This document shows, piece after piece, positions 1-56,812 of a stretch of DNA of 56,812 nucleotides (positions are counted from its first letter, which is position 1; each line of letters starts with the position of its first letter). The stretch comes from a bacterium. GTDB taxonomy: Bacteria > Zhuqueibacterota > Zhuqueibacteria > Zhuqueibacterales > Zhuqueibacteraceae. A model generated the notes under the pieces. The model searched no databases and was not told where the DNA came from. It saw only the letters and a program-made list of their open reading frames with translations. The translations under genes were made by a program, and so were the position numbers. Location: contig JBIOXB010000092.1 in NCBI GenBank assembly GCA_044869275.1, positions 1 to 56,812 of the forward strand. Reading direction: 5' to 3'.

Positions 1-15
1 CCAACGGACTCACTA

Positions 16-21
16 TGTCAA
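16..21 (-). promoter_or_regulatory. -35 box TTGACA in the element right end (half of the circle-junction promoter)
   Basis: Plus TGTCAA at 16-21 is a perfect TTGACA on minus, pointing out of the element. Confidence 0.75.
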
Positions 22-40
22 GTTAAAAATCAGCTTTTTT

Positions 41-1270
41 TTAATTTTGGTTTTGATTGGCGATGAGATGTTTGGCCATTTGTGCCAAGAAGAGATTTTC
101 ATCATAACAAGTTCTGTTCTGCCACATGGCGAAGAGAATGCGCAAATGCAAGTTTGCTAAACAGCGCAGGGCGTGGCTGTGGCTTTTACCGCGATTGCGG
201 TGTTTTTGATAGTAAGCCTTCGCCCACGTGGCTTGAGCGAGCGAGCTAAACGCAAGATGCTGCATCACATCGCGATAGAATTTGTTGCAGGCGCGGCGAT
301 AGTAGATGATTTTGAAGTCGTTCCCACTTTTTTCAGTGACCGGGCAGGTTCCGGCTAAACCCTGCAGCTCGCTGACTGCAGCATAGCGGGCGCGATTATC
401 ACCGAAGAGCGCCAGCAAGCGTGCGGCGGTCAGATATGAGGCACCCGGATAGCTGAGAAAAATCTGGCCATCGGGATGCTGAGTTACCAGTTGCTGTAAA
501 CGGGTGGCATAAGTTTCAAGATCGGTTGCTAATGCCAGCAATTGTTTGGCACACAACAACGCTTTGAGCTGTTTGACGCGAATAAGCACGCCGGGAACAG
601 GCAGATGCTTTTGGTGAAGCAACTGATAAATGTTGACGATGGTGTTGTGATTGCGCAAATGATGTTCTTTGAAAAACGCGGCTAATTGTTGTTGCGACAG
701 TTCACGAGCAGAATCAAAATCCGGATACGCCTGCAGAAAGGCCAGGGCATTAGCGCAGGCGACATTCGCGAAAAAGTCGATATACTCCGGATAGTATTCC
801 TTCAACGTCGAACGCAGACTATTACTCAACGCCACTTGCCACGCAGTGGCGTCATGATGCGCTTGTGCCAAAAGACGAATTTCGCGCACGGCGGGCGAGC
901 CAAAGTCCACTGGCCGCCAACAGGCCGTATCCGTGCGCAACACGTCGGCGATGACGAAGGCATCGAAGTCGTCATCGCGCGCGCCACTGGAACGATAGCG
1001 CTTGCGAAAGCTTTTCATGGAACCAGGAAACATCGCCCAGACCGCATAGCCGGAGTCGAGCAGAAAATCCACGACCAACTGATTCGGCGTTTCGATACCG
1101 ATTTTAAAGGCCGCGAGATCTTCCGAGCATTGGCGGAGTTGAGAGCGAAGCTGTTCAAAACCGGCAACATTATTTTTGATGGTGAGCTTTCCTACGATAA
1201 GCGTGCCGTGTTCGTCTAAAATTTTGACGTCATGTTTTTGATCAGCCCAATCAATCCCGACATAGTACAA
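41..1270 (-). CDS. IS110 family transposase/recombinase
   Basis: 409 aa; N-terminal RuvC-like DEDD motifs (GIDWADQKH, GIETP, RDDDFDA); C-terminal domain with GTCPVTEKSG serine motif; GGAG 6 nt before the TTG start. Confidence 0.95.
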   Translation of the reverse strand: MYYVGIDWADQKHDVKILDEHGTLIVGKLTIKNNVAGFEQLRSQLRQCSEDLAAFKIGIETPNQLVVDFLLDSGYAVWAMFPGSMKSFRKRYRSSGARDDDFDAFVIADVLRTDTACWRPVDFGSPAVREIRLLAQAHHDATAWQVALSNSLRSTLKEYYPEYIDFFANVACANALAFLQAYPDFDSARELSQQQLAAFFKEHHLRNHNTIVNIYQLLHQKHLPVPGVLIRVKQLKALLCAKQLLALATDLETYATRLQQLVTQHPDGQIFLSYPGASYLTAARLLALFGDNRARYAAVSELQGLAGTCPVTEKSGNDFKIIYYRRACNKFYRDVMQHLAFSSLAQATWAKAYYQKHRNRGKSHSHALRCLANLHLRILFAMWQNRTCYDENLFLAQMAKHLIANQNQN

Positions 1271-1292
1271 GATAGGCTCCCGGTGATTTAAT

Positions 1293-1448
1293 CTCTGAAA
1301 GAAGGAGAAGCCGACTTAATCCTATATTGGCCCTCGAAGGGCGGCTCACTATGGAAGTTTGCGCTTCTTGTGCGAAACCTTGAGGCACTCCGTTGGTGGT
1401 GGTCGAGCCACGGGATTAAAATGGCCTTCAAAGTTCCGTCCTTCAGAG
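1293..1448 (-). ncRNA. putative bridge RNA (target-binding and donor-binding loops)
   Basis: Terminal stem 1293-1300/1441-1448; two internal loops, each around a 4-bp hairpin with a YUCGA loop (1399-1411, 1330-1342); flanking segments match 1-8 (8/8), 2631-2639 (7/9), 9-17 (9/9) and 2626-2633 (8/8). Confidence 0.8.
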
Positions 1449-1454
1449 CAAGTT

Positions 1455-1871
1455 TCAAGCTTCGTTGTCGTGGCGGAGATGTTGCAGAATGGTTTTAAGA
1501 CTTTGAAAATCTTGCGTTGCGAAACGATGGAACTGGCCGCGTGCAGTTACTGGCACCGGCGCTGGTTCGGGTAAAGACAACACCTGAAAAATGCCATTTT
1601 GATAAGCGATGAACGAACACTCACAGAGATGATTGCGGGCGCGCACATAGTCGTCGACTTCCATTTTGAGAAATTGACAAATGCGCTCGTAATCGTAAAA
1701 ACTCACGCCGTTGCGATCGGCGACGGTGATCAGAAAATAATACAACAGCAATTCTTCTTGCGCGAGCCGATGGAGAAAACCGCGATGCAAGAAGTTGTGA
1801 TCAATCCAGCCGAAGGTGCATTGGCGAATGTTACGAATACGCTCAGGACAAATGGGGCTTGCGCTACGCAT
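1455..1871 (-). CDS. accessory winged-helix protein, replication-initiator-like; hypothetical
   Basis: 138 aa; LLYYFLITVADRNGVSFYDYERICQFLKM..DYVRARNHL..CSFI fits the HTH_36/phage replication-initiator N-terminal pattern by eye. Confidence 0.65.
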   Translation of the reverse strand: MRSASPICPERIRNIRQCTFGWIDHNFLHRGFLHRLAQEELLLYYFLITVADRNGVSFYDYERICQFLKMEVDDYVRARNHLCECSFIAYQNGIFQVLSLPEPAPVPVTARGQFHRFATQDFQSLKTILQHLRHDNEA

Positions 1872-1956
1872 CGTGCGTGCTCCGATCAGAAGGATGCAAG
1901 TGATGACCTTGGTCGTGACAGCCTCAAGATAAGAACAAAACGTGCGTCAAATCAAT

Positions 1957-2142
1957 CGCGTCCATTTTTACAATCACGCCGCAGCTGCGCCCGGAAACGC
2001 GTTATCGCCTTGAAAAACTTGAAGTGCGACCAACAACGCGTCCATTTTTACAATCTTGGCGGAGGCCTCCAGTGAACAGGGTGTCAACAAATAAGTGCCT
2101 GATTTGACAGGGTGATAGGAGAACGCGTCCATTTTTACAATC
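1957..2142 (+). repeat. three identical 19-bp direct repeats CGCGTCCATTTTTACAATC
   Basis: Copies at 1957-1975, 2037-2055 and 2124-2142; the last two extend to 23 bp identity. Confidence 0.95.
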
Positions 2143-2465
2143 TTTTCGCCAGCCACGGACGTGTTCTGGAGTCGGCGCTGGTAGTTGCGAAGGCGCTGCT
2201 GTTCGCGATTTTTCTGAACGTACTCGGGATGGTGATCGCGATATTCTTTCTGATAGCGGTGCAGGGGGCGCTTACGCCGCCATAGTTTCAGCGCTGTTCT
2301 TTGATGGGCGCGATAGCAGGGGTGCGCCGACAAGTTTTCTCTTTGCCAGAGACGTTTGCGTTCACGTTGACACGCCTCGTCACTGCAAAACTTTTGTTCG
2401 CCTTTAAGGCGCGGGTTCGCTGGCTTTTCCAAGCGGCAGTTTTGGCACCGAATGGTCAGTAGCAT
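1974..2465 (-). CDS. accessory Zn-finger, Arg/Lys-rich hypothetical protein
   Basis: ATG at 2465 after GGAGAG; CQNC...FCSDEAC motif, basic helical region, KIVKMDA twice. Confidence 0.7.
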   Translation of the reverse strand: MLLTIRCQNCRLEKPANPRLKGEQKFCSDEACQRERKRLWQRENLSAHPCYRAHQRTALKLWRRKRPLHRYQKEYRDHHPEYVQKNREQQRLRNYQRRLQNTSVAGEKIVKMDAFSYHPVKSGTYLLTPCSLEASAKIVKMDALLVALQVFQGDNAFPGAAAA

Positions 2466-2617
2466 CGAGGCTCTCTCCAAAATATGAGAGCTCAATCAAA
2501 GCTTCTGATGCTGAAGCGCAAGACCAACCCGAAACAAACGGATCAACAACAAAGCACGGTTTTCAAAGAACAAGAATAACAGACAAGTTAGATTAATTTC
2601 CCTGAATGACCTGGATC

Positions 2618-2626
2618 AAGATAACA
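2618..2626 (-). promoter_or_regulatory. extended -10 box TGnTATCTT in the element left end
   Basis: Plus AAGATAACA is TGTTATCTT on minus; lies exactly 17 nt from TTGACA after end-joining through the TCC core. Confidence 0.65.
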
Positions 2627-2755
2627 TATAGGATCGAAAGACGACCAACGGACTCAAAATAGAATCCGTTAGGCAGTTTTTGTTTTGAAACTACCCCAAA
2701 GGGGTCCTGTTTTCAGCTCGATGAACAATCCCGTGTCGCATTTATCAGATTGAAT

Positions 2756-3019
2756 ATGCACGAATACTCTCTCATCAACGATCTGATGCGCAAGCTGGGG
2801 ATCATTGCCAGCATGCATCACACCCAGAAAATTCTCGGGGTAAAGATCAAGCTGGGCGCGTGGGCACACATTTCCCCGGATCATTTGCGCGAGCACTTTG
2901 TGCAGGCCGCGCGCGGCACTGCGGCGGAAAGCGCGCGGCTGGAGATCGAAGTGTTGACTGACACCTTCGATCGCCATGCGCAGGAAATCATTTTGGACAG
3001 CGTCGAAATCGAGGACTAA
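2756..3019 (+). CDS. hypA: hydrogenase maturation nickel metallochaperone HypA (short, Cys-free)
   Basis: MHEYSL N-terminus and EIILDSVEIE C-terminus; directly upstream of hypF. Confidence 0.8.
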   Translation: MHEYSLINDLMRKLGIIASMHHTQKILGVKIKLGAWAHISPDHLREHFVQAARGTAAESARLEIEVLTDTFDRHAQEIILDSVEIED

Positions 3020-3022
3020 GTC

Positions 3023-5509
3023 ATGCCCGCAGCTCTTCTTCACGCACGCCCTGCGGGGAGGCGTGAAGGGCCAATCCTGCGTCTGCGCATTGTAATCCGC
3101 GGCGCCGTGCAGGGCGTGGGATTTCGCCCTTTTGTTCACCGGCTGGCGCGCAGTTTGGGCTTGACGGGCTGGGTTTGCAATTCCACACAGGGCGTTTTCA
3201 TCGAAGTCGAAGGCAGCCAAACTCAACTGGACACGCTGCTGTTGCGCGTGACCACGGAACTGCCGGCGCGCGCATTCATTCAGAGTTTGGAATCATCCTT
3301 TCTCGATCCCCAAGGCTACACTTCTTTCGAGATTCGCGAAAGTCTCCCCGCGGGAGATATCGCGGCGCTCATCCTTCCCGATATTGCCACCTGCTCTGAT
3401 TGTCTCGAAGAAATAATCGATCCGGCCAATCGCCGTTATCAGTATCCCTTCACCAACTGTACGCACTGTGGCCCGCGCTTCAGCATCATCACCGCCCTGC
3501 CCTATGACCGTTGCCACACCACGATGAGAGATTTCGTGATGTGCGCATCATGCCGGGCGGAATACGGCGATCCCGATGATCGCCGCTTCCACGCGCAGCC
3601 CAATGCCTGCCCGGCGTGCGGGCCGCATCTCGAATTGTGGAATCACGAGGGCTTGGTGCTGGCAGCGCAACATGAAGCTTTGCTCGCCGCGGCCGAGGCG
3701 CTTTTGCGAGGGCAGATCGTCGCCATGAAAGGCCTGGGCGGATTTCAGTTGCTGGCCGACGCGCGCAATGAGGAAACGGTGCAGCGACTGCGCCGGCGCA
3801 AACATCGCGAAGAGAAGCCCTTGGCGTTGATGTATCCGAACCTCGACCTGGCGCGTGCGCATTGTGAAATCTCGGATCAGGAAAAACGCCTGCTGCTTTC
3901 GCCCGAATCCCCCGTCATTCTTCTGCCTCGCAAAAAATGTGATTCACGGTCCGCAAGCCGTCATTCAAATTGCGAGATCGCGCCGGCTGTCGCGCCGCAT
4001 AATCCTTATTTTGGTGTCATGCTGCCTTACACACCATTGCATCATCTGCTGATGGCTGAGTTGAGAATTCCGCTCGTGGCCACCAGCGGCAATCTCTCCG
4101 ATGAGCCAATTTGTATAGACGAACGTGAGGCGTTGCCACGGCTTGGCGGCATTGCAGATCTGTTTCTCGTGCACAATCGCCCGATTGCGCGGCATGTGGA
4201 TGACTCCATCGTGCGCCTGATGATGGGGCGCGAGTTGGTGTTGCGGCGAGCGCGCGGCTATGCACCCCTGCCCGTCAATCTGCAACAACCAGTGCCTGTG
4301 ATTTTAGCTGTGGGCGCGCATAAGAAAAATACCATTGCATTCGCCGCCGGCGGCCAAGTCTTTGCCAGCCAGCATATCGGTGATTTGGAAACCGCGCAAG
4401 CTTTCGCGGCTTTTCGCTGCGTGATCGCTGATTTCGAACGGCTTTATGAGATTCGCCCCGTTGCCATCGCCTGCGACCAGCATCCTGAATATCTTTCCAG
4501 CAAGTTTGCGCGGCAGTACGAGAATGCGGGGCCGGCAGGCCGTTTGTCCAGCGCACAGAATGGCGCATCCAAAAAGATGAGGGTTATCGAAATCCAGCAT
4601 CACTTTGCTCATGTGGCCGCATGCATGGCCGAAAACCAGCTCGAAGGGCCGGTGTTGGGGGTCTCATGGGATGGCACCGGCTACGGGCTTGATGGCAGCA
4701 TTTGGGGCGGAGAATTCTTGCGGGCAACGGATACAAGTTTCGAACGCGTGGCGCATGTGCGCACCTTTCGCCTTCCCGGCGGGGAACGAGCCATCAAAGA
4801 ACCGCGCCGTGCCGCGCTCGGCTTGCTCTATGAGCTCTTCGGCGATGCGGTTTTTGCCCATCAGGAATGGGCGCCGGTGCGCGCTTTTTCCGCACCGGAG
4901 CTCGCCGTCATGCGCAAAATGCTCGAGCACAAACTCAATACCCCGCTCACTTCCAGCGCTGGACGGCTTTTCGACGTGATTGCATCTGTGATTGGATTGC
5001 GACAACAAACGAAGTTTGAAGGGCAGGCAGCAATGGAGCTGGAATTTGCATTGGAAGGATGCGAAACGGAAGCAAAATACCCGGTGCAGATTACGAACGG
5101 CCGAAACCGGATTGCGGGTGCGATGACACGCCAGCACGATGCCGAAATGCAAAATCAAAAGCCCGCCACCATCATTGATTGGGCACCCATGGTGCAGCTA
5201 ATTCTGCACGAAGTGCAAGACGAAATTCCGGCCGCGCAGATTTCGGCAAAGTTCCACAATACACTTGTCGAGGCGATCGTGCAAGTGGCGCAATATGCCG
5301 GCGAGGAACGAATCGTGCTGAGCGGTGGTTGTTTTCAGAATAAATATCTGACCGAGCGTGCGATCCGCCGTTTGCGCCAAGAGGGCTTCCGCCCCTACTG
5401 GCACCAACGCTTTCCGCCGAACGACGGCGGGATTGCGCTGGGTCAGGCGATCGCAGCCGCGCGGGGAGAGCAAAAACAAAAAGCAAAAAGCAAAGAGCAA
5501 AGCGCATAG
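3023..5509 (+). CDS. hypF: carbamoyltransferase HypF
   Basis: Acylphosphatase GAVQGVGFRPFV, Zn fingers CTHCGPR and HAQPNACPACGP, QHHFAH, PPNDGGIALGQ. Confidence 0.97.
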   Translation: MPAALLHARPAGRREGPILRLRIVIRGAVQGVGFRPFVHRLARSLGLTGWVCNSTQGVFIEVEGSQTQLDTLLLRVTTELPARAFIQSLESSFLDPQGYTSFEIRESLPAGDIAALILPDIATCSDCLEEIIDPANRRYQYPFTNCTHCGPRFSIITALPYDRCHTTMRDFVMCASCRAEYGDPDDRRFHAQPNACPACGPHLELWNHEGLVLAAQHEALLAAAEALLRGQIVAMKGLGGFQLLADARNEETVQRLRRRKHREEKPLALMYPNLDLARAHCEISDQEKRLLLSPESPVILLPRKKCDSRSASRHSNCEIAPAVAPHNPYFGVMLPYTPLHHLLMAELRIPLVATSGNLSDEPICIDEREALPRLGGIADLFLVHNRPIARHVDDSIVRLMMGRELVLRRARGYAPLPVNLQQPVPVILAVGAHKKNTIAFAAGGQVFASQHIGDLETAQAFAAFRCVIADFERLYEIRPVAIACDQHPEYLSSKFARQYENAGPAGRLSSAQNGASKKMRVIEIQHHFAHVAACMAENQLEGPVLGVSWDGTGYGLDGSIWGGEFLRATDTSFERVAHVRTFRLPGGERAIKEPRRAALGLLYELFGDAVFAHQEWAPVRAFSAPELAVMRKMLEHKLNTPLTSSAGRLFDVIASVIGLRQQTKFEGQAAMELEFALEGCETEAKYPVQITNGRNRIAGAMTRQHDAEMQNQKPATIIDWAPMVQLILHEVQDEIPAAQISAKFHNTLVEAIVQVAQYAGEERIVLSGGCFQNKYLTERAIRRLRQEGFRPYWHQRFPPNDGGIALGQAIAAARGEQKQKAKSKEQSA

Positions 5510-5578
5510 GGCATTTGTGCTTTGTGTTTTGTGCTTTGCCCTTGGGTCCTGTAACGTTGTTTGCATCGAGTGAATGCC

Positions 5579-5833
5579 ATGTGTCTCGCAGTACCAGGAA
5601 AGCTGACCAGCATCAGCGGCGAGGAACCGCTGGTGCGCACGGGAAAAGTGAGCTTCGGCGGCATCATCAAAGAAGTCAACCTGGCTTGTGTTCCCGAGGC
5701 GAAAATCGGAGATTATGTGCTCGTGCACGTCGGATTTGCCCTCGGCACTCTTGACGAAGCGGAAGCGCGCCGTGTGTTCGACTATTTGGAGCAAATGGGC
5801 GAGCTGAAGGAAATGGAAGCTGGTCCCACATGA
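5579..5833 (+). CDS. hypC: hydrogenase assembly chaperone HypC
   Basis: MCLAVPG start, [11 protein letters not shown]. Confidence 0.97.
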
Positions 5834-6921
5834 AGTTTGTCGACGAATACCGCGACCCCGAATCCGCGCGGCGCTACGCCGAAGCGATCGCCCGTTTGAC
5901 GACCAAGCCATGGACGATCATGGAAATCTGCGGCGGACAGACGCATGCCATCGTCAGATTCGGGGTGGACCAGCTTTTGCCTAAGGAAATCACCTTGGTG
6001 CACGGGCCCGGATGCCCGGTATGCGTCACGCCGGTGGAGCTCATCGACAAAGCTATTACCCTTGCCTCGCAGCCCGAAGTTATCTTCTGTTCCTTTGGAG
6101 ACATGCTGCGCGTGCCGGGAACGGAACAGGACCTGCTCACGGTCAAAGCCTGCGGGGGTGACGTTCGCATCTTGTATTCGCCCCTGGAAGCGCTGAGTAT
6201 CGCGCGTGCTTCTCCAAACAAACAGGTGGTCTTTTTTGCCGTGGGCTTCGAGACGACGGCGCCGGCGAATGCGATGGCGGTCTATCAAGCGCATGCGCAG
6301 GGGATCAAGAATCTTTCCATGTTGGTATCACACGTGCTCGTGCCGCCGGCCATGACCATGCTGCTCTCGTCACCGCACAATCGCGTGCAAGGCTTCCTGG
6401 CGGCCGGCCACGTTTGCACGGTCATGGGCTACAGCGAGTACGAACCGATGGCAAAAAAATATCACATCCCCATTGTCGTCACCGGCTTTGAGCCGCTGGA
6501 TATTCTGCAAGGAGTGTACATGTGTGTCAAGCAATTGGAAGAAGGCCGAGCGGCAGTTGAAAACCAGTACTCTCGCTCCGTGCGCCGGCAGGGCAATGAA
6601 ACGGCGCAACGGCTCATACGCGAAGTGTTTCGCGTTGTGCCCCGCACCTGGCGCGGTCTCGGCGAGATTCAACATAGCGGATTGGCCTTGCGTAAGAAAT
6701 ACTCAGACTACGATGCCGAGCTGCACTGGGGTCTCACGCATCAAAACGTGGAAGAATCTCCGGATTGCCTCAGCGGCCTCGTTTTGCAGGGTATAAAAAA
6801 GCCTCACGAGTGCCCTGCCTTTGGCGGGCGATGTACGCCGGAACATCCGCTGGGTGCAACCATGGTGTCGTCGGAAGGCGCATGCGCAGCTTATCATCGC
6901 TACAGAAGGACTAAAGCGTAA
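5830..6921 (+). CDS. hypD: hydrogenase formation protein HypD
   Basis: [31 protein letters not shown]. Confidence 0.97.
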
Positions 6922-7311
6922 AGCAAAACCGAACGAGCCGGAACCCAAAAGAATTTGTCGCCCACGAAAGCGGAATTCCCACGGAAATGAAAAGTTTTTT
7001 TCGTGGCAGTTCCATTTCCGTGGGAGAAAGTTTTTGCTTTTTTTTTACAGAGAGTGCACTTGTAACTGACTACACCAGTTTTCTGTTGAGCTGAAAACAG
7101 AAGCCACTGCGTGGCCGCTTCTTTTTCGACAGGATTTACAAGGCAAACAAGATTGATCGTCATCTTGTAAATCTTGTTTATCCTGTCAAAAAGTCTTCAG
7201 AATTTTATTCTGAGCTTATGTCGCTAAGCGCGTAATGCGCAATGTTTGACGCCCAATGTCGCTTTACGCGTTACGTTTCACGCTCTACTTGTCGAACCTA
7301 GGAAACTGATC

Positions 7312-8373
7312 ATGGCAGACAAAACCTCTCTCGACCACGGGTTGTCATGCCCGATTCCAATCGCACGCTATCCGAACGTGCTGCTGGCTCACGGCGGCGG
7401 TGGCACGCTCATGCATCAGCTTATTGAGCAGATGTTCGTCCCGGCCTTCCAGAGTTCCTTTCCGCAAATACGGCACGACGGAGCAGTCTTCACTCTCAAT
7501 GGGGCGAAACTGGCGTTCACGACCGATTCCTATGTCGTGCGCCCGCTCTTTTTCCCCGGTGGTGACATTGGCAGCCTGGCGGTCAACGGCACGGTGAATG
7601 ATTTGGCCATGTGCGGCGCGCGGCCGCTTTTTCTCAGCGCCGGCTTCATTATCGAAGAAGGCCTGCCCATGGAAACTCTGTGGCGCGTGGTGCAGTCCAT
7701 GCGGCTCGCCGCACAAGCTGCCGGCGTTCAGATTGTCACCGGCGACACCAAAGTTGTGGATAAAGGCAAAGGCGATGGCATTTTCATCAACACCGCTGGC
7801 GTGGGAATAAGGGAACACGACTTGAACATCGCACCGGCAAGCATCCGGCCTGGCGACGCCATATTGCTCAACGGCGATCTTGGGCGGCATGGCATTGCGA
7901 TCATGGCGGTGCGCGAAGGCTTGCGCTTCCAGAGCGCGATCACGAGCGATGCTGCGCCGCTCGCCGGGCTGGTGCTGGCATTGCTGCAGGCGGGGATCGA
8001 AGTGCACTGCTTGCGCGATCTCACGCGCGGTGGATTGGCGAGCGCGTTGAATGAGATCGCCGAGACCGCGCATCTACACCTCAATCTCGAGGAAAGCGCC
8101 ATTCCCATTGGCGAAGAGGTGCGGGGTGCGTGTGAAATCCTCGGGCTGGATCCACTTTACGCGGCCAACGAAGGAAGATTCGTCGCTTTTGTTGATCAAG
8201 CGGACGTCGCGCGTGTACTCGCGCTCATGCGCGCACAACCAATTGGCGCTGCCGCCTGCCGCATCGGCACGGTGACGGCGGGTTCCCCTGGCCTAGTCAC
8301 GATGAAAAGCACGATTGGCGCGCAACGCATTGTGGACATGTTGTGCGGGGAACAATTGCCCCGTATTTGTTGA
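7312..8373 (+). CDS. hypE: hydrogenase expression/formation protein HypE
   Basis: AHGGGG, GDTKVV, DLTRGG, C-terminal LPRIC. Confidence 0.97.
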
Positions 8374-8418
8374 GGCTCTGGCACAAAGCGAAGCTTCGCC
8401 GAAAGGAGCACATGTGAT

Positions 8419-8551
8419 TTCCCAATTTTGCGAACCTCGATCTTTTCTTTTCTTATGCTTGGGAAAAACAGTCTAGCCCTACCGTATTCTCCCGCCTATG
8501 TCTTTGATATTTCACGTCCAAACTTTTCATTTTTCGGGCATGAAAATTGTC
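8419..8551 (+). promoter_or_regulatory. candidate sigma54-type promoter with paired palindromic upstream sites
   Basis: TTCCCA-N4-TGCGAA 8419-8434, TTCTTA-N4-TGGGAA 8450-8465, GGCATGAAAATTGT at 8537. Confidence 0.5.
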
Positions 8552-8726
8552 TCATCTACAAAGTAAGACAGTAAGGTGTGCTGCATATATGGCTCGGCCT
8601 CGTGTTGAGCCAGAGTTACCTCCGCGTCGAAGGCACGGGCCACCAAATGTTTTTTCCCTCCCACGGTGGCCCGTGTTTTTTTTGCGGTGAACGTAATGCT
8701 GCAACCAGTTCCGGGAGTAACGCGCC

Positions 8727-9722
8727 ATGTCAATTTATCACTACCGCTATTTGTTCGGTCCCGTGCTCTCTCGCCGACTCGGATTCTCGCTGGGCCTCGA
8801 TGTGACGCCAATGAAAACGTGCACGTTCAACTGTGTCTATTGCCAGCTCGGTCGCACGACGCATCAAACCATCGCGCGCAGGGAATACGTGCCGCCGGCA
8901 GAAGTCATGGCTGAACTGGCGGATTACCTTGCCAAGGAAGACCGGGCAGATTATGTCACTTTTTCCGGTTCAGGCGAACCGACCTTGCACAGCAAGCTCG
9001 GTGAGATGATCGTGCGCGCGAAACAGATGAGTGAAATTCCAGTGGCGGTGCTCACTTGCAGCGCTTTGATCAACGATGCTCAGGTTCGCCGCGAACTGGC
9101 ATGCGCCGACGTCATTCTGCCTTCGCTGGATGCGGCTTCACCCGGGACATTCGATGCGATCAATCGCCCGCATGGCAGGCTGGTTTTCGCGGACATGATC
9201 GAGGGCCTTAAGCGCTTGCGCCGGGAATACTCCGGCCGAATCTGGCTCGAGATCATGATGGTCAAGGGCGTCAATGATGGCGCGGAGGAAGTTGCAATGT
9301 TGCGCCAAGCCGTCAGCGAGATCAAGCCGGACAAAGTGCACCTGAACACCGTGGTTCGCCCGCCGGCAGAAAGTGACGCACTCGCATTGTCTGAAACCGA
9401 GCTGCAGGCTTTGCAAAGAGAGTTTGGCCCGCCGGCGGAAATCATCGCGCCTTGGCCCTCGCCTTCCACATTAACCTTTGAAAATCGCCTGATGCCGGAA
9501 GCGTTAAACCTGATCGCGCGCCACCCGTCGTCATTGGATGAAATTTCCAGCTATCTGAACTGCAGTGCTGAGATCGTCGCAATCGTGCTGAATTCCCTGC
9601 TCGAGACCGGGGAGGTGGAGAGGCATTTATATCAAGGCAAGACGTTCTATGCCGCCGCTGCAAGCCGTGACCTCAAGAACCGCAAGAAGGTTCAAAATAT
9701 GCCTTTCGCTTCTCAAGCTTAG
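8727..9722 (+). CDS. radical SAM Fe-S oxidoreductase
   Basis: FGPVLSRRLG, CTFNCVYC, TFSGSGEPTL. Confidence 0.9.
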   Translation: MSIYHYRYLFGPVLSRRLGFSLGLDVTPMKTCTFNCVYCQLGRTTHQTIARREYVPPAEVMAELADYLAKEDRADYVTFSGSGEPTLHSKLGEMIVRAKQMSEIPVAVLTCSALINDAQVRRELACADVILPSLDAASPGTFDAINRPHGRLVFADMIEGLKRLRREYSGRIWLEIMMVKGVNDGAEEVAMLRQAVSEIKPDKVHLNTVVRPPAESDALALSETELQALQREFGPPAEIIAPWPSPSTLTFENRLMPEALNLIARHPSSLDEISSYLNCSAEIVAIVLNSLLETGEVERHLYQGKTFYAAAASRDLKNRKKVQNMPFASQA

Positions 9723-9753
9723 GAGTTTCAACCAAAGGGTTTTTAAGAAAGAT

Positions 9754-10200
9754 ATGATTGATCACGTCAAAACTAACGTTCAGCCGCGCCTGGTCGGCTT
9801 CTTGTGCGAGACCGGGGCTTATGTCTTTTATGATATCTCCAATCCCGCGCGGCGCAAGCTGCCGGCCGGCTTCGTCGGGCTGGCGGTGGCCAGCATCAGT
9901 CAAGTGCACACACGCCAAGTATTGAAGGCTTTTCTTGCCGGCGCCGAGGGCGTGCTCATCGCTGGCTGCGAAGTGTGCCGCCGGCAGAATTCAGATCCCA
10001 CTCCAATACCATTCTCCGAACTGGTGCGGGAGTTGGCTGCTTTTGGCATCGATTCGGGTAGAATAAATCTAGAGTGGATCTCCGCAGCCGAAGAAGAGAA
10101 GTTTTTGCGGACTGTCGACGTGATGATGGAGAGGTTGCGGCGACTGCCGCCACTGCGACTGCCTGCCGGGCTCGGAGAAAATGTTGTGCACTGCGGATAA
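9754..10200 (+). CDS. MvhD/FlpD-like iron-sulfur subunit (divergent)
   Basis: PRLVGFLC, AFLAGAEGVLIAGC, GIDSGRINLEWISAAE. Confidence 0.75.
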   Translation: MIDHVKTNVQPRLVGFLCETGAYVFYDISNPARRKLPAGFVGLAVASISQVHTRQVLKAFLAGAEGVLIAGCEVCRRQNSDPTPIPFSELVRELAAFGIDSGRINLEWISAAEEEKFLRTVDVMMERLRRLPPLRLPAGLGENVVHCG

Positions 10201-10275
10201 GAGACACAAGAGATTTTGGCGAAGCCAGTCCGCTTTTTTCGCTTTTTGAACCTCAAACCAGAAAAGGAGTCAACC

Positions 10276-11580
10276 ATGCCAGATACGCTCACCATTACCG
10301 ATAATCGTACTGCGAAGAAGTACGAAATCCCGGTGGTCAATGGTGTCATCAAGGCCATGGACCTGCGGCAGATCAAGGTGTCCGAAGAGGATTTTGGCTT
10401 GATGAGCTATGACCCGGCGTTCATGAATACCGCGTCGTGTCACAGCCGCATCACTTTCATCGACGGAGACAAAGGAATATTGCGCTACCGCGGCTATCCC
10501 ATCGAGCAACTCGCCGAGAAAAGCAACTACCTCGAGGTTGCTTATCTGCTGGTCAATGGCGAGCTGCCGACCAAGTCGCAGCTGGAAGCGTGGACGTTCA
10601 GTATTATGCATCACACCATGTTGCACGAGAACACCAAAAAATTCATGGAGGGATTTCATCACGACGCGCACCCCATGGGCATGCTCGTGAGCACGGTGGG
10701 TGCACTGTCCACGTTTTATCCCGACGCGAAAAGCATTCACCTTGCCGAAGCGCGCAAACTGCAAATCCATCGCTTGATCGGCAAAATGCCGACCATCGCC
10801 GCCTATGCCTATCGCCATCGTCTGGGATTGCCATATGTCTATCCTGACGACGAGCTCAGCTATGCCGGCAACTTTCTGAGCATGATGTACAAGATGACCG
10901 AGCTCAAATACAAACCCCACCCGGTGCTCGAGCGCGCGCTGGACCTCCTGTTCATCCTGCACGCGGATCATGAGCAGAATTGCAGCGCCAACGCCATGCG
11001 CAGCATCGGCAGCTCGCATGCCGATCCTTTCGTCTCCACCGCGGGCGCCGCGGCAGCGCTTTACGGCCCGTTGCACGGCGGCGCCAATGAAGAAGTCTTG
11101 CGCATGCTCGGAGAAATCGGCGCGAAGGAGCGCGTGCCGGATTTTATCAAACGCGTCAAAGCCGGCGAGGGCAAACTGATGGGGTTCGGGCATCGCATTT
11201 ACAAGAACTATGATCCGCGCGCCAAGATCATCAAAGAGACCGCGGACAAGGTTTTCGAAGTCACCGGCCGCAGCCCTCTGCTCGACATCGCCCTCGAGCT
11301 GGAGCGTATCGCGCTGCAAGACGAATACTTCATCAAACGCAAGCTTTATCCCAACGTCGATTTCTACTCCGGCATTATCTACCAGGCCATGGGCCTGCCG
11401 ACGGATGCCTTCACGGTGCTGTTTGCAATTCCACGCACCTCCGGCTGGATGGCGCAATGGCAGGAAATGCTGCTCGATACGGAGCAGAAGATTGCACGGC
11501 CGCGGCAGGTTTATCTTGGCGAGGAAAAACGTGATTTCGTGCCGGTGGAAAAACGCAAAGGAACTCGTGAAACGCGGTAG
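10276..11580 (+). CDS. gltA: citrate synthase
   Basis: LHADHEQN, GPLHGGAN, MGFGHRIYKNYDPR, YPNVDFYSG; AAGGAG RBS. Confidence 0.97.
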   Translation: MPDTLTITDNRTAKKYEIPVVNGVIKAMDLRQIKVSEEDFGLMSYDPAFMNTASCHSRITFIDGDKGILRYRGYPIEQLAEKSNYLEVAYLLVNGELPTKSQLEAWTFSIMHHTMLHENTKKFMEGFHHDAHPMGMLVSTVGALSTFYPDAKSIHLAEARKLQIHRLIGKMPTIAAYAYRHRLGLPYVYPDDELSYAGNFLSMMYKMTELKYKPHPVLERALDLLFILHADHEQNCSANAMRSIGSSHADPFVSTAGAAAALYGPLHGGANEEVLRMLGEIGAKERVPDFIKRVKAGEGKLMGFGHRIYKNYDPRAKIIKETADKVFEVTGRSPLLDIALELERIALQDEYFIKRKLYPNVDFYSGIIYQAMGLPTDAFTVLFAIPRTSGWMAQWQEMLLDTEQKIARPRQVYLGEEKRDFVPVEKRKGTRETR

Positions 11581-11667
11581 CGGTGATCGCCGGCAGGAGA
11601 GAGTGCCGGTCGAGGAGTTCGGCACTCCCCTCCTCTGGCAATCCCGAATAATTCAGGAGTAAGACTC

Positions 11668-12069
11668 ATGCTACGCATCCTCATTATCGATGATGAGACC
11701 AATGTGCGCCTGCTTTATCGTCAAGAATTGGGATGTGAAGGGTATGAAGTCGTCGATACGGAATCGGAAATGGAAGCTCTCGAGATTTTGAGACACGAGA
11801 AGATTGACGCCGTGGTGTTGGATCTGCGATTGAGGGAGGCCGATAGCGCGGTGTTGCTGGACAAGATTCTCACCCAGTACCGGCATCTGCCCATTATTGT
11901 CAATACGGCGTACGATGAATTGCGCGATGATTTTCATCTCTGGGGCGCCGACGCCTTTGTGTCAAAATCGGCCGACCTGTCGGAATTGAAGAACGCCCTG
12001 GCGCGGGTGCTTTCAACTGCACCGCATGCGCCCATGAAAAACGGCGCCACGGCAAAATTACAACACTGA
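11668..12069 (+). CDS. single-domain response regulator receiver
   Basis: ILIIDDE, VVLDLRL, IVNTAY, K motif. Confidence 0.9.
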   Translation: MLRILIIDDETNVRLLYRQELGCEGYEVVDTESEMEALEILRHEKIDAVVLDLRLREADSAVLLDKILTQYRHLPIIVNTAYDELRDDFHLWGADAFVSKSADLSELKNALARVLSTAPHAPMKNGATAKLQH

Positions 12070-12072
12070 GAT

Positions 12073-13446
12073 ATGCGCACGATTATCGAACCCTTTCGCA
12101 TCAAGATGACGGAGCCCCTCCGGCTCATCTCACGCGAAGCCAGAAAGAAAAAGCTGGAGCAGGCACATTACAACGTTTTTTTGCTTGACGCCGAAGATTG
12201 CGCCATCGACTTACTGACCGACAGCGGCACGGGCGCGATGTCAGTCGAGCAATGGGCGGCCTTGATGCTCGGCGATGAAAGCTACGCCGGCAGTAGGTCG
12301 TGGAAAAAGTTTGAAGCCGCCGTGAAGGAGCTCACCGGCAGCAAACATATTTTTCCGACGCATCAAGGCCGGGCGGCGGAAGGGATTCTGGCGCAAACAC
12401 GCCTCAAGAAGGGCGACGTCATTCCCAACAACAGCCATTTCGACACCACGCGGGCGAACATCGAATTCGTGGGTGCCCGTGCCGTCGATTTGCTTTGCCC
12501 GGAAGGCTTCGATACCACCCTGGAAGCGCCCTTCAAAGGCAACATGGCGCTCGACAAGCTGGAAAGATGTATTGCGAAATTTGGCGCAGAGCATATTCCC
12601 TTTTGCATGCTCACGGTGACGAATAATACCGGCGGCGGCCAGCCCGTTGCCATGGCGAATATTCGCGCGGTGAAGCAGATCTTGCATCAACACCGCATCC
12701 CTTTGGTGCTTGACGCCTGCCGCTTCGCTGAGAACGCATATTTCATTCACGAACGCGAGCAGGGGTATCGCGGCAAGACCCTGCTCGAGATCGCACAGGA
12801 AATGTTCTCCTACGCCGACGCCGCGACCATGAGCTGCAAGAAGGACGGCCTCGCGAATATCGGCGGATTTCTCGTCTGCAACGACAACGCGTGGGCCGAA
12901 GATTTTCGCAACGCACTCATTTTGCGGGAAGGTTTTCCAACCTATGGCGGCTTGGCGGGGAGAGACTTGGAGGTGATCGCCGTCGGCTTGAAAGAAGTGC
13001 TGGAGTATGAGTATCAAGTCTATCGCCATGCCACGGTGGAATACATGGGCAGGAAGCTCCGCGAACGCGGCATTCCGTTCGTGCAGCCCGTCGGCGGACA
13101 TGCGGTTTTTCTTGATGCAAAAGCCATGTTGCCTCATGTGCCACCGGCGCAGTACCCCGGCATTGGGTTGGTCAACGCGCTATATCTCGCCGGCGGCGTG
13201 CGCGGCGTGGAATTGGGCAGCGTCATGTTCGGCAGAGCCGGTGCGGAGGGCCGGGAACGCCCCGCGCCACTGGAGCTCGTGCGCCTGGCTTTCCCGCGAC
13301 GCGTCTATACGCAAAGTCATTTTGACTACGTGATCGAGGTGTTGGAGGAAGTTTGGCAAAACCGCAGCAAAATTCCCGGCTATCGCATCACGTATCAACC
13401 GAAATTCTTGCGTCATTTCACCTGCCACTTTGCCAGCGTGGCTTGA
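12073..13446 (+). CDS. tnaA: tryptophanase / tyrosine phenol-lyase family PLP enzyme
   Basis: EPFRIK, DLLTDSGT, THQGRAAE, MSCKKDG, PRRVYTQSH; tnaA versus tpl not resolved. Confidence 0.85.
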   Translation: MRTIIEPFRIKMTEPLRLISREARKKKLEQAHYNVFLLDAEDCAIDLLTDSGTGAMSVEQWAALMLGDESYAGSRSWKKFEAAVKELTGSKHIFPTHQGRAAEGILAQTRLKKGDVIPNNSHFDTTRANIEFVGARAVDLLCPEGFDTTLEAPFKGNMALDKLERCIAKFGAEHIPFCMLTVTNNTGGGQPVAMANIRAVKQILHQHRIPLVLDACRFAENAYFIHEREQGYRGKTLLEIAQEMFSYADAATMSCKKDGLANIGGFLVCNDNAWAEDFRNALILREGFPTYGGLAGRDLEVIAVGLKEVLEYEYQVYRHATVEYMGRKLRERGIPFVQPVGGHAVFLDAKAMLPHVPPAQYPGIGLVNALYLAGGVRGVELGSVMFGRAGAEGRERPAPLELVRLAFPRRVYTQSHFDYVIEVLEEVWQNRSKIPGYRITYQPKFLRHFTCHFASVA

Positions 13447-13458
13447 AAGAGGTGCAAT

Positions 13459-13860
13459 ATGAAAAATCACATCAGAACACTTGGGTGGCTGTACATCGCC
13501 TTTGGGATATTGGGTCTCGTGGTTGCCCTCGGCTTCATCACAGCACTCACGAATTCCGAGGCCGCCCCCAGAATCGGACTGCCACTCAGTACTTCCGGAT
13601 TTGGCGCGATCCTGGCGGCGATGTTCACTTTAACCTCGGTGCCGAGCCTGATCGGCGGCATCGCGTTGCTGTTGCGGCAATCGTGGGCGAACACGCTGGT
13701 GCTGATCCTGGGCTTTGTAAATTTGTCCATTATCCCCGTGGGCATGGTCTTGGGCATTTACACCATTTGGGTCATGGTAAATGAGAAAGGCGCGCGCCAG
13801 GCAGAATCTGAGACGGTGGCCGAAGAGGGCATCGCGCAGGTTTTTCCGCCTTATCATTGA
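13459..13860 (+). CDS. hypothetical membrane protein
   Basis: GAGG RBS, several hydrophobic segments. Confidence 0.7.
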   Translation: MKNHIRTLGWLYIAFGILGLVVALGFITALTNSEAAPRIGLPLSTSGFGAILAAMFTLTSVPSLIGGIALLLRQSWANTLVLILGFVNLSIIPVGMVLGIYTIWVMVNEKGARQAESETVAEEGIAQVFPPYH

Positions 13861-14101
13861 AGCGTCGGGCAGCGGGATCACCGTCCGGGCGCTTCTGCTT
13901 CTTCTGTCGACAGCTGGAGTATTTACAGCGCCCGGGCGGTGGCATAATCGGGCAGCGGTGAAAAGATGATGTTTGAAATGAATGACGATATGCGATTAGC
14001 GATTTCCGATTGACGATCTGCGATCTCGGATGCTGTTGAATCCTTCGTAAATCGCAAATCGCCAATCGCCAATCGTAAATCAATAATCAGCCGGTGAGGA
14101 T

Positions 14102-14887
14102 ATGTCTATGGCACGCAAGGCGATGTTGATCGATATCACCCTTTGTGTCGGCTGTGGCTTGTGCCGCGATGCCTGCAAAGAACAAAACGGGCTGACGGCG
14201 GGTGAAGATACCAAACTGAATGCCAATGCCTACACGGTGGTGCAGGATTATGGCAACGATGTGTTCGTGCGGCGAATGTGCATGCACTGCGAAGAGCCCA
14301 CCTGCGTTTCGGTGTGCCCGGTCGGTGCCTTCACCAAGACCGCGGATGGTCCGGTTCTGTACGACGAAGCGAAGTGCATTGGCTGCCGCTACTGCATGCA
14401 AGCCTGCCCGTTTCAAGTGCCGACTTACACTTGGAATGCAGTCGCCCCGCGCGTGCGCAAATGCATCTTTTGTCACGAACGTTTGGCGCAGAGCTTGCCA
14501 ACGGCCTGCGCCGAAATCTGTCCGACCGGCGCGACCATTTTCGGCGACCGCGACGAGCTGATTGCCGAAGCGCAAAGACGATTGCGGGACGAGCCGGAAA
14601 AGTACGTGCATCACATTTATGGCTTGCAGGAAGCCGGCGGGACTTCGGTGCTCTTTCTGTCTGGCGTTCCTTTTGAAAAGCTGGGTTTTCCCTCCAATCT
14701 GCCGAATCAGCCGTTGCCTATGCTCACGTGGAACGCGCTGTCGAAGATTCCGAACATCGTCGCCGTCGGCGGTACTGCGTTGTATGGCTTATGGTGGATC
14801 ATCAATCGCCGCGACGAAGTGGGCAAGCTGCACGCTAAACTGAAAGAAATGGAAAGCCGGGATGGCGGTAAATTGGATGCTGCTTGA
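14102..14887 (+). CDS. 4Fe-4S dicluster protein, HybA/FdnH-like
   Basis: CVGCGLC, CMHCEEPTC, CIGCRYC, CIFC; YGLQEAGGTS; C-terminal TM. Confidence 0.9.
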   Translation: MSMARKAMLIDITLCVGCGLCRDACKEQNGLTAGEDTKLNANAYTVVQDYGNDVFVRRMCMHCEEPTCVSVCPVGAFTKTADGPVLYDEAKCIGCRYCMQACPFQVPTYTWNAVAPRVRKCIFCHERLAQSLPTACAEICPTGATIFGDRDELIAEAQRRLRDEPEKYVHHIYGLQEAGGTSVLFLSGVPFEKLGFPSNLPNQPLPMLTWNALSKIPNIVAVGGTALYGLWWIINRRDEVGKLHAKLKEMESRDGGKLDAA

Positions 14888-14917
14888 GGCGACCACGTTA
14901 AATAGGCAAACCACCAT

Positions 14918-16081
14918 ATGAAAAAAGTACTGGCACAACTCACTTTCTGGCGCGCCGTCTTTGTCGTGCTGTTGGGGCTCGGTCTTTATGCGACCTACGT
15001 GCGTTTCTCCCAAGGCCTGGGTGCCGCCACCAATCTCAGCGACCAGTTCCCTTGGGGACTGTGGATCGGTTTTGACATTCTCTGCGGCGTGGGCTTGGCA
15101 GCCGGCGGCTTCACACTCTGCGCGATTGTTTATATCTTCAACATTAAAGCCTTCAAGCCCATCATCCGTCCGGCAGTGCTGACAGCTTTCTTGGGATACC
15201 TGCTGGTCATTTTTGCTTTGATGTTCGACCTCGGCAGGCCGGATCGCATCTGGCACGCCATCATCATGTGGAATCCTCATTCGGTGATGTTCGAAGTGGC
15301 GTGGTGTGTGATGCTTTATACCATGGTGCTCAGCCTGGAGTTCAGCCCGGTGCTGTTTGAGGGCCTGGGCTGGATGAAAGCGGTGCGCTTCATGCGTGCC
15401 CTTACCATTCCGCTGGTGATTCTCGGCGTGATTCTGTCCACGCTGCATCAATCTTCGCTGGGTTCATTGTACTTGATCGTACCCGAGAAGCTGCACCCCT
15501 TGTGGTATTCGCCCTGGCTGCCGGTCTTCTTTTTTGTTTCCGCCCTGGGCGTCGGTTGCGCCATGGTCATTTTCGAATCATTTATGAGCAGCCGCGCCTT
15601 CAAGCGGGAAATCGAACTGCCGTTGTTGTCGCAACTGGGGCGCGTCATCGTCATGATTCTGATGATCTACACCGTGATGAAAGTTCAGGATCTGTTGGAT
15701 CGGCATGCGCTGAGCGCGGTCTTCACCGTTTCGTTGGAATCCGTTTTGTACTGGATCGAAATGGGCGCGGGCGTGCTGCTGCCCATGATTCTCCTGGCGA
15801 TTCCCAAAGTGCGATTGCACCAGACCGGCTTGTTCGTGTCCGCTTTGCTGGTGGTATTGGGCTTCGTGCTGAATCGCTTGAACGTCAGCATCACTGGCAT
15901 GGAAGGCTGGGCCAAAGTGGGCTATTTGCCCTCGTGGATGGAAATTGCCGTGACCACGATGATCGTCGCGACTGGATTTGCCGCTTTTGCCGCGGCCGTT
16001 CGCTATTTGCCGGTTTTTCCAAAAATGGAAGAAGAATCGAAGCCCGTGACAGAGAGCGCATACGCATTGTGGGCGGAATGA
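14918..16081 (+). CDS. NrfD/PsrC family membrane protein, HybB-like
   Basis: PWGLWIGFD, DLGRP, LSTLHQSSLG. Confidence 0.9.
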   Translation: MKKVLAQLTFWRAVFVVLLGLGLYATYVRFSQGLGAATNLSDQFPWGLWIGFDILCGVGLAAGGFTLCAIVYIFNIKAFKPIIRPAVLTAFLGYLLVIFALMFDLGRPDRIWHAIIMWNPHSVMFEVAWCVMLYTMVLSLEFSPVLFEGLGWMKAVRFMRALTIPLVILGVILSTLHQSSLGSLYLIVPEKLHPLWYSPWLPVFFFVSALGVGCAMVIFESFMSSRAFKREIELPLLSQLGRVIVMILMIYTVMKVQDLLDRHALSAVFTVSLESVLYWIEMGAGVLLPMILLAIPKVRLHQTGLFVSALLVVLGFVLNRLNVSITGMEGWAKVGYLPSWMEIAVTTMIVATGFAAFAAAVRYLPVFPKMEEESKPVTESAYALWAE

Positions 16082-16109
16082 AAGAAGAACGGATAAAGAG
16101 GAGATATTG

Positions 16110-17480
16110 ATGAAGCCACATATTGGTCCGCAAGATAAGCCGGCAAGAATGCCCTCGCCTAATGGCGTGAATGGCGCGCCGGTGTCATACAAACCCATGG
16201 GTGATGATGAGGCAAGGACTGCACGAGAAGGGGATCTCTATTCTAATGTTGCCCGGCAGTTCAACCAGGCTGCCAATCTGATGAAGTTGGATTCGAACAT
16301 CCGGAAGATCCTGGCAGTGACGGCGAATGAGATTGTGGTCAACTTTCCGGTTAAAATGGACGATGGCCGCGTCGAGATATTCACCGGCTACCGCGTGCAA
16401 CATAACAATGTGTTGGGGCCCTTCAAGGGCGGGCTTCGTTTCCATCCCTCGGTAAAAATCGATGAGGTGCGAGCGCTCGCCGCCTGGATGACCTGGAAGA
16501 CCGCGGTTGTGGACATTCCCTATGGCGGAGCGAAGGGAGGTATTCAGATTGATCCCTCCCAGTACAGTAAGGCCGAGCTGGAACGGATTACGCGCCGCTT
16601 TACCTTTGCCTTGGGCAGCAATATCGGCCCCGAGTACGACATACCGGCTCCGGATGTCAACACCAACGCCCAGATCATGGCTTGGATCTTGGACACTTAT
16701 TTGCAGACGATGCCCCCGCACGAGCGCCAGGGCTATACTCACGTCGTGACCGGCAAGCCGATCGAATCGGGCGGAAGCCTGGGGCGCGAAAAAGCGACGG
16801 GACAAGGCGTGGTGTACATGATCGAAGAGTGGGCGAGGGATCATCGTTTTGCATTAGAAGGCGCCACCTATGCGGTGCAGGGATTCGGCAACGTCGGCTC
16901 ATGGACGGCGCGTCTGCTGAAACCGCACGGTGCGAAGCTGCTTGCGGTCGAGGACGTTACGGGCGCGATCTTCCATCCGGAAGGCCTCGACCCGGAGGTG
17001 CTCGGGCGCTACGTCAGGGAGCACGGCGGCGTTCACGGTTACCCGCGCGCGAAGGCGATCGACCACCAGAGTTTCTTGAGTGCGAAGGTCGATATTCTTG
17101 TCCCCGCGGCCATGGAGAATCAAATCACCGCCGCTACCGCGCCGCTGCTGAACGTCCGGCTCGTGGCGGAAGGTGCAAATGGGCCGACAGATCCCGAGGG
17201 CGATGTTGTGCTCCAAAAGAAAGGGATTGATTTGCTTCCGGATATTCTCTGCAACGCCGGCGGCGTCATTGTCAGCTATTTCGAGTGGCTGCAAAACAAA
17301 CGCAGCGAATTCTGGGATCTCCAGGAAGTCGATAGCAAGCTGCACAAGAAACTCGTCAGCGCCTACGAACGGGTGCGCGATACCACCAAGAAGTTTGAAA
17401 CGGACTGGCGGACAGGTGCCTACATCGTCGCGCTTTCGCGCTTGGAGATGGTGTACAAGGAACGCGGTATCTTTCCGTAA
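16110..17480 (+). CDS. gdhA: Glu/Leu/Phe/Val dehydrogenase (glutamate dehydrogenase)
   Basis: GPFKGGLRFHP, GGAKGG, PAPDVNT, QGFGNVG, EGANGP. Confidence 0.93.
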   Translation: MKPHIGPQDKPARMPSPNGVNGAPVSYKPMGDDEARTAREGDLYSNVARQFNQAANLMKLDSNIRKILAVTANEIVVNFPVKMDDGRVEIFTGYRVQHNNVLGPFKGGLRFHPSVKIDEVRALAAWMTWKTAVVDIPYGGAKGGIQIDPSQYSKAELERITRRFTFALGSNIGPEYDIPAPDVNTNAQIMAWILDTYLQTMPPHERQGYTHVVTGKPIESGGSLGREKATGQGVVYMIEEWARDHRFALEGATYAVQGFGNVGSWTARLLKPHGAKLLAVEDVTGAIFHPEGLDPEVLGRYVREHGGVHGYPRAKAIDHQSFLSAKVDILVPAAMENQITAATAPLLNVRLVAEGANGPTDPEGDVVLQKKGIDLLPDILCNAGGVIVSYFEWLQNKRSEFWDLQEVDSKLHKKLVSAYERVRDTTKKFETDWRTGAYIVALSRLEMVYKERGIFP

Positions 17481-17641
17481 TTTGCAGAGGTTAGACATAA
17501 CCCAAAACAAGCCGGAAACGAAAAACTCAAAACACAAAGCCCAAAGGTGGTATTGAATTTTGCGCTTTGAATTTTGGATTTCTTTGCTCAAGAAGCACAG
17601 ATTTCACTTGTACAGACACTCATAGGATTAAGGAGGCGTAA

Positions 17642-17989
17642 ATGTCACTCATCATCACGGCAGAATGCATCAATTGCGGCGCCTGTGAGCCGGAATGCCC
17701 CAACAATGCCATCTACAACGTTGGCGAAAAATGGTCCTTTGCTGATGGCACAACCGCAAAAGGACAATTCGACTATAAAGGACGAATGGTGAATGCCGAC
17801 GCGAAGCTCGACGCCCTCTCGGACAGCATTTATTTTATTGTTCCGGAGAAATGCACGGAATGCGTCGGCTTCTATGACGAGCAAAAGTGTGTCTCCGTTT
17901 GTCCGGTGGATTGCTGTGTCGAAGATCCGGATCATCGCGAGCCCCGGGAAGTATTGATGGCGAAGAAAGAAAGGTTGCATCCAGCGTAA
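17642..17989 (+). CDS. 2x[4Fe-4S] ferredoxin (YfhL-like)
   Basis: CINCGACEPECP and CTECVGFYDEQKCVSVCP; AAGGAGG RBS. Confidence 0.93.
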   Translation: MSLIITAECINCGACEPECPNNAIYNVGEKWSFADGTTAKGQFDYKGRMVNADAKLDALSDSIYFIVPEKCTECVGFYDEQKCVSVCPVDCCVEDPDHREPREVLMAKKERLHPA

Positions 17990-18009
17990 AAGCATTGCCG
18001 CCGGGCAAT

Positions 18010-18276
18010 GCCGGAGACCTCCATTTTTGCCTGAGTGGCAACTGTTGTCCCGATTCGAATCGCTTTCGGCTTTCTTATAAAATAGAAAACGATACGATTT
18101 ATGCCGCCGTCGCAGATACGGCCGCTCAGCTCTGTCGTTGCATTTGTACCTACAAGATTCATGCTGAGTTCGATGATTTGCCAATGGACCGGTATGTTTT
18201 CTACTGTGTGCGCCAGGACTATAGCAGTCAGTATGTGTTTTATGACAAGTATGTTTACCGCAAGAGCAGGCTTTGA
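18010..18276 (+). pseudogene. start-less C-terminal fragment of a Cys-rich protein
   Basis: Open frame NCCP...SYKIENDTIY...LCRCICTY with no plausible start after the ferredoxin stop. Confidence 0.35.
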
Positions 18277-18358
18277 ACGCTCACTGCCGAGGCGCTCTTA
18301 CGAAGCCGGCTCATTGCTGGAAAGATTCACAGCGCCCGGGCAGTAGTTAAAACCAAGG

Positions 18359-18727
18359 ATGTTCGCCATGCAAGAATATCTCGATGCCATTCGCAGCCGC
18401 GTGTGTCCGGTGTGCATGGATGCCGTCATGCGCGAGGATCGATTTGTACGTTGTGGATTGCCCAGCAGCAGAAAGTGCCCGGTGGAAGTCTATCTGCCGC
18501 AGGTGCTCGAAGTGATGGAATCGGTCGATAGTCCGCTCATCGAAGATTACATCCCGGCCTTGCGCCAGAAGGTGTGCGCCCTCTGCGCGTATTCAGAAGG
18601 GGACTTCTGTGCGCTGCGCGTGCAAGCCGATTGCGCCCTGGATCGCTATTTTGTGCTCGTGGCGGAGGCGATTGATGGCGTCAGAACACGCCTGTACGCC
18701 GAAGCAGAGACGGCAGGAATACCGTGA
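18359..18727 (+). CDS. hypothetical protein with duplicated 4-Cys module
   Basis: Two similar halves, YLDAIRSRVCPVC..C..C and YIPALRQKVCALC..C..C. Confidence 0.75.
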   Translation: MFAMQEYLDAIRSRVCPVCMDAVMREDRFVRCGLPSSRKCPVEVYLPQVLEVMESVDSPLIEDYIPALRQKVCALCAYSEGDFCALRVQADCALDRYFVLVAEAIDGVRTRLYAEAETAGIP

Positions 18728-18873
18728 CCCGGACTGTTCACAACTCCAACAGCCGCAGTGCCTGCCTCCACGGCCGCATTTCTTATCTTGCCTGCAAAAA
18801 TGAGAGCTCGGCAGAGGCGGCAATGGCGCAGAAAGCTCAACAAATTCCGGGCCAGCGGGTGAAAGGAAAATAA

Positions 18874-19098
18874 ATGGGTAGTCTCAAAGCACGCATTCGC
18901 ATGACGATGGCACTCGGCGTGCTTTCATTGCTTGCGGTTTTCTTCAGCCATCTCGCGCTAACGGACATCGCCCATGGCGAGGGTGAGGTGTCGCTCGAAT
19001 GGAAAATTCTGCGTGTTTCGGCGCTGCTCATCATCATGTTTATCGCCTCGGCACTCGTCACTTTGTGGCAAGTGCTCAAGATCCCCGGTGCCAAATGA
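18874..19098 (+). CDS. small two-TM membrane protein
   Basis: AAAGGA RBS; two hydrophobic helices; ATGA overlap with the next gene. Confidence 0.65.
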   Translation: MGSLKARIRMTMALGVLSLLAVFFSHLALTDIAHGEGEVSLEWKILRVSALLIIMFIASALVTLWQVLKIPGAK

Positions 19099-19583
19099 CA
19101 CACGAAGAGATACTCGGCCGCTTCGTCAACATGCCCGGGCAGTTGGAGGCTGCGCTGGCCGGTCTCCCGGAGGCGGCCCTCGATTGGAGTCGCACGGCGG
19201 AGGCATGGACCATACGGCAAATCGTCCATCACGTGATCGACGCCGATGACATGACCAGCGCGATCATCAAGGCGGCGGTGGGCAAGTCCGGCTGCGTCTA
19301 TGCGCTGGAGTGGTACGACCCCGCCAACATGTGGGCGCAGACGCTGGCTTACGCCCGGCGGCCAATTACACCGGGCCTGGCGCTTTTGCGCGCCAATCAC
19401 TCCCATCTGGAAGAGTTGCTGCGCCATTTGCCGGAGGCATGGGATCGGCACGTGCTCTTGCAGCGATTTGCAGGCTCGGAAGCGAACAAAATCACCGTCG
19501 CCCAGTTGATGCACAGCCAAACGTCCCATGCCTTTCATCATATCGAGCAGATACACATCACGCGGCGAAGGCATGGGCGGTGA
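19095..19583 (+). CDS. DinB family protein
   Basis: WTIRQIVHHVID and HAFHHIEQI motifs. Confidence 0.85.
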   Translation: MTHEEILGRFVNMPGQLEAALAGLPEAALDWSRTAEAWTIRQIVHHVIDADDMTSAIIKAAVGKSGCVYALEWYDPANMWAQTLAYARRPITPGLALLRANHSHLEELLRHLPEAWDRHVLLQRFAGSEANKITVAQLMHSQTSHAFHHIEQIHITRRRHGR

Positions 19584-19634
19584 GATCGGAACGATGCACC
19601 TCAAGAATCAGGCAAAGATACCAATGGCAGAAAA

Positions 19635-22025
19635 GTGAGCTCCTTTGCACAAAAAATTTCTCCCGTCGCCATGGCGATGCTCTTGTGCACTTGCACGTCG
19701 CAAAAGGCAGAATCGGAAAAAAGGATTACGTTTCGGGTGATCGCAAAACCGTCGTCGACGGGCTCTCCGATCCACATCGCCGGTAATCACGCGAAGCTGG
19801 GGAAGTGGGAAGCCGACGCCGTTTGCCTGGAAAAACAATCCGATGGCAGTTGGGCCAGGTCCTTTTCATTCGAGACTGGAACGCATCTTGAATACAAGAT
19901 CACACGAGGCTCGTGGCAAACCGAGGCAGTCAGCGCGGCGGGCATCGAATTGCCCAACGCCATTTTGGACGTGCGCCGAGATACCACCATCACCATTGCC
20001 GTCGCAAATTGGCGGGACATTTTTGAAGGCAGAACCGTGCTCTCGGCAGAGCGCTTGCAGAACAAGGCCGGCAATCTCGAGCTCTTTGAAAACTGGAAAT
20101 ACCATCCCGGCAACGATTCCACGTGGGCGGCGCCGGAATATGATGACCGCGCCTGGGAACACGCCAGTCCTTTGCTGCAGAGGGGAGAGCATCCACCCAG
20201 CGGCTGGTCCGGCATCGGCTGGTTCAGGCTTCATGTGCGCGTCGATTCCACTTTGTGGCATATGCCACTTGCGCTCTACATCATGCAGGCCGGCGCTTCT
20301 GAAGTTTATCTCAATGGCGATCTCCTCTACCGTTTTGGCATCGTCGGCGCTTCCCCACAGGAGGAGCGGGCTTTTCAAGATCGGAACCCCAAGGTCATCA
20401 CGTTTGGCGAACAGGCTGACCAGCTTCTTGCCGTGCGCTATTCCAATTTTTCGGCGGATTATTTCAACCAAGCGGGGCACGCAGCGGGCTTCACCTGCAC
20501 TCTGGGAGACTTGAATTCGTATGTGGACCAAAGAGCGTCCACAATTAGAATCGCCACCATTTATCAATTGCTGTTCACGGCGGCGCCGCTGGCACTGGCG
20601 CTGTTGCATTTTTTGATGTTTTTGTTTTATCCGCGCGCCAAAGAGAATCTCTATTACGCCGTGGCCATGACCGGTCTCGCCGCGCTCACGTTTTGTGATT
20701 TTCAATTGCCATTCGTGACCAACCCCGCGCACTTGGTGTTGCTGAACCGGTTGGAGTTCCCCATCATCGGTGTCGCACTCTTGTTTGGATTGTTGACCGC
20801 CTATGCCCATGTTTACGAGAAAGTCCCGAAGCAAATCATCCCCATCGCCCTCGCGGCCGCGGGCCTGGCACTTTGGGGTTTCCTGCGGTCGGACGAGCTC
20901 GCCGGTTTTGCGCTTTATGCGTTTATCGCTTTCGTTGCGGTGGAATTACTGCGTGTCATTCTATTGCCGAGCCTCAAGAGAAAAGAAGGAGCAGTAATTA
21001 CCGGCATCGGCTTGATCGCCGCGGTGCTTGCTTTTGTTTATCAAATCTTGATCAATTTGCGCGTGTTGCCGCCCATTTTTGAAATGCCCGTGGTATATGT
21101 CTATGGCATTCTCATCCTGGGTATTTCAATGTCCATCAACCTCTCTCGCAATCTTGCCAGGACCAACAAAAATCTCGAGCAGCGGCTCATCGAGGTTCAG
21201 GCGCTTTCCGAGAAGACGTTGCAACAAGAGCGGCGCGCCAAGCAGGAAGAAATTGCCCGGCTCTTGTTGGAGGCCGACAATGCGCGCAAGACCCAAGAGC
21301 TCGAGGCGGCGCATAATCTGCAACTGGCCATGCTGCCGAAGGAAATCCCGGTTCTGCCGCATCTCGATATCGCCGTTTACATGAAGGCAGCCACTGAGGT
21401 CGGCGGCGATTACTACGATTTCGATCTCGCGCGCGATGGGACATTGACCGTTGCGGTTGGCGATGCCACCGATCACGGCGCCAAGGCCGGCACGATGGTC
21501 GCGGTCACCAAAGGCCTTTTTCACGAATTGGCGGGCAATCCGGATCTGCCGCAGATTTTCGAGAAATACACCTGCGCCTTCAAGCGCATGCATCTCGGCC
21601 AACTGTACATGGCCATGACCCTGGCGAAAATCAAAGACCATAAGATGATCACCGCCGCTGCCGGTATGCCACCGACGTTGATTTATCGCGCCGCCACGGG
21701 CGAGGTTGAAGAAGTGGAGCTCAAAGGCATGCCGTTGGGCGGATTCTCAAAATTTCCTTATCAGCAGAGAGAAGTAGACTTGCATGACGGCGACACGATT
21801 GTAATGATGAGCGACGGTTTTCCAGAGAGATTCAACGACCAAGGCGAGATTCTCGATTATCCGCGTGCGAAAGAAATTTTTGCGGAAGTCGGCGATCAAG
21901 CACCGCAAAGAATCGTCGAACACTTCACGCGAGCCAGCGAAGCATGGGCCAAAGGCCAGCCGCAGGAGGATGACGTGACGTTTGTGGTCTTGCAGGTCAA
22001 AGAGGCCGCGGAGTCTTCGACCTAA
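19635..22025 (+). CDS. membrane SpoIIE/PP2C phosphatase with N-terminal CBM20-like and sugar-binding domains
   Basis: IHIAGNHAKLGKW, EYKITRGSW; multiple TMs; EVGGDYYD, GDATDHG, SDG, EDDVT. Confidence 0.88.
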   Translation: MSSFAQKISPVAMAMLLCTCTSQKAESEKRITFRVIAKPSSTGSPIHIAGNHAKLGKWEADAVCLEKQSDGSWARSFSFETGTHLEYKITRGSWQTEAVSAAGIELPNAILDVRRDTTITIAVANWRDIFEGRTVLSAERLQNKAGNLELFENWKYHPGNDSTWAAPEYDDRAWEHASPLLQRGEHPPSGWSGIGWFRLHVRVDSTLWHMPLALYIMQAGASEVYLNGDLLYRFGIVGASPQEERAFQDRNPKVITFGEQADQLLAVRYSNFSADYFNQAGHAAGFTCTLGDLNSYVDQRASTIRIATIYQLLFTAAPLALALLHFLMFLFYPRAKENLYYAVAMTGLAALTFCDFQLPFVTNPAHLVLLNRLEFPIIGVALLFGLLTAYAHVYEKVPKQIIPIALAAAGLALWGFLRSDELAGFALYAFIAFVAVELLRVILLPSLKRKEGAVITGIGLIAAVLAFVYQILINLRVLPPIFEMPVVYVYGILILGISMSINLSRNLARTNKNLEQRLIEVQALSEKTLQQERRAKQEEIARLLLEADNARKTQELEAAHNLQLAMLPKEIPVLPHLDIAVYMKAATEVGGDYYDFDLARDGTLTVAVGDATDHGAKAGTMVAVTKGLFHELAGNPDLPQIFEKYTCAFKRMHLGQLYMAMTLAKIKDHKMITAAAGMPPTLIYRAATGEVEEVELKGMPLGGFSKFPYQQREVDLHDGDTIVMMSDGFPERFNDQGEILDYPRAKEIFAEVGDQAPQRIVEHFTRASEAWAKGQPQEDDVTFVVLQVKEAAESST

Positions 22026-22048
22026 TAATCTCATTCGTGTGTGGAGCA

Positions 22049-23602
22049 ATGCCAACAAAAATCAGCTACAAGCTCATTGCCGCCGTTGGCGGCGTCGCAC
22101 TGGTGATCATCGGCATTTTTGCCTATTTCATACTCGGCGCCCAGCAGCGGCAGCGCATTGCCGAGCTGGAGCGCAATGCCCATCAGCTCAGTGAAACGGT
22201 CAAGAGCAGCACGAAATACGACATGCTTTTGAACCAGCGCGAGTCGGTCCATCGCATCATCAATACCATCGGCGAGCAGGAAGGCATCGAGAAAGTGCGC
22301 ATCTTCAACAAAGAGGGCGCGATCATCTTTTCGACGGATTCGCTCGATGCCGGTAAGATGGTGGACAAGAAAGCCGAGGCGTGCTATGCCTGCCACACGG
22401 CCGATCAGCCCCTGGAAAGACTGCCCATCTCCGAGCGCACACGCATTTTTCACACGGCCTCGGCACCACGCACCTTGGGCATTATCAACCCGATTTACAA
22501 TGAGCCGGGCTGCTGGCAGGCCAGTTGCCATGCGCATAGCAAGGAGCAAAAAGTACTCGGCGTATTGGACGTCACCATGTCTCTCGCGGAGGTGGATCGC
22601 GAGCTGCAAGCCAGCCAGATGCGCATGTTGCTCTTTGCGATCATCGCGGTCGCCTCGGTCAGCGCCATCATTTATCTGCTGGTGAATCGCATCGTGCTCA
22701 AGCCGGTCGGCCAGATCGTGGCCGCCACCAAACACGTGGCGGAGGGGGATTTGAACTACACTATTGCACTTCACAAGCACGACGAGATCGGCGCCTTGGC
22801 GCAATCTTTCAACGCGATGACGCGCCGGCTCGCGGACACGCAGCGGCAGCTCTATCTCTCGGACAAACTGGCTTCCGTAGGCCGATTGGCGGCTGGGGTC
22901 GCGCACGAAATCAACAATCCGCTCACCGGCGTGCTGACCTACAGCAGCTTTCTGCTCAAGCGCGTGGAGGACAAGCCAGAAATCAAAGAAGATCTCGAAG
23001 TGATTGTGCGTGAAACCAAGCGCTGCCGCGAGATCGTCAAAGGCTTGCTCGACTTTGCACGGCAATCCAAGCCGGAAATGCACCTGAGCGACATCAATGA
23101 AACCGTCAGCCGCTCCGTTCGCATTCTGCAAAATCAATTGCTGCGCCATCACATTGAGTTGAAACAAAATCTCGACCCCAAATTGCCGCAGATCAACATC
23201 GATGTGGACCAAATCCAGCAGGTGCTGATCAATTTATTTTTGAACGCCAAGGACGCCATGGCTGAAAAAGGTGGCACGCTAATACTCGACACCTCCTTGA
23301 CGAACTTGAACGGTCATGCCGGTACACCGGCGCAGCACACCTACATTCAAATCCAAGTGCGTGATACGGGCCGCGGCATTCCGGCCGAAGATCTGCCCAA
23401 AATCTTCGAGCCCTTTTTCACCACCAAGGGACAAAACGGCAATGGCCTGGGGTTGGCGGTGGCCTGGGGCATTATTGAAAAACATAACGGCCGCATCACG
23501 GTCGAAAGTGAAATTGGAAAAGGGACGACGTTCAAGGTCTTGTTGCCAGTGGAAGAAAAGTCATGTTTGAAGAATGAAAAAAGTGGAGCGCAAGGAGCAT
23601 AG
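22049..23602 (+). CDS. HAMP sensor histidine kinase with periplasmic heme-c motifs
   Basis: CYACH and CWQASCH between two TMs; AHEINNPL, DTGRGI, FFTTK, GLGL. Confidence 0.93.
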   Translation: MPTKISYKLIAAVGGVALVIIGIFAYFILGAQQRQRIAELERNAHQLSETVKSSTKYDMLLNQRESVHRIINTIGEQEGIEKVRIFNKEGAIIFSTDSLDAGKMVDKKAEACYACHTADQPLERLPISERTRIFHTASAPRTLGIINPIYNEPGCWQASCHAHSKEQKVLGVLDVTMSLAEVDRELQASQMRMLLFAIIAVASVSAIIYLLVNRIVLKPVGQIVAATKHVAEGDLNYTIALHKHDEIGALAQSFNAMTRRLADTQRQLYLSDKLASVGRLAAGVAHEINNPLTGVLTYSSFLLKRVEDKPEIKEDLEVIVRETKRCREIVKGLLDFARQSKPEMHLSDINETVSRSVRILQNQLLRHHIELKQNLDPKLPQINIDVDQIQQVLINLFLNAKDAMAEKGGTLILDTSLTNLNGHAGTPAQHTYIQIQVRDTGRGIPAEDLPKIFEPFFTTKGQNGNGLGLAVAWGIIEKHNGRITVESEIGKGTTFKVLLPVEEKSCLKNEKSGAQGA

Positions 23603-23691
23603 CGCAGGGAGCATAGCGCATAGCGAAGTATGATTCACGCTATGCGCCATGCTCTATGCGCTATGCCCTCCGCGCAAGAAAGGAGACACAA

Positions 23692-24843
23692 ATGGTTGCC
23701 ATTTTAGTTGTGTCGATGATTATCGCTTTTATTATCATCGACGTTGCAGTGCGTATGATTTCTAGAAAGATGCAGGCAGCACAAGCTCGCAAAGAAAGGC
23801 TGGCAGCGCTTGATATCGGTTTGAATCTTGACTTCACGCATGAAGCCAAATCGCTCAAGCGCGTGGACGTCGCCCATCCGCTCGCGCGCATTTTGGCGGT
23901 GGATGATGAGCCCGTGGTGTTGGACAGTTTTCGCAAGATTTTGGTGGTGGCGGGCTATGCCGTCGACACCGTTGAAAGCGGCCGCGAAGCGCTGGGCCTG
24001 GTGCAAAAGAACAAATACGATTTTGTCTTCACCGATTTGAAGATGCCGGAAATGGATGGCCTCGATGTGGTGAAAGGCGTGAAACACTTCAGTCCCGAGA
24101 CCGATGTGGTGATGATCACCGGCTATGCCACCGTCGAGTCCGCAGTGGAGGCGATGAAATTCGGTGCGCTGGATTATGTGCAGAAACCCTTCACGGAAGA
24201 CGAGCTGGTCGGCTTCACCAAGAAGTGTCTCATTCGCCGGCACGATCGCATGGAAAAGCAGATCACGCCCGTCGTGCGCCTGGTCACCACCGAGCGGCCG
24301 CACGAGCATGAGTTCGTGCTGCCCGGCGGCGTGTTTATCTCTCCCGGCCACGTGTGGGCCAACGTCACGGTTCCAGGCTTGGTGCGAGTCGGCGTGGATG
24401 ATTTCGCGCGCAAGATGATCGGCCGCATCGATGCCATCGAATTTCCCGACCGGGGCCGTCAAGTGAAAAAGGGCGAGCCACTGTTTTACATTGTACAAAA
24501 TGGGCGCAAGGCTGCTTTCAAATCGCCGATTACCGGCAAAGTTCATTTGGTCAATGTCGAGCTGGCGCACAACCTTGCCTGGCTGGAGAAGCAGCCTTAC
24601 GACAAAGGCTGGATTTGCTCGCTCAAGCCGCTGCAGCTTGCCGATGAGCTCGAGCAGTTGAAGATCGGTGAGAAGGCCGCGGCTTGGTATCGGCAGGAGA
24701 TCCAGCGGGTGCGCCAGTTGCTCGTGGCGGAGAACGGAAATGGCCATACGCAGGAATTGGCGGAGCTCGGGCAACTGGTCGAAGGCCAGCTCGAAGAGAC
24801 CGACGAGCGGACTTGGACAAGGTTTGCGGAGACTTTTCTGTAG
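23692..24843 (+). CDS. membrane-anchored response regulator fused to a GcvH-like domain
   Basis: N-terminal TM; LAVDDE, TDLKMP, ITGYA, KP; GHVWA..VRVGVDDFA..SPITG..PYDKGWI. Confidence 0.88.
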   Translation: MVAILVVSMIIAFIIIDVAVRMISRKMQAAQARKERLAALDIGLNLDFTHEAKSLKRVDVAHPLARILAVDDEPVVLDSFRKILVVAGYAVDTVESGREALGLVQKNKYDFVFTDLKMPEMDGLDVVKGVKHFSPETDVVMITGYATVESAVEAMKFGALDYVQKPFTEDELVGFTKKCLIRRHDRMEKQITPVVRLVTTERPHEHEFVLPGGVFISPGHVWANVTVPGLVRVGVDDFARKMIGRIDAIEFPDRGRQVKKGEPLFYIVQNGRKAAFKSPITGKVHLVNVELAHNLAWLEKQPYDKGWICSLKPLQLADELEQLKIGEKAAAWYRQEIQRVRQLLVAENGNGHTQELAELGQLVEGQLEETDERTWTRFAETFL

Positions 24844-24946
24844 CGGAGCGTTTGCAGAAAGCAGTCCCGCCAGCAGCTCATGGGAATGATACACTCAAGA
24901 GCGAGGAAGGCGTTTAATCGGCGCTCCTAAAAATCAGAGATGTCAG

Positions 24947-25447
24947 ATGGCTGAGCAAGAACATGAAATGCTGGTATGTGAGCATTGCCAGAATCCGGCA
25001 AACGAGTCGGATGAATTCTGTCCAAATTGCGGGTCTGTATTTGCGGAAGGCATTGTTTGCAACAAACATCCCGGACGCGAGGCGCAAGGAGTATGTATCA
25101 TTTGCAGTATTGCTCTTTGTAAGGCCTGTGGCGGGCGAGTGAACGACCTGTTTTTATGCGCGCAACATAGTCAGTACGAGATCTACGAAGGCATGGCACG
25201 AGTAGCTGGTGGAAGTGATTTTGCGCTGACACAACACGCGTGTAATTGCCTTCAACAAGCAGGATTGCATCCTTTCCTCTACTATCGAAAGGAGACTGCT
25301 TTTGCCGGAGGAGGGCCCGAATGGTCGTTGTTTCGCGCCTCCGGCGAGCACGACGGCCACCTCATCAATGAGTTTAAAGTCATGGTTCCTTGTCAGGAGG
25401 TTATTGCCGCAGAGCGAAAGCTGGAGGAACTGAAACTGATCATATGA
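24947..25447 (+). CDS. zinc-ribbon/B-box-like hypothetical protein
   Basis: CEHC..FCPNCG..CNKHP..CIIC..CKAC. Confidence 0.75.
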   Translation: MAEQEHEMLVCEHCQNPANESDEFCPNCGSVFAEGIVCNKHPGREAQGVCIICSIALCKACGGRVNDLFLCAQHSQYEIYEGMARVAGGSDFALTQHACNCLQQAGLHPFLYYRKETAFAGGGPEWSLFRASGEHDGHLINEFKVMVPCQEVIAAERKLEELKLII

Positions 25448-25462
25448 ACCCGTTGAGGACTC

Positions 25463-25852
25463 ATGAGCAAGGTTGAATTCCTATGGGAGAGACCACGCGT
25501 GGACCAAATCAGAAAACCTCGTCGTTCTGAAAATCTCGCTGGTCAAGCAGCGAAGTTAATCGATCTGGCGGATTATCAAGAAGGCGCTGTGGTGAGCCGA
25601 ACCCTGACGAAGAACAAATCTGGCACGGTGACTTTGTTCGCGTTCGATGAAGGGCAGGGTCTGAGCGAACATACCGCGCCATTTGATGCCCTGGTGCACG
25701 TGCTCGAAGGTGAAGCAAAAATTACCATCTCCGGCAAAGCGCTGCGAGCACAAGCCGGCGAGATCGTGCTCATGCCCGCGCAACAACCGCACGCGCTGCA
25801 GGCGGTGACGAGATTCAAGATGATGCTGATCATGATCCGGGAAGCGGCGTGA
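25463..25852 (+). CDS. cupin domain protein
   Basis: FAFDEGQGLSEHTAP, MPAQQPHAL. Confidence 0.88.
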   Translation: MSKVEFLWERPRVDQIRKPRRSENLAGQAAKLIDLADYQEGAVVSRTLTKNKSGTVTLFAFDEGQGLSEHTAPFDALVHVLEGEAKITISGKALRAQAGEIVLMPAQQPHALQAVTRFKMMLIMIREAA

Positions 25853-25913
25853 GCGGGTGTTGGTCGTCGCTTTATTAGCTTGGTAAGGTAAACTTAAAAC
25901 CGCACCCCTCATG

Positions 25914-25981
25914 TTGTCATGCCGTAGGCATCTTCCCCAAAAGCTGCACAAGAAATAGGGAAGATGCCTACGGCATGACAA
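25914..25981. repeat. perfect 24-bp inverted repeat (REP-like hairpin)
   Basis: TTGTCATGCCGTAGGCATCTTCCC at 25914-25937 and its exact reverse complement at 25958-25981. Confidence 0.9.
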
Positions 25982-25997
25982 ATAAAAGGGATTCATT

Positions 25998-28412
25998 ATG
26001 CAAAAACTTTCTCCCCAACAACTACGCCGGACCTTTGACCCAAAGACGCTAAGCGTCGAGAGCACGGTACCACTCAAGCCGAGCGAGAGCATCATTGGGC
26101 AAAAACGTGCGGTCTCGGCCCTGCAATTCGGTCTGGAGATTCGTGACGGCGGCTTCAACATTTACGTCGCCGGCCCGCCCGGAATCGGCAAGATGACGGC
26201 GGTGCAATCCTTTCTCGAAGAGCTGGCGCAACGCAAAGCAACCCAGCCGGACTGGTGCTACCTCAACAATTTTGAGGACTCCTATCAGCCCAAAATGTGT
26301 CGGCTGCCGGCCGGGAAAGGGCGCGAGCTGCAACATGATATGAAAAGCTTGATCGAGCAGGTGCGGCGCGAGATTCCCAAAGCCTTCGAAAGCGAAGAGT
26401 ACGGCAACCGCCGCGACGCGATCGTCAAAACCGTCGACAAGCAGCGCGCGCAAGTGTTGGAAAAGCTCAACGCGCAAACCGCCAAAGCCGGTTTTATGTT
26501 GCAGACCACGCCTTTCGGCATTGCGACGATTCCCATGTTGAAGGGGCAACCCTTGAACGAGGCCGATTACCAGGCTATGCCGGCACAAGACCGCGCCGAT
26601 TTTCAGCGCCGGCATGAGACGTTGAAAGACGATCTCGAGGCCGCCATGAAACAGATCCGTGAGCTGGAGCGCGCCGCACAGAAACAGTTACATGCGCTGG
26701 ATCAACAAGTCGCGTTGTATATCGTGGGCGGCCTCATCGAAGAGCTGAAGGATAAATACCGCGATTTGGCGGCGGTCATCGAGCATCTGCACGCGGTGCA
26801 AAAAGACATTCTGGGAAACATTGAAACCTTCAAATCCAACACGGCGCCGAATCCCGCACCGGAGGGGAATGCGGCGGTCACGCCGTGGCTGCGTGAGCTC
26901 CCGTTTCGGAAATATCTGGTCAATGTGCTGGTGGATAACAGCGAACAAAAAGGCGCGCCCGTGATCGTGGAGCTCAATCCGAGCTACAACAATCTTTTCG
27001 GCCGCGTCGAGAAAGAAGTGCAATTCGGCGCGCTCTACACCGACTTCACCATGATCAAGCCCGGCTCCTTTCATCGCGCCAATGGCGGCTATCTCGTCAT
27101 GCCGGTAGAGGATGTTCTGCGCAATTTGCTCAGTTGGGACGGGGTGAAGCGTGCCTTGCGCAGCGGCGAGATCGAAATCGAAGAAATCGGCGAGCGCCTG
27201 GGGTATCTCGCCACCAAAAGCCTGCGCCCGCAGCCGATTCCGGTCAACATTAAGGTCATGCTGGTGGGGCGCCCGCTGCTCTACTATCTCTTGCATGCTT
27301 ATGATGAAGAGTTCCCCGAGCTTTTCAAAGTGAAGGCGGATTTCGATACACGCATGGACTGCAGCGCAGAGAACGTTCGCGATTTCCTGGCATTCTTGCC
27401 CACGTTTTGCAACAAGGAAAAGCTGAAGCATCTGGATGCCACGGCGGTGGCGAAATTGCTGGAGCACAGTGCGCGCCTGGCGGAAGATCAGGAGAAGCTG
27501 TCCGCGCATTTTGGCACGTTGGCTGACATCATCCGCGAAGCCAACTTTTGGACGATGCAAGCGGGCGCGGAGCGGACCGGTGCCCCCCACGTTCAGAAAG
27601 CGCTGGACGCCCGCATCTATCGCTCCAATCTCATGGAAGAGCGCCTGCAGGAAATGATCGCGCGCGGCATATTGTTGATCGACACCGCCGGGCAAATCAC
27701 CGGACAGGTAAACGGGCTTGCGGTGATCAGCTTGGGCGAATACTTCTTTGGCAAGCCCAGCCGCATCACCGCCAGTGTCTGGCCCGGACGCGAGGGCGTG
27801 GTCGACATCGAGCGTGAGGTGGAATTGGGCGGGCCGATTCACAGCAAGGGCGTACTGATACTGAACGGCTATCTCGCACGGCAGTTCGCGCAGGACAAAC
27901 CGCTCACGCTCTCGGCGCGATTGGTCTTCGAGCAAAGCTATGAAGGTGTCGAAGGCGACAGCGCCTCCTCCACCGAGCTCTATGCGTTGCTATCGGCGTT
28001 GTCGGGACTGCCGATCAAACAGGGCATTGCCGTCACCGGCTCGGTGAATCAGCGCGGCGAAGTGCAGGCGATTGGCGGTGCCAACGAAAAAATCGAGGGC
28101 TTTTTTGAGGTGTGCAAAGCCAAAGGCCTGACCGGCGAGCAGGGCGTGATCATTCCGCACAGCAACGTTGCTCATCTCATGCTGCGGGAAGAGGTGGTCG
28201 AAGCCGTGGCCGCAGGACAATTCTCCATCTGGTCGGTGGCATCCATTGACGAAGGCCTCGAAATTCTAACCGGTGTGCCGGCCGGCGTGCGCGACGCGCA
28301 GGGAACATTTCCGGAAGGCACAGTGAACTATCGTGTGGAGAACCGGCTGCGCGAGTTTGGCGAGCGGTTGAAAGAATTCGGCAAAGAGAAGAAGAACGCC
28401 GGGGAGTTCTGA
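25998..28412 (+). CDS. Lon-like AAA protease (LonB/LonC-type)
   Basis: GPPGIGKMT, coiled-coil insertion, HRANGG, GQVNGL, EGDSAS, NEKIEGFF. Confidence 0.92.
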   Translation: MQKLSPQQLRRTFDPKTLSVESTVPLKPSESIIGQKRAVSALQFGLEIRDGGFNIYVAGPPGIGKMTAVQSFLEELAQRKATQPDWCYLNNFEDSYQPKMCRLPAGKGRELQHDMKSLIEQVRREIPKAFESEEYGNRRDAIVKTVDKQRAQVLEKLNAQTAKAGFMLQTTPFGIATIPMLKGQPLNEADYQAMPAQDRADFQRRHETLKDDLEAAMKQIRELERAAQKQLHALDQQVALYIVGGLIEELKDKYRDLAAVIEHLHAVQKDILGNIETFKSNTAPNPAPEGNAAVTPWLRELPFRKYLVNVLVDNSEQKGAPVIVELNPSYNNLFGRVEKEVQFGALYTDFTMIKPGSFHRANGGYLVMPVEDVLRNLLSWDGVKRALRSGEIEIEEIGERLGYLATKSLRPQPIPVNIKVMLVGRPLLYYLLHAYDEEFPELFKVKADFDTRMDCSAENVRDFLAFLPTFCNKEKLKHLDATAVAKLLEHSARLAEDQEKLSAHFGTLADIIREANFWTMQAGAERTGAPHVQKALDARIYRSNLMEERLQEMIARGILLIDTAGQITGQVNGLAVISLGEYFFGKPSRITASVWPGREGVVDIEREVELGGPIHSKGVLILNGYLARQFAQDKPLTLSARLVFEQSYEGVEGDSASSTELYALLSALSGLPIKQGIAVTGSVNQRGEVQAIGGANEKIEGFFEVCKAKGLTGEQGVIIPHSNVAHLMLREEVVEAVAAGQFSIWSVASIDEGLEILTGVPAGVRDAQGTFPEGTVNYRVENRLREFGERLKEFGKEKKNAGEF

Positions 28413-28736
28413 GTCTCTCATCCCCGGACATGATGCCGTATCCGTGTATTTTGCCGGTTGATTATTTCTGATGACTTGAACAGGCTTTTTGAATCCGCAT
28501 ATCCGTTCAATCCGCTTATCAGAAAGGGACTGGCAATGGCAGCGGCAAGGACTTGAAGTGAAATTGCATCGGGTTCATCTCGCTTCATGAATTCTCAATT
28601 AGCCTGGCAATGGCAAGAAGTCTATGAAAAAGCGGGAAGTGGAAATGAATGATGATTTGCGATTGACGATTTTCGATTTCAGATGTTGCCAATTCTTCTT
28701 CAATCGTAAATCGTGAATCAACGAGAGGAGCGTAGC

Positions 28737-29204
28737 ATGCCTATAACTCCGATTATCGTCAACGGCAAAAAGCATACGATTGACGCGAGCGCCGATACTT
28801 CACTCTTGTGGGTGCTGCGCGACACTTTAAAGTTGACCGGCACGAAATACGGCTGCGGCCGCGGACTTTGTGGCGCATGCACGGTTCATCTCGAGGGCGA
28901 GGCTGTGCGTTCGTGTGTCACTTTGGTTGCCGAAGCGAATGGAAGGAAGATTGTCACCATCGAAGGTCTCGCGACACAGCCACAGCATCCGCTGCTGCGG
29001 GCGTGGATTGCCGAGGAAGTGCCGCAATGTGGTTATTGCCAACCCGGACAAATCATGCAAGCCGCCGCCTTGCTGGCGCAAAAACCGCATCCCACCGACG
29101 CCGATTTGGACGCGGTGATGTCAATCGTCCTCTGCCGCTGTGGCACTTACCTGCGCATCCGGCGCGCGATTCATCGCGCTGCGCAAGAAGGAGGCGTGCG
29201 ATGA
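28737..29204 (+). CDS. (2Fe-2S)-binding subunit, isoquinoline oxidoreductase alpha-like
   Basis: [29 protein letters not shown]. Confidence 0.93.
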
Positions 29205-31336
29205 AGGACACTTTGACTTTCACCCGCCGCGACTTCATCAAAGTCGTTTCTGTGGCCGGCGGCGGTTTGGCACTCGGATTTCATCTTCCCGCAAAGGAAG
29301 ACGCATTGGCGACAGAATCTTTGGATGCGTTTGCGCCCAACGCTTGGTTGAGAATTGATACTGACGGCAGTACCACCATAACCGTGGCGCGCTCGGAGCT
29401 GGGCCAGGGTGTGCGCACCGCATTGCCGATGATCGTGGCCGAGGAGCTGGAAGCGGACTGGGAAAAGGTTCGCCTCGAGTTCGCGTTGGCGCATCCGGAC
29501 AAATATGGAGACATGACCACCGGCGGCAGCACCAGTGTGCGCCGCTCATGGGAGACTTTGCGCAAGGCCGGCGCAACCGCCAAAGAGATGCTGATCACCG
29601 CCGCGGCGCAAACGTGGAAGGTGGAGCGCTCTGCTTGCCGTGCAGAAAAAGGCGAGGTAATCCACACGCCCAGCAAGCGTCATTTGAGTTATGCGCAGCT
29701 CGTGGAAAAAGCCGCGAAGTTGCCGGCGCCGGCGAACGTACAGCTCAAAGATCCCAAGGATTTTCGTTTGCTCGGCAAGAGCCTGCCGCGCCTCGATACG
29801 CCTGAAAAAGTCTATGGCCGCGCCGTTTTTGGCATTGATATTGAGCTGCCAGACATGCTGTTCGCGACGGTCGCGCATTGTCCCGTATTCGGTGGCAAGG
29901 TGAAGAGCTTTGAGGCAGGCGCCGCGCAGGCGGTGAAGGGCGTGCGCCAGGTTTTGGAAATCCCCACCGGCATCGCCGTGGTGGCAGATTCAACGCACGC
30001 CGCTTTGCAGGGCTACGAAGCTTTATCAGTGGTTTGGGATGAAGGCGTGCACGCCGATCTCAGCAGTGCAAGTATACACAAAATGTTTGAGGAGAAAAGC
30101 CAAACAGACGGAGAACCCGCACGCCATGAAGGAGACGCTGCCGCTGCGTTGGCGTCGGCCGCAAAGAAACTCGAAGCGACTTACGAAGTGCCATTTCTCG
30201 CGCACGCGCCCATGGAACCGATGAATTGTGTCGCCCGCGTGCAACAGGATCGCGCCGAGATTTGGGTGCCGACGCAATCCCCGCAGTGGGCACAGAGCGA
30301 GGCCGCCACTGCATTGGGATTGTCGCAGGAGAAAGTCACCCTGCACGCCACGTTGGCAGGTGGCGGTTTCGGCAGGCGCTTGATGCCGGAATTCGTGGTC
30401 GAGGCGGCGCAAATCGCGAAAGCGGTAAATGCACCGGTCAAGATGATGTGGACGCGCGAAGAGGACATGCAGCATGATTTCTATCGCCCCGCCAGCTATC
30501 ATCGTATGACCGCCGCCATTGGCGACAATCGCAACGTAACGGCGTGGCGCCACCATATCGTCGCGCCCTCCATATCGGCACAACTTTTTGGCGAGCAGGA
30601 AGAGCCGCGCCGGCCGGATGCGGTTGATGGTGCGGCGCAATTGCCGTATCAGATTCCGAATATTTTGGTGGATTACGTCATGGCCAACACCGCCGTGCCC
30701 ATAGGATGGTGGCGATCGGTCTATAACACGCAAAATGCTTTTGTCAACGAATGCTTCCTCGACGAGCTTGCCGCGGCCGTTGGCCTCGATCCGTATGAGT
30801 TTCGCCTGGGCCTGCTGCCGCCAGATTCGCGCTTGCGCGGCGTATTGCAGCTCGCGGCGAGCAAATCGGGTTGGCATACACAGACGGCCCCAGGAAGAGG
30901 CCGAGGCATTGCCTGCCACGCTTCGTTCGGCAGCTATGTTGCGCAGGTTGCCGAGGTCTCAGTGGAAGACGTGAGCCGTGTACGGGTGCACAAAGTAACC
31001 TGCGCTTTTGATTGCGGCCCTATCGTCCATCCCGATCTCATTGCTGCACAGGTGGAAGGTGCCGTGGTCATGGCATTGAGCGCCGCATTGAAAGGCGAAA
31101 TTACGATAGCGAAAGGCCGTGTGGCGCAATCGAATTTTGACGACTATCCTTTGCTGGCCTTTGACGAAATGCCGGAAGTCGAAGTGCACATTGTGCCCAG
31201 CACGGATACACAAGGCGGCGTGGGCGAGCCGGGGTTGCCGCCGGTTGCGCCGGCGGTGTGCAACGCCATTTTTGCCGCGACGGGCAAGCGCATTCGCCGG
31301 CTCCCGATCCGGCCGGAGGATTTGCGAGGAACGTGA
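29201..31336 (+). CDS. molybdopterin-binding subunit, xanthine dehydrogenase family (IorB-like), Tat signal
   Basis: TRRDFIK, ELGQG, TGGSTS, GGGFGRR, GVGEPG; ATGA overlap with the alpha subunit. Confidence 0.93.
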
Positions 31337-31439
31337 ATGCCAACGGTTTGCCCAGCGAGGGAATTCACCACGCAGAGCCTCACAAAGGATCGCAAAGAAA
31401 TGCTTTGCCTAAGATTAGCCTCTCAGTCTCGCGCTTGGT

Positions 31440-31723
31440 GGATTGCGGAGGGCAAGACGATTATTCCGGTGGCCAAAATAGCCTATGGCTGGGGTGGAGG
31501 TTTCGGAAGCAAGAAAACAAGTGAAGCTGAAGTCCGCCAACCAGAGGCGGAGGGTGGCGGAGGCGGGTTAGGCCTTGGCGCTACCCCGGTCGGTGTGGTG
31601 GAGATTACTTCCGAACACACTCGCCTCATCGAGTTCGGAAGCAAGAAGAAGCTTGCTGTGGCACTGATCGTTGGTGCGGTATTGGGGATTTGGATGGGCA
31701 AGAGGCGCTCTCGTGAAAAATGA
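31440..31723 (+). pseudogene. GerW/YtfJ-family protein, apparently 5'-truncated
   Basis: EGKTIIPVAKIAYGWGGGFG..GGGGG..TPVGVVEI; upstream frame runs through repeat-like intergenic sequence without a clear RBS. Confidence 0.55.
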
Positions 31724-31759
31724 ACGATGGAAGCTTTCTTTCAAACAGGAGACTCACAA

Positions 31760-32890
31760 ATGCCTGGTAAGAAAACTGACCTCGCCGGTCCGGGTATTGG
31801 CAACTATGACGAGCTGCAAAAAATCCTGCCGCAGGATTATGAGCCTTTGCTCAATCCCAGGGATACACAAAAAGCAGTTTTTGCGGTGAAGAGCTACATC
31901 GAAGAGCATCTGTGCAAAGAACTCAATCTGATGATGGTGCAAGTACCATTGATCGTAGATGTGGAAAGCGGTGTGAACGATCTTTTGGACCGCGACGGCT
32001 CGCGCACGCCGATTCAGTTTCATATTTCCAACGACCATAACAAACATCCGCTGGATGCCCAAGTGGTGCAAGCCGCGACGAAATGGAAGCGGGTGGCGCT
32101 GAAACAATTCGGCATGCAGGTGGGAGAAGGGATTTGCACCGATATGCGCGCCGTGCGCAAGGATTATTTTCTCGATCACGATCACAGCGTCTATGTCGAC
32201 CAATGGGATTGGGAACGGGTCATCACCGCGGAGCAGCGCCATCTGGTTTTCCTCAAAGAGGTGGTGCGCAAGATTTGGAAGGTGTTGCGCGACGCCGAAA
32301 TGCATGTGCAGAAGCTCTTTCCGCCATTGCAAACAAGAAAATATCCCAATCTGCCCGAAGAACTGACGTTTCTGCATGCCGAAGATATTCTCGACATGTA
32401 CCCCGACTTGCCGCGCAAACAACGCGAGACCGCGGTGTTGCAGAAATTTCCGGCCGTATTCATCCTCGGCATCGGATGGCCGCTCAAAGACGGCTATCCC
32501 CACGAAATGCGCGCGGCAGATTACGACGACTGGGTCACGGCAACCAAATCCGACGAAGGCAAGCCCATGCATGGCCTCAATGGCGACATTCTGGTGTGGA
32601 ATCCGGTCACCAAGCGCCGGCATGAGCTGACCTCGATGGGCATCCGCGTCAATGCCGATACGCTGAAGAAGCAATTGGAGATTTCCGGCCAGTTGGATTT
32701 CATGAAGCTGCCCTATCATCAAGGGATTCTGAAAAACGACTTGCCGTTGAGCATTGGCGGGGGCATCGGACAGTCGCGCACTTTTATGCTGCTGCTCAAG
32801 AAAGCACATCTCGGCGAAGTCAGCGTCAGCGTGTGGCCGAAGGTCTTGAAAGACATGTGCCGGAAGAGGAACATTCATGTGTTGGAGTGA
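31760..32890 (+). CDS. asnA: aspartate--ammonia ligase
   Basis: HSVYVDQWDWE, RAADYDDW, LNGDI, SIGGGIGQSR. Confidence 0.93.
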   Translation: MPGKKTDLAGPGIGNYDELQKILPQDYEPLLNPRDTQKAVFAVKSYIEEHLCKELNLMMVQVPLIVDVESGVNDLLDRDGSRTPIQFHISNDHNKHPLDAQVVQAATKWKRVALKQFGMQVGEGICTDMRAVRKDYFLDHDHSVYVDQWDWERVITAEQRHLVFLKEVVRKIWKVLRDAEMHVQKLFPPLQTRKYPNLPEELTFLHAEDILDMYPDLPRKQRETAVLQKFPAVFILGIGWPLKDGYPHEMRAADYDDWVTATKSDEGKPMHGLNGDILVWNPVTKRRHELTSMGIRVNADTLKKQLEISGQLDFMKLPYHQGILKNDLPLSIGGGIGQSRTFMLLLKKAHLGEVSVSVWPKVLKDMCRKRNIHVLE

Positions 32891-33004
32891 GGAAACACGC
32901 AGGATTCAGGTGTGGACCACGTTACACGTTACACTTTACACGTCGCTGGTGTAACGTGTAAGGTGTAACGTGTAACATGCAAAGTGAAAAGGAGTATCGT
33001 CATC

Positions 33005-33934
33005 ATGAAAATCTCAGTCATTGGTGCAGGCCATGTGGGTGCGACCACCGCGCTGTTGCTGGCGCAACAGCGGCTGGGGGATATCGTGTTGTTGGACGTC
33101 GTCAAAGGCATGCCGGAAGGCAAGGCGCTCGATATGGACGAAGCCGCGGCCGTGGGCAGGTTCGAGAGCCGCATCGTCGGCACAACTCAGTATGAAAATA
33201 TCCTGGATTCCGACCTGGTGGTGATGACCGCCGGGCTGCCGCGCAAGCCCGGTATGACGCGCATGGATTTGCTCACGAAGAACGCCGAGATCGTGGCCGC
33301 GGCCATGCACGAAGTTGGCCGGCTTGCGCCTCAAGCCCTCGTCGTCATGGTCACCAACCCGTTGGATGTCATGACGTACGTGGCGTGGAAGAAGAGTGGT
33401 TTTCCCAAATCACGCGTGGTGGGCATGGCAGGCGTGCTGGACTCGACGCGTTTTCGTTTCTTCGTTGCCACGGCACTAAATGTTTCGGTCGAAGACACGC
33501 AGGCGATGGTGCTGGGCGGCCACGGCGATGCCATGGTGCCGCTGCCGCGCTATACCACCGTTTCCGGCATCCCGATCACGCAAATGCTTTCCGCCCAGGA
33601 AATCGAGAAACTCGTGGAGCGCACGCGCAAAGGCGGCACTGAAATTGTCAACCTGCTCAAATCCGGCAGCGCTTACTATGCTCCCGCCGCCGCCGTGGCC
33701 CAGATGGTCGAAGCCATTGTGTTCAACAAGAAGCGCTTGCTGCCGGCTTCAACCTATCTCGAAGGGGAATACGGCCTCAAGGGTGTATTTGTGGGCGTGC
33801 CGGTGATTCTCGGTCGCGACGGCGTCGAAAAAATCGTCGAGATCGAATTGAGCGCCGAGGAAAGACGGGCGCTGATGATCTCGGCGGCGGAGGTGAAGGA
33901 AGGCATTCAGGACTGGGAGAAAATCAACAAATGA
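33005..33934 (+). CDS. mdh: malate dehydrogenase
   Basis: IGAGHVG, AGLPRKPGMTR, VTNPLD, GGHGD. Confidence 0.93.
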   Translation: MKISVIGAGHVGATTALLLAQQRLGDIVLLDVVKGMPEGKALDMDEAAAVGRFESRIVGTTQYENILDSDLVVMTAGLPRKPGMTRMDLLTKNAEIVAAAMHEVGRLAPQALVVMVTNPLDVMTYVAWKKSGFPKSRVVGMAGVLDSTRFRFFVATALNVSVEDTQAMVLGGHGDAMVPLPRYTTVSGIPITQMLSAQEIEKLVERTRKGGTEIVNLLKSGSAYYAPAAAVAQMVEAIVFNKKRLLPASTYLEGEYGLKGVFVGVPVILGRDGVEKIVEIELSAEERRALMISAAEVKEGIQDWEKINK

Positions 33935-34383
33935 CTACGAAAATCGCTGTGGCAGATTTCGTCGCGCAACGCAAGCTTGCCATCGTGGGCGTCTCGCGCG
34001 GCGGCATAAAGTTTGGGAACATGGCTTTCAAAGCGCTGCGGGAAAAAGGCTATCGTGTGTTTCCGGTCAATCCCCATGCCGAAAAAATCGGCGGCGAGCG
34101 TTGTTATCCCAACCTGCGTGCCTTGCCGGAAACAGTTGGTGGCGTGCTGGTTGTCGTTCCACCCAAAGAAACAGAGCAAGTCGTACGCGATGCGGCCGCG
34201 GCCGGTATTGGCCGCGTTTGGCTGCAGCAAGGCGCAGAATCCCAAGCCGCCATTCTCTTCTGCGAAGAGAATGGCCTCGAGGTCGTACACGGCGAATGCA
34301 TTTTGATGTTTGCACAACCCGTGGTCTCGTTCCATCGCTGGCATCAGTGGTTGTGGAAAGTGCTGGGCAAGCTGCCGAAGTGA
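33931..34383 (+). CDS. CoA-binding protein
   Basis: AIVGVS, FPVNP, WLQQG, ECILM. Confidence 0.88.
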   Translation: MTTKIAVADFVAQRKLAIVGVSRGGIKFGNMAFKALREKGYRVFPVNPHAEKIGGERCYPNLRALPETVGGVLVVVPPKETEQVVRDAAAAGIGRVWLQQGAESQAAILFCEENGLEVVHGECILMFAQPVVSFHRWHQWLWKVLGKLPK

Positions 34384-34403
34384 AGGGAGGCGTTAGCACA
34401 AAC

Positions 34404-35330
34404 ATGGTGATTCGTGATTTTGCGGCCTTGCGCCGCCGCGCGCAAGCTCTCGGCGGGAAACGAGTGGCGGTAGTGATGGGCGATGACGAGCTGGCGCTTT
34501 CGGCCATGGTCCACGCGGCGGCATTGGAATTAACCCAGCCGGTATTGATTGGCGAAATCGAATTGATGCGAGAAAAGCTCGCCAAGCTGGATCCAGCACT
34601 GGTCGAGCAGGCGGTGTTTCTCGCTGCGGGCGATGCCATGTCAGCCGCAGCCATGGCGGTGGCGCTATGCCGCAGTGGCGAAGCGGACCTTCTACTTAAG
34701 GGCCATTTGCGCACCGACGAGCTCTTGCATGCTGTTCTCAACCAACAGCATGGCTTGCGGACTGGGCGCTTGTTGAGCGATGTCTTGCTTTATGAAGACA
34801 CGCTTTCTGGCATGCGGCGTTTGGTCGGCGTAACGGATGGCGGCATCAATGTGCTGCCCACGCTCGAGCAAAAGAGGCAAATCATCAGCAATGGTGTTGT
34901 GGTGATGCATGCCCTGGGCTTGTCACGGCCGCAGGTCGCCTTGATGAGCGCGACCGAGCTGGTGAGCGCAGCGGTTCCTTCAACGCTGGACGCGAAGGCG
35001 CTCGCGGAAATGGCCGCGCATGGAGAGTTTGGCGAATGTGAAGTCTTTGGCCCTCTGGCGCTGGACAACGCCTTGCTGGAATCTGCCGCGCGAACCAAAG
35101 GCATCTTCTCGCCGGTCGCCGGGCGCGCGGATCTCCTGGTCGTGCCCAATATCGAGGCCGGCAATATTCTTGGCAAAGCGGTCAAATACTTTGGCGGATC
35201 ATCCTGCGCGCATGTGATCGTCGGCGCCAAAGTGCCGGTCCTGATTCCTTCACGCGTGGAAAGCGCCGAAGACAAGCTCAATGCGGTGGCGTTGGGCGTG
35301 ATTGTTCGACACGCACAAGACTGTGCGTAA
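34404..35330 (+). CDS. ptb: phosphate butyryl/acetyltransferase
   Basis: LLKGHL, GPLALDNA, PNIEAGN, PSR; adjacent to buk. Confidence 0.85.
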   Translation: MVIRDFAALRRRAQALGGKRVAVVMGDDELALSAMVHAAALELTQPVLIGEIELMREKLAKLDPALVEQAVFLAAGDAMSAAAMAVALCRSGEADLLLKGHLRTDELLHAVLNQQHGLRTGRLLSDVLLYEDTLSGMRRLVGVTDGGINVLPTLEQKRQIISNGVVVMHALGLSRPQVALMSATELVSAAVPSTLDAKALAEMAAHGEFGECEVFGPLALDNALLESAARTKGIFSPVAGRADLLVVPNIEAGNILGKAVKYFGGSSCAHVIVGAKVPVLIPSRVESAEDKLNAVALGVIVRHAQDCA

Positions 35331-35426
35331 GTACGCCTCGTGGTCAGATTTTCGCGGATGTTAACATTATCAAGTTAAGCTTTGGCTAAAATTGCTGAAT
35401 TCTTACTCATTACTGAAATGATGGCC

Positions 35427-36509
35427 ATGGCCAGTGAGATTTACAAACTCCTCGCTCTCAACCCGGGCTCGACTTCGACCAAGGTGGCCCAGTTTGCGAA
35501 TGACGAAATGATTTTTGATGAGACCCTGCGTCACAGCGATGCGGAATTGGCGCCATTCGCCGGCCATCCCACTTGGGCACAATTGGAGTTTCGCCTACGG
35601 AAGGTTCAGGACAGTTTGCGCGCGCATAAGGTCAATCTCGCCCGGTTCGCCGCAGTGGTGGGCCGCGGCGGCCTCTTGAAACCGCTGGCGAGCGGAACCT
35701 ATCGCATCAATGATCGCATGTTGAAGGATTTGCGCCGGGCAGAGCGCGGCGACCATGCCTCCAACCTCGGCGCACCCATGGCGCACCAACTTGCTGTGAC
35801 GGCAAGATGCCCGGCTTTCATTGTCGATCCCGTCAGTGTGGATGAGTGGGCGCCGGTCGCGCGACTCTCCGGATTAGCCGGCTTGGAGCGCGAATGCCTT
35901 TCGCATGCGTTGAACACCAAGGCCATCGCCAAACGGTTTGCACGCGAACAAGGCAAGTCGTACCGCAATTTGCGGCTGATTGTCGCCCACCTCGGCAGCG
36001 GTATTTCTATTTCAGCGCATGAGAATGGCAAAATGATCGACGTGACCAACTCGCGCGAGGAGGGCGCTTTCTCCACCGAGCGCGCCGGTTCTCTGCCGGT
36101 GATGAAAGTGATAGCGCTGTGCTTTTCCGGCAAGTTTTCGCCGCACGAAATCGAAACAAAGATCTTGCGTCAAGGCGGCATTTTCTCATACCTGGGCACT
36201 AAAGACCTCAATGAAGTGTTGCGCCGCCGGCGTGCTGGAGACGAAAAGGCTAACACAGTTTTCGACGCGCTGGTTTACCAAGTCAGCAAAGAAATCGGCG
36301 CGATGGCAGCGGTGCTGCGCGGAAAAGTCGATGCCCTCTTGCTCACCGGCGGCATGGCACATGCGCAGGAGTTGATTGAGGAGTTGCGGGCACGCCTCGC
36401 CTGGCTGGCGCCGGTGTATTGCTATCCGGGCGAGGCCGAAATGCGCGCCCTGGCAGAAGGAGCTTTGCGGGTATTGCGGGGCGAAGAAGCTCCCGCTGAG
36501 TACACATGA
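35427..36509 (+). CDS. buk: butyrate kinase
   Basis: NPGSTSTK, GRGG, HASNLG, HALN, HLGSGIS. Confidence 0.95.
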   Translation: MASEIYKLLALNPGSTSTKVAQFANDEMIFDETLRHSDAELAPFAGHPTWAQLEFRLRKVQDSLRAHKVNLARFAAVVGRGGLLKPLASGTYRINDRMLKDLRRAERGDHASNLGAPMAHQLAVTARCPAFIVDPVSVDEWAPVARLSGLAGLERECLSHALNTKAIAKRFAREQGKSYRNLRLIVAHLGSGISISAHENGKMIDVTNSREEGAFSTERAGSLPVMKVIALCFSGKFSPHEIETKILRQGGIFSYLGTKDLNEVLRRRRAGDEKANTVFDALVYQVSKEIGAMAAVLRGKVDALLLTGGMAHAQELIEELRARLAWLAPVYCYPGEAEMRALAEGALRVLRGEEAPAEYT

Positions 36510-36663
36510 GAGGTTGTGTCAAGATTTCTATTGAAAAAGAAGCTTGAAGTAAATTACGATTTTCGATTTACGAAGGACTCAACAACATCTGAAATCGTAA
36601 TTCGAAAATCGTGATTCGAAAATCGCAAACCGAAAATCATAAATCAATCTTAAGGAGAAAGAA

Positions 36664-37128
36664 ATGGAGCTACTGAGCACCGCATTCGAAGCGGGAGGTC
36701 ATATTCCGGGAAAATACACCTGTGACGGGGATGACCTCTCGCCGCCTCTATCTTGGATTGATGCTCCGCCACAAACGAAAAGTTTCGCCTTGATTTGTGA
36801 CGATCCGGATGCACCCTCGGGGCTGTGGGTGCATTGGGTTGTTTTCAACGTGCCTGGCGAGAGCCGGGAATTGGCGGAGAATTTGCCGCCGCAAACCACA
36901 CTCGCCAACGGCGTGCACCAGGGCAGAAACGACTTTCACAAAATCGGCTACGGCGGACCCTGCCCGCCGCGGGGCGAACATCGTTATTTTTTCCAGCTCT
37001 ATGCTTTGGACAACAAACTGGAGCTCAAGTCCGGCGCGTCCAGCAGGGATGTGTTGAAAGCCATGGCCGGACATATTCTGGCCGAAAGCAGGCTGATGGC
37101 AAAATACAAGCGACGCCAGGGAGGCTAA
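36664..37128 (+). CDS. YbhB/YbcL Raf kinase inhibitor-like protein
   Basis: DDPDAP, HWV, GYGGPCPP, HRY. Confidence 0.93.
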   Translation: MELLSTAFEAGGHIPGKYTCDGDDLSPPLSWIDAPPQTKSFALICDDPDAPSGLWVHWVVFNVPGESRELAENLPPQTTLANGVHQGRNDFHKIGYGGPCPPRGEHRYFFQLYALDNKLELKSGASSRDVLKAMAGHILAESRLMAKYKRRQGG

Positions 37129-37132
37129 CTTA

Positions 37133-38449
37133 ATGGCTGAAGAACCGAAACCGCGCAAGCGCGCCAAAGCCGAATACCGCATGCGCACGCATCTCATACA
37201 CGGCAATTATGACAGTAAGAAGTGGGATTACAATCATCACGTTGTGCCTCCGATTTCTTCCTCGGCCACTTACCGGCTGAGCTCGGCACATCGTGGGGCT
37301 CAGGGCTTTTTCGAGTTTGCCAGCGAGTCTTCGGATTTTGTCAAGCATGTTCCGATTTACATCTACGATCGTTTGGACGAACCCACTCGCGGCATGCTGG
37401 AAGAAAATCTCGCCTATGCCGAGGCCGGCGCGATGTGCGTGAGCTTTGCCACGGGCATGGCGGCGATCAGCGGTGTGCTCGGCATGCTGTGTGAAAGCGG
37501 GCACGAAATCGTCGCCCATCAAATTCTCTATGGCTGCACTTATAGTCTGGTCACACACTGGCTGCCACGTTATGGCATTCAGACCAAGTTTGCCAATCTG
37601 CAGAATATCGAAGAACTGCGCAAGGCGATTACCTCCAGAACACGCGTGATATATTTCGAAACGCCGGTCAATCCGACCTTGAGCCTGATTGACATTGCCG
37701 CGATGCGGCGTGTGGTGGAGGAAATCAACCGAGATCGCCCGCCGGAAAAACAGATCAAGATCGTCGTGGACAACACTTTTGCCACGCCCTATTGCCAGCG
37801 CCCGATTGCGTTGGGCGCGGATTTTTCCGTGCACAGCTTGACCAAAGACGTCGGCGGTTTTGGCACGGACATGGGCGGTGCCGTCGTCGGCCCGCAAAAG
37901 TTTTATAGCCCGCTTATGTTGTATCGCAAAGATTTTGGCGGCGTGCTGTCACCCAAAGCCGCGTGGAACATTTTGGTTTACGGCTTGCCCACGCTCTCCA
38001 CGCGCATGATCAATCAACAAAAAACAGCGCATCGTGTCGCGCGCTTTTTGCAGGAACATCCCAAGATCGCGCGCGTAATATATCCGGGATTGGAGTCACA
38101 CCCACAGTACGAGCTCGCCAAGCGCCAAATGCTCAATTTCGAAGGCAGGTTTTCACCGGGCGCGATGATCTACTTCGTGCTCAAGAACGGGAACGGCAGC
38201 AGCGCCGGTGCGCGCGGCGAGAAGTTTATTGATTACATTGCTGATCATTCGTATGCCATCACCCTGGCCGTCAGTCTCGGCCAAATCAAGACGCTGATTG
38301 AGAGCCCGTATTCGATGACCCACTCGGCCCTGCCCGAGGAAGAAAAACTGAAACTGGGGATGGAGCCCGGCGGCATTCGCCTCGCACTCGGCTTGGAAGA
38401 CTGGCATGATGTGATCGAAGATTTGCGCGAGGCGCTGGAGCACGTGTGA
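37133..38449 (+). CDS. PLP-dependent trans-sulfuration enzyme (methionine gamma-lyase/cystathionine gamma-synthase family)
   Basis: FATGMAAI, ETPVNP, DNTFATP, SLTK, AVSLG. Confidence 0.9.
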   Translation: MAEEPKPRKRAKAEYRMRTHLIHGNYDSKKWDYNHHVVPPISSSATYRLSSAHRGAQGFFEFASESSDFVKHVPIYIYDRLDEPTRGMLEENLAYAEAGAMCVSFATGMAAISGVLGMLCESGHEIVAHQILYGCTYSLVTHWLPRYGIQTKFANLQNIEELRKAITSRTRVIYFETPVNPTLSLIDIAAMRRVVEEINRDRPPEKQIKIVVDNTFATPYCQRPIALGADFSVHSLTKDVGGFGTDMGGAVVGPQKFYSPLMLYRKDFGGVLSPKAAWNILVYGLPTLSTRMINQQKTAHRVARFLQEHPKIARVIYPGLESHPQYELAKRQMLNFEGRFSPGAMIYFVLKNGNGSSAGARGEKFIDYIADHSYAITLAVSLGQIKTLIESPYSMTHSALPEEEKLKLGMEPGGIRLALGLEDWHDVIEDLREALEHV

Positions 38450-38657
38450 AACGCATGGGCTGATTTTCAGAAGCATATGTCAAAATCCAAAGCACAAAAT
38501 CCAAAATCCAAATTTCAATGCGATCTTAGATCCCAATCACCAACGATTCTGGAAGCACTGAAGAAGCGTTTGGAATTTGGATTTTGAGCTTTGAAATTCA
38601 GTAGACGGCTCAGACCGTTAGTTCTGTACAAGAAAACCAATTCACACAGAGAAAGCC

Positions 38658-40697
38658 ATGAGACGTTGCCTGCAACTTTGTATCATTGTGCTTGCCACTC
38701 AAATCAGCCTCGCGGCGCAGACGCCGGATCCATCCTATTTCCGGCAAATGTACTTGACGACGCAGCAGGCGCGGCAAAGCGAACAGAGAGGCAAGATCGA
38801 GAGATTTCTGGCCAAGCCGCCGGCGCTGGCGCACAACCCTTCCGTTTACGACGCCACTTATTATGACTTGGATTTCGTTATCACGACCTCGCCGCACAAT
38901 CTCGCCGGCACGGTGACTGGCGTGTTTCGCAGCAGCGTTGACGGACTGCTGGAAATGAGCTTGAATTTCGATTCGCGGGAAGATTTGACGCCGTGGCAGG
39001 GTTTTCAGGTCTCCGGCAATTTCAGCAGTTGGACGCATGTGGATTGGGACCTGCGCGTGCGGCTCGATCGGGCCTATAACACGGGCGAAACGTTTCGAAT
39101 TACTGTACAATATTCCGGCGTGCCGCGAGAAGGCGGATTGCAAGGGTTGGCATTCGATACCAATGCCTACGGCGATCTCGTGATTTCAACCTTGAGCGAG
39201 CCCTATCTCGCGCGCACGTGGTGGCCGTGTCAGGATGATCCGGATGACAAAGCGGATTCAGTGCGCGTCCGCATCACCGTGCCGCAAAATTTGATTGCTG
39301 CTTCCAACGGCTTGCTCGTCGAAGAAACCGACAACGGGAATGGCAGCAAAACCTTCGTGTGGAAAGAGAGCTATCCGATCACGACCTATCTCGTTTCGCT
39401 CGCCATCTCCAATTACGCGAGATTTGGTGATCAATTCGAGTATGCACCGGGCCAATTCATGCCGCTGGACTATTATGTCTATCCGTCGGAATTAGCCGCA
39501 GCGCAAGCGGCGTTTGCGACACTGCCGAATATGCTGCGCATTTATTCCGATCTCTTTGACTTGTATCCTTTCGTCAAAGAGAAATACGGGCATGCCGTGT
39601 TCCAATGGGGCGGCGCCATGGAACACCAAACGCTCACGAGCATCGGCTGGGTGAGCACGAGCTGGGAATACGTTTACGCGCATGAGCTGGCGCACCAATG
39701 GTTCGGCGACCTCGTGACCTGCCAGAATTGGGGCGACATTTGGCTGAATGAGGGTTTCGCGACCTATTGTGAGGCTTTGTACGTCGAGCAGTTATACGGC
39801 GAGCAAGCTTATCATGATTATCAGACCGCGGCGCTCTCCAGTTTGCAGAGCTGGGGACGCGATCCTATTTATCGCTATAGCACGGACGATCCCTGGTACA
39901 TTTTTCAATCGACGGTTTACGACAAAGGTGGCTGGGTGCTGCACATGTTGCGGCACGTCTTGGGCGATGCCGTGTTCATGAAGATCCTGCACGATTATGC
40001 CAACGACCCGGTATTCAAATTCAAAACTGCCACCACCGCACAGTTCCGCGATTTTTGCGAGCAGGTGAGCGGGAAAGATTTGGATTGGTTTTTTCAGCCG
40101 TGGATTTATGAGCCGTACTATCCGGTGTATAATTGGGGTTACACGTATCAATCTTCGCCGGCCGGGGAAACCTTGTTCTTGAAAATCGAACAGGCGCAAA
40201 AAAACGTATCGCCGGAATATGATCACCTTTACAAAATGCCGATTGACCTCGAGGTCTTCTACGCCGATCGCACTTCGGATAGGATGACGATTTGGGATTC
40301 TCTGCAAGTGCAGACCTTCTACCTGCCGATCGATTCGATTCCGATTGCAGTGAGGTTTGATCCCGACAATTGGGTTTTAAAAGAAGCACGCAAAGTGCCG
40401 GTCACGGACGTTGCGGAAAAAGATCAGACTATTTACAGTTTCCAGCTCTGGCAGAACTATCCGAACCCATTCAATCCTGCCACCGTGATTCGGTACGAGG
40501 TGCCGCAAGCGGGATGGGTTGAATTGGAAATCTATAACGCGCTCGGTGAGAAGGTCTATGCTTTTCCCGCGGTGTATCGTGCTTCCGGAAATTATGCCGT
40601 CACTTGGGAGGGCAGCGAAATGCCGAGTGGTGTTTATGTGTATCGGCTCAAGGCCGGCAAGAGCAGTATGGCCAGGAAAATGATTTTGATGCACTAA
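38658..40697 (+). CDS. M1 family aminopeptidase with T9SS type A-like C-terminal domain
   Basis: Signal peptide; GGAMEH, HELAHQW..WLNEG; QNYPNPFNP..SGVYVYRL tail. Confidence 0.92.
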   Translation: MRRCLQLCIIVLATQISLAAQTPDPSYFRQMYLTTQQARQSEQRGKIERFLAKPPALAHNPSVYDATYYDLDFVITTSPHNLAGTVTGVFRSSVDGLLEMSLNFDSREDLTPWQGFQVSGNFSSWTHVDWDLRVRLDRAYNTGETFRITVQYSGVPREGGLQGLAFDTNAYGDLVISTLSEPYLARTWWPCQDDPDDKADSVRVRITVPQNLIAASNGLLVEETDNGNGSKTFVWKESYPITTYLVSLAISNYARFGDQFEYAPGQFMPLDYYVYPSELAAAQAAFATLPNMLRIYSDLFDLYPFVKEKYGHAVFQWGGAMEHQTLTSIGWVSTSWEYVYAHELAHQWFGDLVTCQNWGDIWLNEGFATYCEALYVEQLYGEQAYHDYQTAALSSLQSWGRDPIYRYSTDDPWYIFQSTVYDKGGWVLHMLRHVLGDAVFMKILHDYANDPVFKFKTATTAQFRDFCEQVSGKDLDWFFQPWIYEPYYPVYNWGYTYQSSPAGETLFLKIEQAQKNVSPEYDHLYKMPIDLEVFYADRTSDRMTIWDSLQVQTFYLPIDSIPIAVRFDPDNWVLKEARKVPVTDVAEKDQTIYSFQLWQNYPNPFNPATVIRYEVPQAGWVELEIYNALGEKVYAFPAVYRASGNYAVTWEGSEMPSGVYVYRLKAGKSSMARKMILMH

Positions 40698-40708
40698 AGG
40701 AGGCAAAC

Positions 40709-40984
40709 ATGTCCGTTTTAACCCAAGCATCCTCGCAAATGCTAACCCAGCGCCTGCATCTCAAGCTGGAAAATACGGACTTGCAGGGCATGATCGATGA
40801 GCTCACCACCGCCGCATGGAAAGTGATCTATGCCGGCGAACCGGATCATAGCTTGGCGAATTACCACAATCTGCGCGAAGCATTGGAAGCGGTTTTGCAC
40901 CGGCATGTGGTCGCGTTTGATATTTGCGGCTTGGCCGCGGTGTGCCGGGAGGCTACGGAGATCGATGCCTGGCAACTGAAGTAA
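40709..40984 (+). CDS. hypothetical protein
   Basis: AAGGAGG RBS, 91 aa. Confidence 0.6.
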   Translation: MSVLTQASSQMLTQRLHLKLENTDLQGMIDELTTAAWKVIYAGEPDHSLANYHNLREALEAVLHRHVVAFDICGLAAVCREATEIDAWQLK

Positions 40985-40999
40985 TTCGGGTTTTCCATT

Positions 41000-41089
41000 T
41001 TCGGTGAAGAGCCGGAGCTGGTCGGAGTGGGCGGATCAGGCACGATTTTTTTCGCCGCTTGCAATCTCTGGTGCCTGTTCTGCCAAAAC
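41000..41089 (+). pseudogene. fragment of a PflX-like radical SAM gene
   Basis: FGEEPELVGVGGSGTIFFAACNLWCLFCQN with no start and no downstream continuation. Confidence 0.75.
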
Positions 41090-41116
41090 TGTCCTTGCCA
41101 CAAACCTCCCCCGGTA

Positions 41117-41208
41117 TTCTCATTCCTGAGAAACGCACAATACAAACCGCGGTTTAATTGCAACAAAAATAGCGGTTTTCTCTCGCTTCTTCCTGGCACA
41201 GAGTTTGG
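41117..41208 (+). promoter_or_regulatory. candidate sigma54-type promoter with perfect palindromic site
   Basis: TTCTCA-TTCC-TGAGAA 41117-41132; TGGCACAGAGTTTGG at 41194. Confidence 0.5.
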
Positions 41209-41348
41209 GTTAATTGACTAATGGCACATTTATTCAGGAGTTCAATGGCTGCTTGCTCGCAAAGAGTTGACTGTATTTGCGGGAGTGTAAAGTGGTGGAT
41301 TTCCGTTGAAGTGTTTCGAACAATCCCACCAGTGAGGAGAATTGAATC

Positions 41349-42389
41349 ATGAAAGCATTAGTCTATCACGGCCCGGGCAAACGCGCCTGGGAAGAAAAGC
41401 CCAAACCGGTTTTGAAAGCGGAAACCGATGCCATTGTCAGAATCACGAAAACCACAATTTGCGGAACCGATCTTCATATCATGAAGGGGGATGTTCCCAC
41501 CGTGACGGATGGTCGCATCCTGGGTCACGAAGGCGTCGGCGTCGTTGCGGAAACAGGCAAAGCGGCATCGAATTTCCGCGCCGGCGACAGGGTATTGATT
41601 TCTTGTATTACTTCCTGCAGCAAGTGTGAGGCCTGCAAAAAGGGGCTATACTCCCATTGTGAAAACGGCGGATGGATACTCGGCAACACCATCGATGGCA
41701 CGCAAGCGGAGTACGCCAGAATTCCGTTTGCGGATACCAGTCTCTACCGCGTTCCGGATGGCGTCGACGAAGAGGCCTTGGTGATGTTGAGCGATATTTT
41801 CCCCACCGGATTTGAATGCGGCGTGCTCAATGGCCAGGTCAAGCCCGGAGATACGGTCGCCATCGTGGGCGCCGGCCCGATTGGGCTGGCCTCGCTTTTG
41901 ACCGCGCAGTTTTATTCGCCGGCTGAAATCATCATGATTGATTTGGATGAGAATCGCCTTTCCGTCTCCAAAGAGTTCGGGGCAACGCAGGTGATCAACA
42001 GCAGCGAGGGCAAGGCCGTTGCGCAAGTGCTGGCCTTGACCAAAAACAAAGGAGTTGACGTGGCCATCGAAGCCGTCGGCATTCCGGCGACCTTTGACAT
42101 TTGCCAGGCGATTGTGACGGCGGGCGGCCACATCGCCAACGTCGGCGTGCACGGCAAAAGTGTTGAGCTGCACTTGGAAAAACTCTGGGCGCATAATATC
42201 ACGCTCACCACTCGTCTCGTCGATACCGTGACGACCCCGCTGCTTTTGAAGACGGTGGTATCGGGCAAGCTCCAGCCGAAGAAGTTGATCACCCATCACT
42301 TTGAGTTGCATGATATCATGAAAGCTTATGACACCTTCGGCAATGCTTCGCAGGAGCGCGCCTTGAAAGTTATTTTGACGAAGGCTTAG
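41349..42389 (+). CDS. zinc-dependent alcohol dehydrogenase family protein
   Basis: ICGTDLH, GHEGVG, CSKCEAC..C, GAGPIG. Confidence 0.93.
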   Translation: MKALVYHGPGKRAWEEKPKPVLKAETDAIVRITKTTICGTDLHIMKGDVPTVTDGRILGHEGVGVVAETGKAASNFRAGDRVLISCITSCSKCEACKKGLYSHCENGGWILGNTIDGTQAEYARIPFADTSLYRVPDGVDEEALVMLSDIFPTGFECGVLNGQVKPGDTVAIVGAGPIGLASLLTAQFYSPAEIIMIDLDENRLSVSKEFGATQVINSSEGKAVAQVLALTKNKGVDVAIEAVGIPATFDICQAIVTAGGHIANVGVHGKSVELHLEKLWAHNITLTTRLVDTVTTPLLLKTVVSGKLQPKKLITHHFELHDIMKAYDTFGNASQERALKVILTKA

Positions 42390-42449
42390 GGGGTTGTCCT
42401 CGTGGCGACATTTAGACTCTACCGTAGAGACGATTGGAGAATTTCTGAA

Positions 42450-42908
42450 ATGAACCTGATGCAACTTTTGCAGGAGCGCGGCGGCGACATTCTTCGTGAG
42501 GCTTATCAAATGATGTCGCGTGCGCGATTGAAAAACTATGAAGCTGCCGGCGTGCAGCAGATACAACAACGACTGCAGGCGCTTTATGAGCTCGTGACAC
42601 GCAGCGTTGCCGAAAGAAATCTCGTGCCGATGCGAATGTATGCCAAAGCGATCGCCACCGAACGATTTGAAGCCGGCTTTGATCTTTGGGAAGTGCAAAC
42701 CGCCTTCAACGTTTTGGAGGAAACCATTTGGAAGTGCATTCTGAATGAAATGCAGCCGGAGCAGTATGCCGAAGCCCTGAGTTTGGTGAGCACGGTGCTG
42801 GGCACCGGCAAAGACACGCTCGCTCGAACTTATGTCGCACTGGCCAGCAAAACCAAAACGCCAGTTCTCAACGTGCAATATTTGTTCAACGGCCCTGAGG
42901 GTTTCTGA
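42450..42908 (+). CDS. hypothetical helical protein (RsbRD N-terminal/globin-like)
   Basis: IATERFEAGFDLWEVQTAFNVLEE pattern. Confidence 0.6.
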   Translation: MNLMQLLQERGGDILREAYQMMSRARLKNYEAAGVQQIQQRLQALYELVTRSVAERNLVPMRMYAKAIATERFEAGFDLWEVQTAFNVLEETIWKCILNEMQPEQYAEALSLVSTVLGTGKDTLARTYVALASKTKTPVLNVQYLFNGPEGF

Positions 42909-42946
42909 AGTGGGATCTCAGGGAATCACACTGCCCGTCAAGATAA

Positions 42947-43978
<1,032 letters not shown>

Positions 43979-44052
43979 TGGCGACGAAGCTGCAATCCGT
44001 CGCTCCAACAATCCGGAAATCCATCAATCCAACTCATGTGAAGGAGGGTGCT

Positions 44053-44283
44053 ATGCCGGCCGGCCTAGCCGTTGATCACCGTCGCTTATATCGCTTGCCC
44101 TGGTCATTACCCGACAACGCCATCTCCTGGCTTGAGCCGACCTCGGCCTGCAATTTGTCCTGCGACGGCTGCCCGGACATGACGCTGTGGAACGGTGAGT
44201 TGGTGTGGTCGTGTCGTATGGAAGAGTTGAAGCATTTCGGCTGTTGGATACGGTCGGTGCCCTGCGCCGCGGGCGGAGAATGA
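44053..44283 (+). pseudogene. radical SAM gene reduced by internal deletion
   Basis: AAGGAGG RBS; CNLSCDGC motif joined directly to a short C-terminal PDMTLWNGELVWSCRMEE; 76 aa. Confidence 0.65.
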
Positions 44284-44374
44284 AGATGGCCTACATAAAT
44301 GGATTGATGGACCCCGGATTGCTTGTAAAAATCCCAGGATCCATCAATCCAACCCTCCTGTGACTGGCCCGTGG

Positions 44375-44644
44375 CTAGGAAAGTTGCGCAAGGCAGCGCT
44401 GGGCACAGCCGCTTTTTTCCGGCCATAAGGAGCAATCGCGAACACGCAACTGTGTTTTGTCCCTGGCCGCGCCCCAAGCCGCTGCCTTCGCATCGATGCG
44501 CACCGAGGCGGTTTTTTCTTCTTCGGGACAGGTTAGGCTGCGGCGCTTGTGATAACGCCAGAAAGCGTCCAACATCACCGGTAGCACGACGTAGACGGCG
44601 CCCAACGCGGCAATGGCAGCAAGGAGAAGCAGAGGACGTTCCAT
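44375..44644 (-). CDS. small membrane-anchored Cys-containing hypothetical protein
   Basis: GGGAG RBS; N-terminal TM; TCPE..CSLWPE..C...C. Confidence 0.7.
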   Translation of the reverse strand: MERPLLLLAAIAALGAVYVVLPVMLDAFWRYHKRRSLTCPEEEKTASVRIDAKAAAWGAARDKTQLRVRDCSLWPEKSGCAQRCLAQLS

Positions 44645-44880
44645 CTCATACTCCCTTCGAAGCTTGAAGTTCGGTGCGATTCTGTTGCACAATGAACCGT
44701 CCGGACGCTGCCATTTAGCCCACAACGTCCCAGAAAGTTAATGAAGTCGATAACTTATGACTAATTCCATCGCATACGCGCCCGGACGGTACTATCCAAT
44801 TCTTGGGGAAAGCAAATGGCGTGCAATTGTAATGAAGATCACGAAAACAATCTTTTAAGCCGATCTAAATCCTCCACATT

Positions 44881-45024
44881 TTCTTAATCCTGCAATTTTC
44901 ACCCGCCATTTTCGTGAGTTTGAGAAAAAGTGAAAGAACAGCGACCCAATTACACCGCCTAAACCTTTGAAATTGCTTCAAACTCTCGCCTGATCTCACA
45001 CCTTTTCCCGGCATAATTATTGAC
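44881..45024 (+). promoter_or_regulatory. candidate sigma54-type promoter with paired palindromic upstream sites
   Basis: Sites 44881-44896 and 44911-44926; CGGCATAATTATTGAC at 45009; near-identical to 48338-48474. Confidence 0.55.
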
Positions 45025-45031
45025 CTTTCCT

Positions 45032-45171
45032 AAAGAGTTCTTGGAAGGCTTTCATCATGACGCTCATCAGCTATTACCTTCCCGCTGGAGCGCATTGCAT
45101 GGCACGACGAATACTTCACCAGGCGCCAGCGCTAACCCAAAATCGATTCTTACTCCGGCATCATCTATCAA
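45032..45171 (+). pseudogene. decayed, internally deleted citrate synthase remnant
   Basis: 45032-45067 aligns to gltA 10636-10671 (KKFMEGFHHDAH); 45085-45171 aligns to gltA 11299-11385 (LERIALQDEY..YSGIIYQ). Confidence 0.8.
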
Positions 45172-45220
45172 TTCATCGATCCAACAATCCATCAATGCAC
45201 TTCACTGAGAGGAGGCACTT

Positions 45221-45808
45221 ATGCCAATGAAAAAGATTCTCATTCTGGTAGGCGACTTCGTAGAGGACTACGAAGTGATGGTTCCTTTCCAGATGCTAAC
45301 GATGGTTGGCCATCATGTCGACGCCGTGTGCCCCGGAAAAAAGAGTGGCGACAAAGTGCGCACGGCCATCCATGATTTTGAGGGCGATCAAACTTACAGC
45401 GAAAAGCCCGGCCATGGCTTTGTGCTAAATGCGACTTTTGAAAAAGTCCACCCTGAGAATTACGACGCGCTGGTGATTCCAGGTGGGCGCGCGCCCGAGT
45501 ACCTCCGTCTGAACGAAAAAGTCCTCGCTGTGGTGCAGCATTTTGCCAAGGCCAGCAAGCCCATCGCCGCCATTTGCCACGGCGCGCAACTGCTCGCTGC
45601 GGCGAATGTGATCGAAGGAAAGACCATTTCGGCCTATCCTGCGGTCAAGCCGGAAGTCTTGCGCGCCGGCGCCAAGTGGGGTGAGGTCAACAGCACTTTC
45701 AACAATGCCCATGTCGATGGCAACTTTGTCACCGCCGCGGCCTGGCCGGCGCACCCCGAATGGATCAGAAAGTTCCTGGAAGTTTTGGGAACGAAAATCA
45801 CACTGTGA
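45221..45808 (+). CDS. DJ-1/PfpI family protein
   Basis: [20 protein letters not shown]. Confidence 0.93.
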
Positions 45809-45993
45809 GTTTTTGGAGGTTTGGAGTGGTGGAGTGCTGGATTGTTGGAAGCATGGATTAATGGACGGCAAGCATGCTTTTGTACTACTCCATGAAGTCA
45901 AAATTCAGCACTTCGCTTTTCCAAAAATGCGATGAGAACAGGCTTCATGCGACGAATCTAGATTTCACCTTTTAATCTTGAGGAGCTTGAAGA

Positions 45994-48150
45994 ATGAGCT
46001 TCGCAACCTGGGAACGCATTCTGTTGGCCATTCTGGTGGCGGGCACCATCGCACTTTTTGCGAAAGACCTGTCCAAAAAGATTGGCCTGATTCTCGCCGG
46101 TAAACCTGATCGTTCCCGCACCGATCGCCTTGGAGCGCGCATACTGCGCGCTGTGAAGGAAGTCATATTGCAGTCGCGCGTGGTTGGCGGCCGCCCGGTT
46201 GCCGGCCTCATGCACGCCGCCGTGTTCTTTGGTTTTCTCGCCTTTGGTCTGGAAACCATTGACCATTTTTGCGAGGGTTTCGGTGTGCCATTCCTGCTGC
46301 CGATCTTGGGGAGCTACCTGACGGTCTTCCACAAATTCCTCGCCGTGATCGCGATTTTGGTCAGCTTCGCAATAATCGGTCTGGCTTTCCGCCGTTTCGT
46401 GCTGGTCAAGATTTCGCCCGATCCCAAATCCTACAGCTCCGGCTGGGTGGCACTGTTGATCTTGCTGTTGATGCTCACTTATCTGAACGGCGTTCGCGCC
46501 GAGCCCATCGCCGAGAAAGCGAATTGGTGGTTGCATGCGCTGATCATCATCGTCTTCCCGCACCTCATTCTGCGCTCCAAGCATTTCCACATCTTGATGG
46601 CGCCCGTCAATATCTTTTTTCGAACGCACCAGCTTGGCGAATACGCGCCGCTCCTTCTCGACCCGGACAAGTTGGCGGATACGGATAGCGTTGCCCTGGG
46701 GCTCGAAAGCATGGCCGACGTGCCGTGGAAGATGCGCATGGATTTTCTGACTTGTGTCGAGTGCAAACGGTGCACCGACCAATGCCCGGCCGCAGCCTGT
46801 GGCCAGGAGCTCAATCCACGCGGCTTCATTCTTGCCGGACGTGAAGCGTTGGGCAAGAATGGTAAAAATGGACCGGTCATCGATACCATCATCTCGGAAG
46901 CCGCGCTCGGACAGTGCACCAGTTGTGGCGCATGTGAAAATATTTGTCCAGTTGGCATTGAGCACCTGCAATTGCTGTTGGGGGCCAAACGCGCGCAGGC
47001 TTTGGCCATTGGCAAAGGCATGGTCGCCACGGAGTTCCTGGAAAGGATGGAGAACTATGGCAACCCATTCGCCGCCGGCAAAGAAGTGCGCGCCAGGTTG
47101 ATTGATGAGCTCCAGATTCCTTTATTCGAAAAGGACAAAACCGAATACCTATTGTGGCTGGGTTGTGTCTGGTCCTACAATGCCGATGCGCGCAGTAGTG
47201 TCGCAGCAATGACCAAAGTATTGCAGCAGGCTGGCGTCAGCTTCGGGGTTTTGGAGCACGAGATATGCTGCGGCCACCACTCGCGCCGGCAGGGGGAGGA
47301 AATGCAGTTTCAAAATCTGGCAAGGGATAACATGGTTATGCTGCAGCAGCAAGGGGTTGGAAAAATCGTTTCTCCGTGCCCGCACTGCTTGCACACCATG
47401 CGACGCGAGTACGCGTCCCTGCAAAAGGATTTTGCAGTCGACGTCGTCCACCATTCCGAACTGCTGGTGAGTCTGATCGACCGCGGCGCGATTCAGCTTG
47501 CGGCCACAAACGGAACGACCAAGCAAGTGACTTATCATGATCCCTGTTATCTTGGCCGTTACGAAAAAATTTATACGGCGCCACGGCAAGTGATCCGGAA
47601 AGCGGGATTCGGCCTGCTTGAATTGCCACGCCATGCTGAAAAATCCTTTTGCTGCGGCGGCGGCAGCGCCGGATTTGTGCGCGAGCAGAAAGTGGCCAAA
47701 CGCGTGGATCAGGAACGGAAGGCTGAAATCGCAGCTTCCGGTGCCAAAGTACTGGTCACCGCCTGCCCGGAATGCAAAATGATGCTCAACGCTGCCGTCG
47801 AAGAAAGCAAAGACTTGGCGGAGTTGATTGCCGAATCTATGCTCTTTGTCGAGCCTGAAGCAAGAGAACTCGTATCTACCAAGGAGAGTGCCATGTTAGT
47901 CGACTACGAAACCACGACTGGCATCGCGGAAAAAATTCGCGAATACTTCATTTTTCATCCGGATGAGAAATTGCATCTGCTGGGCATTGTCAAGCACGCT
48001 CGTGTTAGCGGCAAACTGAAAGATCTGCGGCGGATCGCAGATGAACTGGTCGCACAAGGCGATCTGGTCGTCGAAAAGCGCTTTGGCGCAAGATACTACA
48101 GACTGGCGTCGCCAGCGAATCACAATGGCGCAGGGAATGCGCGCTGGTAG
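45994..48150 (+). CDS. membrane-bound Fe-S oxidoreductase (FadF/GlpC/HdrD-like, CCG domains)
   Basis: N-terminal TMs; CVECKRCTDQCP, CTSCGACENICP; ICCG, YHDPC, FCCGGG. Confidence 0.9.
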   Translation: MSFATWERILLAILVAGTIALFAKDLSKKIGLILAGKPDRSRTDRLGARILRAVKEVILQSRVVGGRPVAGLMHAAVFFGFLAFGLETIDHFCEGFGVPFLLPILGSYLTVFHKFLAVIAILVSFAIIGLAFRRFVLVKISPDPKSYSSGWVALLILLLMLTYLNGVRAEPIAEKANWWLHALIIIVFPHLILRSKHFHILMAPVNIFFRTHQLGEYAPLLLDPDKLADTDSVALGLESMADVPWKMRMDFLTCVECKRCTDQCPAAACGQELNPRGFILAGREALGKNGKNGPVIDTIISEAALGQCTSCGACENICPVGIEHLQLLLGAKRAQALAIGKGMVATEFLERMENYGNPFAAGKEVRARLIDELQIPLFEKDKTEYLLWLGCVWSYNADARSSVAAMTKVLQQAGVSFGVLEHEICCGHHSRRQGEEMQFQNLARDNMVMLQQQGVGKIVSPCPHCLHTMRREYASLQKDFAVDVVHHSELLVSLIDRGAIQLAATNGTTKQVTYHDPCYLGRYEKIYTAPRQVIRKAGFGLLELPRHAEKSFCCGGGSAGFVREQKVAKRVDQERKAEIAASGAKVLVTACPECKMMLNAAVEESKDLAELIAESMLFVEPEARELVSTKESAMLVDYETTTGIAEKIREYFIFHPDEKLHLLGIVKHARVSGKLKDLRRIADELVAQGDLVVEKRFGARYYRLASPANHNGAGNARW

Positions 48151-48337
48151 TCAGGGCGTTGGAGAGCATCTTTAGAAATGGATTTAGGAAACCTGCAGCA
48201 GGCAGCGCTGGCCGCAGCCACTCTTTTCCAGCCACAGCGAGCAGGCGTAAACGTGCAGTTGCCTGCCGTCCGTAGCCGCGCTCCAAGCAGGCCTTTTCGC
48301 ATGATTTGAACGGAAGCGATGTTTTTCTGCTCATGAT

Positions 48338-48470
48338 TTCTTAATCCTGCAACTTCCCGGAAATATTTTCGCGACGTTGAGAAAAATCCCCAAAATGTTC
48401 TCCCGTTATACCAGATAAGCCGTTGGATTTCCTTAATTCTTTCCCCTCCCGTTGCGGCATAGTTATTGAC
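48338..48470 (+). promoter_or_regulatory. candidate sigma54-type promoter with paired palindromic upstream sites
   Basis: Sites 48338-48353 and 48368-48383; CGGCATAGTTATTGAC at 48455. Confidence 0.55.
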
Positions 48471-48614
48471 CTTTTCTCATTTTGGCCTGGTGTATTCCTA
48501 TTCTGCCGGTCATCCCAAGCCGATGCCCTCCGCGCGAGCGATGCAGCTTATCGGCTATTTGGCCGTATACGCTGGATGAAATCGATCCCGAGGACAGACG
48601 AATCGTAAGGAAGC

Positions 48615-49751
48615 TTGCCGAACCAACAACGAAAGCATGTGAGGGCTGAAAACTTGAACGACACCTCCGAGCCGAAGCTCGCACAAACGTTGATGCAAGA
48701 CGTGCGCCGCGGCGATCTCAAACGCACCATTCGCCGCGATTGGAGCGAGCTCAAAGAGTTCTATCTGGATCAGCAGCGGCAGATCCGGCTGCAAGAAATG
48801 GGGAAGGTCAAGCGGTTCTTTGTCATGACGTGGTGGCTGCTCAAGAGCCTTTTTTTCAAATTGACGCCGGTGCGGCGGGTGTTGTTGGTGATTAGTTTTT
48901 TGCTCACTTTTCAGGGGGGCACGGTTGGCTGCCAAGGCGACAACGTTCAGATCACCGGTGATACCGGAAAGGCCGGCTTCGCCATTCTGCTGTTTATTCT
49001 GATGCTGGAGCTGAAGGACAAGTTACTGGCGCAAAGTGAGCTTGCCACCGGCCGCGCGGTGCAGCGCGCGCTCATGCCCAAGCGCAATCCCGTCGTGCGC
49101 GGCTGGGAGATCTGGATGACGACGAAACCGGCCAATGAAGTCAGCGGCGATTTTGTCGATTATTTGGAATTGGGGGAGCAGCGCTTCGGACTGGCGCTGG
49201 GTGACGTGGCGGGCAAGGGCCTCAAAGCCGCGTTGTTGATGGTGAAATTGCAGGCCACGCTGCGCGCGCTGGCCGCAGATTTTCATTCGCTCGTCGAGCT
49301 GGGTGCGAAGGTCAATGCCATTCTTCGCCGCGATGGCCTGCCGGATAGTTTTGCTACGCTGTTGTATTTGGAATTGCAGCCCGATTCCGGCAAAGTTCGC
49401 TTGCTGAACGCCGGCCACCTGCCGCCGCTGTTGTGTCGAGGGTATGCGATCACCGAGATTGCGCAAGGCACCGCAGCACTGGGTCTCATGTCGGGGGCGG
49501 CATTTTCCGAACAGCACCTCGAAATGCAAACCGGCGACGGGCTGGTAATTTATTCCGACGGCTTGACCGAAGCGCGCAATGAAGCTGGCGCGTTCTTTGG
49601 CGAGCCACGCCTGTTTTCCTTCTTGCCCACGCTCGCAGGGTTGCCGGCGAATGAAATCGGAACCAAGCTGTTGGCGGAAGTCCAAGGCTTTGTCGGCGAG
49701 GCCAGAGCGCATGACGATCTTTCCTTGATCGTGTTGAAACGCCTCGCGTGA
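48615..49751 (+). CDS. SpoIIE/PP2C serine phosphatase (RsbU-like), membrane-associated
   Basis: EVSGDFVD, GDVAGKG, NAGH, YSDGLTEA, HDDLS; start uncertain. Confidence 0.9.
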   Translation: MPNQQRKHVRAENLNDTSEPKLAQTLMQDVRRGDLKRTIRRDWSELKEFYLDQQRQIRLQEMGKVKRFFVMTWWLLKSLFFKLTPVRRVLLVISFLLTFQGGTVGCQGDNVQITGDTGKAGFAILLFILMLELKDKLLAQSELATGRAVQRALMPKRNPVVRGWEIWMTTKPANEVSGDFVDYLELGEQRFGLALGDVAGKGLKAALLMVKLQATLRALAADFHSLVELGAKVNAILRRDGLPDSFATLLYLELQPDSGKVRLLNAGHLPPLLCRGYAITEIAQGTAALGLMSGAAFSEQHLEMQTGDGLVIYSDGLTEARNEAGAFFGEPRLFSFLPTLAGLPANEIGTKLLAEVQGFVGEARAHDDLSLIVLKRLA

Positions 49752-49998
49752 GAGGGCTGCTGATGTTGCCGTGTGGTCTGGGCTTCTTATCGAGTTCGCC
49801 ACCTCAGTTTTATTCAAAGCACGGAGGCGTGAGTCACTGCAGGCGTCGCGATCAATCGCAGCGACCGCTTGATTCATTTTAGACGCGCTGGTACATGGAC
49901 AAGGAGCATAGAATGTCGCAGTCAAAACTGCATCAAGCGACGGGTGCTGAAAACGTTGATGCAGGCTGGAAGAGTCTTTACAAAGTGGCGGTAGGAGC

Positions 49999-50358
49999 AT
50001 GGTTATGGACTTCACCGAAGAAACAGTCAATCACGTCAGAATCTTGCGGTTGAGCGGCAAGATCATGGGAGATGAAAAAACGCAACTCATGTGCGTTCGC
50101 CTCAAAGATATGATCGCAGCAGGCGGGCAACGCATGGTGATGGATTTTCGCGAGGTGAGTTGGATCAACAGCAGCGGTATCGGCACGATCATCGCCTGCT
50201 TGACCTCCTTGCGCGAGCATGGCGGCGACATCCGCTTTGCCAATCTGCATCACATGAGCCAGCAGTATTTTCATCTGACCAAGCTGGAAACCGTTGTGCA
50301 GATGTTTGACAGCGTCGAAGCGGCGGTGGCGAGCTTTGCACCGGCACAAAAGTGCTGA
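49999..50358 (+). CDS. STAS domain anti-sigma factor antagonist
   Basis: VSWINSSGIG motif; AGGAG RBS. Confidence 0.9.
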   Translation: MVMDFTEETVNHVRILRLSGKIMGDEKTQLMCVRLKDMIAAGGQRMVMDFREVSWINSSGIGTIIACLTSLREHGGDIRFANLHHMSQQYFHLTKLETVVQMFDSVEAAVASFAPAQKC

Positions 50359-50374
50359 TTTCGGAGATCGCAAC

Positions 50375-51178
50375 ATGCCCGGTGCCCATCGTGCACAACT
50401 GATCGAGGTCACTGCGGAAAATGTCGCGGAGACGGGCTTTTTCTGCTGCATGAGCAAACCCAAATCCCAAGGCTACCAGTCAAAGCTGAACTGGCTCAAG
50501 GCACGATTCGCTGAAGGGATGCGGATCAAAATGTACAAACTGCCGCAGCGAGGGTTCATCGAATATATCCCTGGCGAGTGCGCCTGGCGCACCGTCGAGG
50601 CCAAGGGCTACATGTTCATCCACTGTCTGTGGGTGGTTGGCAAAAGCAAAAACCAGGGATTGGGCGGGCGTTTACTCAAGGCGTGCATCGAGGAAGCTCG
50701 CGACGCAGGCATGCATGGTGTGGCCATGCTGGCGAGTGAAGGAAACTGGCTGGCCGGCAAAAAGCTCCTGCTCAAACACGGTTTCAAATCGGTGGCACAG
50801 GCGCCACCGTCATTCGACTTGATCGCGATGAAATTCGATAATGCACCACCACCGGTACTATTGAACAGTTGGGAAAAGAAAGCGGCACAGTTCGCGCTCG
50901 GGCTCACCGTATTTCGCTCAGATCAATGCCCGTATATCGATGATGCTGTCAAAACGGTGTTGCACACGGCGCAAAGACTCGGCCTCGAAAGCCGTGTGGT
51001 TGAGCTAAAGACTTCTGAAGAGGTCCGGAATCTCGCGCCCTCGCCTTATGGCGTGTTTAGCATCGTGTACAACGGGAAACTGTTGTCGCATCACTATCTG
51101 CTCGAGAAAGAACTATTGAAGCGTCTGCAAGCAGAAGTCTCTCCGTTCAGCTCTCCTCACCGTTCGCTCGACCGCTAG
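50375..51178 (+). CDS. GNAT N-acetyltransferase with YoaP-like domain
   Basis: FIEYIPGE, IHCLWV, QGLGGRLL, QCPY, APSPYG. Confidence 0.85.
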   Translation: MPGAHRAQLIEVTAENVAETGFFCCMSKPKSQGYQSKLNWLKARFAEGMRIKMYKLPQRGFIEYIPGECAWRTVEAKGYMFIHCLWVVGKSKNQGLGGRLLKACIEEARDAGMHGVAMLASEGNWLAGKKLLLKHGFKSVAQAPPSFDLIAMKFDNAPPPVLLNSWEKKAAQFALGLTVFRSDQCPYIDDAVKTVLHTAQRLGLESRVVELKTSEEVRNLAPSPYGVFSIVYNGKLLSHHYLLEKELLKRLQAEVSPFSSPHRSLDR

Positions 51179-51521
51179 CGCGGCCGGAGAAGGGCCGTTA
51201 TTTCAACAGTAAAAATGAAGCGACCATCACGAATTTCTGGAATGCCGCCACCGCCGGCAATTGTGCAAGCCACGCATTTTTCTTCATGGGATTCCTCGCC
51301 GCAACTTTTCTGAATTATGCGGAGAAGAAGTGGCTGAATTGGGTGATGGGAGTGGTTTTCTTCCTGCTGCTCCTGATGCCTATCGCCGGTTTGTTGACGC
51401 GCCACCATTGAGAATCATAAGGCTGGATGCCGTCCACCGCGAATGAACGCCAATAAAAATTAGCGCACATTTGCGTGAATTGGCGGTTCATGGTGAATCA
51501 TAAAATGAGAGAAAGAACATT

Positions 51522-51941
51522 ATGGAAACGAATATATTCATGGACAAGTCGGTCAAACCGGACGACCGGCAACTTGCACACGCGCTCGGAGAAAAAGCAA
51601 CATTTTGGGAAGCGATCAAGAAGCACCTCGCGCAAAATTACGGTGAAGTCAATGAAGAGTGGAAATTCTATAACGCCAAATCCGGGTGGACATTGAAAGC
51701 TTTGCTCAAAAAGCGGAATCTATTTTTCCTCACCCCGTCGCCGGAATTTTTCCGGCTGGCTTTTGTATTCGGTGACAAAGCCGTCGCTGTGGTTGAGCGC
51801 AGCGATTTACCTGAAGATATAAAGAACGAATTAAAGCTGGCGCGAAAATATGCCGAAGGCCGGGGCATTCGCATTACAGTTAAATCTCAAAAAGACGTCG
51901 AGTACGTGAAAAAACTGATTGATATCAAAATCAGCAATTGA
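51522..51941 (+). CDS. DUF3788-like protein
   Basis: EWKFYNAKSGW, FVFGDKA, YAEGRG. Confidence 0.75.
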   Translation: METNIFMDKSVKPDDRQLAHALGEKATFWEAIKKHLAQNYGEVNEEWKFYNAKSGWTLKALLKKRNLFFLTPSPEFFRLAFVFGDKAVAVVERSDLPEDIKNELKLARKYAEGRGIRITVKSQKDVEYVKKLIDIKISN

Positions 51942-52000
51942 AATAGCTGGAGAGCAGGTAGCTTTTATCAAATCAAATCTCATCTGAAAGGAAAGGAATC

Positions 52001-54445
52001 ATGCTTCTCAAACGCAATCAACCGGTGCTTCTCTCTATTTTCACACTCTGCGTGATATTCGTTTTGGCGAGTGTTCATGTGCTTGATCTGCAAGCCCAAA
52101 ACCTTGCGCAGAGCTCGACCTCACAGGAGACAGCCTCCTATCCGAGCTTGCAGCCCGACCAATTCATGACCAAATGGTTGGTCTTGGGGCCGCTGCCGGT
52201 TTCCAAAGAGAAACCCAAACCCGAAGATCAAGCCACGCAGAAAAAGTCCTTCGCTGCTGAGCTGATCGAACACGAGTTCGCAACCCTCGCCGTCGGCGCA
52301 AGCCAGCAAATTGGCGAGAAAAAATACGAATGGCGTTTCGTGCAAGCCACGGACGAGATCGTGGATTTGACACAAACCTTGGGCGATTCCGACTTCGTCA
52401 TTGCCTATGCGTGGGCAGAAATCAACGCGCCGGAGGCTACGACCGCGCTCATGGCGCTGGGCAGCGATGACGGTGTCAAAGTCTGGTTGAATGGACAACT
52501 GGTTCACGAGAACTGGATCGGACGACCGGTGGTCAAAGACAACGATCTCTTTCCCCTATCGTTTAAAAAAGGGAAGAATCAACTCCTGCTCAAAGTTCAA
52601 GATATGCAACAGGCCTGGGGATTTTGCTGCCGCGTCATCGGGCCGGCGTTGTTTACGGAGAAATTAGCCTCCTTTGCGGCGCAGGGCAATCTCGATGCGC
52701 TGCAACTGCTTTTGTCGCACGGCGCCGAAGTCAACAACAAAACCAAATCCGGCCAGACTTCATTGCATGCCGCCCAAATCCATGGTCGTGAAGGCGCTGC
52801 CAAAATGCTGTTGGAAAAAGGCGCAAATCCGAAGATCAAAATGCCGGCGACGGAAGTGCTCGTCGACGCACTCTTCACCGACGCGATCACCGGAGATTCT
52901 CCCGGCGCGGCAGTGTTGGTGGCGCAAAACGGCAAAATTATTTACCAGAAAGGATTCGGGTTCGCGAATCTCGAAAACCGCGTGCCGGTTACGCTGGAAA
53001 CAAAATTTCGCATCGGCTCCATCACCAAGCAATTTACGGCCGCGGCAATTTTGAAACTGCAAGAAGCCGGTTTGTTGAGCGTTCAGGATACGCTATCGAA
53101 ATTCATTCCGGATTATCCTCGCGGCAATGAAGTGACCATTCACCATCTGCTCACGCACACTTCCGGCATCCACAGCTACACCGACAAGCCGAATTTCCTG
53201 CAAACTGTCACGGTGGAAACCAAGCCGGAGAGTTTGATCGCGAGTTTTAAAAACGACAAGTATGATTTCGACCCCGGCACGCAATGGCGCTACAACAACT
53301 CCGCCTATTTTCTGCTCGGATACTTGGTCGCCAAAACCGCGAATGAATCATACGATGACTATCTCAAGAAAAATTTCTTTGTACCACTCAACATGAGGGA
53401 TACGGGCGTCCATCACTGGAGCGAAATTCTCGCGCACGAGGCGACCGGATATTCCTACCTCGATCGCAAGTTTCAAAAAGCACAGAATTGGGATATGTCA
53501 CGGGCCGGAGGCGCGGGTGCGCTATACTCGACGGTGACTGATCTCTTCCGTTGGAACGAAGCGGTGTTCCATGGCAAAGTGTTGAGTGAAAAAAACCTGA
53601 CTGCCGCCTTTACGCCCGCCACGCTCAAGGATGGCAGCAAGCCCCAAGCGATCGGCGGGGGATATGGCTATGGGTGGGTCATTAGTGAATTTCGTGGAAT
53701 AAAAGAAATTTCCCACGGCGGTGGGCTGCACGGCTTCGTCACCAATTTGGCGCGTTATCCCGAGCACAACATGACGATTACGGTTTTGACGAATTGCGCT
53801 CCGGCACGCGAAGTGAATCCCGGCGCGTTCACGCGTGAAATTGCGCAGATTTATCTGTGGGAGAAGATGGCGAGCCAGGAATCTTTTTCCACCGACACGA
53901 CGGTCGATCCCAAGCTTTACGATGGCTATGTGGGAAAGTATGAATACCCCGGCGGCGCGATTTTGACCGTCACGCGAGACGGCAACAAGCTCTTCGCCCA
54001 ATTAACCGGCCAGCCGCAGTTCGAAATCTTTCCCCGTTCCGCGACGGAGTTTTTCTGGAAAGCGGTTGATGCCCAAATCACCTTCGTGAAAAATGAAAAG
54101 GGTGAAGTCATTCACGGCCTTCATCATCAAGGCGGGCAAGCGCTCACGGTTCCAAAACTCAAGGAAGAAACACCTGCCAAGATTGATCCGGCGGTTTATG
54201 GCGCGTATGTGGGCGAATATGAGCTTGCGCCCAATGCGATCATGACGATCACCCAGGAAGGTGAGCAATTGTTTGTGCAGTTAACCGGCCAACCGAAATT
54301 TGAAGTCTTTCCACGTTCGGAGACCGAGTTCTTCTTGCAGGTGGTGAAGGCCGATATCAAATTTGTCAAGGACGAGGCCGGCAAAGCCGCCAGTCTTGTT
54401 TTGAAGCAGGGCGGCGCGGAGCAAACAGCGAAGAGGATAAAGTAA
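52001..54445 (+). CDS. secreted serine hydrolase (beta-lactamase family) with N-terminal beta-sandwich, ankyrin-like repeats and two C-terminal DUF3471-like repeats
   Basis: Signal peptide; GSDDGVKVWLNG; GQTSLHAA; GSITK, LLTHTSG, YNN, HGG; duplicated YVGxYE..QLTGQP.FE.FPRS. Confidence 0.9.
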   Translation: MLLKRNQPVLLSIFTLCVIFVLASVHVLDLQAQNLAQSSTSQETASYPSLQPDQFMTKWLVLGPLPVSKEKPKPEDQATQKKSFAAELIEHEFATLAVGASQQIGEKKYEWRFVQATDEIVDLTQTLGDSDFVIAYAWAEINAPEATTALMALGSDDGVKVWLNGQLVHENWIGRPVVKDNDLFPLSFKKGKNQLLLKVQDMQQAWGFCCRVIGPALFTEKLASFAAQGNLDALQLLLSHGAEVNNKTKSGQTSLHAAQIHGREGAAKMLLEKGANPKIKMPATEVLVDALFTDAITGDSPGAAVLVAQNGKIIYQKGFGFANLENRVPVTLETKFRIGSITKQFTAAAILKLQEAGLLSVQDTLSKFIPDYPRGNEVTIHHLLTHTSGIHSYTDKPNFLQTVTVETKPESLIASFKNDKYDFDPGTQWRYNNSAYFLLGYLVAKTANESYDDYLKKNFFVPLNMRDTGVHHWSEILAHEATGYSYLDRKFQKAQNWDMSRAGGAGALYSTVTDLFRWNEAVFHGKVLSEKNLTAAFTPATLKDGSKPQAIGGGYGYGWVISEFRGIKEISHGGGLHGFVTNLARYPEHNMTITVLTNCAPAREVNPGAFTREIAQIYLWEKMASQESFSTDTTVDPKLYDGYVGKYEYPGGAILTVTRDGNKLFAQLTGQPQFEIFPRSATEFFWKAVDAQITFVKNEKGEVIHGLHHQGGQALTVPKLKEETPAKIDPAVYGAYVGEYELAPNAIMTITQEGEQLFVQLTGQPKFEVFPRSETEFFLQVVKADIKFVKDEAGKAASLVLKQGGAEQTAKRIK

Positions 54446-54628
54446 GATGCCACACCGGATTTCCAGACAAGCTGGAACGACATCCCGACTTATTCGGGAC
54501 AAAACACAAAATCCAAGAATGGTTTTGAGCTTTGGATTTTGGATTTCTTTGCTCGGAAAGCACAGATTTCACTTGTAGTTGTTGGTTTTCATGTTCTTCA
54601 AATGGTCATGCGCAGAAATAGTGAGGCT

Positions 54629-54724
54629 ATGATGAAGGCAAATATTGTGGAGCTTGCCCCGAGGCGGGTTGCGAGCGTCCGCGCCCTCAGTGAAACGCCT
54701 GGCGAGAAAGGAGAGAAAGTATGA
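54629..54724 (+). pseudogene. N-terminal fragment resembling a GyrI-like effector-binding domain
   Basis: GAGG RBS; MMKANIVELAPRRVASVRALSETP, then a stop overlapping the next ATG. Confidence 0.4.
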
Positions 54725-55356
54725 AGCAAAATAACTTTATTGCCGTTTTGCCCTTTGGTGCAATTCTGTTTGCACTGACGTTGCTCGGTGCGGAATCGGT
54801 CCTCGCGCATTGTGACGGCATGGATGGCCCGGTGGTCAAAGCCGCGCAAAAAGCGCTCGAGACCGGCAACGTGAATGGCGTTTTGATTTGGGTGCAGAAA
54901 AAAGATGAAGCCGAAATCAGAAGAGCGTTCGAGCAAACCTTGGCCGTGCGAAAACTGAGCCCGGCAGCCAAAGAGCTGGCCGACATGTATTTCTTCGAAA
55001 CCCTGGTTCGCGTTCATCGTGCCGGGGAAGGCGCGCCGTATACGGGTTTAAAGCCCGCCGGCCGCGATCTTGGCCCCGCCATTCCTGCGGCAGACCAAGC
55101 GCTCAAGACTGGTGCAGCAGAGCCGTTGCTGAAGCTCTTGCAGGACACGATGCACAAGGGCATTCACGAAACATTTGCCCAGGCCATGGGCAAAAAGAAT
55201 TTTGATCAAGACAATATCGAAGCTGGACGCGAGTATGTGAAAGCTTATGTGGAATTCATTCATTATGTCGAACGGCTCCATGAAGCTGCCGCGAAGCCGG
55301 CGCAAGGGCATGCGCATGAAACCAATAACCGCGAAATGCCTCACGAAGAGCCATAG
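54721..55356 (+). CDS. secreted conserved protein (DUF6448-like)
   Basis: Signal peptide; HCDGMDGPVV, FFETLVRVHRAGEGAPYTGLKP. Confidence 0.8.
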   Translation: MKQNNFIAVLPFGAILFALTLLGAESVLAHCDGMDGPVVKAAQKALETGNVNGVLIWVQKKDEAEIRRAFEQTLAVRKLSPAAKELADMYFFETLVRVHRAGEGAPYTGLKPAGRDLGPAIPAADQALKTGAAEPLLKLLQDTMHKGIHETFAQAMGKKNFDQDNIEAGREYVKAYVEFIHYVERLHEAAAKPAQGHAHETNNREMPHEEP

Positions 55357-55517
55357 ATGTAGCGTTGAATTGAGCCAAGGCCAAGACAGAAGAATGAAGG
55401 ACAGAAAGATGGCAACAGATCTCTTGCCCGGAGACGGGATGTGACGGGAGAGGGCAAACGACAAATATTTTTCTGTTCTGCATCTTTCTGTCCTCTGCTT
55501 TTTTGCAGAAACACGAT

Positions 55518-56231
55518 ATGAAGGCAACCGATGCCATTCTAAACTGGCTGCTGGAGGGTGACCCAGCGATTCGCTGGCAGGCGCTGCGCGATCTGTGTGG
55601 CGCAGGGGAGGCGAAGATTCTTAGAGAACGAAAGAAAATTGCCTGCTTCGCTAAAACACAGCGAAACGTGCGTCGCCGGAATGGTTCTGTCCATTCTCGC
55701 TTATTTCGATTTTCACGATGAACGCCTCGAAAAGCTGGTGCGCATCTCTATGCGCAACAAATGCTGGATGGCGGATGGAATTGCAAATCCTATGATGGAG
55801 CGACGCACAGTTCATTTCATACGACCATCAGTGTCTTGGAAGGTCTACGCGAATACGAAAAACGCCGTCCTTCCGAAATCGCGGCACGGAGCCAGAAGCG
55901 CGGCGTTGAGTTCCTACTGGTGCACAGGCTCTTTCGATCGCATCGCACCGGCGCAGTTGTCGATTCGAAAATGACACGCTTCTCGTTCCCACCGCGGTGG
56001 CGCTATGACCTCATGCGCGCGCTGGATTATTTTCAAGCATGCAATGTGCTCCGCGATCCTCGTCTGGAGGAGGCCATTGCCAAGATCAAAAAAAAGCGCA
56101 GCGCAGACGGCACGTGGCTGCTGCAAAGCAAACATGCGGGCAGAACCTTCTTTGAAATGGAGAATATAGGAAAGCCAAGCCGCTGGAATACCTTGCGCGC
56201 ACTGCGCATTTTGAAATGGTATGAACGATGA
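55518..56231 (+). pseudogene. frameshifted/deleted prenyltransferase (squalene-cyclase-like fold) gene
   Basis: Pieces in different frames: WLLEGDPAIRWQ, SETCVAGMVL, DGGWNC..SSFHTT..FPPRWRYD..PSRWNTLRAL. Confidence 0.7.
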
Positions 56232-56270
56232 AGAACCGCTGGTTGTGCGATTGGCTCATGGAGAAGATCA

Positions 56271-56654
56271 ATGATACTCCGCTACACCTTTGCCTGGCTC
56301 ATCTTGGTTGTTGCCGCGATTCTCAACGGCGCTCTCCGCGAGGCGGTTTACAAAAACGCTCTGGGCGAATTGCGCGCGCATCAATTTTCCACGCTTACCG
56401 GCATCATCTTGTTCGGCGTGATCATTTGGGCCTTGAGCCGTTTGTGGCCGTTGCCCTCAGCCAGACAGGCCTGGAGCGTGGGCTGCCTCTGGCTGGCCAT
56501 GACGATTGCATTTGAATTCCTCTTCGGGCATTTCGTGGCGGGACATGCCTGGAGCAAGCTCTTTCACGATTACAACATTTTGGCAGGTCGCGTGTGGCTG
56601 CTCGTGCTGGTCTGGACGGCGATTGCGCCTTATGTGTTTTACAAATTGAGATAA
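56271..56654 (+). CDS. hypothetical membrane protein
   Basis: GGAG RBS; AILNGALRE, TIAFEFLFGH, YNILAGRVW. Confidence 0.75.
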   Translation: MILRYTFAWLILVVAAILNGALREAVYKNALGELRAHQFSTLTGIILFGVIIWALSRLWPLPSARQAWSVGCLWLAMTIAFEFLFGHFVAGHAWSKLFHDYNILAGRVWLLVLVWTAIAPYVFYKLR

Positions 56655-56812
56655 CACGAGTGGATCGAGAATCTGATTGGTGCTGACTCAACTTTCTGAG
56701 TTCGTGTTTTGAGGCTGTAAAAATAGGCCTGCGGCGACACTCATTAGATCGTCAATTAATTGCGTCAAAAGTTTTTCACCAAGCTCCCATCGCTGTCTCA
56801 ACCGTTCAATCA

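Follow-up and report, generated by a model that had tools for sequence, protein, structure and literature searches.

The window, i.e. the whole stretch of 56,812 nt that was analyzed and to whose positions all coordinates refer, very probably contains a complete bridge-RNA–guided insertion sequence (IS) of the IS110 group of the IS110 family at about 6–2633 on the minus strand, the left end of which is expanded by a conserved two-gene cassette. Read in the sense of the element, it comprises a CC core, a noncoding left end of 165 nt, the gene of a zinc-ribbon protein (ZnF), three direct repeats, the gene of a winged-helix protein (wHTH), a bridge RNA of 148 nt, a DEDD/Tnp recombinase, a right end of 33 nt, and a second CC core. 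With three co-oriented ORFs within about 2.63 kb, the element departs from the canonical, compact one-gene layout of IS110. To our knowledge, the characterized IS110/IS1111 elements consist essentially of one recombinase gene with the RNA in a noncoding end. An earlier note on this DNA had placed the left end near 2633 instead of just upstream of the recombinase, with two ORFs (1974–2465 and 1455–1871) ahead of the RNA and the recombinase in the same orientation, and the RNA about 1.2 kb inside the unit. This layout is borne out: the flanks, unoccupied targets, donor 9-mers, and relatives agree on the left end, the ORFs lie at these coordinates, and the structured core of the RNA (from 1444 to 1297) starts 1188 nt inside the left-end core.

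Recombinase

The recombinase (41–1270, minus strand) consists of 409 residues, starts with TTG, and is recognized by both Pfam and NCBIfam. Pfam PF01548 (DEDD_Tnp_IS110) covers residues 4–161 (2.7e-29) and PF02371 (Transposase_20) residues 269–355 (1.6e-8), and the NCBIfam model NF033542, "IS110 family RNA-guided transposase," is matched with 146.3 bits at a cut-off of 140. By domain match, the protein is assigned an N-terminal RuvC-like DEDD domain and a C-terminal Tnp domain. The closest IS110 transposase in a plasmid collection is at most 36% identical to it.

Ends, core, and target site

The right-end copy of the CC core is located at 6–7 (minus strand; GG on the plus strand), as placed by the flank divergence of contigs C177 and C178 and by the invariance of CC. 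Outside of it lies the target flank CCAAC (1–5), and inside the 33-nt right end (8–40, minus strand), which contains the donor sequence CATAGTGAG at 9–17 and an outward-facing −35-like TTGACA at 16–21 that is conserved in 9/9 elements. The noncoding left end (2466–2630, minus strand) carries the donor sequence TATAT(G) beside the core and a −10-like TATCTT at 2618–2623. Its LE motif CCTATATGTTAT is kept in six of the seven elements for which the contig includes the left end, and reads CCTATATAAGTA in L100. The left-end copy of the core (2631–2632, minus strand) is placed by the divergence of contig C22 after 2634 and by unoccupied targets of the form ..AATCC|GTTGG... Beyond it, the left target flank and a REP-like hairpin (CTAACGGA..TCCGTTGG TCGTCTTTCGA; 2633–2672, minus strand; terminator-like at 2672–2645) belong to the outside of the element. 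The ends of the element read CCTATATGTTATC... and ...TTGACATAGTGAGTCC; read from these sequences, the element lacks terminal inverted repeats, and apart from the core the target is not duplicated. In all of nine elements (the window copy and its relatives), both ends carry the CC; in L100, the base preceding it differs between the two ends (G versus T). Of the TCC core that the earlier note had proposed to be shared by both ends, the common core therefore stands as CC, and the preceding T does not.

The earlier note proposed to look for copies with the same ends in this and related genomes; in this genome, two different flanks are found at each end. Contigs C177 and C178 have ends identical to window 1–127, their sequences diverging exactly left of base 1, and positions 1–47 of C22 equal window 2588–2634 and are divergent beyond. 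In a second assembly (Logan, run X1), window 1–2635 forms a single unbranched contig of 2635 bp that continues on either side into two flank contigs and has a depth of 19.4 versus 11.2–15.5 for the latter. Judged from the assembled sequences, the unit is present at at least two sites in the genome. That the interior of the element was assembled only once counts against the preferred reading; because the Logan contig is unbranched and has this depth, both copies probably contain all three genes. Among sequencing runs, most of the stretch was recovered only in Logan contigs of DNA runs from one study, no RNA run being listed; in these contigs, which cannot show absence, no joint, circle junction, or empty allele of this locus was seen.

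The insertion lies inside a REP-like repeat, at sites resembling TTTTAAT-CC-GTTGG. At the DNA level, no alignable intergenic region was obtained from genomes of the family for an orthologous empty site, the matches being limited to hypF and the REP-like repeat. Hence, paralogous unoccupied targets were used in its place. The genome that carries the window element contains ...TTTTAATCC|GTTGGAGAG... and TTTCGATCCGTTGG, with nothing between the two halves, so that the retention of 1455–2630 in an empty site, which would have spoken against the whole unit, is not observed. In total, there are five perfect unoccupied TTTTAATCCGTTGG sites and 21 loose ones, the latter including TTTCGATCCGTTGG, the variant into which the window copy inserted. 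For both copies, joining the two flanks restores the unoccupied repeat sequence with a single CC. The ends are regarded as fixed because two flanks per end, the unoccupied targets, the unique donor 9-mers, and the loop–flank matches of the relatives converge on them.

Bridge RNA and its guides

The core of the bridge RNA (148 nt; 1297–1444, minus strand) was delineated by an alignment of nine elements (the window copy, L014, L093, L094, and L096–L100) and the compensatory changes herein. Its fold consists of 39 pairs in six helices with two internal loops. Compensatory changes occur in 17 of the 39 pairs versus 5.7±1.7 in shuffles, with 0/500 shuffles reaching as high, and 94.6% of the cells are paired versus 36–58% when the partners are slid. 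Folding of the single sequence, which speaks against the preferred reading, gives a structure whose stability does not exceed that of shuffled sequences (z = −0.88; 33/200 shuffles at least as stable); since it is unexceptional, covariation was relied on. A scan of window 1–3200 with Rfam yielded no match at E≤1, and Rfam 15 may have no model for such an RNA.

The two internal loops correspond to the putative guides. The target-binding loop is formed by the halves 1423–1412 (CAUUUUAAUCCC) and 1398–1387 (CACCAACGGAGU), and the donor-binding loop by 1354–1343 (CCAUAGUGAGCC) and 1329–1318 (CAAUAUAGGAUU), all on the minus strand. The donor 9-mer CATAGTGAG occurs at only two sites in the 56.8 kb, namely at 9–17 (minus) and in the RNA loop at 1345–1353 (minus), with a chance expectation of 0.08; likewise, ATCCTATAT occurs only at 2626–2634 (minus) and in antisense in the RNA loop at 1319–1327 (plus), with a chance expectation of 0.06. 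The donor loop covaries with the right end, GTGAG being replaced in both places by GTAAG in L097 and L100 and by GTAGT in L099. Between the left target guide and the left flank of the same element, a mean of 5.0/8 positions match versus 2.84/8 for 64 non-self pairs (Mann–Whitney p=4e-4); for the right target guide, the values are 5.5/7 versus 2.06/7 for 65 non-self pairs (p=3e-6). These statistics treat related elements as independent, and in the alignment the left guide of L096 is shifted by one position. All scored left flanks lie upstream of the ZnF gene. With 5/8, the left guide matches the flank of the window copy only partly, which weighs against the preferred reading; the flank of the other copy is matched at 7/8. 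The relatives differ chiefly in the target loop, each appearing to match its own insertion site, which represents natural target reprogramming at the level of sequence.

The ZnF and wHTH genes and the direct repeats

The ZnF ORF (1974–2465, minus strand) encodes a Cys4 zinc-ribbon protein of 163 residues; its ATG at 2465 was set by the alignment of the relatives. The protein contains a CxxC-16-CxxxxC motif, a basic helical region, and a small β C terminus, and its AF2 model has a pLDDT of 81.8. No match was found in Pfam, NCBIfam, or among PDB folds: comparison of the model with the PDB (Foldseek, VIA-align) returned at most generic helices (best Z 4.8 over 42 residues), and a search of the ESM Atlas returned only unnamed clusters. 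The family comprises 2150 cluster representatives at E≤1e-3 and is annotated as "hypothetical" in RefSeq.

The wHTH ORF (1455–1871, minus strand) encodes 138 residues with an HTH_36 domain followed by a long C-terminal helix. Pfam HTH_36 (PF13730) covers residues 35–88 (4.3e-7, 30.1 bits at a gathering cut-off of 25), and the AF2 model has a pLDDT of 85.3. Its best Foldseek matches are MarR-type regulators and, among them, the plasmid Rep initiators 4pt7 and 5kbj at an E of about 0.02, and its PHROG matches are weak ones to replication initiation proteins (E 0.012 and 0.044). For both ORFs, PHROGs and NCBIfam gave nothing or only matches with E>0.01, and no metabolic, resistance, or defense family was matched in Pfam, NCBIfam, or PHROGs. 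A complex prediction for ZnF and wHTH returned no answer (score 0.00) and has no bearing either way.

Three direct repeats of about 21–28 nt with the minus-sense core GATTGTAAAAATGGACGCG are located at 1957–1984, 2037–2064, and 2124–2151 (minus strand). Two of them encode KIVKMDA within the ZnF ORF, and the third spans and follows the ZnF stop codon in another frame. The repeat motif and its 87/80-nt spacing are kept where the ZnF proteins are 42–56% identical, including the IS21-type loci L015 and L016. KIVKMDA as a mere protein repeat was considered and rejected because the third copy lies in another frame or beyond the stop codon, and synonymous positions are invariant at this level of identity.

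Conservation and distribution of the cassette

Relatives of the recombinase were collected from metagenomes, the close set being defined by 52–70% identity and at least 1.2 kb of upstream DNA (n=7). Herein, the wHTH ORF is present in 7/7 and a detectable ZnF ORF in 6/7 elements, and none ends near the RNA; copies of the recombinase that end near 1450 and lack the two ORFs, which the earlier note had named as the finding that would overturn its proposal, were thus not encountered in this set. L096 retains only a degraded remnant of ZnF and the ZnF of L097 is very divergent, which weakens the preferred reading and indicates that the ZnF gene can decay. Neither ZnF nor wHTH occurs in any of the 72 relatives of at most 39% identity; upstream DNA of 1200 bp or more is available for 26 of these. 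The same pair is located upstream of a second IS110 clade that is 22% identical (L010/L013, L018, and L019); for L019, the loop matches its flanks at 8/10 and 6/7 positions, as read by eye.

Further carriers of the cassette are IS21 elements, which account for most cases, and neighbors of serine and tyrosine recombinases. An example is the IS21 element L084:3786–7191, which is 3406 bp long, has nine copies, and contains the cassette inside. Elsewhere, the second position is taken by a ParB-like gene, or RepB/ParB or TrfA are neighbors. By its sequence distribution, the ZnF–wHTH pair with its three direct repeats appears as a portable cassette, which is new here. A search of openly accessible full texts returned no paper that appears to describe it.

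Putative junction promoter and proposed expression

Joining of the two ends would give TTGACA-N17-TATCTT, a promoter of the σ70 type. TTGACA and TATCTT/TATATT at a spacing of 17 nt are kept in all seven elements for which the contig covers both ends; L100, the left end of which differs, is among them. By analogy with IS621, the recombinase would excise the unit as a circle, and the junction of right end and left end would create this promoter. It would then transcribe ZnF, wHTH, the bridge RNA, and the recombinase in that order, and the bridge RNA would be processed from the long transcript or made from an unrecognized internal promoter. Finally, again as in IS621, the RNA would bridge the junction of the circle and a REP-like site that serves as the new target. 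We infer from this analogy that a single transcript of the junction promoter could span the two ORFs together with the RNA and the recombinase. A simple promoter scan, which counts against this picture, detected no minus-strand promoter inside the element, and the host phylum may use other promoter types. Equally unfavorable are weak terminator-like sites found on the minus strand at 2517–2501 and 1722–1706 by a simple scan, by which a single long transcript would be hindered.

It is possible, and tentatively put forward, that wHTH, perhaps together with ZnF, binds the three repeats and thereby sets the output of wHTH, RNA, and recombinase after the junction promoter has fired. The pair would then be a transposition-control module and not cargo of benefit to the host. 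A broader reading is more speculative and, on balance, unlikely: ZnF, wHTH (or a ParB-like protein), and the triple repeat would constitute an exchangeable, self-contained "front module" that is recruited by unrelated transposons and acts at the circular or joined-end stage. The recruiters would be IS110 (DEDD and bridge RNA), IS21 (DDE and AAA+), tyrosine-recombinase trios, and large serine recombinases, all of which would go through such a stage. The module would gate expression from the junction promoter, or let the excised form persist, replicate, or partition.

Alternative explanations

The 2.6-kb repeat could, in principle, be a segmental duplication of a nested or composite arrangement, in which an IS110 element of about 1.45 kb ends near 1450 beside the remnant of another element, e.g. 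an IS21-type left part owning the ZnF–wHTH pair. Most occurrences of the pair are indeed in IS21 elements: in a co-occurrence survey of the kind that the earlier note had proposed, ZnF is followed by wHTH in 60/80 loci, most of them with IstA/IstB downstream, and IS110 follows in only 4/80. In the ZnF tree, moreover, two IS21-linked rows share the starred clade with all IS110-linked rows. This arrangement is nevertheless scarcely credible. The donor loop matches 2626–2634 and nothing near 1450, CCTATAT occurring once in the element; the target loops of seven to eight diverged relatives match their own flanks, the left ones being upstream of ZnF; and the unoccupied targets indicate that the unit was inserted cleanly and as a whole at a single CC. 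In addition, the unit contains neither IstA, IstB, nor a second set of ends, and its architecture is kept over 52–70% recombinase identity. A past capture of the cassette from an IS21 element would fit the preferred reading of an expanded IS110 element, the present unit apparently moving as one.

The two ORFs might also be ordinary, interchangeable cargo acquired by imprecise recombination ("progressive additions") without a role in the life cycle, for which the many cargo-bearing IS110 loci with flexible end recognition described in the main text of a preprint (bioRxiv 10.64898/2026.08.14.744561) and the degraded ZnF of L096 can be adduced. This is quite improbable, given that the pair, its order, and its position between left end and RNA are kept in all close relatives and in the second clade, that the pair is fixed at the left ends of IS21 and occurs beside serine and tyrosine recombinases, that the repeat array is conserved at the nucleotide level including the copy outside of the reading frame, and that the family searches gave no host-benefit function. 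The suggestion of the earlier note that the accessory proteins travel with the element is strengthened by this conservation over deep divergence. Decidedly improbable is a maintenance module, in which wHTH would be a Rep-like initiator or centromere-binding protein acting on the three iteron-like repeats and would thereby enable circles or junction intermediates to persist or be partitioned in several transposon families. The replication-related PHROG and Foldseek matches of the HTH_36 protein, the iteron-like repeats just upstream of its gene, and the ParB-like second gene or RepB/ParB and TrfA neighbors in other elements point toward it; against this, the protein matches are all weak and generic for winged helices, and the repeat spacing of 59–87 nt is far wider than in classical plasmid iterons, which are spaced by roughly 22 nt. 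Furthermore, the cassette contains no helicase loader, primase, or ParA-type NTPase, and no extrachromosomal contig or joint was seen among the assembled contigs.

Significance

Bridge-RNA recombinases are under development as one-protein, one-RNA genome-writing tools. A natural lineage with two extra proteins and an RNA 1.2 kb past its putative junction promoter suggests a layer of control or maturation that is absent from the minimal model. The cassette occurs in two or more IS110 clades that are deeply diverged, in many IS21 elements, and next to serine and tyrosine recombinases, which points to an uncharacterized accessory function widely shared by transposons. If the front-module reading were true, it would constitute a shared layer of transposon biology without prior description, and IS110 bridge RNAs could mature from the 3′ part of an mRNA.

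Comparison with known systems

The element shares with the IS621/IS110 group the DEDD and Tnp domains of the recombinase, a bridge RNA with target and donor loops on the left-end side, a 2-nt core common to donor and target, a REP-like target, the lack of terminal inverted repeats, and, putatively, a σ70-type promoter that is split into a −35 in the right end and a −10 in the left end. For IS621, the account in Durrant et al. (2024, PMC11208160) gives an RNA of 177 nt that starts at the junction promoter, and a stretch of 298 bp for right end plus left end. Unlike IS621, the window element has 1188 nt with two genes and a repeat array from left-end core to RNA, and its core is CC instead of CT. 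From the IS1111 group, it differs by its right end of only 33 nt and by an RNA that is located upstream of the recombinase and not downstream in a long right end.

IS110 elements with cargo of up to ~100 kb have been reported by Hu, Xie, Yang and Rubin (bioRxiv 10.64898/2026.08.14.744561), the loci described in its main text containing variable, mostly plasmid-derived adaptive cargo (resistance and metal genes) acquired by progressive additions. The window element resembles them, as there described, in exceeding the canonical 1.0–1.6 kb and in having ends that are defined by empty sites and guide–flank matches. It differs from them by a fixed two-gene cassette of DNA-binding type that is clade-wide and common to other transposon families; the terms "zinc," "helix-turn-helix," and "IS21" are absent from that main text, and the supplements may list such genes. 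Of the possibly undescribed compound subfamily that the earlier note had envisaged, the fixed cassette hence remains distinctive, whereas cargo-bearing IS110 elements as such had already been reported there.

With IS21 (IstA/IstB), the unit has in common that the cassette, including the three repeats, follows the left end and precedes the transposase gene in the same orientation. In contrast to IS21, it contains no IstA (DDE) or IstB (AAA+) and has a DEDD recombinase and an RNA guide instead. Finally, HTH_36 initiators or regulators of phages and plasmids likewise combine a small winged-helix gene with an adjacent array of ~20-nt direct repeats, but the similarity is weak, and the repeats of the window element stand far apart and in part within the upstream gene.

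Ends of the unit and its target

The first 2700 nt of the window hold three ORFs, all co-oriented on the minus strand. The recombinase gene (41–1270, minus; 409 aa) matches Pfam DEDD_Tnp_IS110 (2.7e-29) and Transposase_20 and reaches 146.3 bits against the NCBIfam entry "IS110 family RNA-guided transposase" (cut-off 140). It is preceded by a 138-aa ORF (1455–1871, minus) with an HTH_36 domain (4.3e-7; 30.1 bits against a cut-off of 25), here termed wHTH, and by a Cys-rich zinc-finger ORF, ZnF, that runs on the minus strand from an ATG at 2465, a start set by alignment with relatives, to 1974 and has no match in Pfam or NCBIfam. The ORFs agree with the earlier note, and its observation of a three-gene 2.6-kb unit is confirmed. 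The genome comprises 6.67 Mb in 255 contigs, with the window at the start of contig C92, and its nearest relatives in the database are candidate division KSB1 MAGs.

The ends can be read from other contigs of the same genome. Window 1–127 recurs unchanged both at the end of C178 and at the start of C177, two contigs that part immediately left of window base 1, and C22:1–47 equals window 2588–2634 and is divergent beyond; hence, the unit has two left and two right contexts. By reading of its sequence, C177 codes for the large subunit of a NiFe hydrogenase and for a maturation protease, which makes it the natural neighbor of hypA and hypF, the plus-strand genes that adjoin the left flank of the element from 2750 onward. 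The hypA ORF (2750–3019, plus) has only 89 aa and covers positions 1–67 of the 112 of the Pfam HypA profile, so that it may lack the C-terminal part of its family; it is the gene directly downstream of the insertion. The interior of the element is assembled only once among the genome contigs. An independent assembly, from a run that may be that of the source sample, holds a single unbranched contig of 2635 bp equal to window 1–2635 (depth 19.4), with two flank contigs per end (depths 11.7 and 15.5 for one pair, 14 and 11.2 for the second), from which it follows that the entire interior is common to both copies.

In element orientation, the window copy reads ...GTCGTCTTTCGAT-CC-[TATATG ... CATAGTGAGT-CC]-GTTGGTGAAG and the C22/C178 copy ...GTCGTTTTTTAAT-CC-[...]-GTTGGAGAGC. 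Rejoining the flanks of the latter gives TTTTAATCCGTTGGAGAGC..., and exactly this sequence occurs unoccupied in the genome, inside a repeated intergenic element. This REP-like target consists of a CCAACGGA-loop-TCCGTTGG hairpin, then TCGTTTTT[AG]A, then TCCGTTGG AGAGTTTTTTGTCTAAAGCTGCTCC; it lies at window 2633–2672 and at 21 further genome sites (e.g., on C98, C102, C154, C160, and C223). Perfect TTTTAATCCGTTGG target sites number five and loose ones 21, the loose set including TTTCGATCCGTTGG, the variant that holds the window copy. Hairpins of the CCAACGGA..TCCGTTGG type occur 46 times in the genome. The paralogous empty sites fix both element ends to the base, and, compared with the occupied copies, both junctions share CC only. 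The left end at ~2633, upstream of ZnF, stands as the earlier note placed it, on the divergence of C22 after 2634, the empty paralogous targets, and guide matches at 2626–2634. The shared core is present at both ends as proposed, but as CC and not TCC, which is one base too long: CC is common to all elements, and the base before it differs between the two ends of the metagenome relative L100 (G in one case, T in the other).

Fold and guides of the bridge RNA

The wHTH stop and the recombinase start lie 184 nt apart, and a structured RNA is found in this gap, with its core at window 1444→1297. The window RNA was aligned with its counterparts in eight diverged relatives; one of these, L014, comes from a KSB1 MAG, and the others, L093, L094, and L096–L100, from metagenomes. 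From this alignment, RNAalifold derives a fold of six helices and two internal loops comprising 39 pairs, 17 of them with compensatory changes. Counted on the predicted fold, 94.6% of the cells are paired, and the 17 compensatory pairs compare with 5.7 ± 1.7 in shuffles, none of 500 reaching that number. Sliding the partners by 1–3 columns lowers the paired cells to 36–58% and the compensatory pairs to two to five. The single window RNA sequence shows no unusual stability (z = −0.88), and the RNA has no match in Rfam.

CCAUAGUGAGCC and CAAUAUAGGAUU form the two halves of the donor loop. In the whole window, CATAGTGAG occurs only in the donor loop (1345–1353) and, in the same sense, at the right end (9–17), and ATCCTATAT only at the left end (2626–2634, minus) and antisense in the loop (1319–1327, plus), with chance expectations of 0.08 and 0.06 for these matches. 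Right end and donor loop co-vary in relatives, with GTAAG in L097 and L100 and GTAGT in L099. The target loop halves, AUUUUAAU-CC and a GG-preceded CACCAAC in the window, differ among relatives, and each matches its own flanks. The left guide scores 5.0/8 against its own flank and 2.84/8 in 64 non-self pairs (p = 4e-4), and the right guide 5.5/7 against 2.06/7 in 65 non-self pairs (p = 3e-6), p-values that overstate the case because the elements are related; the non-self sets exclude pairs with identical guides, and L096 is one column off register. What counts here is location: each scored left flank is found upstream of ZnF, at a distance of over 1 kb from the RNA.

Transcript and joined ends

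The circle junction of the 2.6-kb unit would read ...TTGACATAGTGAGT-CC-TATATGTTATCTT... Joining the right end to the left end brings together TTGACA, the 17-nt spacer TAGTGAGTCCTATATGT, and TATCTT; the seven elements with both ends on the contig preserve the two hexamers and their distance, L100 among them, whose left end is otherwise different. A simple scan found no sigma-70–like site on the minus strand inside the element, with weak terminator-like hairpins at 2517–2501 and 1722–1706, and a conserved promoter-like block ahead of the RNA is absent from the nine-element alignment. Between the two routes that the earlier note had left side by side, an internal promoter and a polycistronic transcript, the lack of such a site and block makes a long transcript from which the RNA would be processed the preferred reading.

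The three-gene form among relatives of the recombinase

A metagenome scan with the recombinase gave 80 loci, eight of which are 52–70% identical to it. The contig of one (L095) begins inside the gene; in the other seven, a wHTH ORF lies upstream in every case and a ZnF match in six, the ZnF of L096 being only a degraded remnant and that of L097 very divergent. Neither gene is found in the 72 loci at ≤39% identity, 26 of which have at least 1200 bp upstream. Recombinase copies that end near 1450 and lack the two ORFs were named in the earlier note as one finding that would speak against it; with wHTH in 7/7 and ZnF in 6/7, the close relatives do not do so.

The cassette and its repeats

The ZnF protein is present in three of 28 other genomes of the order. 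Its model (pLDDT 81.8) shows a zinc ribbon, four helices, and a small β unit and has no match in the PDB; relatives fall only into unnamed clusters in the Atlas and are annotated as hypothetical on RefSeq plasmids. At E ≤ 1e-3 the family counts 2150 cluster representatives, and at ≤1e-10 it counts 1205. In the wHTH model (pLDDT 85.3), a winged helix is followed by a long helix at the C terminus; its best Foldseek rows are MarR-type regulators and plasmid Rep initiators (E about 0.02), and PHROG gives weak matches to replication initiators.

Three direct repeats lie at 1957–1984, 2037–2064, and 2124–2151, spaced by 80 and 87 nt. Two of them code for KIVKMDA in the ZnF C terminus, and the third starts 5 nt past the ZnF stop codon in a different frame. 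The 21-nt core GATTGTAAAAATGGACGCGTT is near-invariant, at synonymous positions too, with constant offsets of −162, −75, and +5, across elements with ZnF proteins of 42–56% identity, including the IS21-type L015 and L016. As read from the sequences, this conservation is one that acts at the level of DNA (or RNA), and the repeats are most simply a putative binding-site array. More distant elements carry their own triple or quadruple repeat in the same place, TGATTGCAAAGATGGAC-like in L084, L049, and L028. In L097 (598–797), the repeat there is a different one, TGATATACAAGT, present four times at spacings of 69, 66, and 50, and the ZnF is very divergent, which suggests that repeats and binding protein may change together.

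The genome-collection scan with ZnF gave 98 relatives; the 80 loci retained from it are distributed over KSB1, Thermodesulfobacteriota, Burkholderiales, Ignavibacteriales, Verrucomicrobia, and other groups. A wHTH gene directly follows ZnF in 60 of the 80. The co-occurrence survey proposed earlier finds a co-oriented IS110 gene downstream in only four (L013, L014, L018, and L019); the 45 downstream ORFs typed with Pfam are mostly IstA (rve + Mu-transpos_C_2) with IstB. In one Desulfobacterales genome, an IS21-type element with ZnF, wHTH, IstA, and IstB (L084:3786–7191; 3406 bp) is present in nine identical copies. In some elements, a ParB-like protein replaces or follows wHTH; Burkholderiales loci carry a large serine recombinase with RepB/ParB genes, and L068 has three tyrosine recombinases directly after ZnF and wHTH and no IstA. 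L074 shows the same layout, its downstream ORFs being assigned only through their resemblance to recombinases of L068 and L055, and the ZnF proteins of L068 and L074 form their own well-supported pair in the tree. One Desulfobacteraceae genome contains six copies of a cassette-bearing IS21 element (L055–L060) with a shortened IstA (258 aa, rve only) and, after it, two or three genes for tyrosine recombinases, as though a recombinase-trio element had inserted into the IS21 element and later spread with it. L044 (4462–6094) encodes a TrfA-family plasmid replication initiator (Pfam 3.1e-17) ~700 nt after its ZnF gene. An IS110-like fragment on the opposite strand, ~3 kb downstream of an IS21-type cassette element (L021:3803–4534, minus), is probably an unrelated neighboring insertion.

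The IS110 genes of L013, L018, and L019 form one clade, only 22% identical to the window recombinase, with its own conserved RNA between wHTH and recombinase; by reading of the sequences, the L019 loop matches its flanks at 8/10 and 6/7 positions. Before the left end of L019 (~640–700), a 19-nt sequence (ACTCGTATACTAAAACTCC) stands twice in tandem; the duplication takes in the end sequence and may represent either a second copy of the end or a repeat that stems from the target. In the ZnF tree, from which duplicate sequences and matches covering <90 profile positions were left out, all 10 IS110-linked rows fall into one well-supported 14-row clade with two IS21-linked rows; herein, the two IS110 recombinase clades are intermixed, with weak support.

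Comparison with known IS110 elements

The earlier interpretation, corrected for the CC core and for prior art on cargo, is supported. IS110 elements with cargo range up to ~100 kb according to a 2026 preprint (10.64898/2026.08.14.744561), so cargo as such is not new, which tempers the proposal of an undescribed compound subfamily. No description of the cassette was found in the full-text literature, judged mostly from titles and abstract openings, or by a term search of the main text of that preprint. What appears to be new is an accessory cassette that is conserved and fixed between left end and RNA across whole clades, that is common to IS110, IS21, and other recombinase elements, and that has a repeat array. 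On the IS621 circle (PMC11208160), a promoter is rebuilt where the ends join, and the RNA begins right there. The hexamers that joining would bring together in the window element parallel this promoter, with the difference that two genes precede the RNA. Apart from the junction promoter, a candidate by its sequence, the tested features that define the IS110 family and its IS110 group are all present in the element, which departs from the customary description only in not being a compact, one-gene element.

Follow-up and report, generated by a model that had tools for sequence, protein, structure and literature searches.

An IS110-family element with a predicted bridge RNA placed behind a conserved two-gene cassette

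Introduction

Bridge RNAs have been known since 2024 and now form an established, extensively catalogued class, and IS621 is the described element against which we read the locus reported here. In the parts of the IS621 reports on which we draw, the left guides of the RNA pair with the bottom strand, and are thus read as sense, the right guides pair with the top strand, and the core takes part in each pairing (Durrant 2024, PMC11208160). Excision of IS621 reconstitutes a promoter at the junction of its right and left ends, with the RNA start site (PMC11208160). The catalytic residues of its recombinase are D11, E60, D102, D105 and S241 (Hiraizumi 2024, PMC11208158), and its excision is less efficient than its insertion (Hiraizumi 2026, PMC13626964).

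Here, we follow up the prediction of such an RNA in a 56,812-nt stretch of bacterial DNA (the window), which is contig C92 of a 255-contig genome. Every mechanistic feature of an IS110 bridge-RNA element that could be tested in the sequence was found. We consider it highly probable that the element is one of two identical IS110 copies, and that the transcript of positions 1293-1448 is a bridge RNA guiding a DEDD/Ser recombinase. Between the left end of the element and this RNA lies a cassette of two small genes and three direct repeats, which was also found in transposons of an unrelated family.

Results

An IS110-family element present in two copies

The element occupies window positions 8-2632 on the minus strand (2,625 bp including one core), and the window starts about 8 nt outside its right end. 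From the left, the minus-strand order is the zinc-ribbon gene, the three repeats, the winged-helix gene, the bridge RNA and the recombinase gene. The features are as follows.

1..5, minus strand: right target flank (GTTGG); the contig ends here, with two assembly continuations, contigs C177 and C178
6..7, minus strand: core CC at the right junction, from the junction alignment and empty paralogous sites
8..40, minus strand: right end of the element; CATAGTGAG (17-9) plus T8 is the left-donor sequence
41..1270, minus strand: IS110-family recombinase, 409 aa, TTG start, with DEDD_Tnp_IS110 and Transposase_20 domains
1293..1448, minus strand: predicted bridge RNA, 156 nt, with a closing stem around a target-binding arm and a donor-binding arm
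1320..1327, minus strand: right donor guide ATATAGGA, antisense to TCC-TATAT at the left end
1345..1353, minus strand: left donor guide CATAGTGAG, sense to the right end
1389..1398, minus strand: right target guide CACCAACGGA, antisense to TCC-GTTGGTG
1413..1421, minus strand: left target guide TTTTAATCC, sense to the left flank plus core
1455..1871, minus strand: winged-helix accessory protein, 138 aa (Pfam HTH_36, 4.3e-07)
1958..1974, minus strand: direct repeat R3 (ATTGTAAAAATGGACGC), out of the ORF frame, just upstream of a -35-like TTGATT
1974..2465 (to 2495), minus strand: zinc-ribbon accessory protein, 163 aa from ATG (163-173 aa), four Cys followed by long basic helices
2038..2054, minus strand: direct repeat R2, inside the zinc-ribbon ORF
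2125..2141, minus strand: direct repeat R1, inside the zinc-ribbon ORF
2466..2630, minus strand: left end of the element, beginning TATATGTTATCTTG at 2630
2631..2632, minus strand: core CC at the left junction, from the junction alignment and empty paralogous sites
2633..2672, minus strand: left target flank, within a REP-like repeat

The first 127 nt of the window are also found at the ends of two other contigs, which yields two right flanks (TCCGTTGG followed by TGAAG in C177 and by AGAGC in C178), and contig C22 terminates in a second left junction, where TTTTTTAATCC is followed by TATATG. The second left junction and the two right flanks indicate two copies of the element in the genome, identical across window positions 1-2634 and divergent beyond. 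Paralogous copies of the target repeat read TTTTAATCC followed by GTTGGAG, uninterrupted at the insertion point. They thus represent empty sites and place the junctions at 2630/2631 and 7/8, with only CC on both sides. Since the empty sites read ...AATCC directly followed by GTTGG..., this is a simple insertion at a short core, without target duplication beyond CC. The shared core had been predicted as TCC, which proved wrong: CC is constant at nine left and 11 right junctions across relatives, the base preceding it is T, A or G, and the core is therefore the dinucleotide.

In the best-matching DNA run, possibly the source sample, one unitig corresponds exactly to window positions 1-2635 at a depth of 19.4. 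The depths of its flank pairs are 11.7+15.5 and 14+11.2, and against these sums of 25-27 no excess depth of the element was seen, contig depth being a crude measure. Neither a joint of the right and left ends nor an empty site was present in the contigs of four DNA runs from one study; contigs miss rare forms.

The recombinase and its relatives

The recombinase matches the Pfam domains DEDD_Tnp_IS110 (PF01548, 2.7e-29) and Transposase_20 (PF02371, 1.6e-08), and scores 146.3 bits against the cut-off of 140 for NCBIfam NF033542, “IS110 family RNA-guided transposase”. When aligned to the IS621 chain 8wt6_A, residues D7, D100, D103 and S315 fall on D11, D102, D105 and S241. E60, in a GIETP motif, corresponds to E60 of IS621; it was placed by the motif, as the printed alignment is gapped there. 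All ORFs of the element and all catalytic residues are intact. The start codon is TTG (1268-1270), and ATG stands at the same position in close relatives with a printed start (the start of L088 is unreadable).

A homologue search, in which species genomes and metagenome contigs were each scanned once, recovered 160 loci. Ten of these, with 52-70% recombinase identity, make up the close relatives (L005, L006 and L085-L092), and nine of the ten include upstream DNA. The winged-helix gene is present in all nine.

These comparisons bear on whether the locus is a working element. A true bridge RNA could belong to an element that is immobile or dependent on help in trans, with the two extra genes as passive cargo. 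Such a state would suit the lack of any junction or circle contig (a form that contigs would miss if rare), the TTG start where relatives have ATG, and the 7/9 left site in which the window copy sits. It is at odds with the identity of the two genome copies over 2,634 nt, the integrity of ORFs and catalytic residues, and the commonness in metagenomes of related contigs of about 2.5-3 kb, which fits a multi-copy repeat. Moreover, the winged-helix gene has been kept in nine of nine relatives across 52-70% recombinase identity, which argues that it is not casual cargo. We thus see only a slim chance for an immobile element with passenger genes.

Element ends and a predicted junction promoter

Two ORFs precede the bridge RNA, which starts 1,182 nt in from the left end. 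The same left-end motif is found about 1.24-1.48 kb upstream of the recombinase start in seven relatives (1,744 nt in L005). In cassette-less distant relatives only some 70 nt separate the left end from the RNA, which would suggest a short canonical IS110 here too, with a left end near 1450-1520 and with the zinc-ribbon and winged-helix genes as chromosomal neighbours. This reading is very hard to maintain, since the right donor guide matches TCCTATAT at 2633-2626 and not a site near 1450, the two copies share their sequence up to 2634, the empty paralogous sites put the left junction at 2630/2631, and the seven relatives have the motif at a comparable distance.

Both donor guides of the original prediction agree with these ends. 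In the second loop, CATAGTGAG at 1345-1353 equals the right end (17-9) at nine of nine positions, and ATATAGGA at 1320-1327 is complementary to TCCTATAT (2633-2626) at eight of eight. The left donor guide omits the T preceding the core. It tracks variants of the right end among relatives, where GTGAG is replaced by GTAAG (L089, L092) or GTAGT (L091). For the right donor guide, a changed left end in L107 is compensated by a changed guide; as the left end is near-invariant in the close clade, covariation of this guide rests mainly on distant relatives.

The ends also contain the halves of a predicted circle-junction promoter, with TTGACA at 21-16 (minus strand) in the right end as the -35 half, and TATCTT at 2623-2618 (minus strand), preceded by TG, as the -10 half. 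When the ends were joined in silico, TTGACA, a 17-nt spacer and TATCTT or TATATT appeared in all seven elements with both ends known, with TG at -15/-14 in six of them. We infer that joining of the ends reconstitutes a promoter. No sigma-70-like promoter was called on the minus strand within positions 1-2750.

Fold and guide covariation of the bridge RNA

The original prediction described a terminal stem enclosing two internal loops, and all its strings and coordinates are correct on the minus strand. The stem and both loops are present in the minimum-free-energy fold of the window sequence, whose z score of -2.18 is modest on its own, and in the consensus fold of 10 homologues. This consensus (the window and nine relatives of 52-70% recombinase identity, all of which keep the two-loop fold) comprises 33 pairs, 14 of them with compensatory changes on both sides. 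The closing stem appears in each of the 10 individual minimum-free-energy folds. A covariance model built from these 10 RNAs (R1) and run over 28 loci matched seven more distant, cassette-less relatives, in each case directly upstream of the recombinase gene. Rfam 15 gave no match at E <= 1 over window positions 1-3200. We also considered the closing stem as a peculiarity of the cassette clade; this was rejected, as four of the seven cassette-less relatives likewise fold with a closing stem.

The order and strand logic follow those of IS621 as set out in the parts of PMC11208160 that we used: the target loop precedes the donor loop, left guides are in sense and right guides antisense. In the first loop, TTTTAATCC matches the left flank TTTCGATCC (2639-2631) at seven of nine positions, and CCAACGGA, within 1389-1398, is complementary to TCCGTTGG (8-1) at eight of eight. 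The second genomic copy, in C22, has a left-guide match of 9/9, and the right guide matches the C177 flank at 10/10.

We then compared guides with flanks across elements. For the right target guide, matches to the own right flank, out of 10, were 10 and 9 for the window copies, 10 for L090, 9 for L085 and L092, and 8 for L086, L089 and L091; L006 and L088 reached 7/10, and the own flank of L006 was not its best match. There are five distinct versions of this guide, each matching its own right flank, with 8-10/10 in the GTTGG class, and none of the four diverged guides (L088, L089, L091, L092) scores above 7 with a foreign flank. The left target guide matched its own flank at 8/9 in L092, at 7/9 in L089 and, after a 1-nt shift, at 8/8 in L088, and only at 6/9 in L006 and L085 and 7/9 in the window copy. 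For five diverged right-target guides and three diverged left-target guides, the own flank was matched better than that of any other element. The distant relatives L101 and L008 both show 9/9 matches between left guide and flank.

In permutations with one representative per guide class, the true pairing alone reached the observed sum, for the right guide (1/720) as for the left (1/120); with small samples of related elements, these values describe a pattern and are not strict probabilities. Covariation of guides and flanks in homologues, on which the prediction had staked itself, was thus observed.

To assess chance matching, the 156-nt RNA was shuffled 20,000 times. The 7/9 left-flank match occurred in 3,605 shuffles, one 8/8 match in 72, the 9/9 match in 9 and the other 8/8 match in 32; all four never occurred together. 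The 7/9 match is therefore weak when taken alone (18% of shuffles), and the other three are not. That all matches arose by chance in a structured 5' leader of the recombinase mRNA is a practically negligible prospect: it could draw on the fold z score of only -2.18 and on the 18% frequency of the 7/9 match, but it fails against the 0/20,000 shuffles with all four matches and the covariation of the fold, the target guides and the donor guide. Overall, the predicted fold, the pairings and their covariation support 1293-1448 (minus strand) as encoding a genuine bridge RNA of an IS110-family element.

The insertion target is a REP-like repeat

When up to 3 mismatches were allowed, the predicted target TTTTAATCCGTTGGTG was found at 130 places in the genome, and a reversed control at 37. 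At least five of the 10 target sites listed lie within a repeat at least about 130 nt long, one half of which is the C22 flank and the other the C178 flank. The left flank of the window copy contains a hairpin of the same motif (CTAACGGA.../...TCCGTTGG, 2672-2645) followed by a T-rich run, which characterises the target as a REP-like, terminator-like repeat. The target had been given as ~TTTTAA-TCC-GTTGGT and is better written TTTTAAT-CC-GTTGGTG.

The repeat, seen at 2645-2672 and at about 130 genomic places (e.g. L165-L176), is a REP-like or MITE-like composite in which several (A/G)ATCCGTTGG units are arranged in both orientations. It is this composite repeat that serves as the insertion target, and several of its copies are unoccupied. 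Approximately 120 nt from the insertion lies a hypA-hypF pair (2750-3019 and 3023-5509, plus strand), with the element upstream of it and pointing away. The HypA ORF, of 89 aa, covers positions 1-67 of the 112-position Pfam profile, and its C-terminal metal site may be missing.

A conserved cassette between the left end and the RNA

The three 17-nt copies of the direct repeat lie 87 and 80 nt apart; two of them encode KIVKMDA and the third follows the stop codon. Repeat and spacing are the same in L006 and L085, with small changes in L086, L090, L091 and L092. A zinc-ribbon homologue was found by tblastn in six of the nine close relatives, and L088 and L089 have a diverged Cys-rich ORF in its place. 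In L005 (225-984), an ECF-type sigma factor (Sigma70_r2/r4) and a familyless ORF replace the zinc-ribbon gene and the repeats; this locus keeps the winged-helix gene, the bridge RNA and the recombinase. Neither cassette gene was found in the other 150 loci (at most 39% recombinase identity), many of which include too little upstream DNA.

For the zinc-ribbon protein, searches of Pfam, NCBIfam and PDB profiles revealed no relative, Foldseek gave nothing at E <= 0.001, and the Atlas yielded only “hypothetical protein” clusters. For the winged-helix protein, Foldseek returned only generic MarR/CRP-type winged helices (E >= 0.006), nothing was found by PDB profile search or in the phage collection, and there were weak matches to the PHROG “replication initiation protein” (E 0.012 and 0.044). 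Its family comprises 1,270 clusters at 50% identity (E <= 1e-10), with no name in the sources searched. Most relatives of the winged-helix protein among clusters P0002-P0120 are on contigs of which the longest measure about 2.5-3.0 kb, the size of the element, which is expected of a collapsed multi-copy repeat. Eight metagenome contigs that we examined have chromosomal flanks, not circle junctions.

Two observations offer weak hints of a link between the winged-helix protein and the repeats. In the predicted recognition helix, position 80 holds Asn or Lys in five cassettes with the ATTGTAAAAATGG repeat, Asp in seven others and Arg in one, a pattern that cuts across overall winged-helix similarity. 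Read by eye, a -35-like TTGnnT stands within a few bases of the last repeat in all eight cassettes of the ATTGTAAAAATGG type, followed 17-18 nt further by a -10-like hexamer in the seven of them with enough spacer; the promoter tool made no call.

A quick IQ-TREE tree of recombinases had 36 rows, L113 and L064 being left out for internal stops. On this unrooted tree, one change suffices to explain the cassette label (support 89), and both single and multiple acquisition of the cassette are compatible with it.

The cassette in other transposons

Among 167 genomes of the same phylum searched for the winged-helix protein, 13 contained it, including the window's genome and two unpublished ones. 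According to Pfam, the downstream partner is a divergent IS110 recombinase in four loci (L201, L204, L206 and L207) and an IS21-type IstA/IstB pair in four others (L198, L203, L205 and L209). Genome G090 contains a unit of zinc-ribbon gene, winged-helix gene, istA and istB of 3.62 kb in five copies with 99.75-99.86% identity (L198:2175-5798, and in L196, L197, L199 and L200). Its 15-nt repeat and 87/80 spacing are identical to those of the window, in contrast to protein identities of only 39-47%. In other lineages, the corresponding place holds three to four lineage-specific repeats of 15-24 nt, spaced 50-87 nt apart. The same four-gene layout is found on replicons of Caballeronia sp. SBC1 and SBC2 (L211 is plasmid NZ_CP049160.1), with the first two genes annotated as hypothetical.

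Across 14 cassette loci from other genomes, the covariance model R1 detected no RNA at E <= 0.01. The recombinases of L201, L204, L206 and L207 share about 24% identity with that of the window over the aligned part, and a spacer of 180-210 nt follows the cassette. In L201 this spacer (3385-3585) folds with z = -1.91 and has no R1 match; guides were sought there and none could be assigned. These four spacers are probably bridge RNAs of a different type.

Discussion

In the mechanism that we propose, the first internal loop would pair with both halves of TTTTAAT-CC-GTTGGTG in the many-copy REP-like repeat, and the guides of the second loop with the joined right and left ends. The 409-aa recombinase would exchange strands at CC, whereby a circle is inserted or, less efficiently, an integrated copy is excised. 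The integrated copy would express little: an internal promoter after R3, regulated by the winged-helix protein, may give low levels of the winged-helix mRNA, the bridge RNA and the recombinase, and the winged-helix protein would bind the three repeats and tune this expression. Excision by the recombinase-RNA complex would produce a circle bearing the strong junction promoter, which would drive read-through transcription of both cassette genes, the bridge RNA and the recombinase gene. The bridge RNA would then direct insertion into another copy of the REP-like repeat, at ...AAT-CC-GTTGG....

What the cassette does is a separate matter. The role that we favour is that of a transcriptional regulator or roadblock, to which we give about an even chance. 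A function in replication or maintenance is unlikely, and the rest of the probability goes to some other role. A comparably small probability goes to a portable module recruited by IS110- and IS21-type transposons, adding a property to the excised circle or the tandem-junction intermediate. In its boldest version, the module would be a minimal origin with its initiator, and the IS circle would replicate as a transient episome; in a milder one, it would be a feedback switch or roadblock between the junction promoter and the genes for the bridge RNA and the transposase.

Small zinc-finger or HTH proteins that bind sites in their own element are found in IS1 InsA-type repressors and lambda O/ori iteron systems, and repeated binding sites can sit inside a coding region, as in iteron/Rep origins such as phage lambda O and ori. 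The relationship of the cassette to these systems amounts to a generic winged helix and weak PHROG matches, and its repeats, in contrast to theirs, lie 50-87 nt apart and are not tandem.

As a bridge-RNA system, the locus adds one more natural orthologue. Its core is CC, its guides reach 9 and 10 nt, its recombinase has 409 aa and its natural target is known. The system is useful for tool mining and not surprising. More interesting are the position of the conserved DNA-binding cassette, which separates the guide RNA from the junction promoter, and its presence in an unrelated DDE family. Together they suggest that transposition intermediates are subject to an additional, so far undescribed level of control or maintenance. 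To our knowledge, neither the architecture of the element nor the sharing of its cassette with IS21 has been described in the literature that we searched. There is also a practical consequence. One method, in the part of its description that we used, seeks IS110 boundaries within 1 kb of the recombinase gene (10.64898/2026.10.21.760802), and pipelines with such a limit would miss the left end, which lies 1,360 nt upstream.

Compared with IS621 and IS622 of E. coli, as described in the portions of the literature cited above, the element shares the recombinase architecture, in which a DEDD RuvC-like domain is combined with a Tnp domain containing a catalytic Ser; an RNA encoded on the 5' side of that gene, with the target-binding loop followed by the donor-binding loop; a dinucleotide core in every pairing and a REP-type target; and a predicted junction promoter with its -35 in the right end and its -10 in the left end. 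It differs from the published outline of IS621 in a distant protein (phmmer E 1.6e-08; 409 aa here, 326 aa in IS621), in its core (CC here, CT in IS621) and in a closing stem between the 5' and 3' termini of the RNA. Two genes and 1.18 kb also separate this RNA from the left end, whereas that of IS621 starts at the junction promoter. An RNA in a non-coding left end is a feature of the IS621 layout, not of the mechanism, and it is absent here.

The seven cassette-less relatives (L008, L096, L100-L102, L107 and L010; 33-37% recombinase identity) have an R1 match, the same guide logic and a similar start of the left end, with TTATATGTTAATATC after CC. In six of the seven, the left end precedes the RNA by about 70 nt, and neither the zinc-ribbon gene, the winged-helix gene nor the repeats were found in any of them. 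The IS21-type elements resemble the element described here in that the zinc-ribbon gene, three to four repeats and the winged-helix gene immediately precede the transposase genes and share their orientation; they differ in encoding IstA (DDE) and IstB (AAA+), in having no bridge RNA, and in a winged-helix ORF that overlaps the start of istA.

Finally, the element resembles the “expanded” IS110 loci of Hu et al. 2026 (10.64898/2026.08.14.744561), which in the main text exceed 2 kb and contain extra genes inside boundaries defined by the bridge RNA. The terms “helix-turn-helix”, “HTH”, “zinc” and “regulator” do not occur in that main text; the supplements may list cargo families. The cargo described there is variable, and mostly plasmid-derived or adaptive. 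Here, by contrast, it is a small two-gene cassette with repeats, conserved with the recombinase lineage and placed between the left end and the RNA.

What the first reader, a model, noticed from the sequence alone, without database searches (positions are those of the whole stretch)
1455..2144. Iteron-like 19-bp triple repeat next to a replication-initiator-like wHTH gene inside the element
Seen: CGCGTCCATTTTTACAATC occurs three times (1957, 2037, 2124; periods 80 and 87 bp). Two copies encode KIVKMDA, but the third lies almost entirely beyond the ORF stop codon and is still identical, which points to DNA-level rather than protein-level selection. The next gene resembles phage/plasmid replication-initiator winged helices. 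Inference (speculative): binding sites for an accessory protein, acting either as a mini-origin that lets the excised circle replicate or as an operator controlling bridge RNA and recombinase expression.
Basis: partly seen in the sequence, partly recalled or inferred. Interest (0 to 1): 0.8.

Follow-up and report, generated by a model that had tools for sequence, protein, structure and literature searches.

The report
Portable operator cassette on mobile elements
The three repeats look like protein-binding sites beside a promoter in a small two-gene cassette that rides at the front of three unrelated kinds of jumping DNA, here an RNA-guided one, and probably switches on the jumping machinery rather than starting replication.

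Summary
The triple 19-mer is real and conserved as DNA: 92–95% same-codon use in the repeat against 45–47% elsewhere in the gene. The last copy is out of frame in 36 of 46 homologues. It lies in a 2.6-kb IS110 element: gene A (four conserved Cys, basic helices), gene B (winged helix), bridge RNA (about 1290–1454, guides match target and donor), recombinase. The same A–repeat–B cassette also precedes IS21 istAB and tyrosine-recombinase pairs or trios. Its repeat sequence changes from lineage to lineage. The last copy ends one base before a weak −35, with a −10 at 17–18 nt (36 of 46; inner copies 6 of 101). This promoter would drive B, the bridge RNA and the recombinase. The repeat follows A, not B: B proteins 81–82% identical sit beside unrelated repeats, and 0 of 17 loci without A have repeats. 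Best reading: an operator array read by A, in class II activator position, fed by the circle-junction promoter. An iteron origin is less likely (wide spacing, no AT-rich region, no DnaA box, B does not covary). No binding is shown. No description was found in the papers searched.

The parts
6..7 (-). Right-end core dinucleotide (CC on the element strand)
   Evidence: Two different contigs join the window here. In homologues with other flanks the shared core is CC.
8..40 (-). Right end: left-donor sequence and the TTGACA -35 box (21..16) of the circle-junction promoter
   Evidence: The TTGACATAGT(G/A)AGT end was found in 11 of the 14 close IS110 loci listed.
41..1270 (-). IS110 bridge recombinase, 409 aa
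   Evidence: PF01548 E 3e-29, PF02371 E 2e-8; NF033542 above cut-off.
1290..1454 (-). Predicted bridge RNA, ends approximate. LTG 1421..1413, RTG about 1395..1390, LDG 1353..1345, RDG 1327..1321
   Evidence: Two stems with internal loops holding the guides (z only -1.5). Guides match each element's own flanks: LTG 5.5 of 7 own against 2.2 other, RTG 3.1 of 4 against 1.3, n=11 each. No Rfam match.
1455..1871 (-). Gene B: 138-aa winged-helix protein (HTH_36) with a C-terminal helix; function not established
   Evidence: 1105 representatives at E<=0.001.
1926..1955 (-). Predicted internal sigma-70 promoter P_B: -35 TTGATT (1955..1950), 18 nt, -10 TATCTT (1931..1926)
   Evidence: Position conserved after the last copy in 36 of 46 homologues against 6 of 101 inner copies; coordinates. 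Below the threshold of the plain consensus scan.
1957..1975 (-). Repeat copy 3, promoter-proximal operator candidate, ending 1 nt before the -35
2037..2055 (-). Repeat copy 2, inside gene A
2124..2142 (-). Repeat copy 1, inside gene A
1974..2465 (-). Gene A: 163 aa. Residues 1-106 hold four conserved Cys (probable zinc site) and basic helices (27 K+R against 10 D+E); the repeat-coded tail is modelled with low confidence. Candidate reader of the repeats
   Evidence: (pLDDT 90+ for 1-100, 36-69 after). No meaningful Pfam or fold match.
2466..2630 (-). Left end: right-donor sequence and extended -10 (TG 2626-2625, TATCTT 2623..2618) of the junction promoter; non-coding leader of A
   Evidence: in the circle the -35 and -10 are 17 nt apart.
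2631..2632 (-). Left-end core dinucleotide
   Evidence: Contig C22 shares the end and then diverges.
2633..2672 (.). Remainder of the REP-like palindromic repeat into which the element inserted
   Evidence: 29 one-strand matches to the hairpin pattern in the genome; the 25 printed include empty versions of the target.

Best explanation
The repeats are an operator array in a portable regulatory cassette (A, repeats, promoter P_B, B) at the left end of a mobile element. Shown by sequence analysis: the element ends, the junction promoter geometry, the bridge RNA guides, DNA-level conservation of the repeats, a conserved promoter one base after the last copy, and the same cassette in front of IS110, IS21 and tyrosine-recombinase genes. 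Inferred: (1) excision builds the junction promoter, which transcribes A; (2) A binds the repeats cooperatively, helped by roughly 10-bp phasing of the copies; (3) the promoter-proximal copy, at about -55 to -37, acts as a class II activator site and turns on B, the bridge RNA and the recombinase, giving a burst from the circle for re-integration; (4) the in-gene copies set a threshold or limit A's own transcription. B is a separate accessory of the element, not the sequence-specific reader.
For: Same codon at same amino acid: 211/229 in the repeat against 802/1694 outside (8 VKMD-type genes, GC3 0.32-0.63); 1251/1322 against 4421/9847 (20 AKxD-type genes). Last copy out of frame in 36/46, with a stop codon inside the motif in the peptide frame in 7/46. 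-10-like hexamer at 17/18 nt in 36/46 last copies against 6/101 inner copies; T.G at the -35 in 44/46 against 10/101; mean -35 match only 2.9 of 6. Repeats in 56/64 loci with A, 0/17 without A, 0/57 downstream controls. Nearest neighbour has the same repeat type for A's N-terminal part in 43/43 and for B in 37/43; window B is 81-82% identical to B of L005 and L011, whose A is 25% identical and whose repeat is unrelated. Last gaps cluster at 48-50, 58-61, 68-70 and 79-80 nt. A site just upstream of a weak -35 is the SetCD class II arrangement (PMC4344509, passages).
Against: No binding, transcription start or expression data. A and the repeats are one piece of DNA, so their covariation is expected from linkage alone; the informative part is only the discordance with B. 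A has no known DNA-binding fold. The geometry does not separate activation from repression, and the window's own -35 is fairly good (4 of 6). 12 of 58 typed loci were dropped from the promoter count because the motif pattern missed their last copy. Repeat types and patterns were defined by me from the same data, and related loci are not independent. 8 of 64 A-bearing loci fall below the repeat threshold, and L015 shows only a single promoter-proximal site.
Confidence: 0.52

Rival explanations
1. Same operator array, opposite sign: A (or A with B) represses P_B and its own gene, limiting recombinase and bridge RNA once a circle has formed and acting as copy-number feedback across multiple copies.
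For: The last copy touches the -35; multiple phased sites suit looping repression; in-gene copies could act as a roadblock (inference).
Against: The site lies upstream of the -35, not over the -10 or start site, and the -35 is degenerate in most homologues (mean 2.9 of 6), which is more typical of activator-dependent promoters.
Confidence: 0.22
2. One reading: B is a minimal initiator that binds the repeats and lets the excised circle replicate, as TnGBS circles do.
For: Three identical 19-mers; B is HTH_36 with weak hits to phage replication-initiator and DnaD-like families (E 0.012-0.044 for B, down to 4e-7 for one homologue). The longest structural alignments include DnaD-N, RepA_N and DnaB (Z 5.3-5.5, 79-92 residues, rmsd 4.7-6.5). 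The cassette is portable across recombinase types, as a replication module would be.
Against: B with an almost identical helix-turn-helix faces unrelated repeats and persists in 17 loci without repeats. Minimum spacing is 48 nt, 80-87 here. AT is 0.42-0.58 around the repeats and no DnaA box with <=1 mismatch lies in 1455-2634. B has only the winged helix and one further helix. The fold scores are tied with sigma-4 and other regulators.
Confidence: 0.12
3. The repeats are an architectural enhancer: A, perhaps with B, bends or scaffolds DNA near the left end to promote excision or integration, independent of transcription.
For: The cassette lies near one end in IS110 and IS21 elements and the sites are phased.
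Against: It does not explain the fixed -35/-10 geometry after the last copy; one enhancer would have to serve three unrelated chemistries.
Confidence: 0.08
4. The repeat is a peptide repeat of protein A and the third copy is a remnant or a small coupled ORF.
For: Two copies are in frame; the third frame reads VIVKMDA for 17 codons from a GTG that overlaps the stop.
Against: Synonymous sites are fixed. The encoded peptides differ freely (IVKMDA, EKKEQL, DIQDEL, EIRNQL, ALQED). The third frame has stops inside the motif in 7/46 and no conserved length. The tail is modelled with low confidence.
Confidence: 0.02

Closest known systems
IS110-group bridge recombinase elements, e.g. IS621 (PMC11208160, passages seen)
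   Same: DEDD recombinase, 2-nt core, promoter rebuilt across the circle junction, bridge RNA upstream of the recombinase with LTG, RTG, LDG and RDG. Targets a REP-like repeat (REP targeting by IS621 is recalled, not from a call).
   Different: About 1.2 kb with two genes, an operator array and a second promoter lies between the junction promoter and the bridge RNA, so the junction promoter reads first into gene A.
Large cargo-carrying IS110 elements (bioRxiv 10.64898/2026.08.14.744561; abstract, outline and passages seen)
   Same: IS110 elements larger than the minimal form that carry extra genes.
   Different: That cargo is described as mostly plasmid-derived and adaptive. Here it is a fixed two-gene cassette shared with IS21 and tyrosine-recombinase elements. 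The main text has 0 occurrences of 'helix-turn-helix', 'iteron' or 'direct repeat'; its supplements were not visible.
SetCD / AcaCD (FlhDC-like) activators of SXT/R391 ICEs and IncC plasmids (PMC4344509, passages seen)
   Same: Element-encoded control through a 19-bp site immediately upstream of a weak -35, switching on mobility genes.
   Different: No Pfam sign of homology. Here the sites are a direct-repeat array inside the candidate regulator's own gene, on IS-sized elements, and the sequence changes between lineages.
Iteron origins (plasmid Rep, lambda O; features recalled) and replicating transposon circles such as TnGBS (PMC3942029, passages seen)
   Same: 17-22-bp direct repeats next to an initiator-like winged-helix gene; a circular intermediate.
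   Different: Wide spacing, no AT-rich unwinding region or DnaA box found, the winged-helix protein does not covary with the repeats, and it is much shorter than the initiator profiles it weakly matches.
IS21 family and RIT (recombinase in trio) elements
   Same: The cassette lies inside IS21 units and directly upstream of three PF00589 genes in 9 loci.
   Different: As I recall them, these families are defined by istA/istB or the recombinase trio alone. The two leader genes are annotated only as hypothetical proteins.

Membership tests
IS110-group bridge recombinase element | DEDD N-terminal domain plus Transposase_20 domain | tested here: met
IS110-group bridge recombinase element | 2-nt core at both ends; mobile as a unit | tested here: met
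   Core at 6-7 and 2631-2632; two left and two right flanks in the same genome.
IS110-group bridge recombinase element | Bridge RNA upstream of the recombinase with guides matching target and donor | tested here: met
   The LDG matches 9 nt of the donor but not cleanly through the core.
IS110-group bridge recombinase element | Sigma-70 promoter rebuilt across the circle junction | tested here: met
   TTGACA, 17 nt, TATCTT with extended TG, by sequence only.
IS110-group bridge recombinase element | Bridge RNA encoded in the non-coding left end, directly after the junction promoter (IS621 layout) | tested here: not met
   Genes A and B (about 1.2 kb) intervene.
IS110-group bridge recombinase element | Circular intermediate and bridge RNA expression | not testable with these tools
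   Only contigs of DNA runs were available.
Iteron replication origin | Three or more 17-22-bp direct repeats | tested here: met
Iteron replication origin | Closely packed repeats (feature recalled) | tested here: not met
   Spacing 80 and 87 here; minimum 48 among 101 gaps.
Iteron replication origin | Adjacent AT-rich unwinding element and DnaA boxes (feature recalled) | tested here: not met
   AT 0.42-0.58 in 50-nt bins over 1851-2150; no box with <=1 mismatch in 1455-2634.
Iteron replication origin | Cognate initiator covaries with the repeat | tested here: not met
   B at 81-82% identity beside unrelated repeats; same repeat type with B at 39-44%.
Iteron replication origin | B belongs to a replication-initiator family | tested here: inconclusive
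   HTH_36 above cut-off; PHROG E 0.012-0.044; Z 5.3-5.5 among ties.
Iteron replication origin | Autonomous replication | not testable with these tools
   Needs a bench test.
Class II activator-dependent promoter (SetCD-like) | Binding site immediately upstream of a weak -35 with a correctly spaced -10 | tested here: met
   36 of 46 against 6 of 101; mean -35 match 2.9 of 6.
Class II activator-dependent promoter (SetCD-like) | Regulator homologous to FlhC/FlhD, SetC/SetD or AcaC/AcaD | tested here: inconclusive
   No such Pfam family among 55 A and 58 B proteins at E<=0.01; absence from a profile scan does not exclude it.
Class II activator-dependent promoter (SetCD-like) | Protein binds the site and raises transcription | not testable with these tools
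   Needs EMSA and a reporter.

The most novel reading that the evidence does not exclude
An undescribed plug-in life-cycle switch for IS-sized elements: a new family of Cys4/basic-helix activators that carry their own lineage-specific operator array inside their gene, sense the excised circle through the junction promoter, and license re-integration for whichever recombinase lies downstream (RNA-guided DEDD, DDE/AAA+ or tyrosine trio). In its boldest form, B then couples the circle to host replication.
Probability: 0.4. Interest if true: 0.85.

Novelty: new variant of a known kind. Interest (0 to 1): 0.72.

Why it matters
IS110, IS21 and RIT elements are usually treated as recombinase-only units. 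A shared, swappable two-gene cassette with its own operator and promoter would show a control layer common to three unrelated recombination chemistries. For bridge recombinases it would be a natural case of protein-controlled expression of bridge RNA and recombinase. It also offers a set of small regulator-operator pairs with at least seven repeat types, which could be orthogonal, and a clear experiment to identify a new DNA-binding family.

Tried and rejected
Peptide-repeat explanation: rejected. Antisense -10 inside the repeat (TACAAT, flagged): not shared by the other repeat types seen, so set aside. A-B complex prediction: no answer, score 0.00, which is neither support nor evidence against. 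Fold searches of A found only long-helix matches, best Z 4.9; the N-terminal part was not folded alone. No solved-structure sequence match for B; no Foldseek match at E<=0.001; no phage record with B; ESM Atlas gave only hypothetical clusters. No fused form of A among proteins of 390-2000 aa, which is weak evidence and does not cover a direct A-B fusion of about 300 aa. No Rfam match. Sequencing runs: no RNA holder listed. Laying 4 of 9 runs (contigs only) showed no junction joint, and in X1, possibly the source sample, the element contig had depth 19.4 against 11.2-15.5 for its four flanking contigs; contigs drop rare forms and depth is not copy number, so this is not counted as evidence. The tree of B is the quick version with many open forks and was used only descriptively. 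Earlier scan findings: none returned. Paper searches for a prior description listed nothing that describes this cassette, judged from titles and abstract starts.

Full report
Observation. The 19-mer occurs exactly at 1957, 2037 and 2124; shuffles give a mean of 0.03 matches at up to 3 mismatches, and there is no other exact copy in the genome. On the minus strand the order is gene A (ATG 2465 to 1974, 163 aa), gene B (1871 to 1455, HTH_36) and an IS110 recombinase (1270 to 41). Two copies encode KIVKMDA in A. The third overlaps A's stop codon by two bases and lies in another frame.

The element. Two contigs join the window's first 127 bases, and another contig shares the other end and then diverges; run X1 has the same stretch as one 2635-bp contig. 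So there are at least two collapsed copies of a unit bounded by a CC core at 6-7 and 2631-2632. Joining the ends places TTGACA 17 nt from TATCTT with an extended TG, the junction promoter described for IS621 (PMC11208160, passages); here it points into A. The spacer between B and the recombinase folds into two stems with internal loops (z -1.5, not significant alone) that hold the four guides. In close relatives the target guides match their own flanks better than other elements' flanks: LTG 5.5 against 2.2 of 7, RTG 3.1 against 1.3 of 4, 11 loci each of 14 examined, including rows where my pattern picked the guide wrongly. The target is a REP-like palindrome family with 29 one-strand pattern matches.

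The cassette is portable. After removing duplicates and loci with a truncated B or under 330 nt upstream, 81 remained, including the window: 22 IS110, 24 IS21, 19 tyrosine recombinase, 16 unclassified. Nine loci have three PF00589 genes in a row (RIT-like) and four have two long ones. A and B lie inside the IS21 unit: five copies in G090 share sequence from about 840 nt upstream of B with different flanks, and two Caballeronia copies share 3427 bp. L095 and L107 come from unpublished genomes (G158, G162) and are rows in these counts; L091 (G162) was dropped as a duplicate. No key claim rests on them alone.

The repeats are DNA sites. A three-copy array occurs in 56 of 64 loci with an A homologue, 0 of 17 without, and 0 of 57 downstream control regions. 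The sequence differs by lineage and so does the peptide: IVKMDA, IAKMDA, EKKEQL, DIQDEL, EIQTEL, EIRNQL, ALQED. Where the amino acid is the same, the codon is the same at 211 of 229 comparisons in the repeat against 802 of 1694 elsewhere in A (8 genes, GC3 0.32-0.63), and 1251 of 1322 against 4421 of 9847 in a second group of 20 genes. The last copy is out of frame with the previous one in 36 of 46 and has a stop inside the motif in its peptide frame in 7 of 46. The repeat-coded tail of A is modelled at pLDDT 36-69 against 90 or more for residues 1-100.

A promoter follows the last copy. Of 58 loci given a repeat type, 46 had a last copy caught by my patterns; 12 were dropped. In those 46 (17 IS21, 14 IS110, 8 tyrosine recombinase, 7 unclassified) a hexamer starts one base after the repeat with T at position 1 in 46 of 46 and T.G in 44 of 46, and a -10-like hexamer follows at 17 or 18 nt in 36 of 46. 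After inner copies the counts are 10 and 6 of 101. In the window this is TTGATT (1955-1950), 18 nt, TATCTT (1931-1926). The -35 is weak on average (2.9 of 6). The last gaps cluster at 48-50, 58-61, 68-70 and 79-80 nt; over 34 distinct gaps the phase strength is 0.56 near a 10-bp period, reached by none of 5000 random sets, though the gaps are not independent.

Which protein reads the repeats. The nearest neighbour by A's N-terminal part has the same repeat type in 43 of 43 loci, by B in 37 of 43. The window's B is 81-82% identical to B of L005 and L011, with an almost identical helix-turn-helix, yet their A is 25% identical and their repeat unrelated. The window's repeat type also occurs with B at 39-44% identity, including an IS21 element. 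B is kept without A or repeats in 17 loci: behind a different Cys-rich protein in seven, behind a sigma-factor-like gene in L006, and after IstB-like genes in at least four (judged by eye, part of the output was cut). Linkage alone would tie the repeats to A, so this argues against B more than it proves A. B is a winged helix whose longest structural alignments include DnaD-N, RepA_N and DnaB, but at Z 5.3-5.5 among ties, with weak PHROG hits to replication initiators. A has four conserved cysteines, basic helices and no known family or fold.

Mechanism. Most likely (0.52): excision builds the junction promoter, A is made and binds the phased repeats, and the last site, in class II position as for SetCD (PMC4344509, passages), activates transcription of B, the bridge RNA and the recombinase. 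Repression from the same sites is the main rival (0.22). A mini-origin like the replicating TnGBS circles (PMC3942029, passages) is not excluded (0.12), but spacing, base composition, missing DnaA boxes and B's independence speak against it. Circles are established for IS110; for RIT elements the one paper read could not determine circular intermediates (PMC5737581, passages), and IS21 junctions are recalled, so the circle-sensing step is argued only for the IS110 form. All binding and transcription steps are inferred.

Novelty. The element is an IS110-group member with an atypical layout. Eight paper searches listed nothing that describes this cassette. The preprint on large IS110 elements (10.64898/2026.08.14.744561; abstract, outline and passages) did not mention it in the passages seen, and its supplements were closed. 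The library lacks most subscription papers, and ISfinder, TnPedia and the original RIT paper were not checked, so a prior mention is possible. Verdict: real, selected as DNA, probably an operator and promoter cassette shared by three unrelated element classes; new variant of a known kind; interest 0.72.

Noticed in passing
window 2633-2672 and genome-wide: REP-like palindromic repeat family built on CCAACGGA...TCCGTTGG, 29 one-strand pattern matches; it is the target of this IS110.
   Followed up: partly
window 2750-8373; G000:C177:1-900: Genes that look like hydrogenase maturation genes hypA, hypF, hypC, hypD and hypE follow the element, and a hydrogenase-maturation-protease-like gene lies on one joining contig. 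Names are by eye, not from a family scan.
   Followed up: no
L006:225-984: In a close IS110 relative a sigma-factor-like gene and a small partner replace A and the repeats while B and the bridge RNA are kept.
   Followed up: partly
L067, L070, L072, L074, L080, L082, L086, upstream of B: A second Cys-rich leader protein without repeats, ending in FPRRGYG about 20-27 nt before B, mostly on tyrosine-recombinase elements.
   Followed up: partly
L015:3240-3680; L016:361-786: A variants whose repeat-coded tail is replaced by a helical-looking tail; L015 keeps one site next to the same -35/-10 arrangement.
   Followed up: partly
L034, L039, L055, L073: B lies downstream of an IstB-like gene instead of upstream of the transposase (by eye); in L047 it precedes a ParB-like gene.
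   Followed up: no
P0215, P0236: P0215 joins IS110-like fragments to a B domain (possibly a deletion product); P0236 has two B domains in tandem.
   Followed up: no
L099, L109, L112 (G090); L017: The downstream transposase is split into several frames in these copies, which may be decay or sequencing error.
   Followed up: no
window 1353-1343: The left donor guide matches 9 nt of the donor but not cleanly through the CC core, unlike the IS621 description.
   Followed up: no
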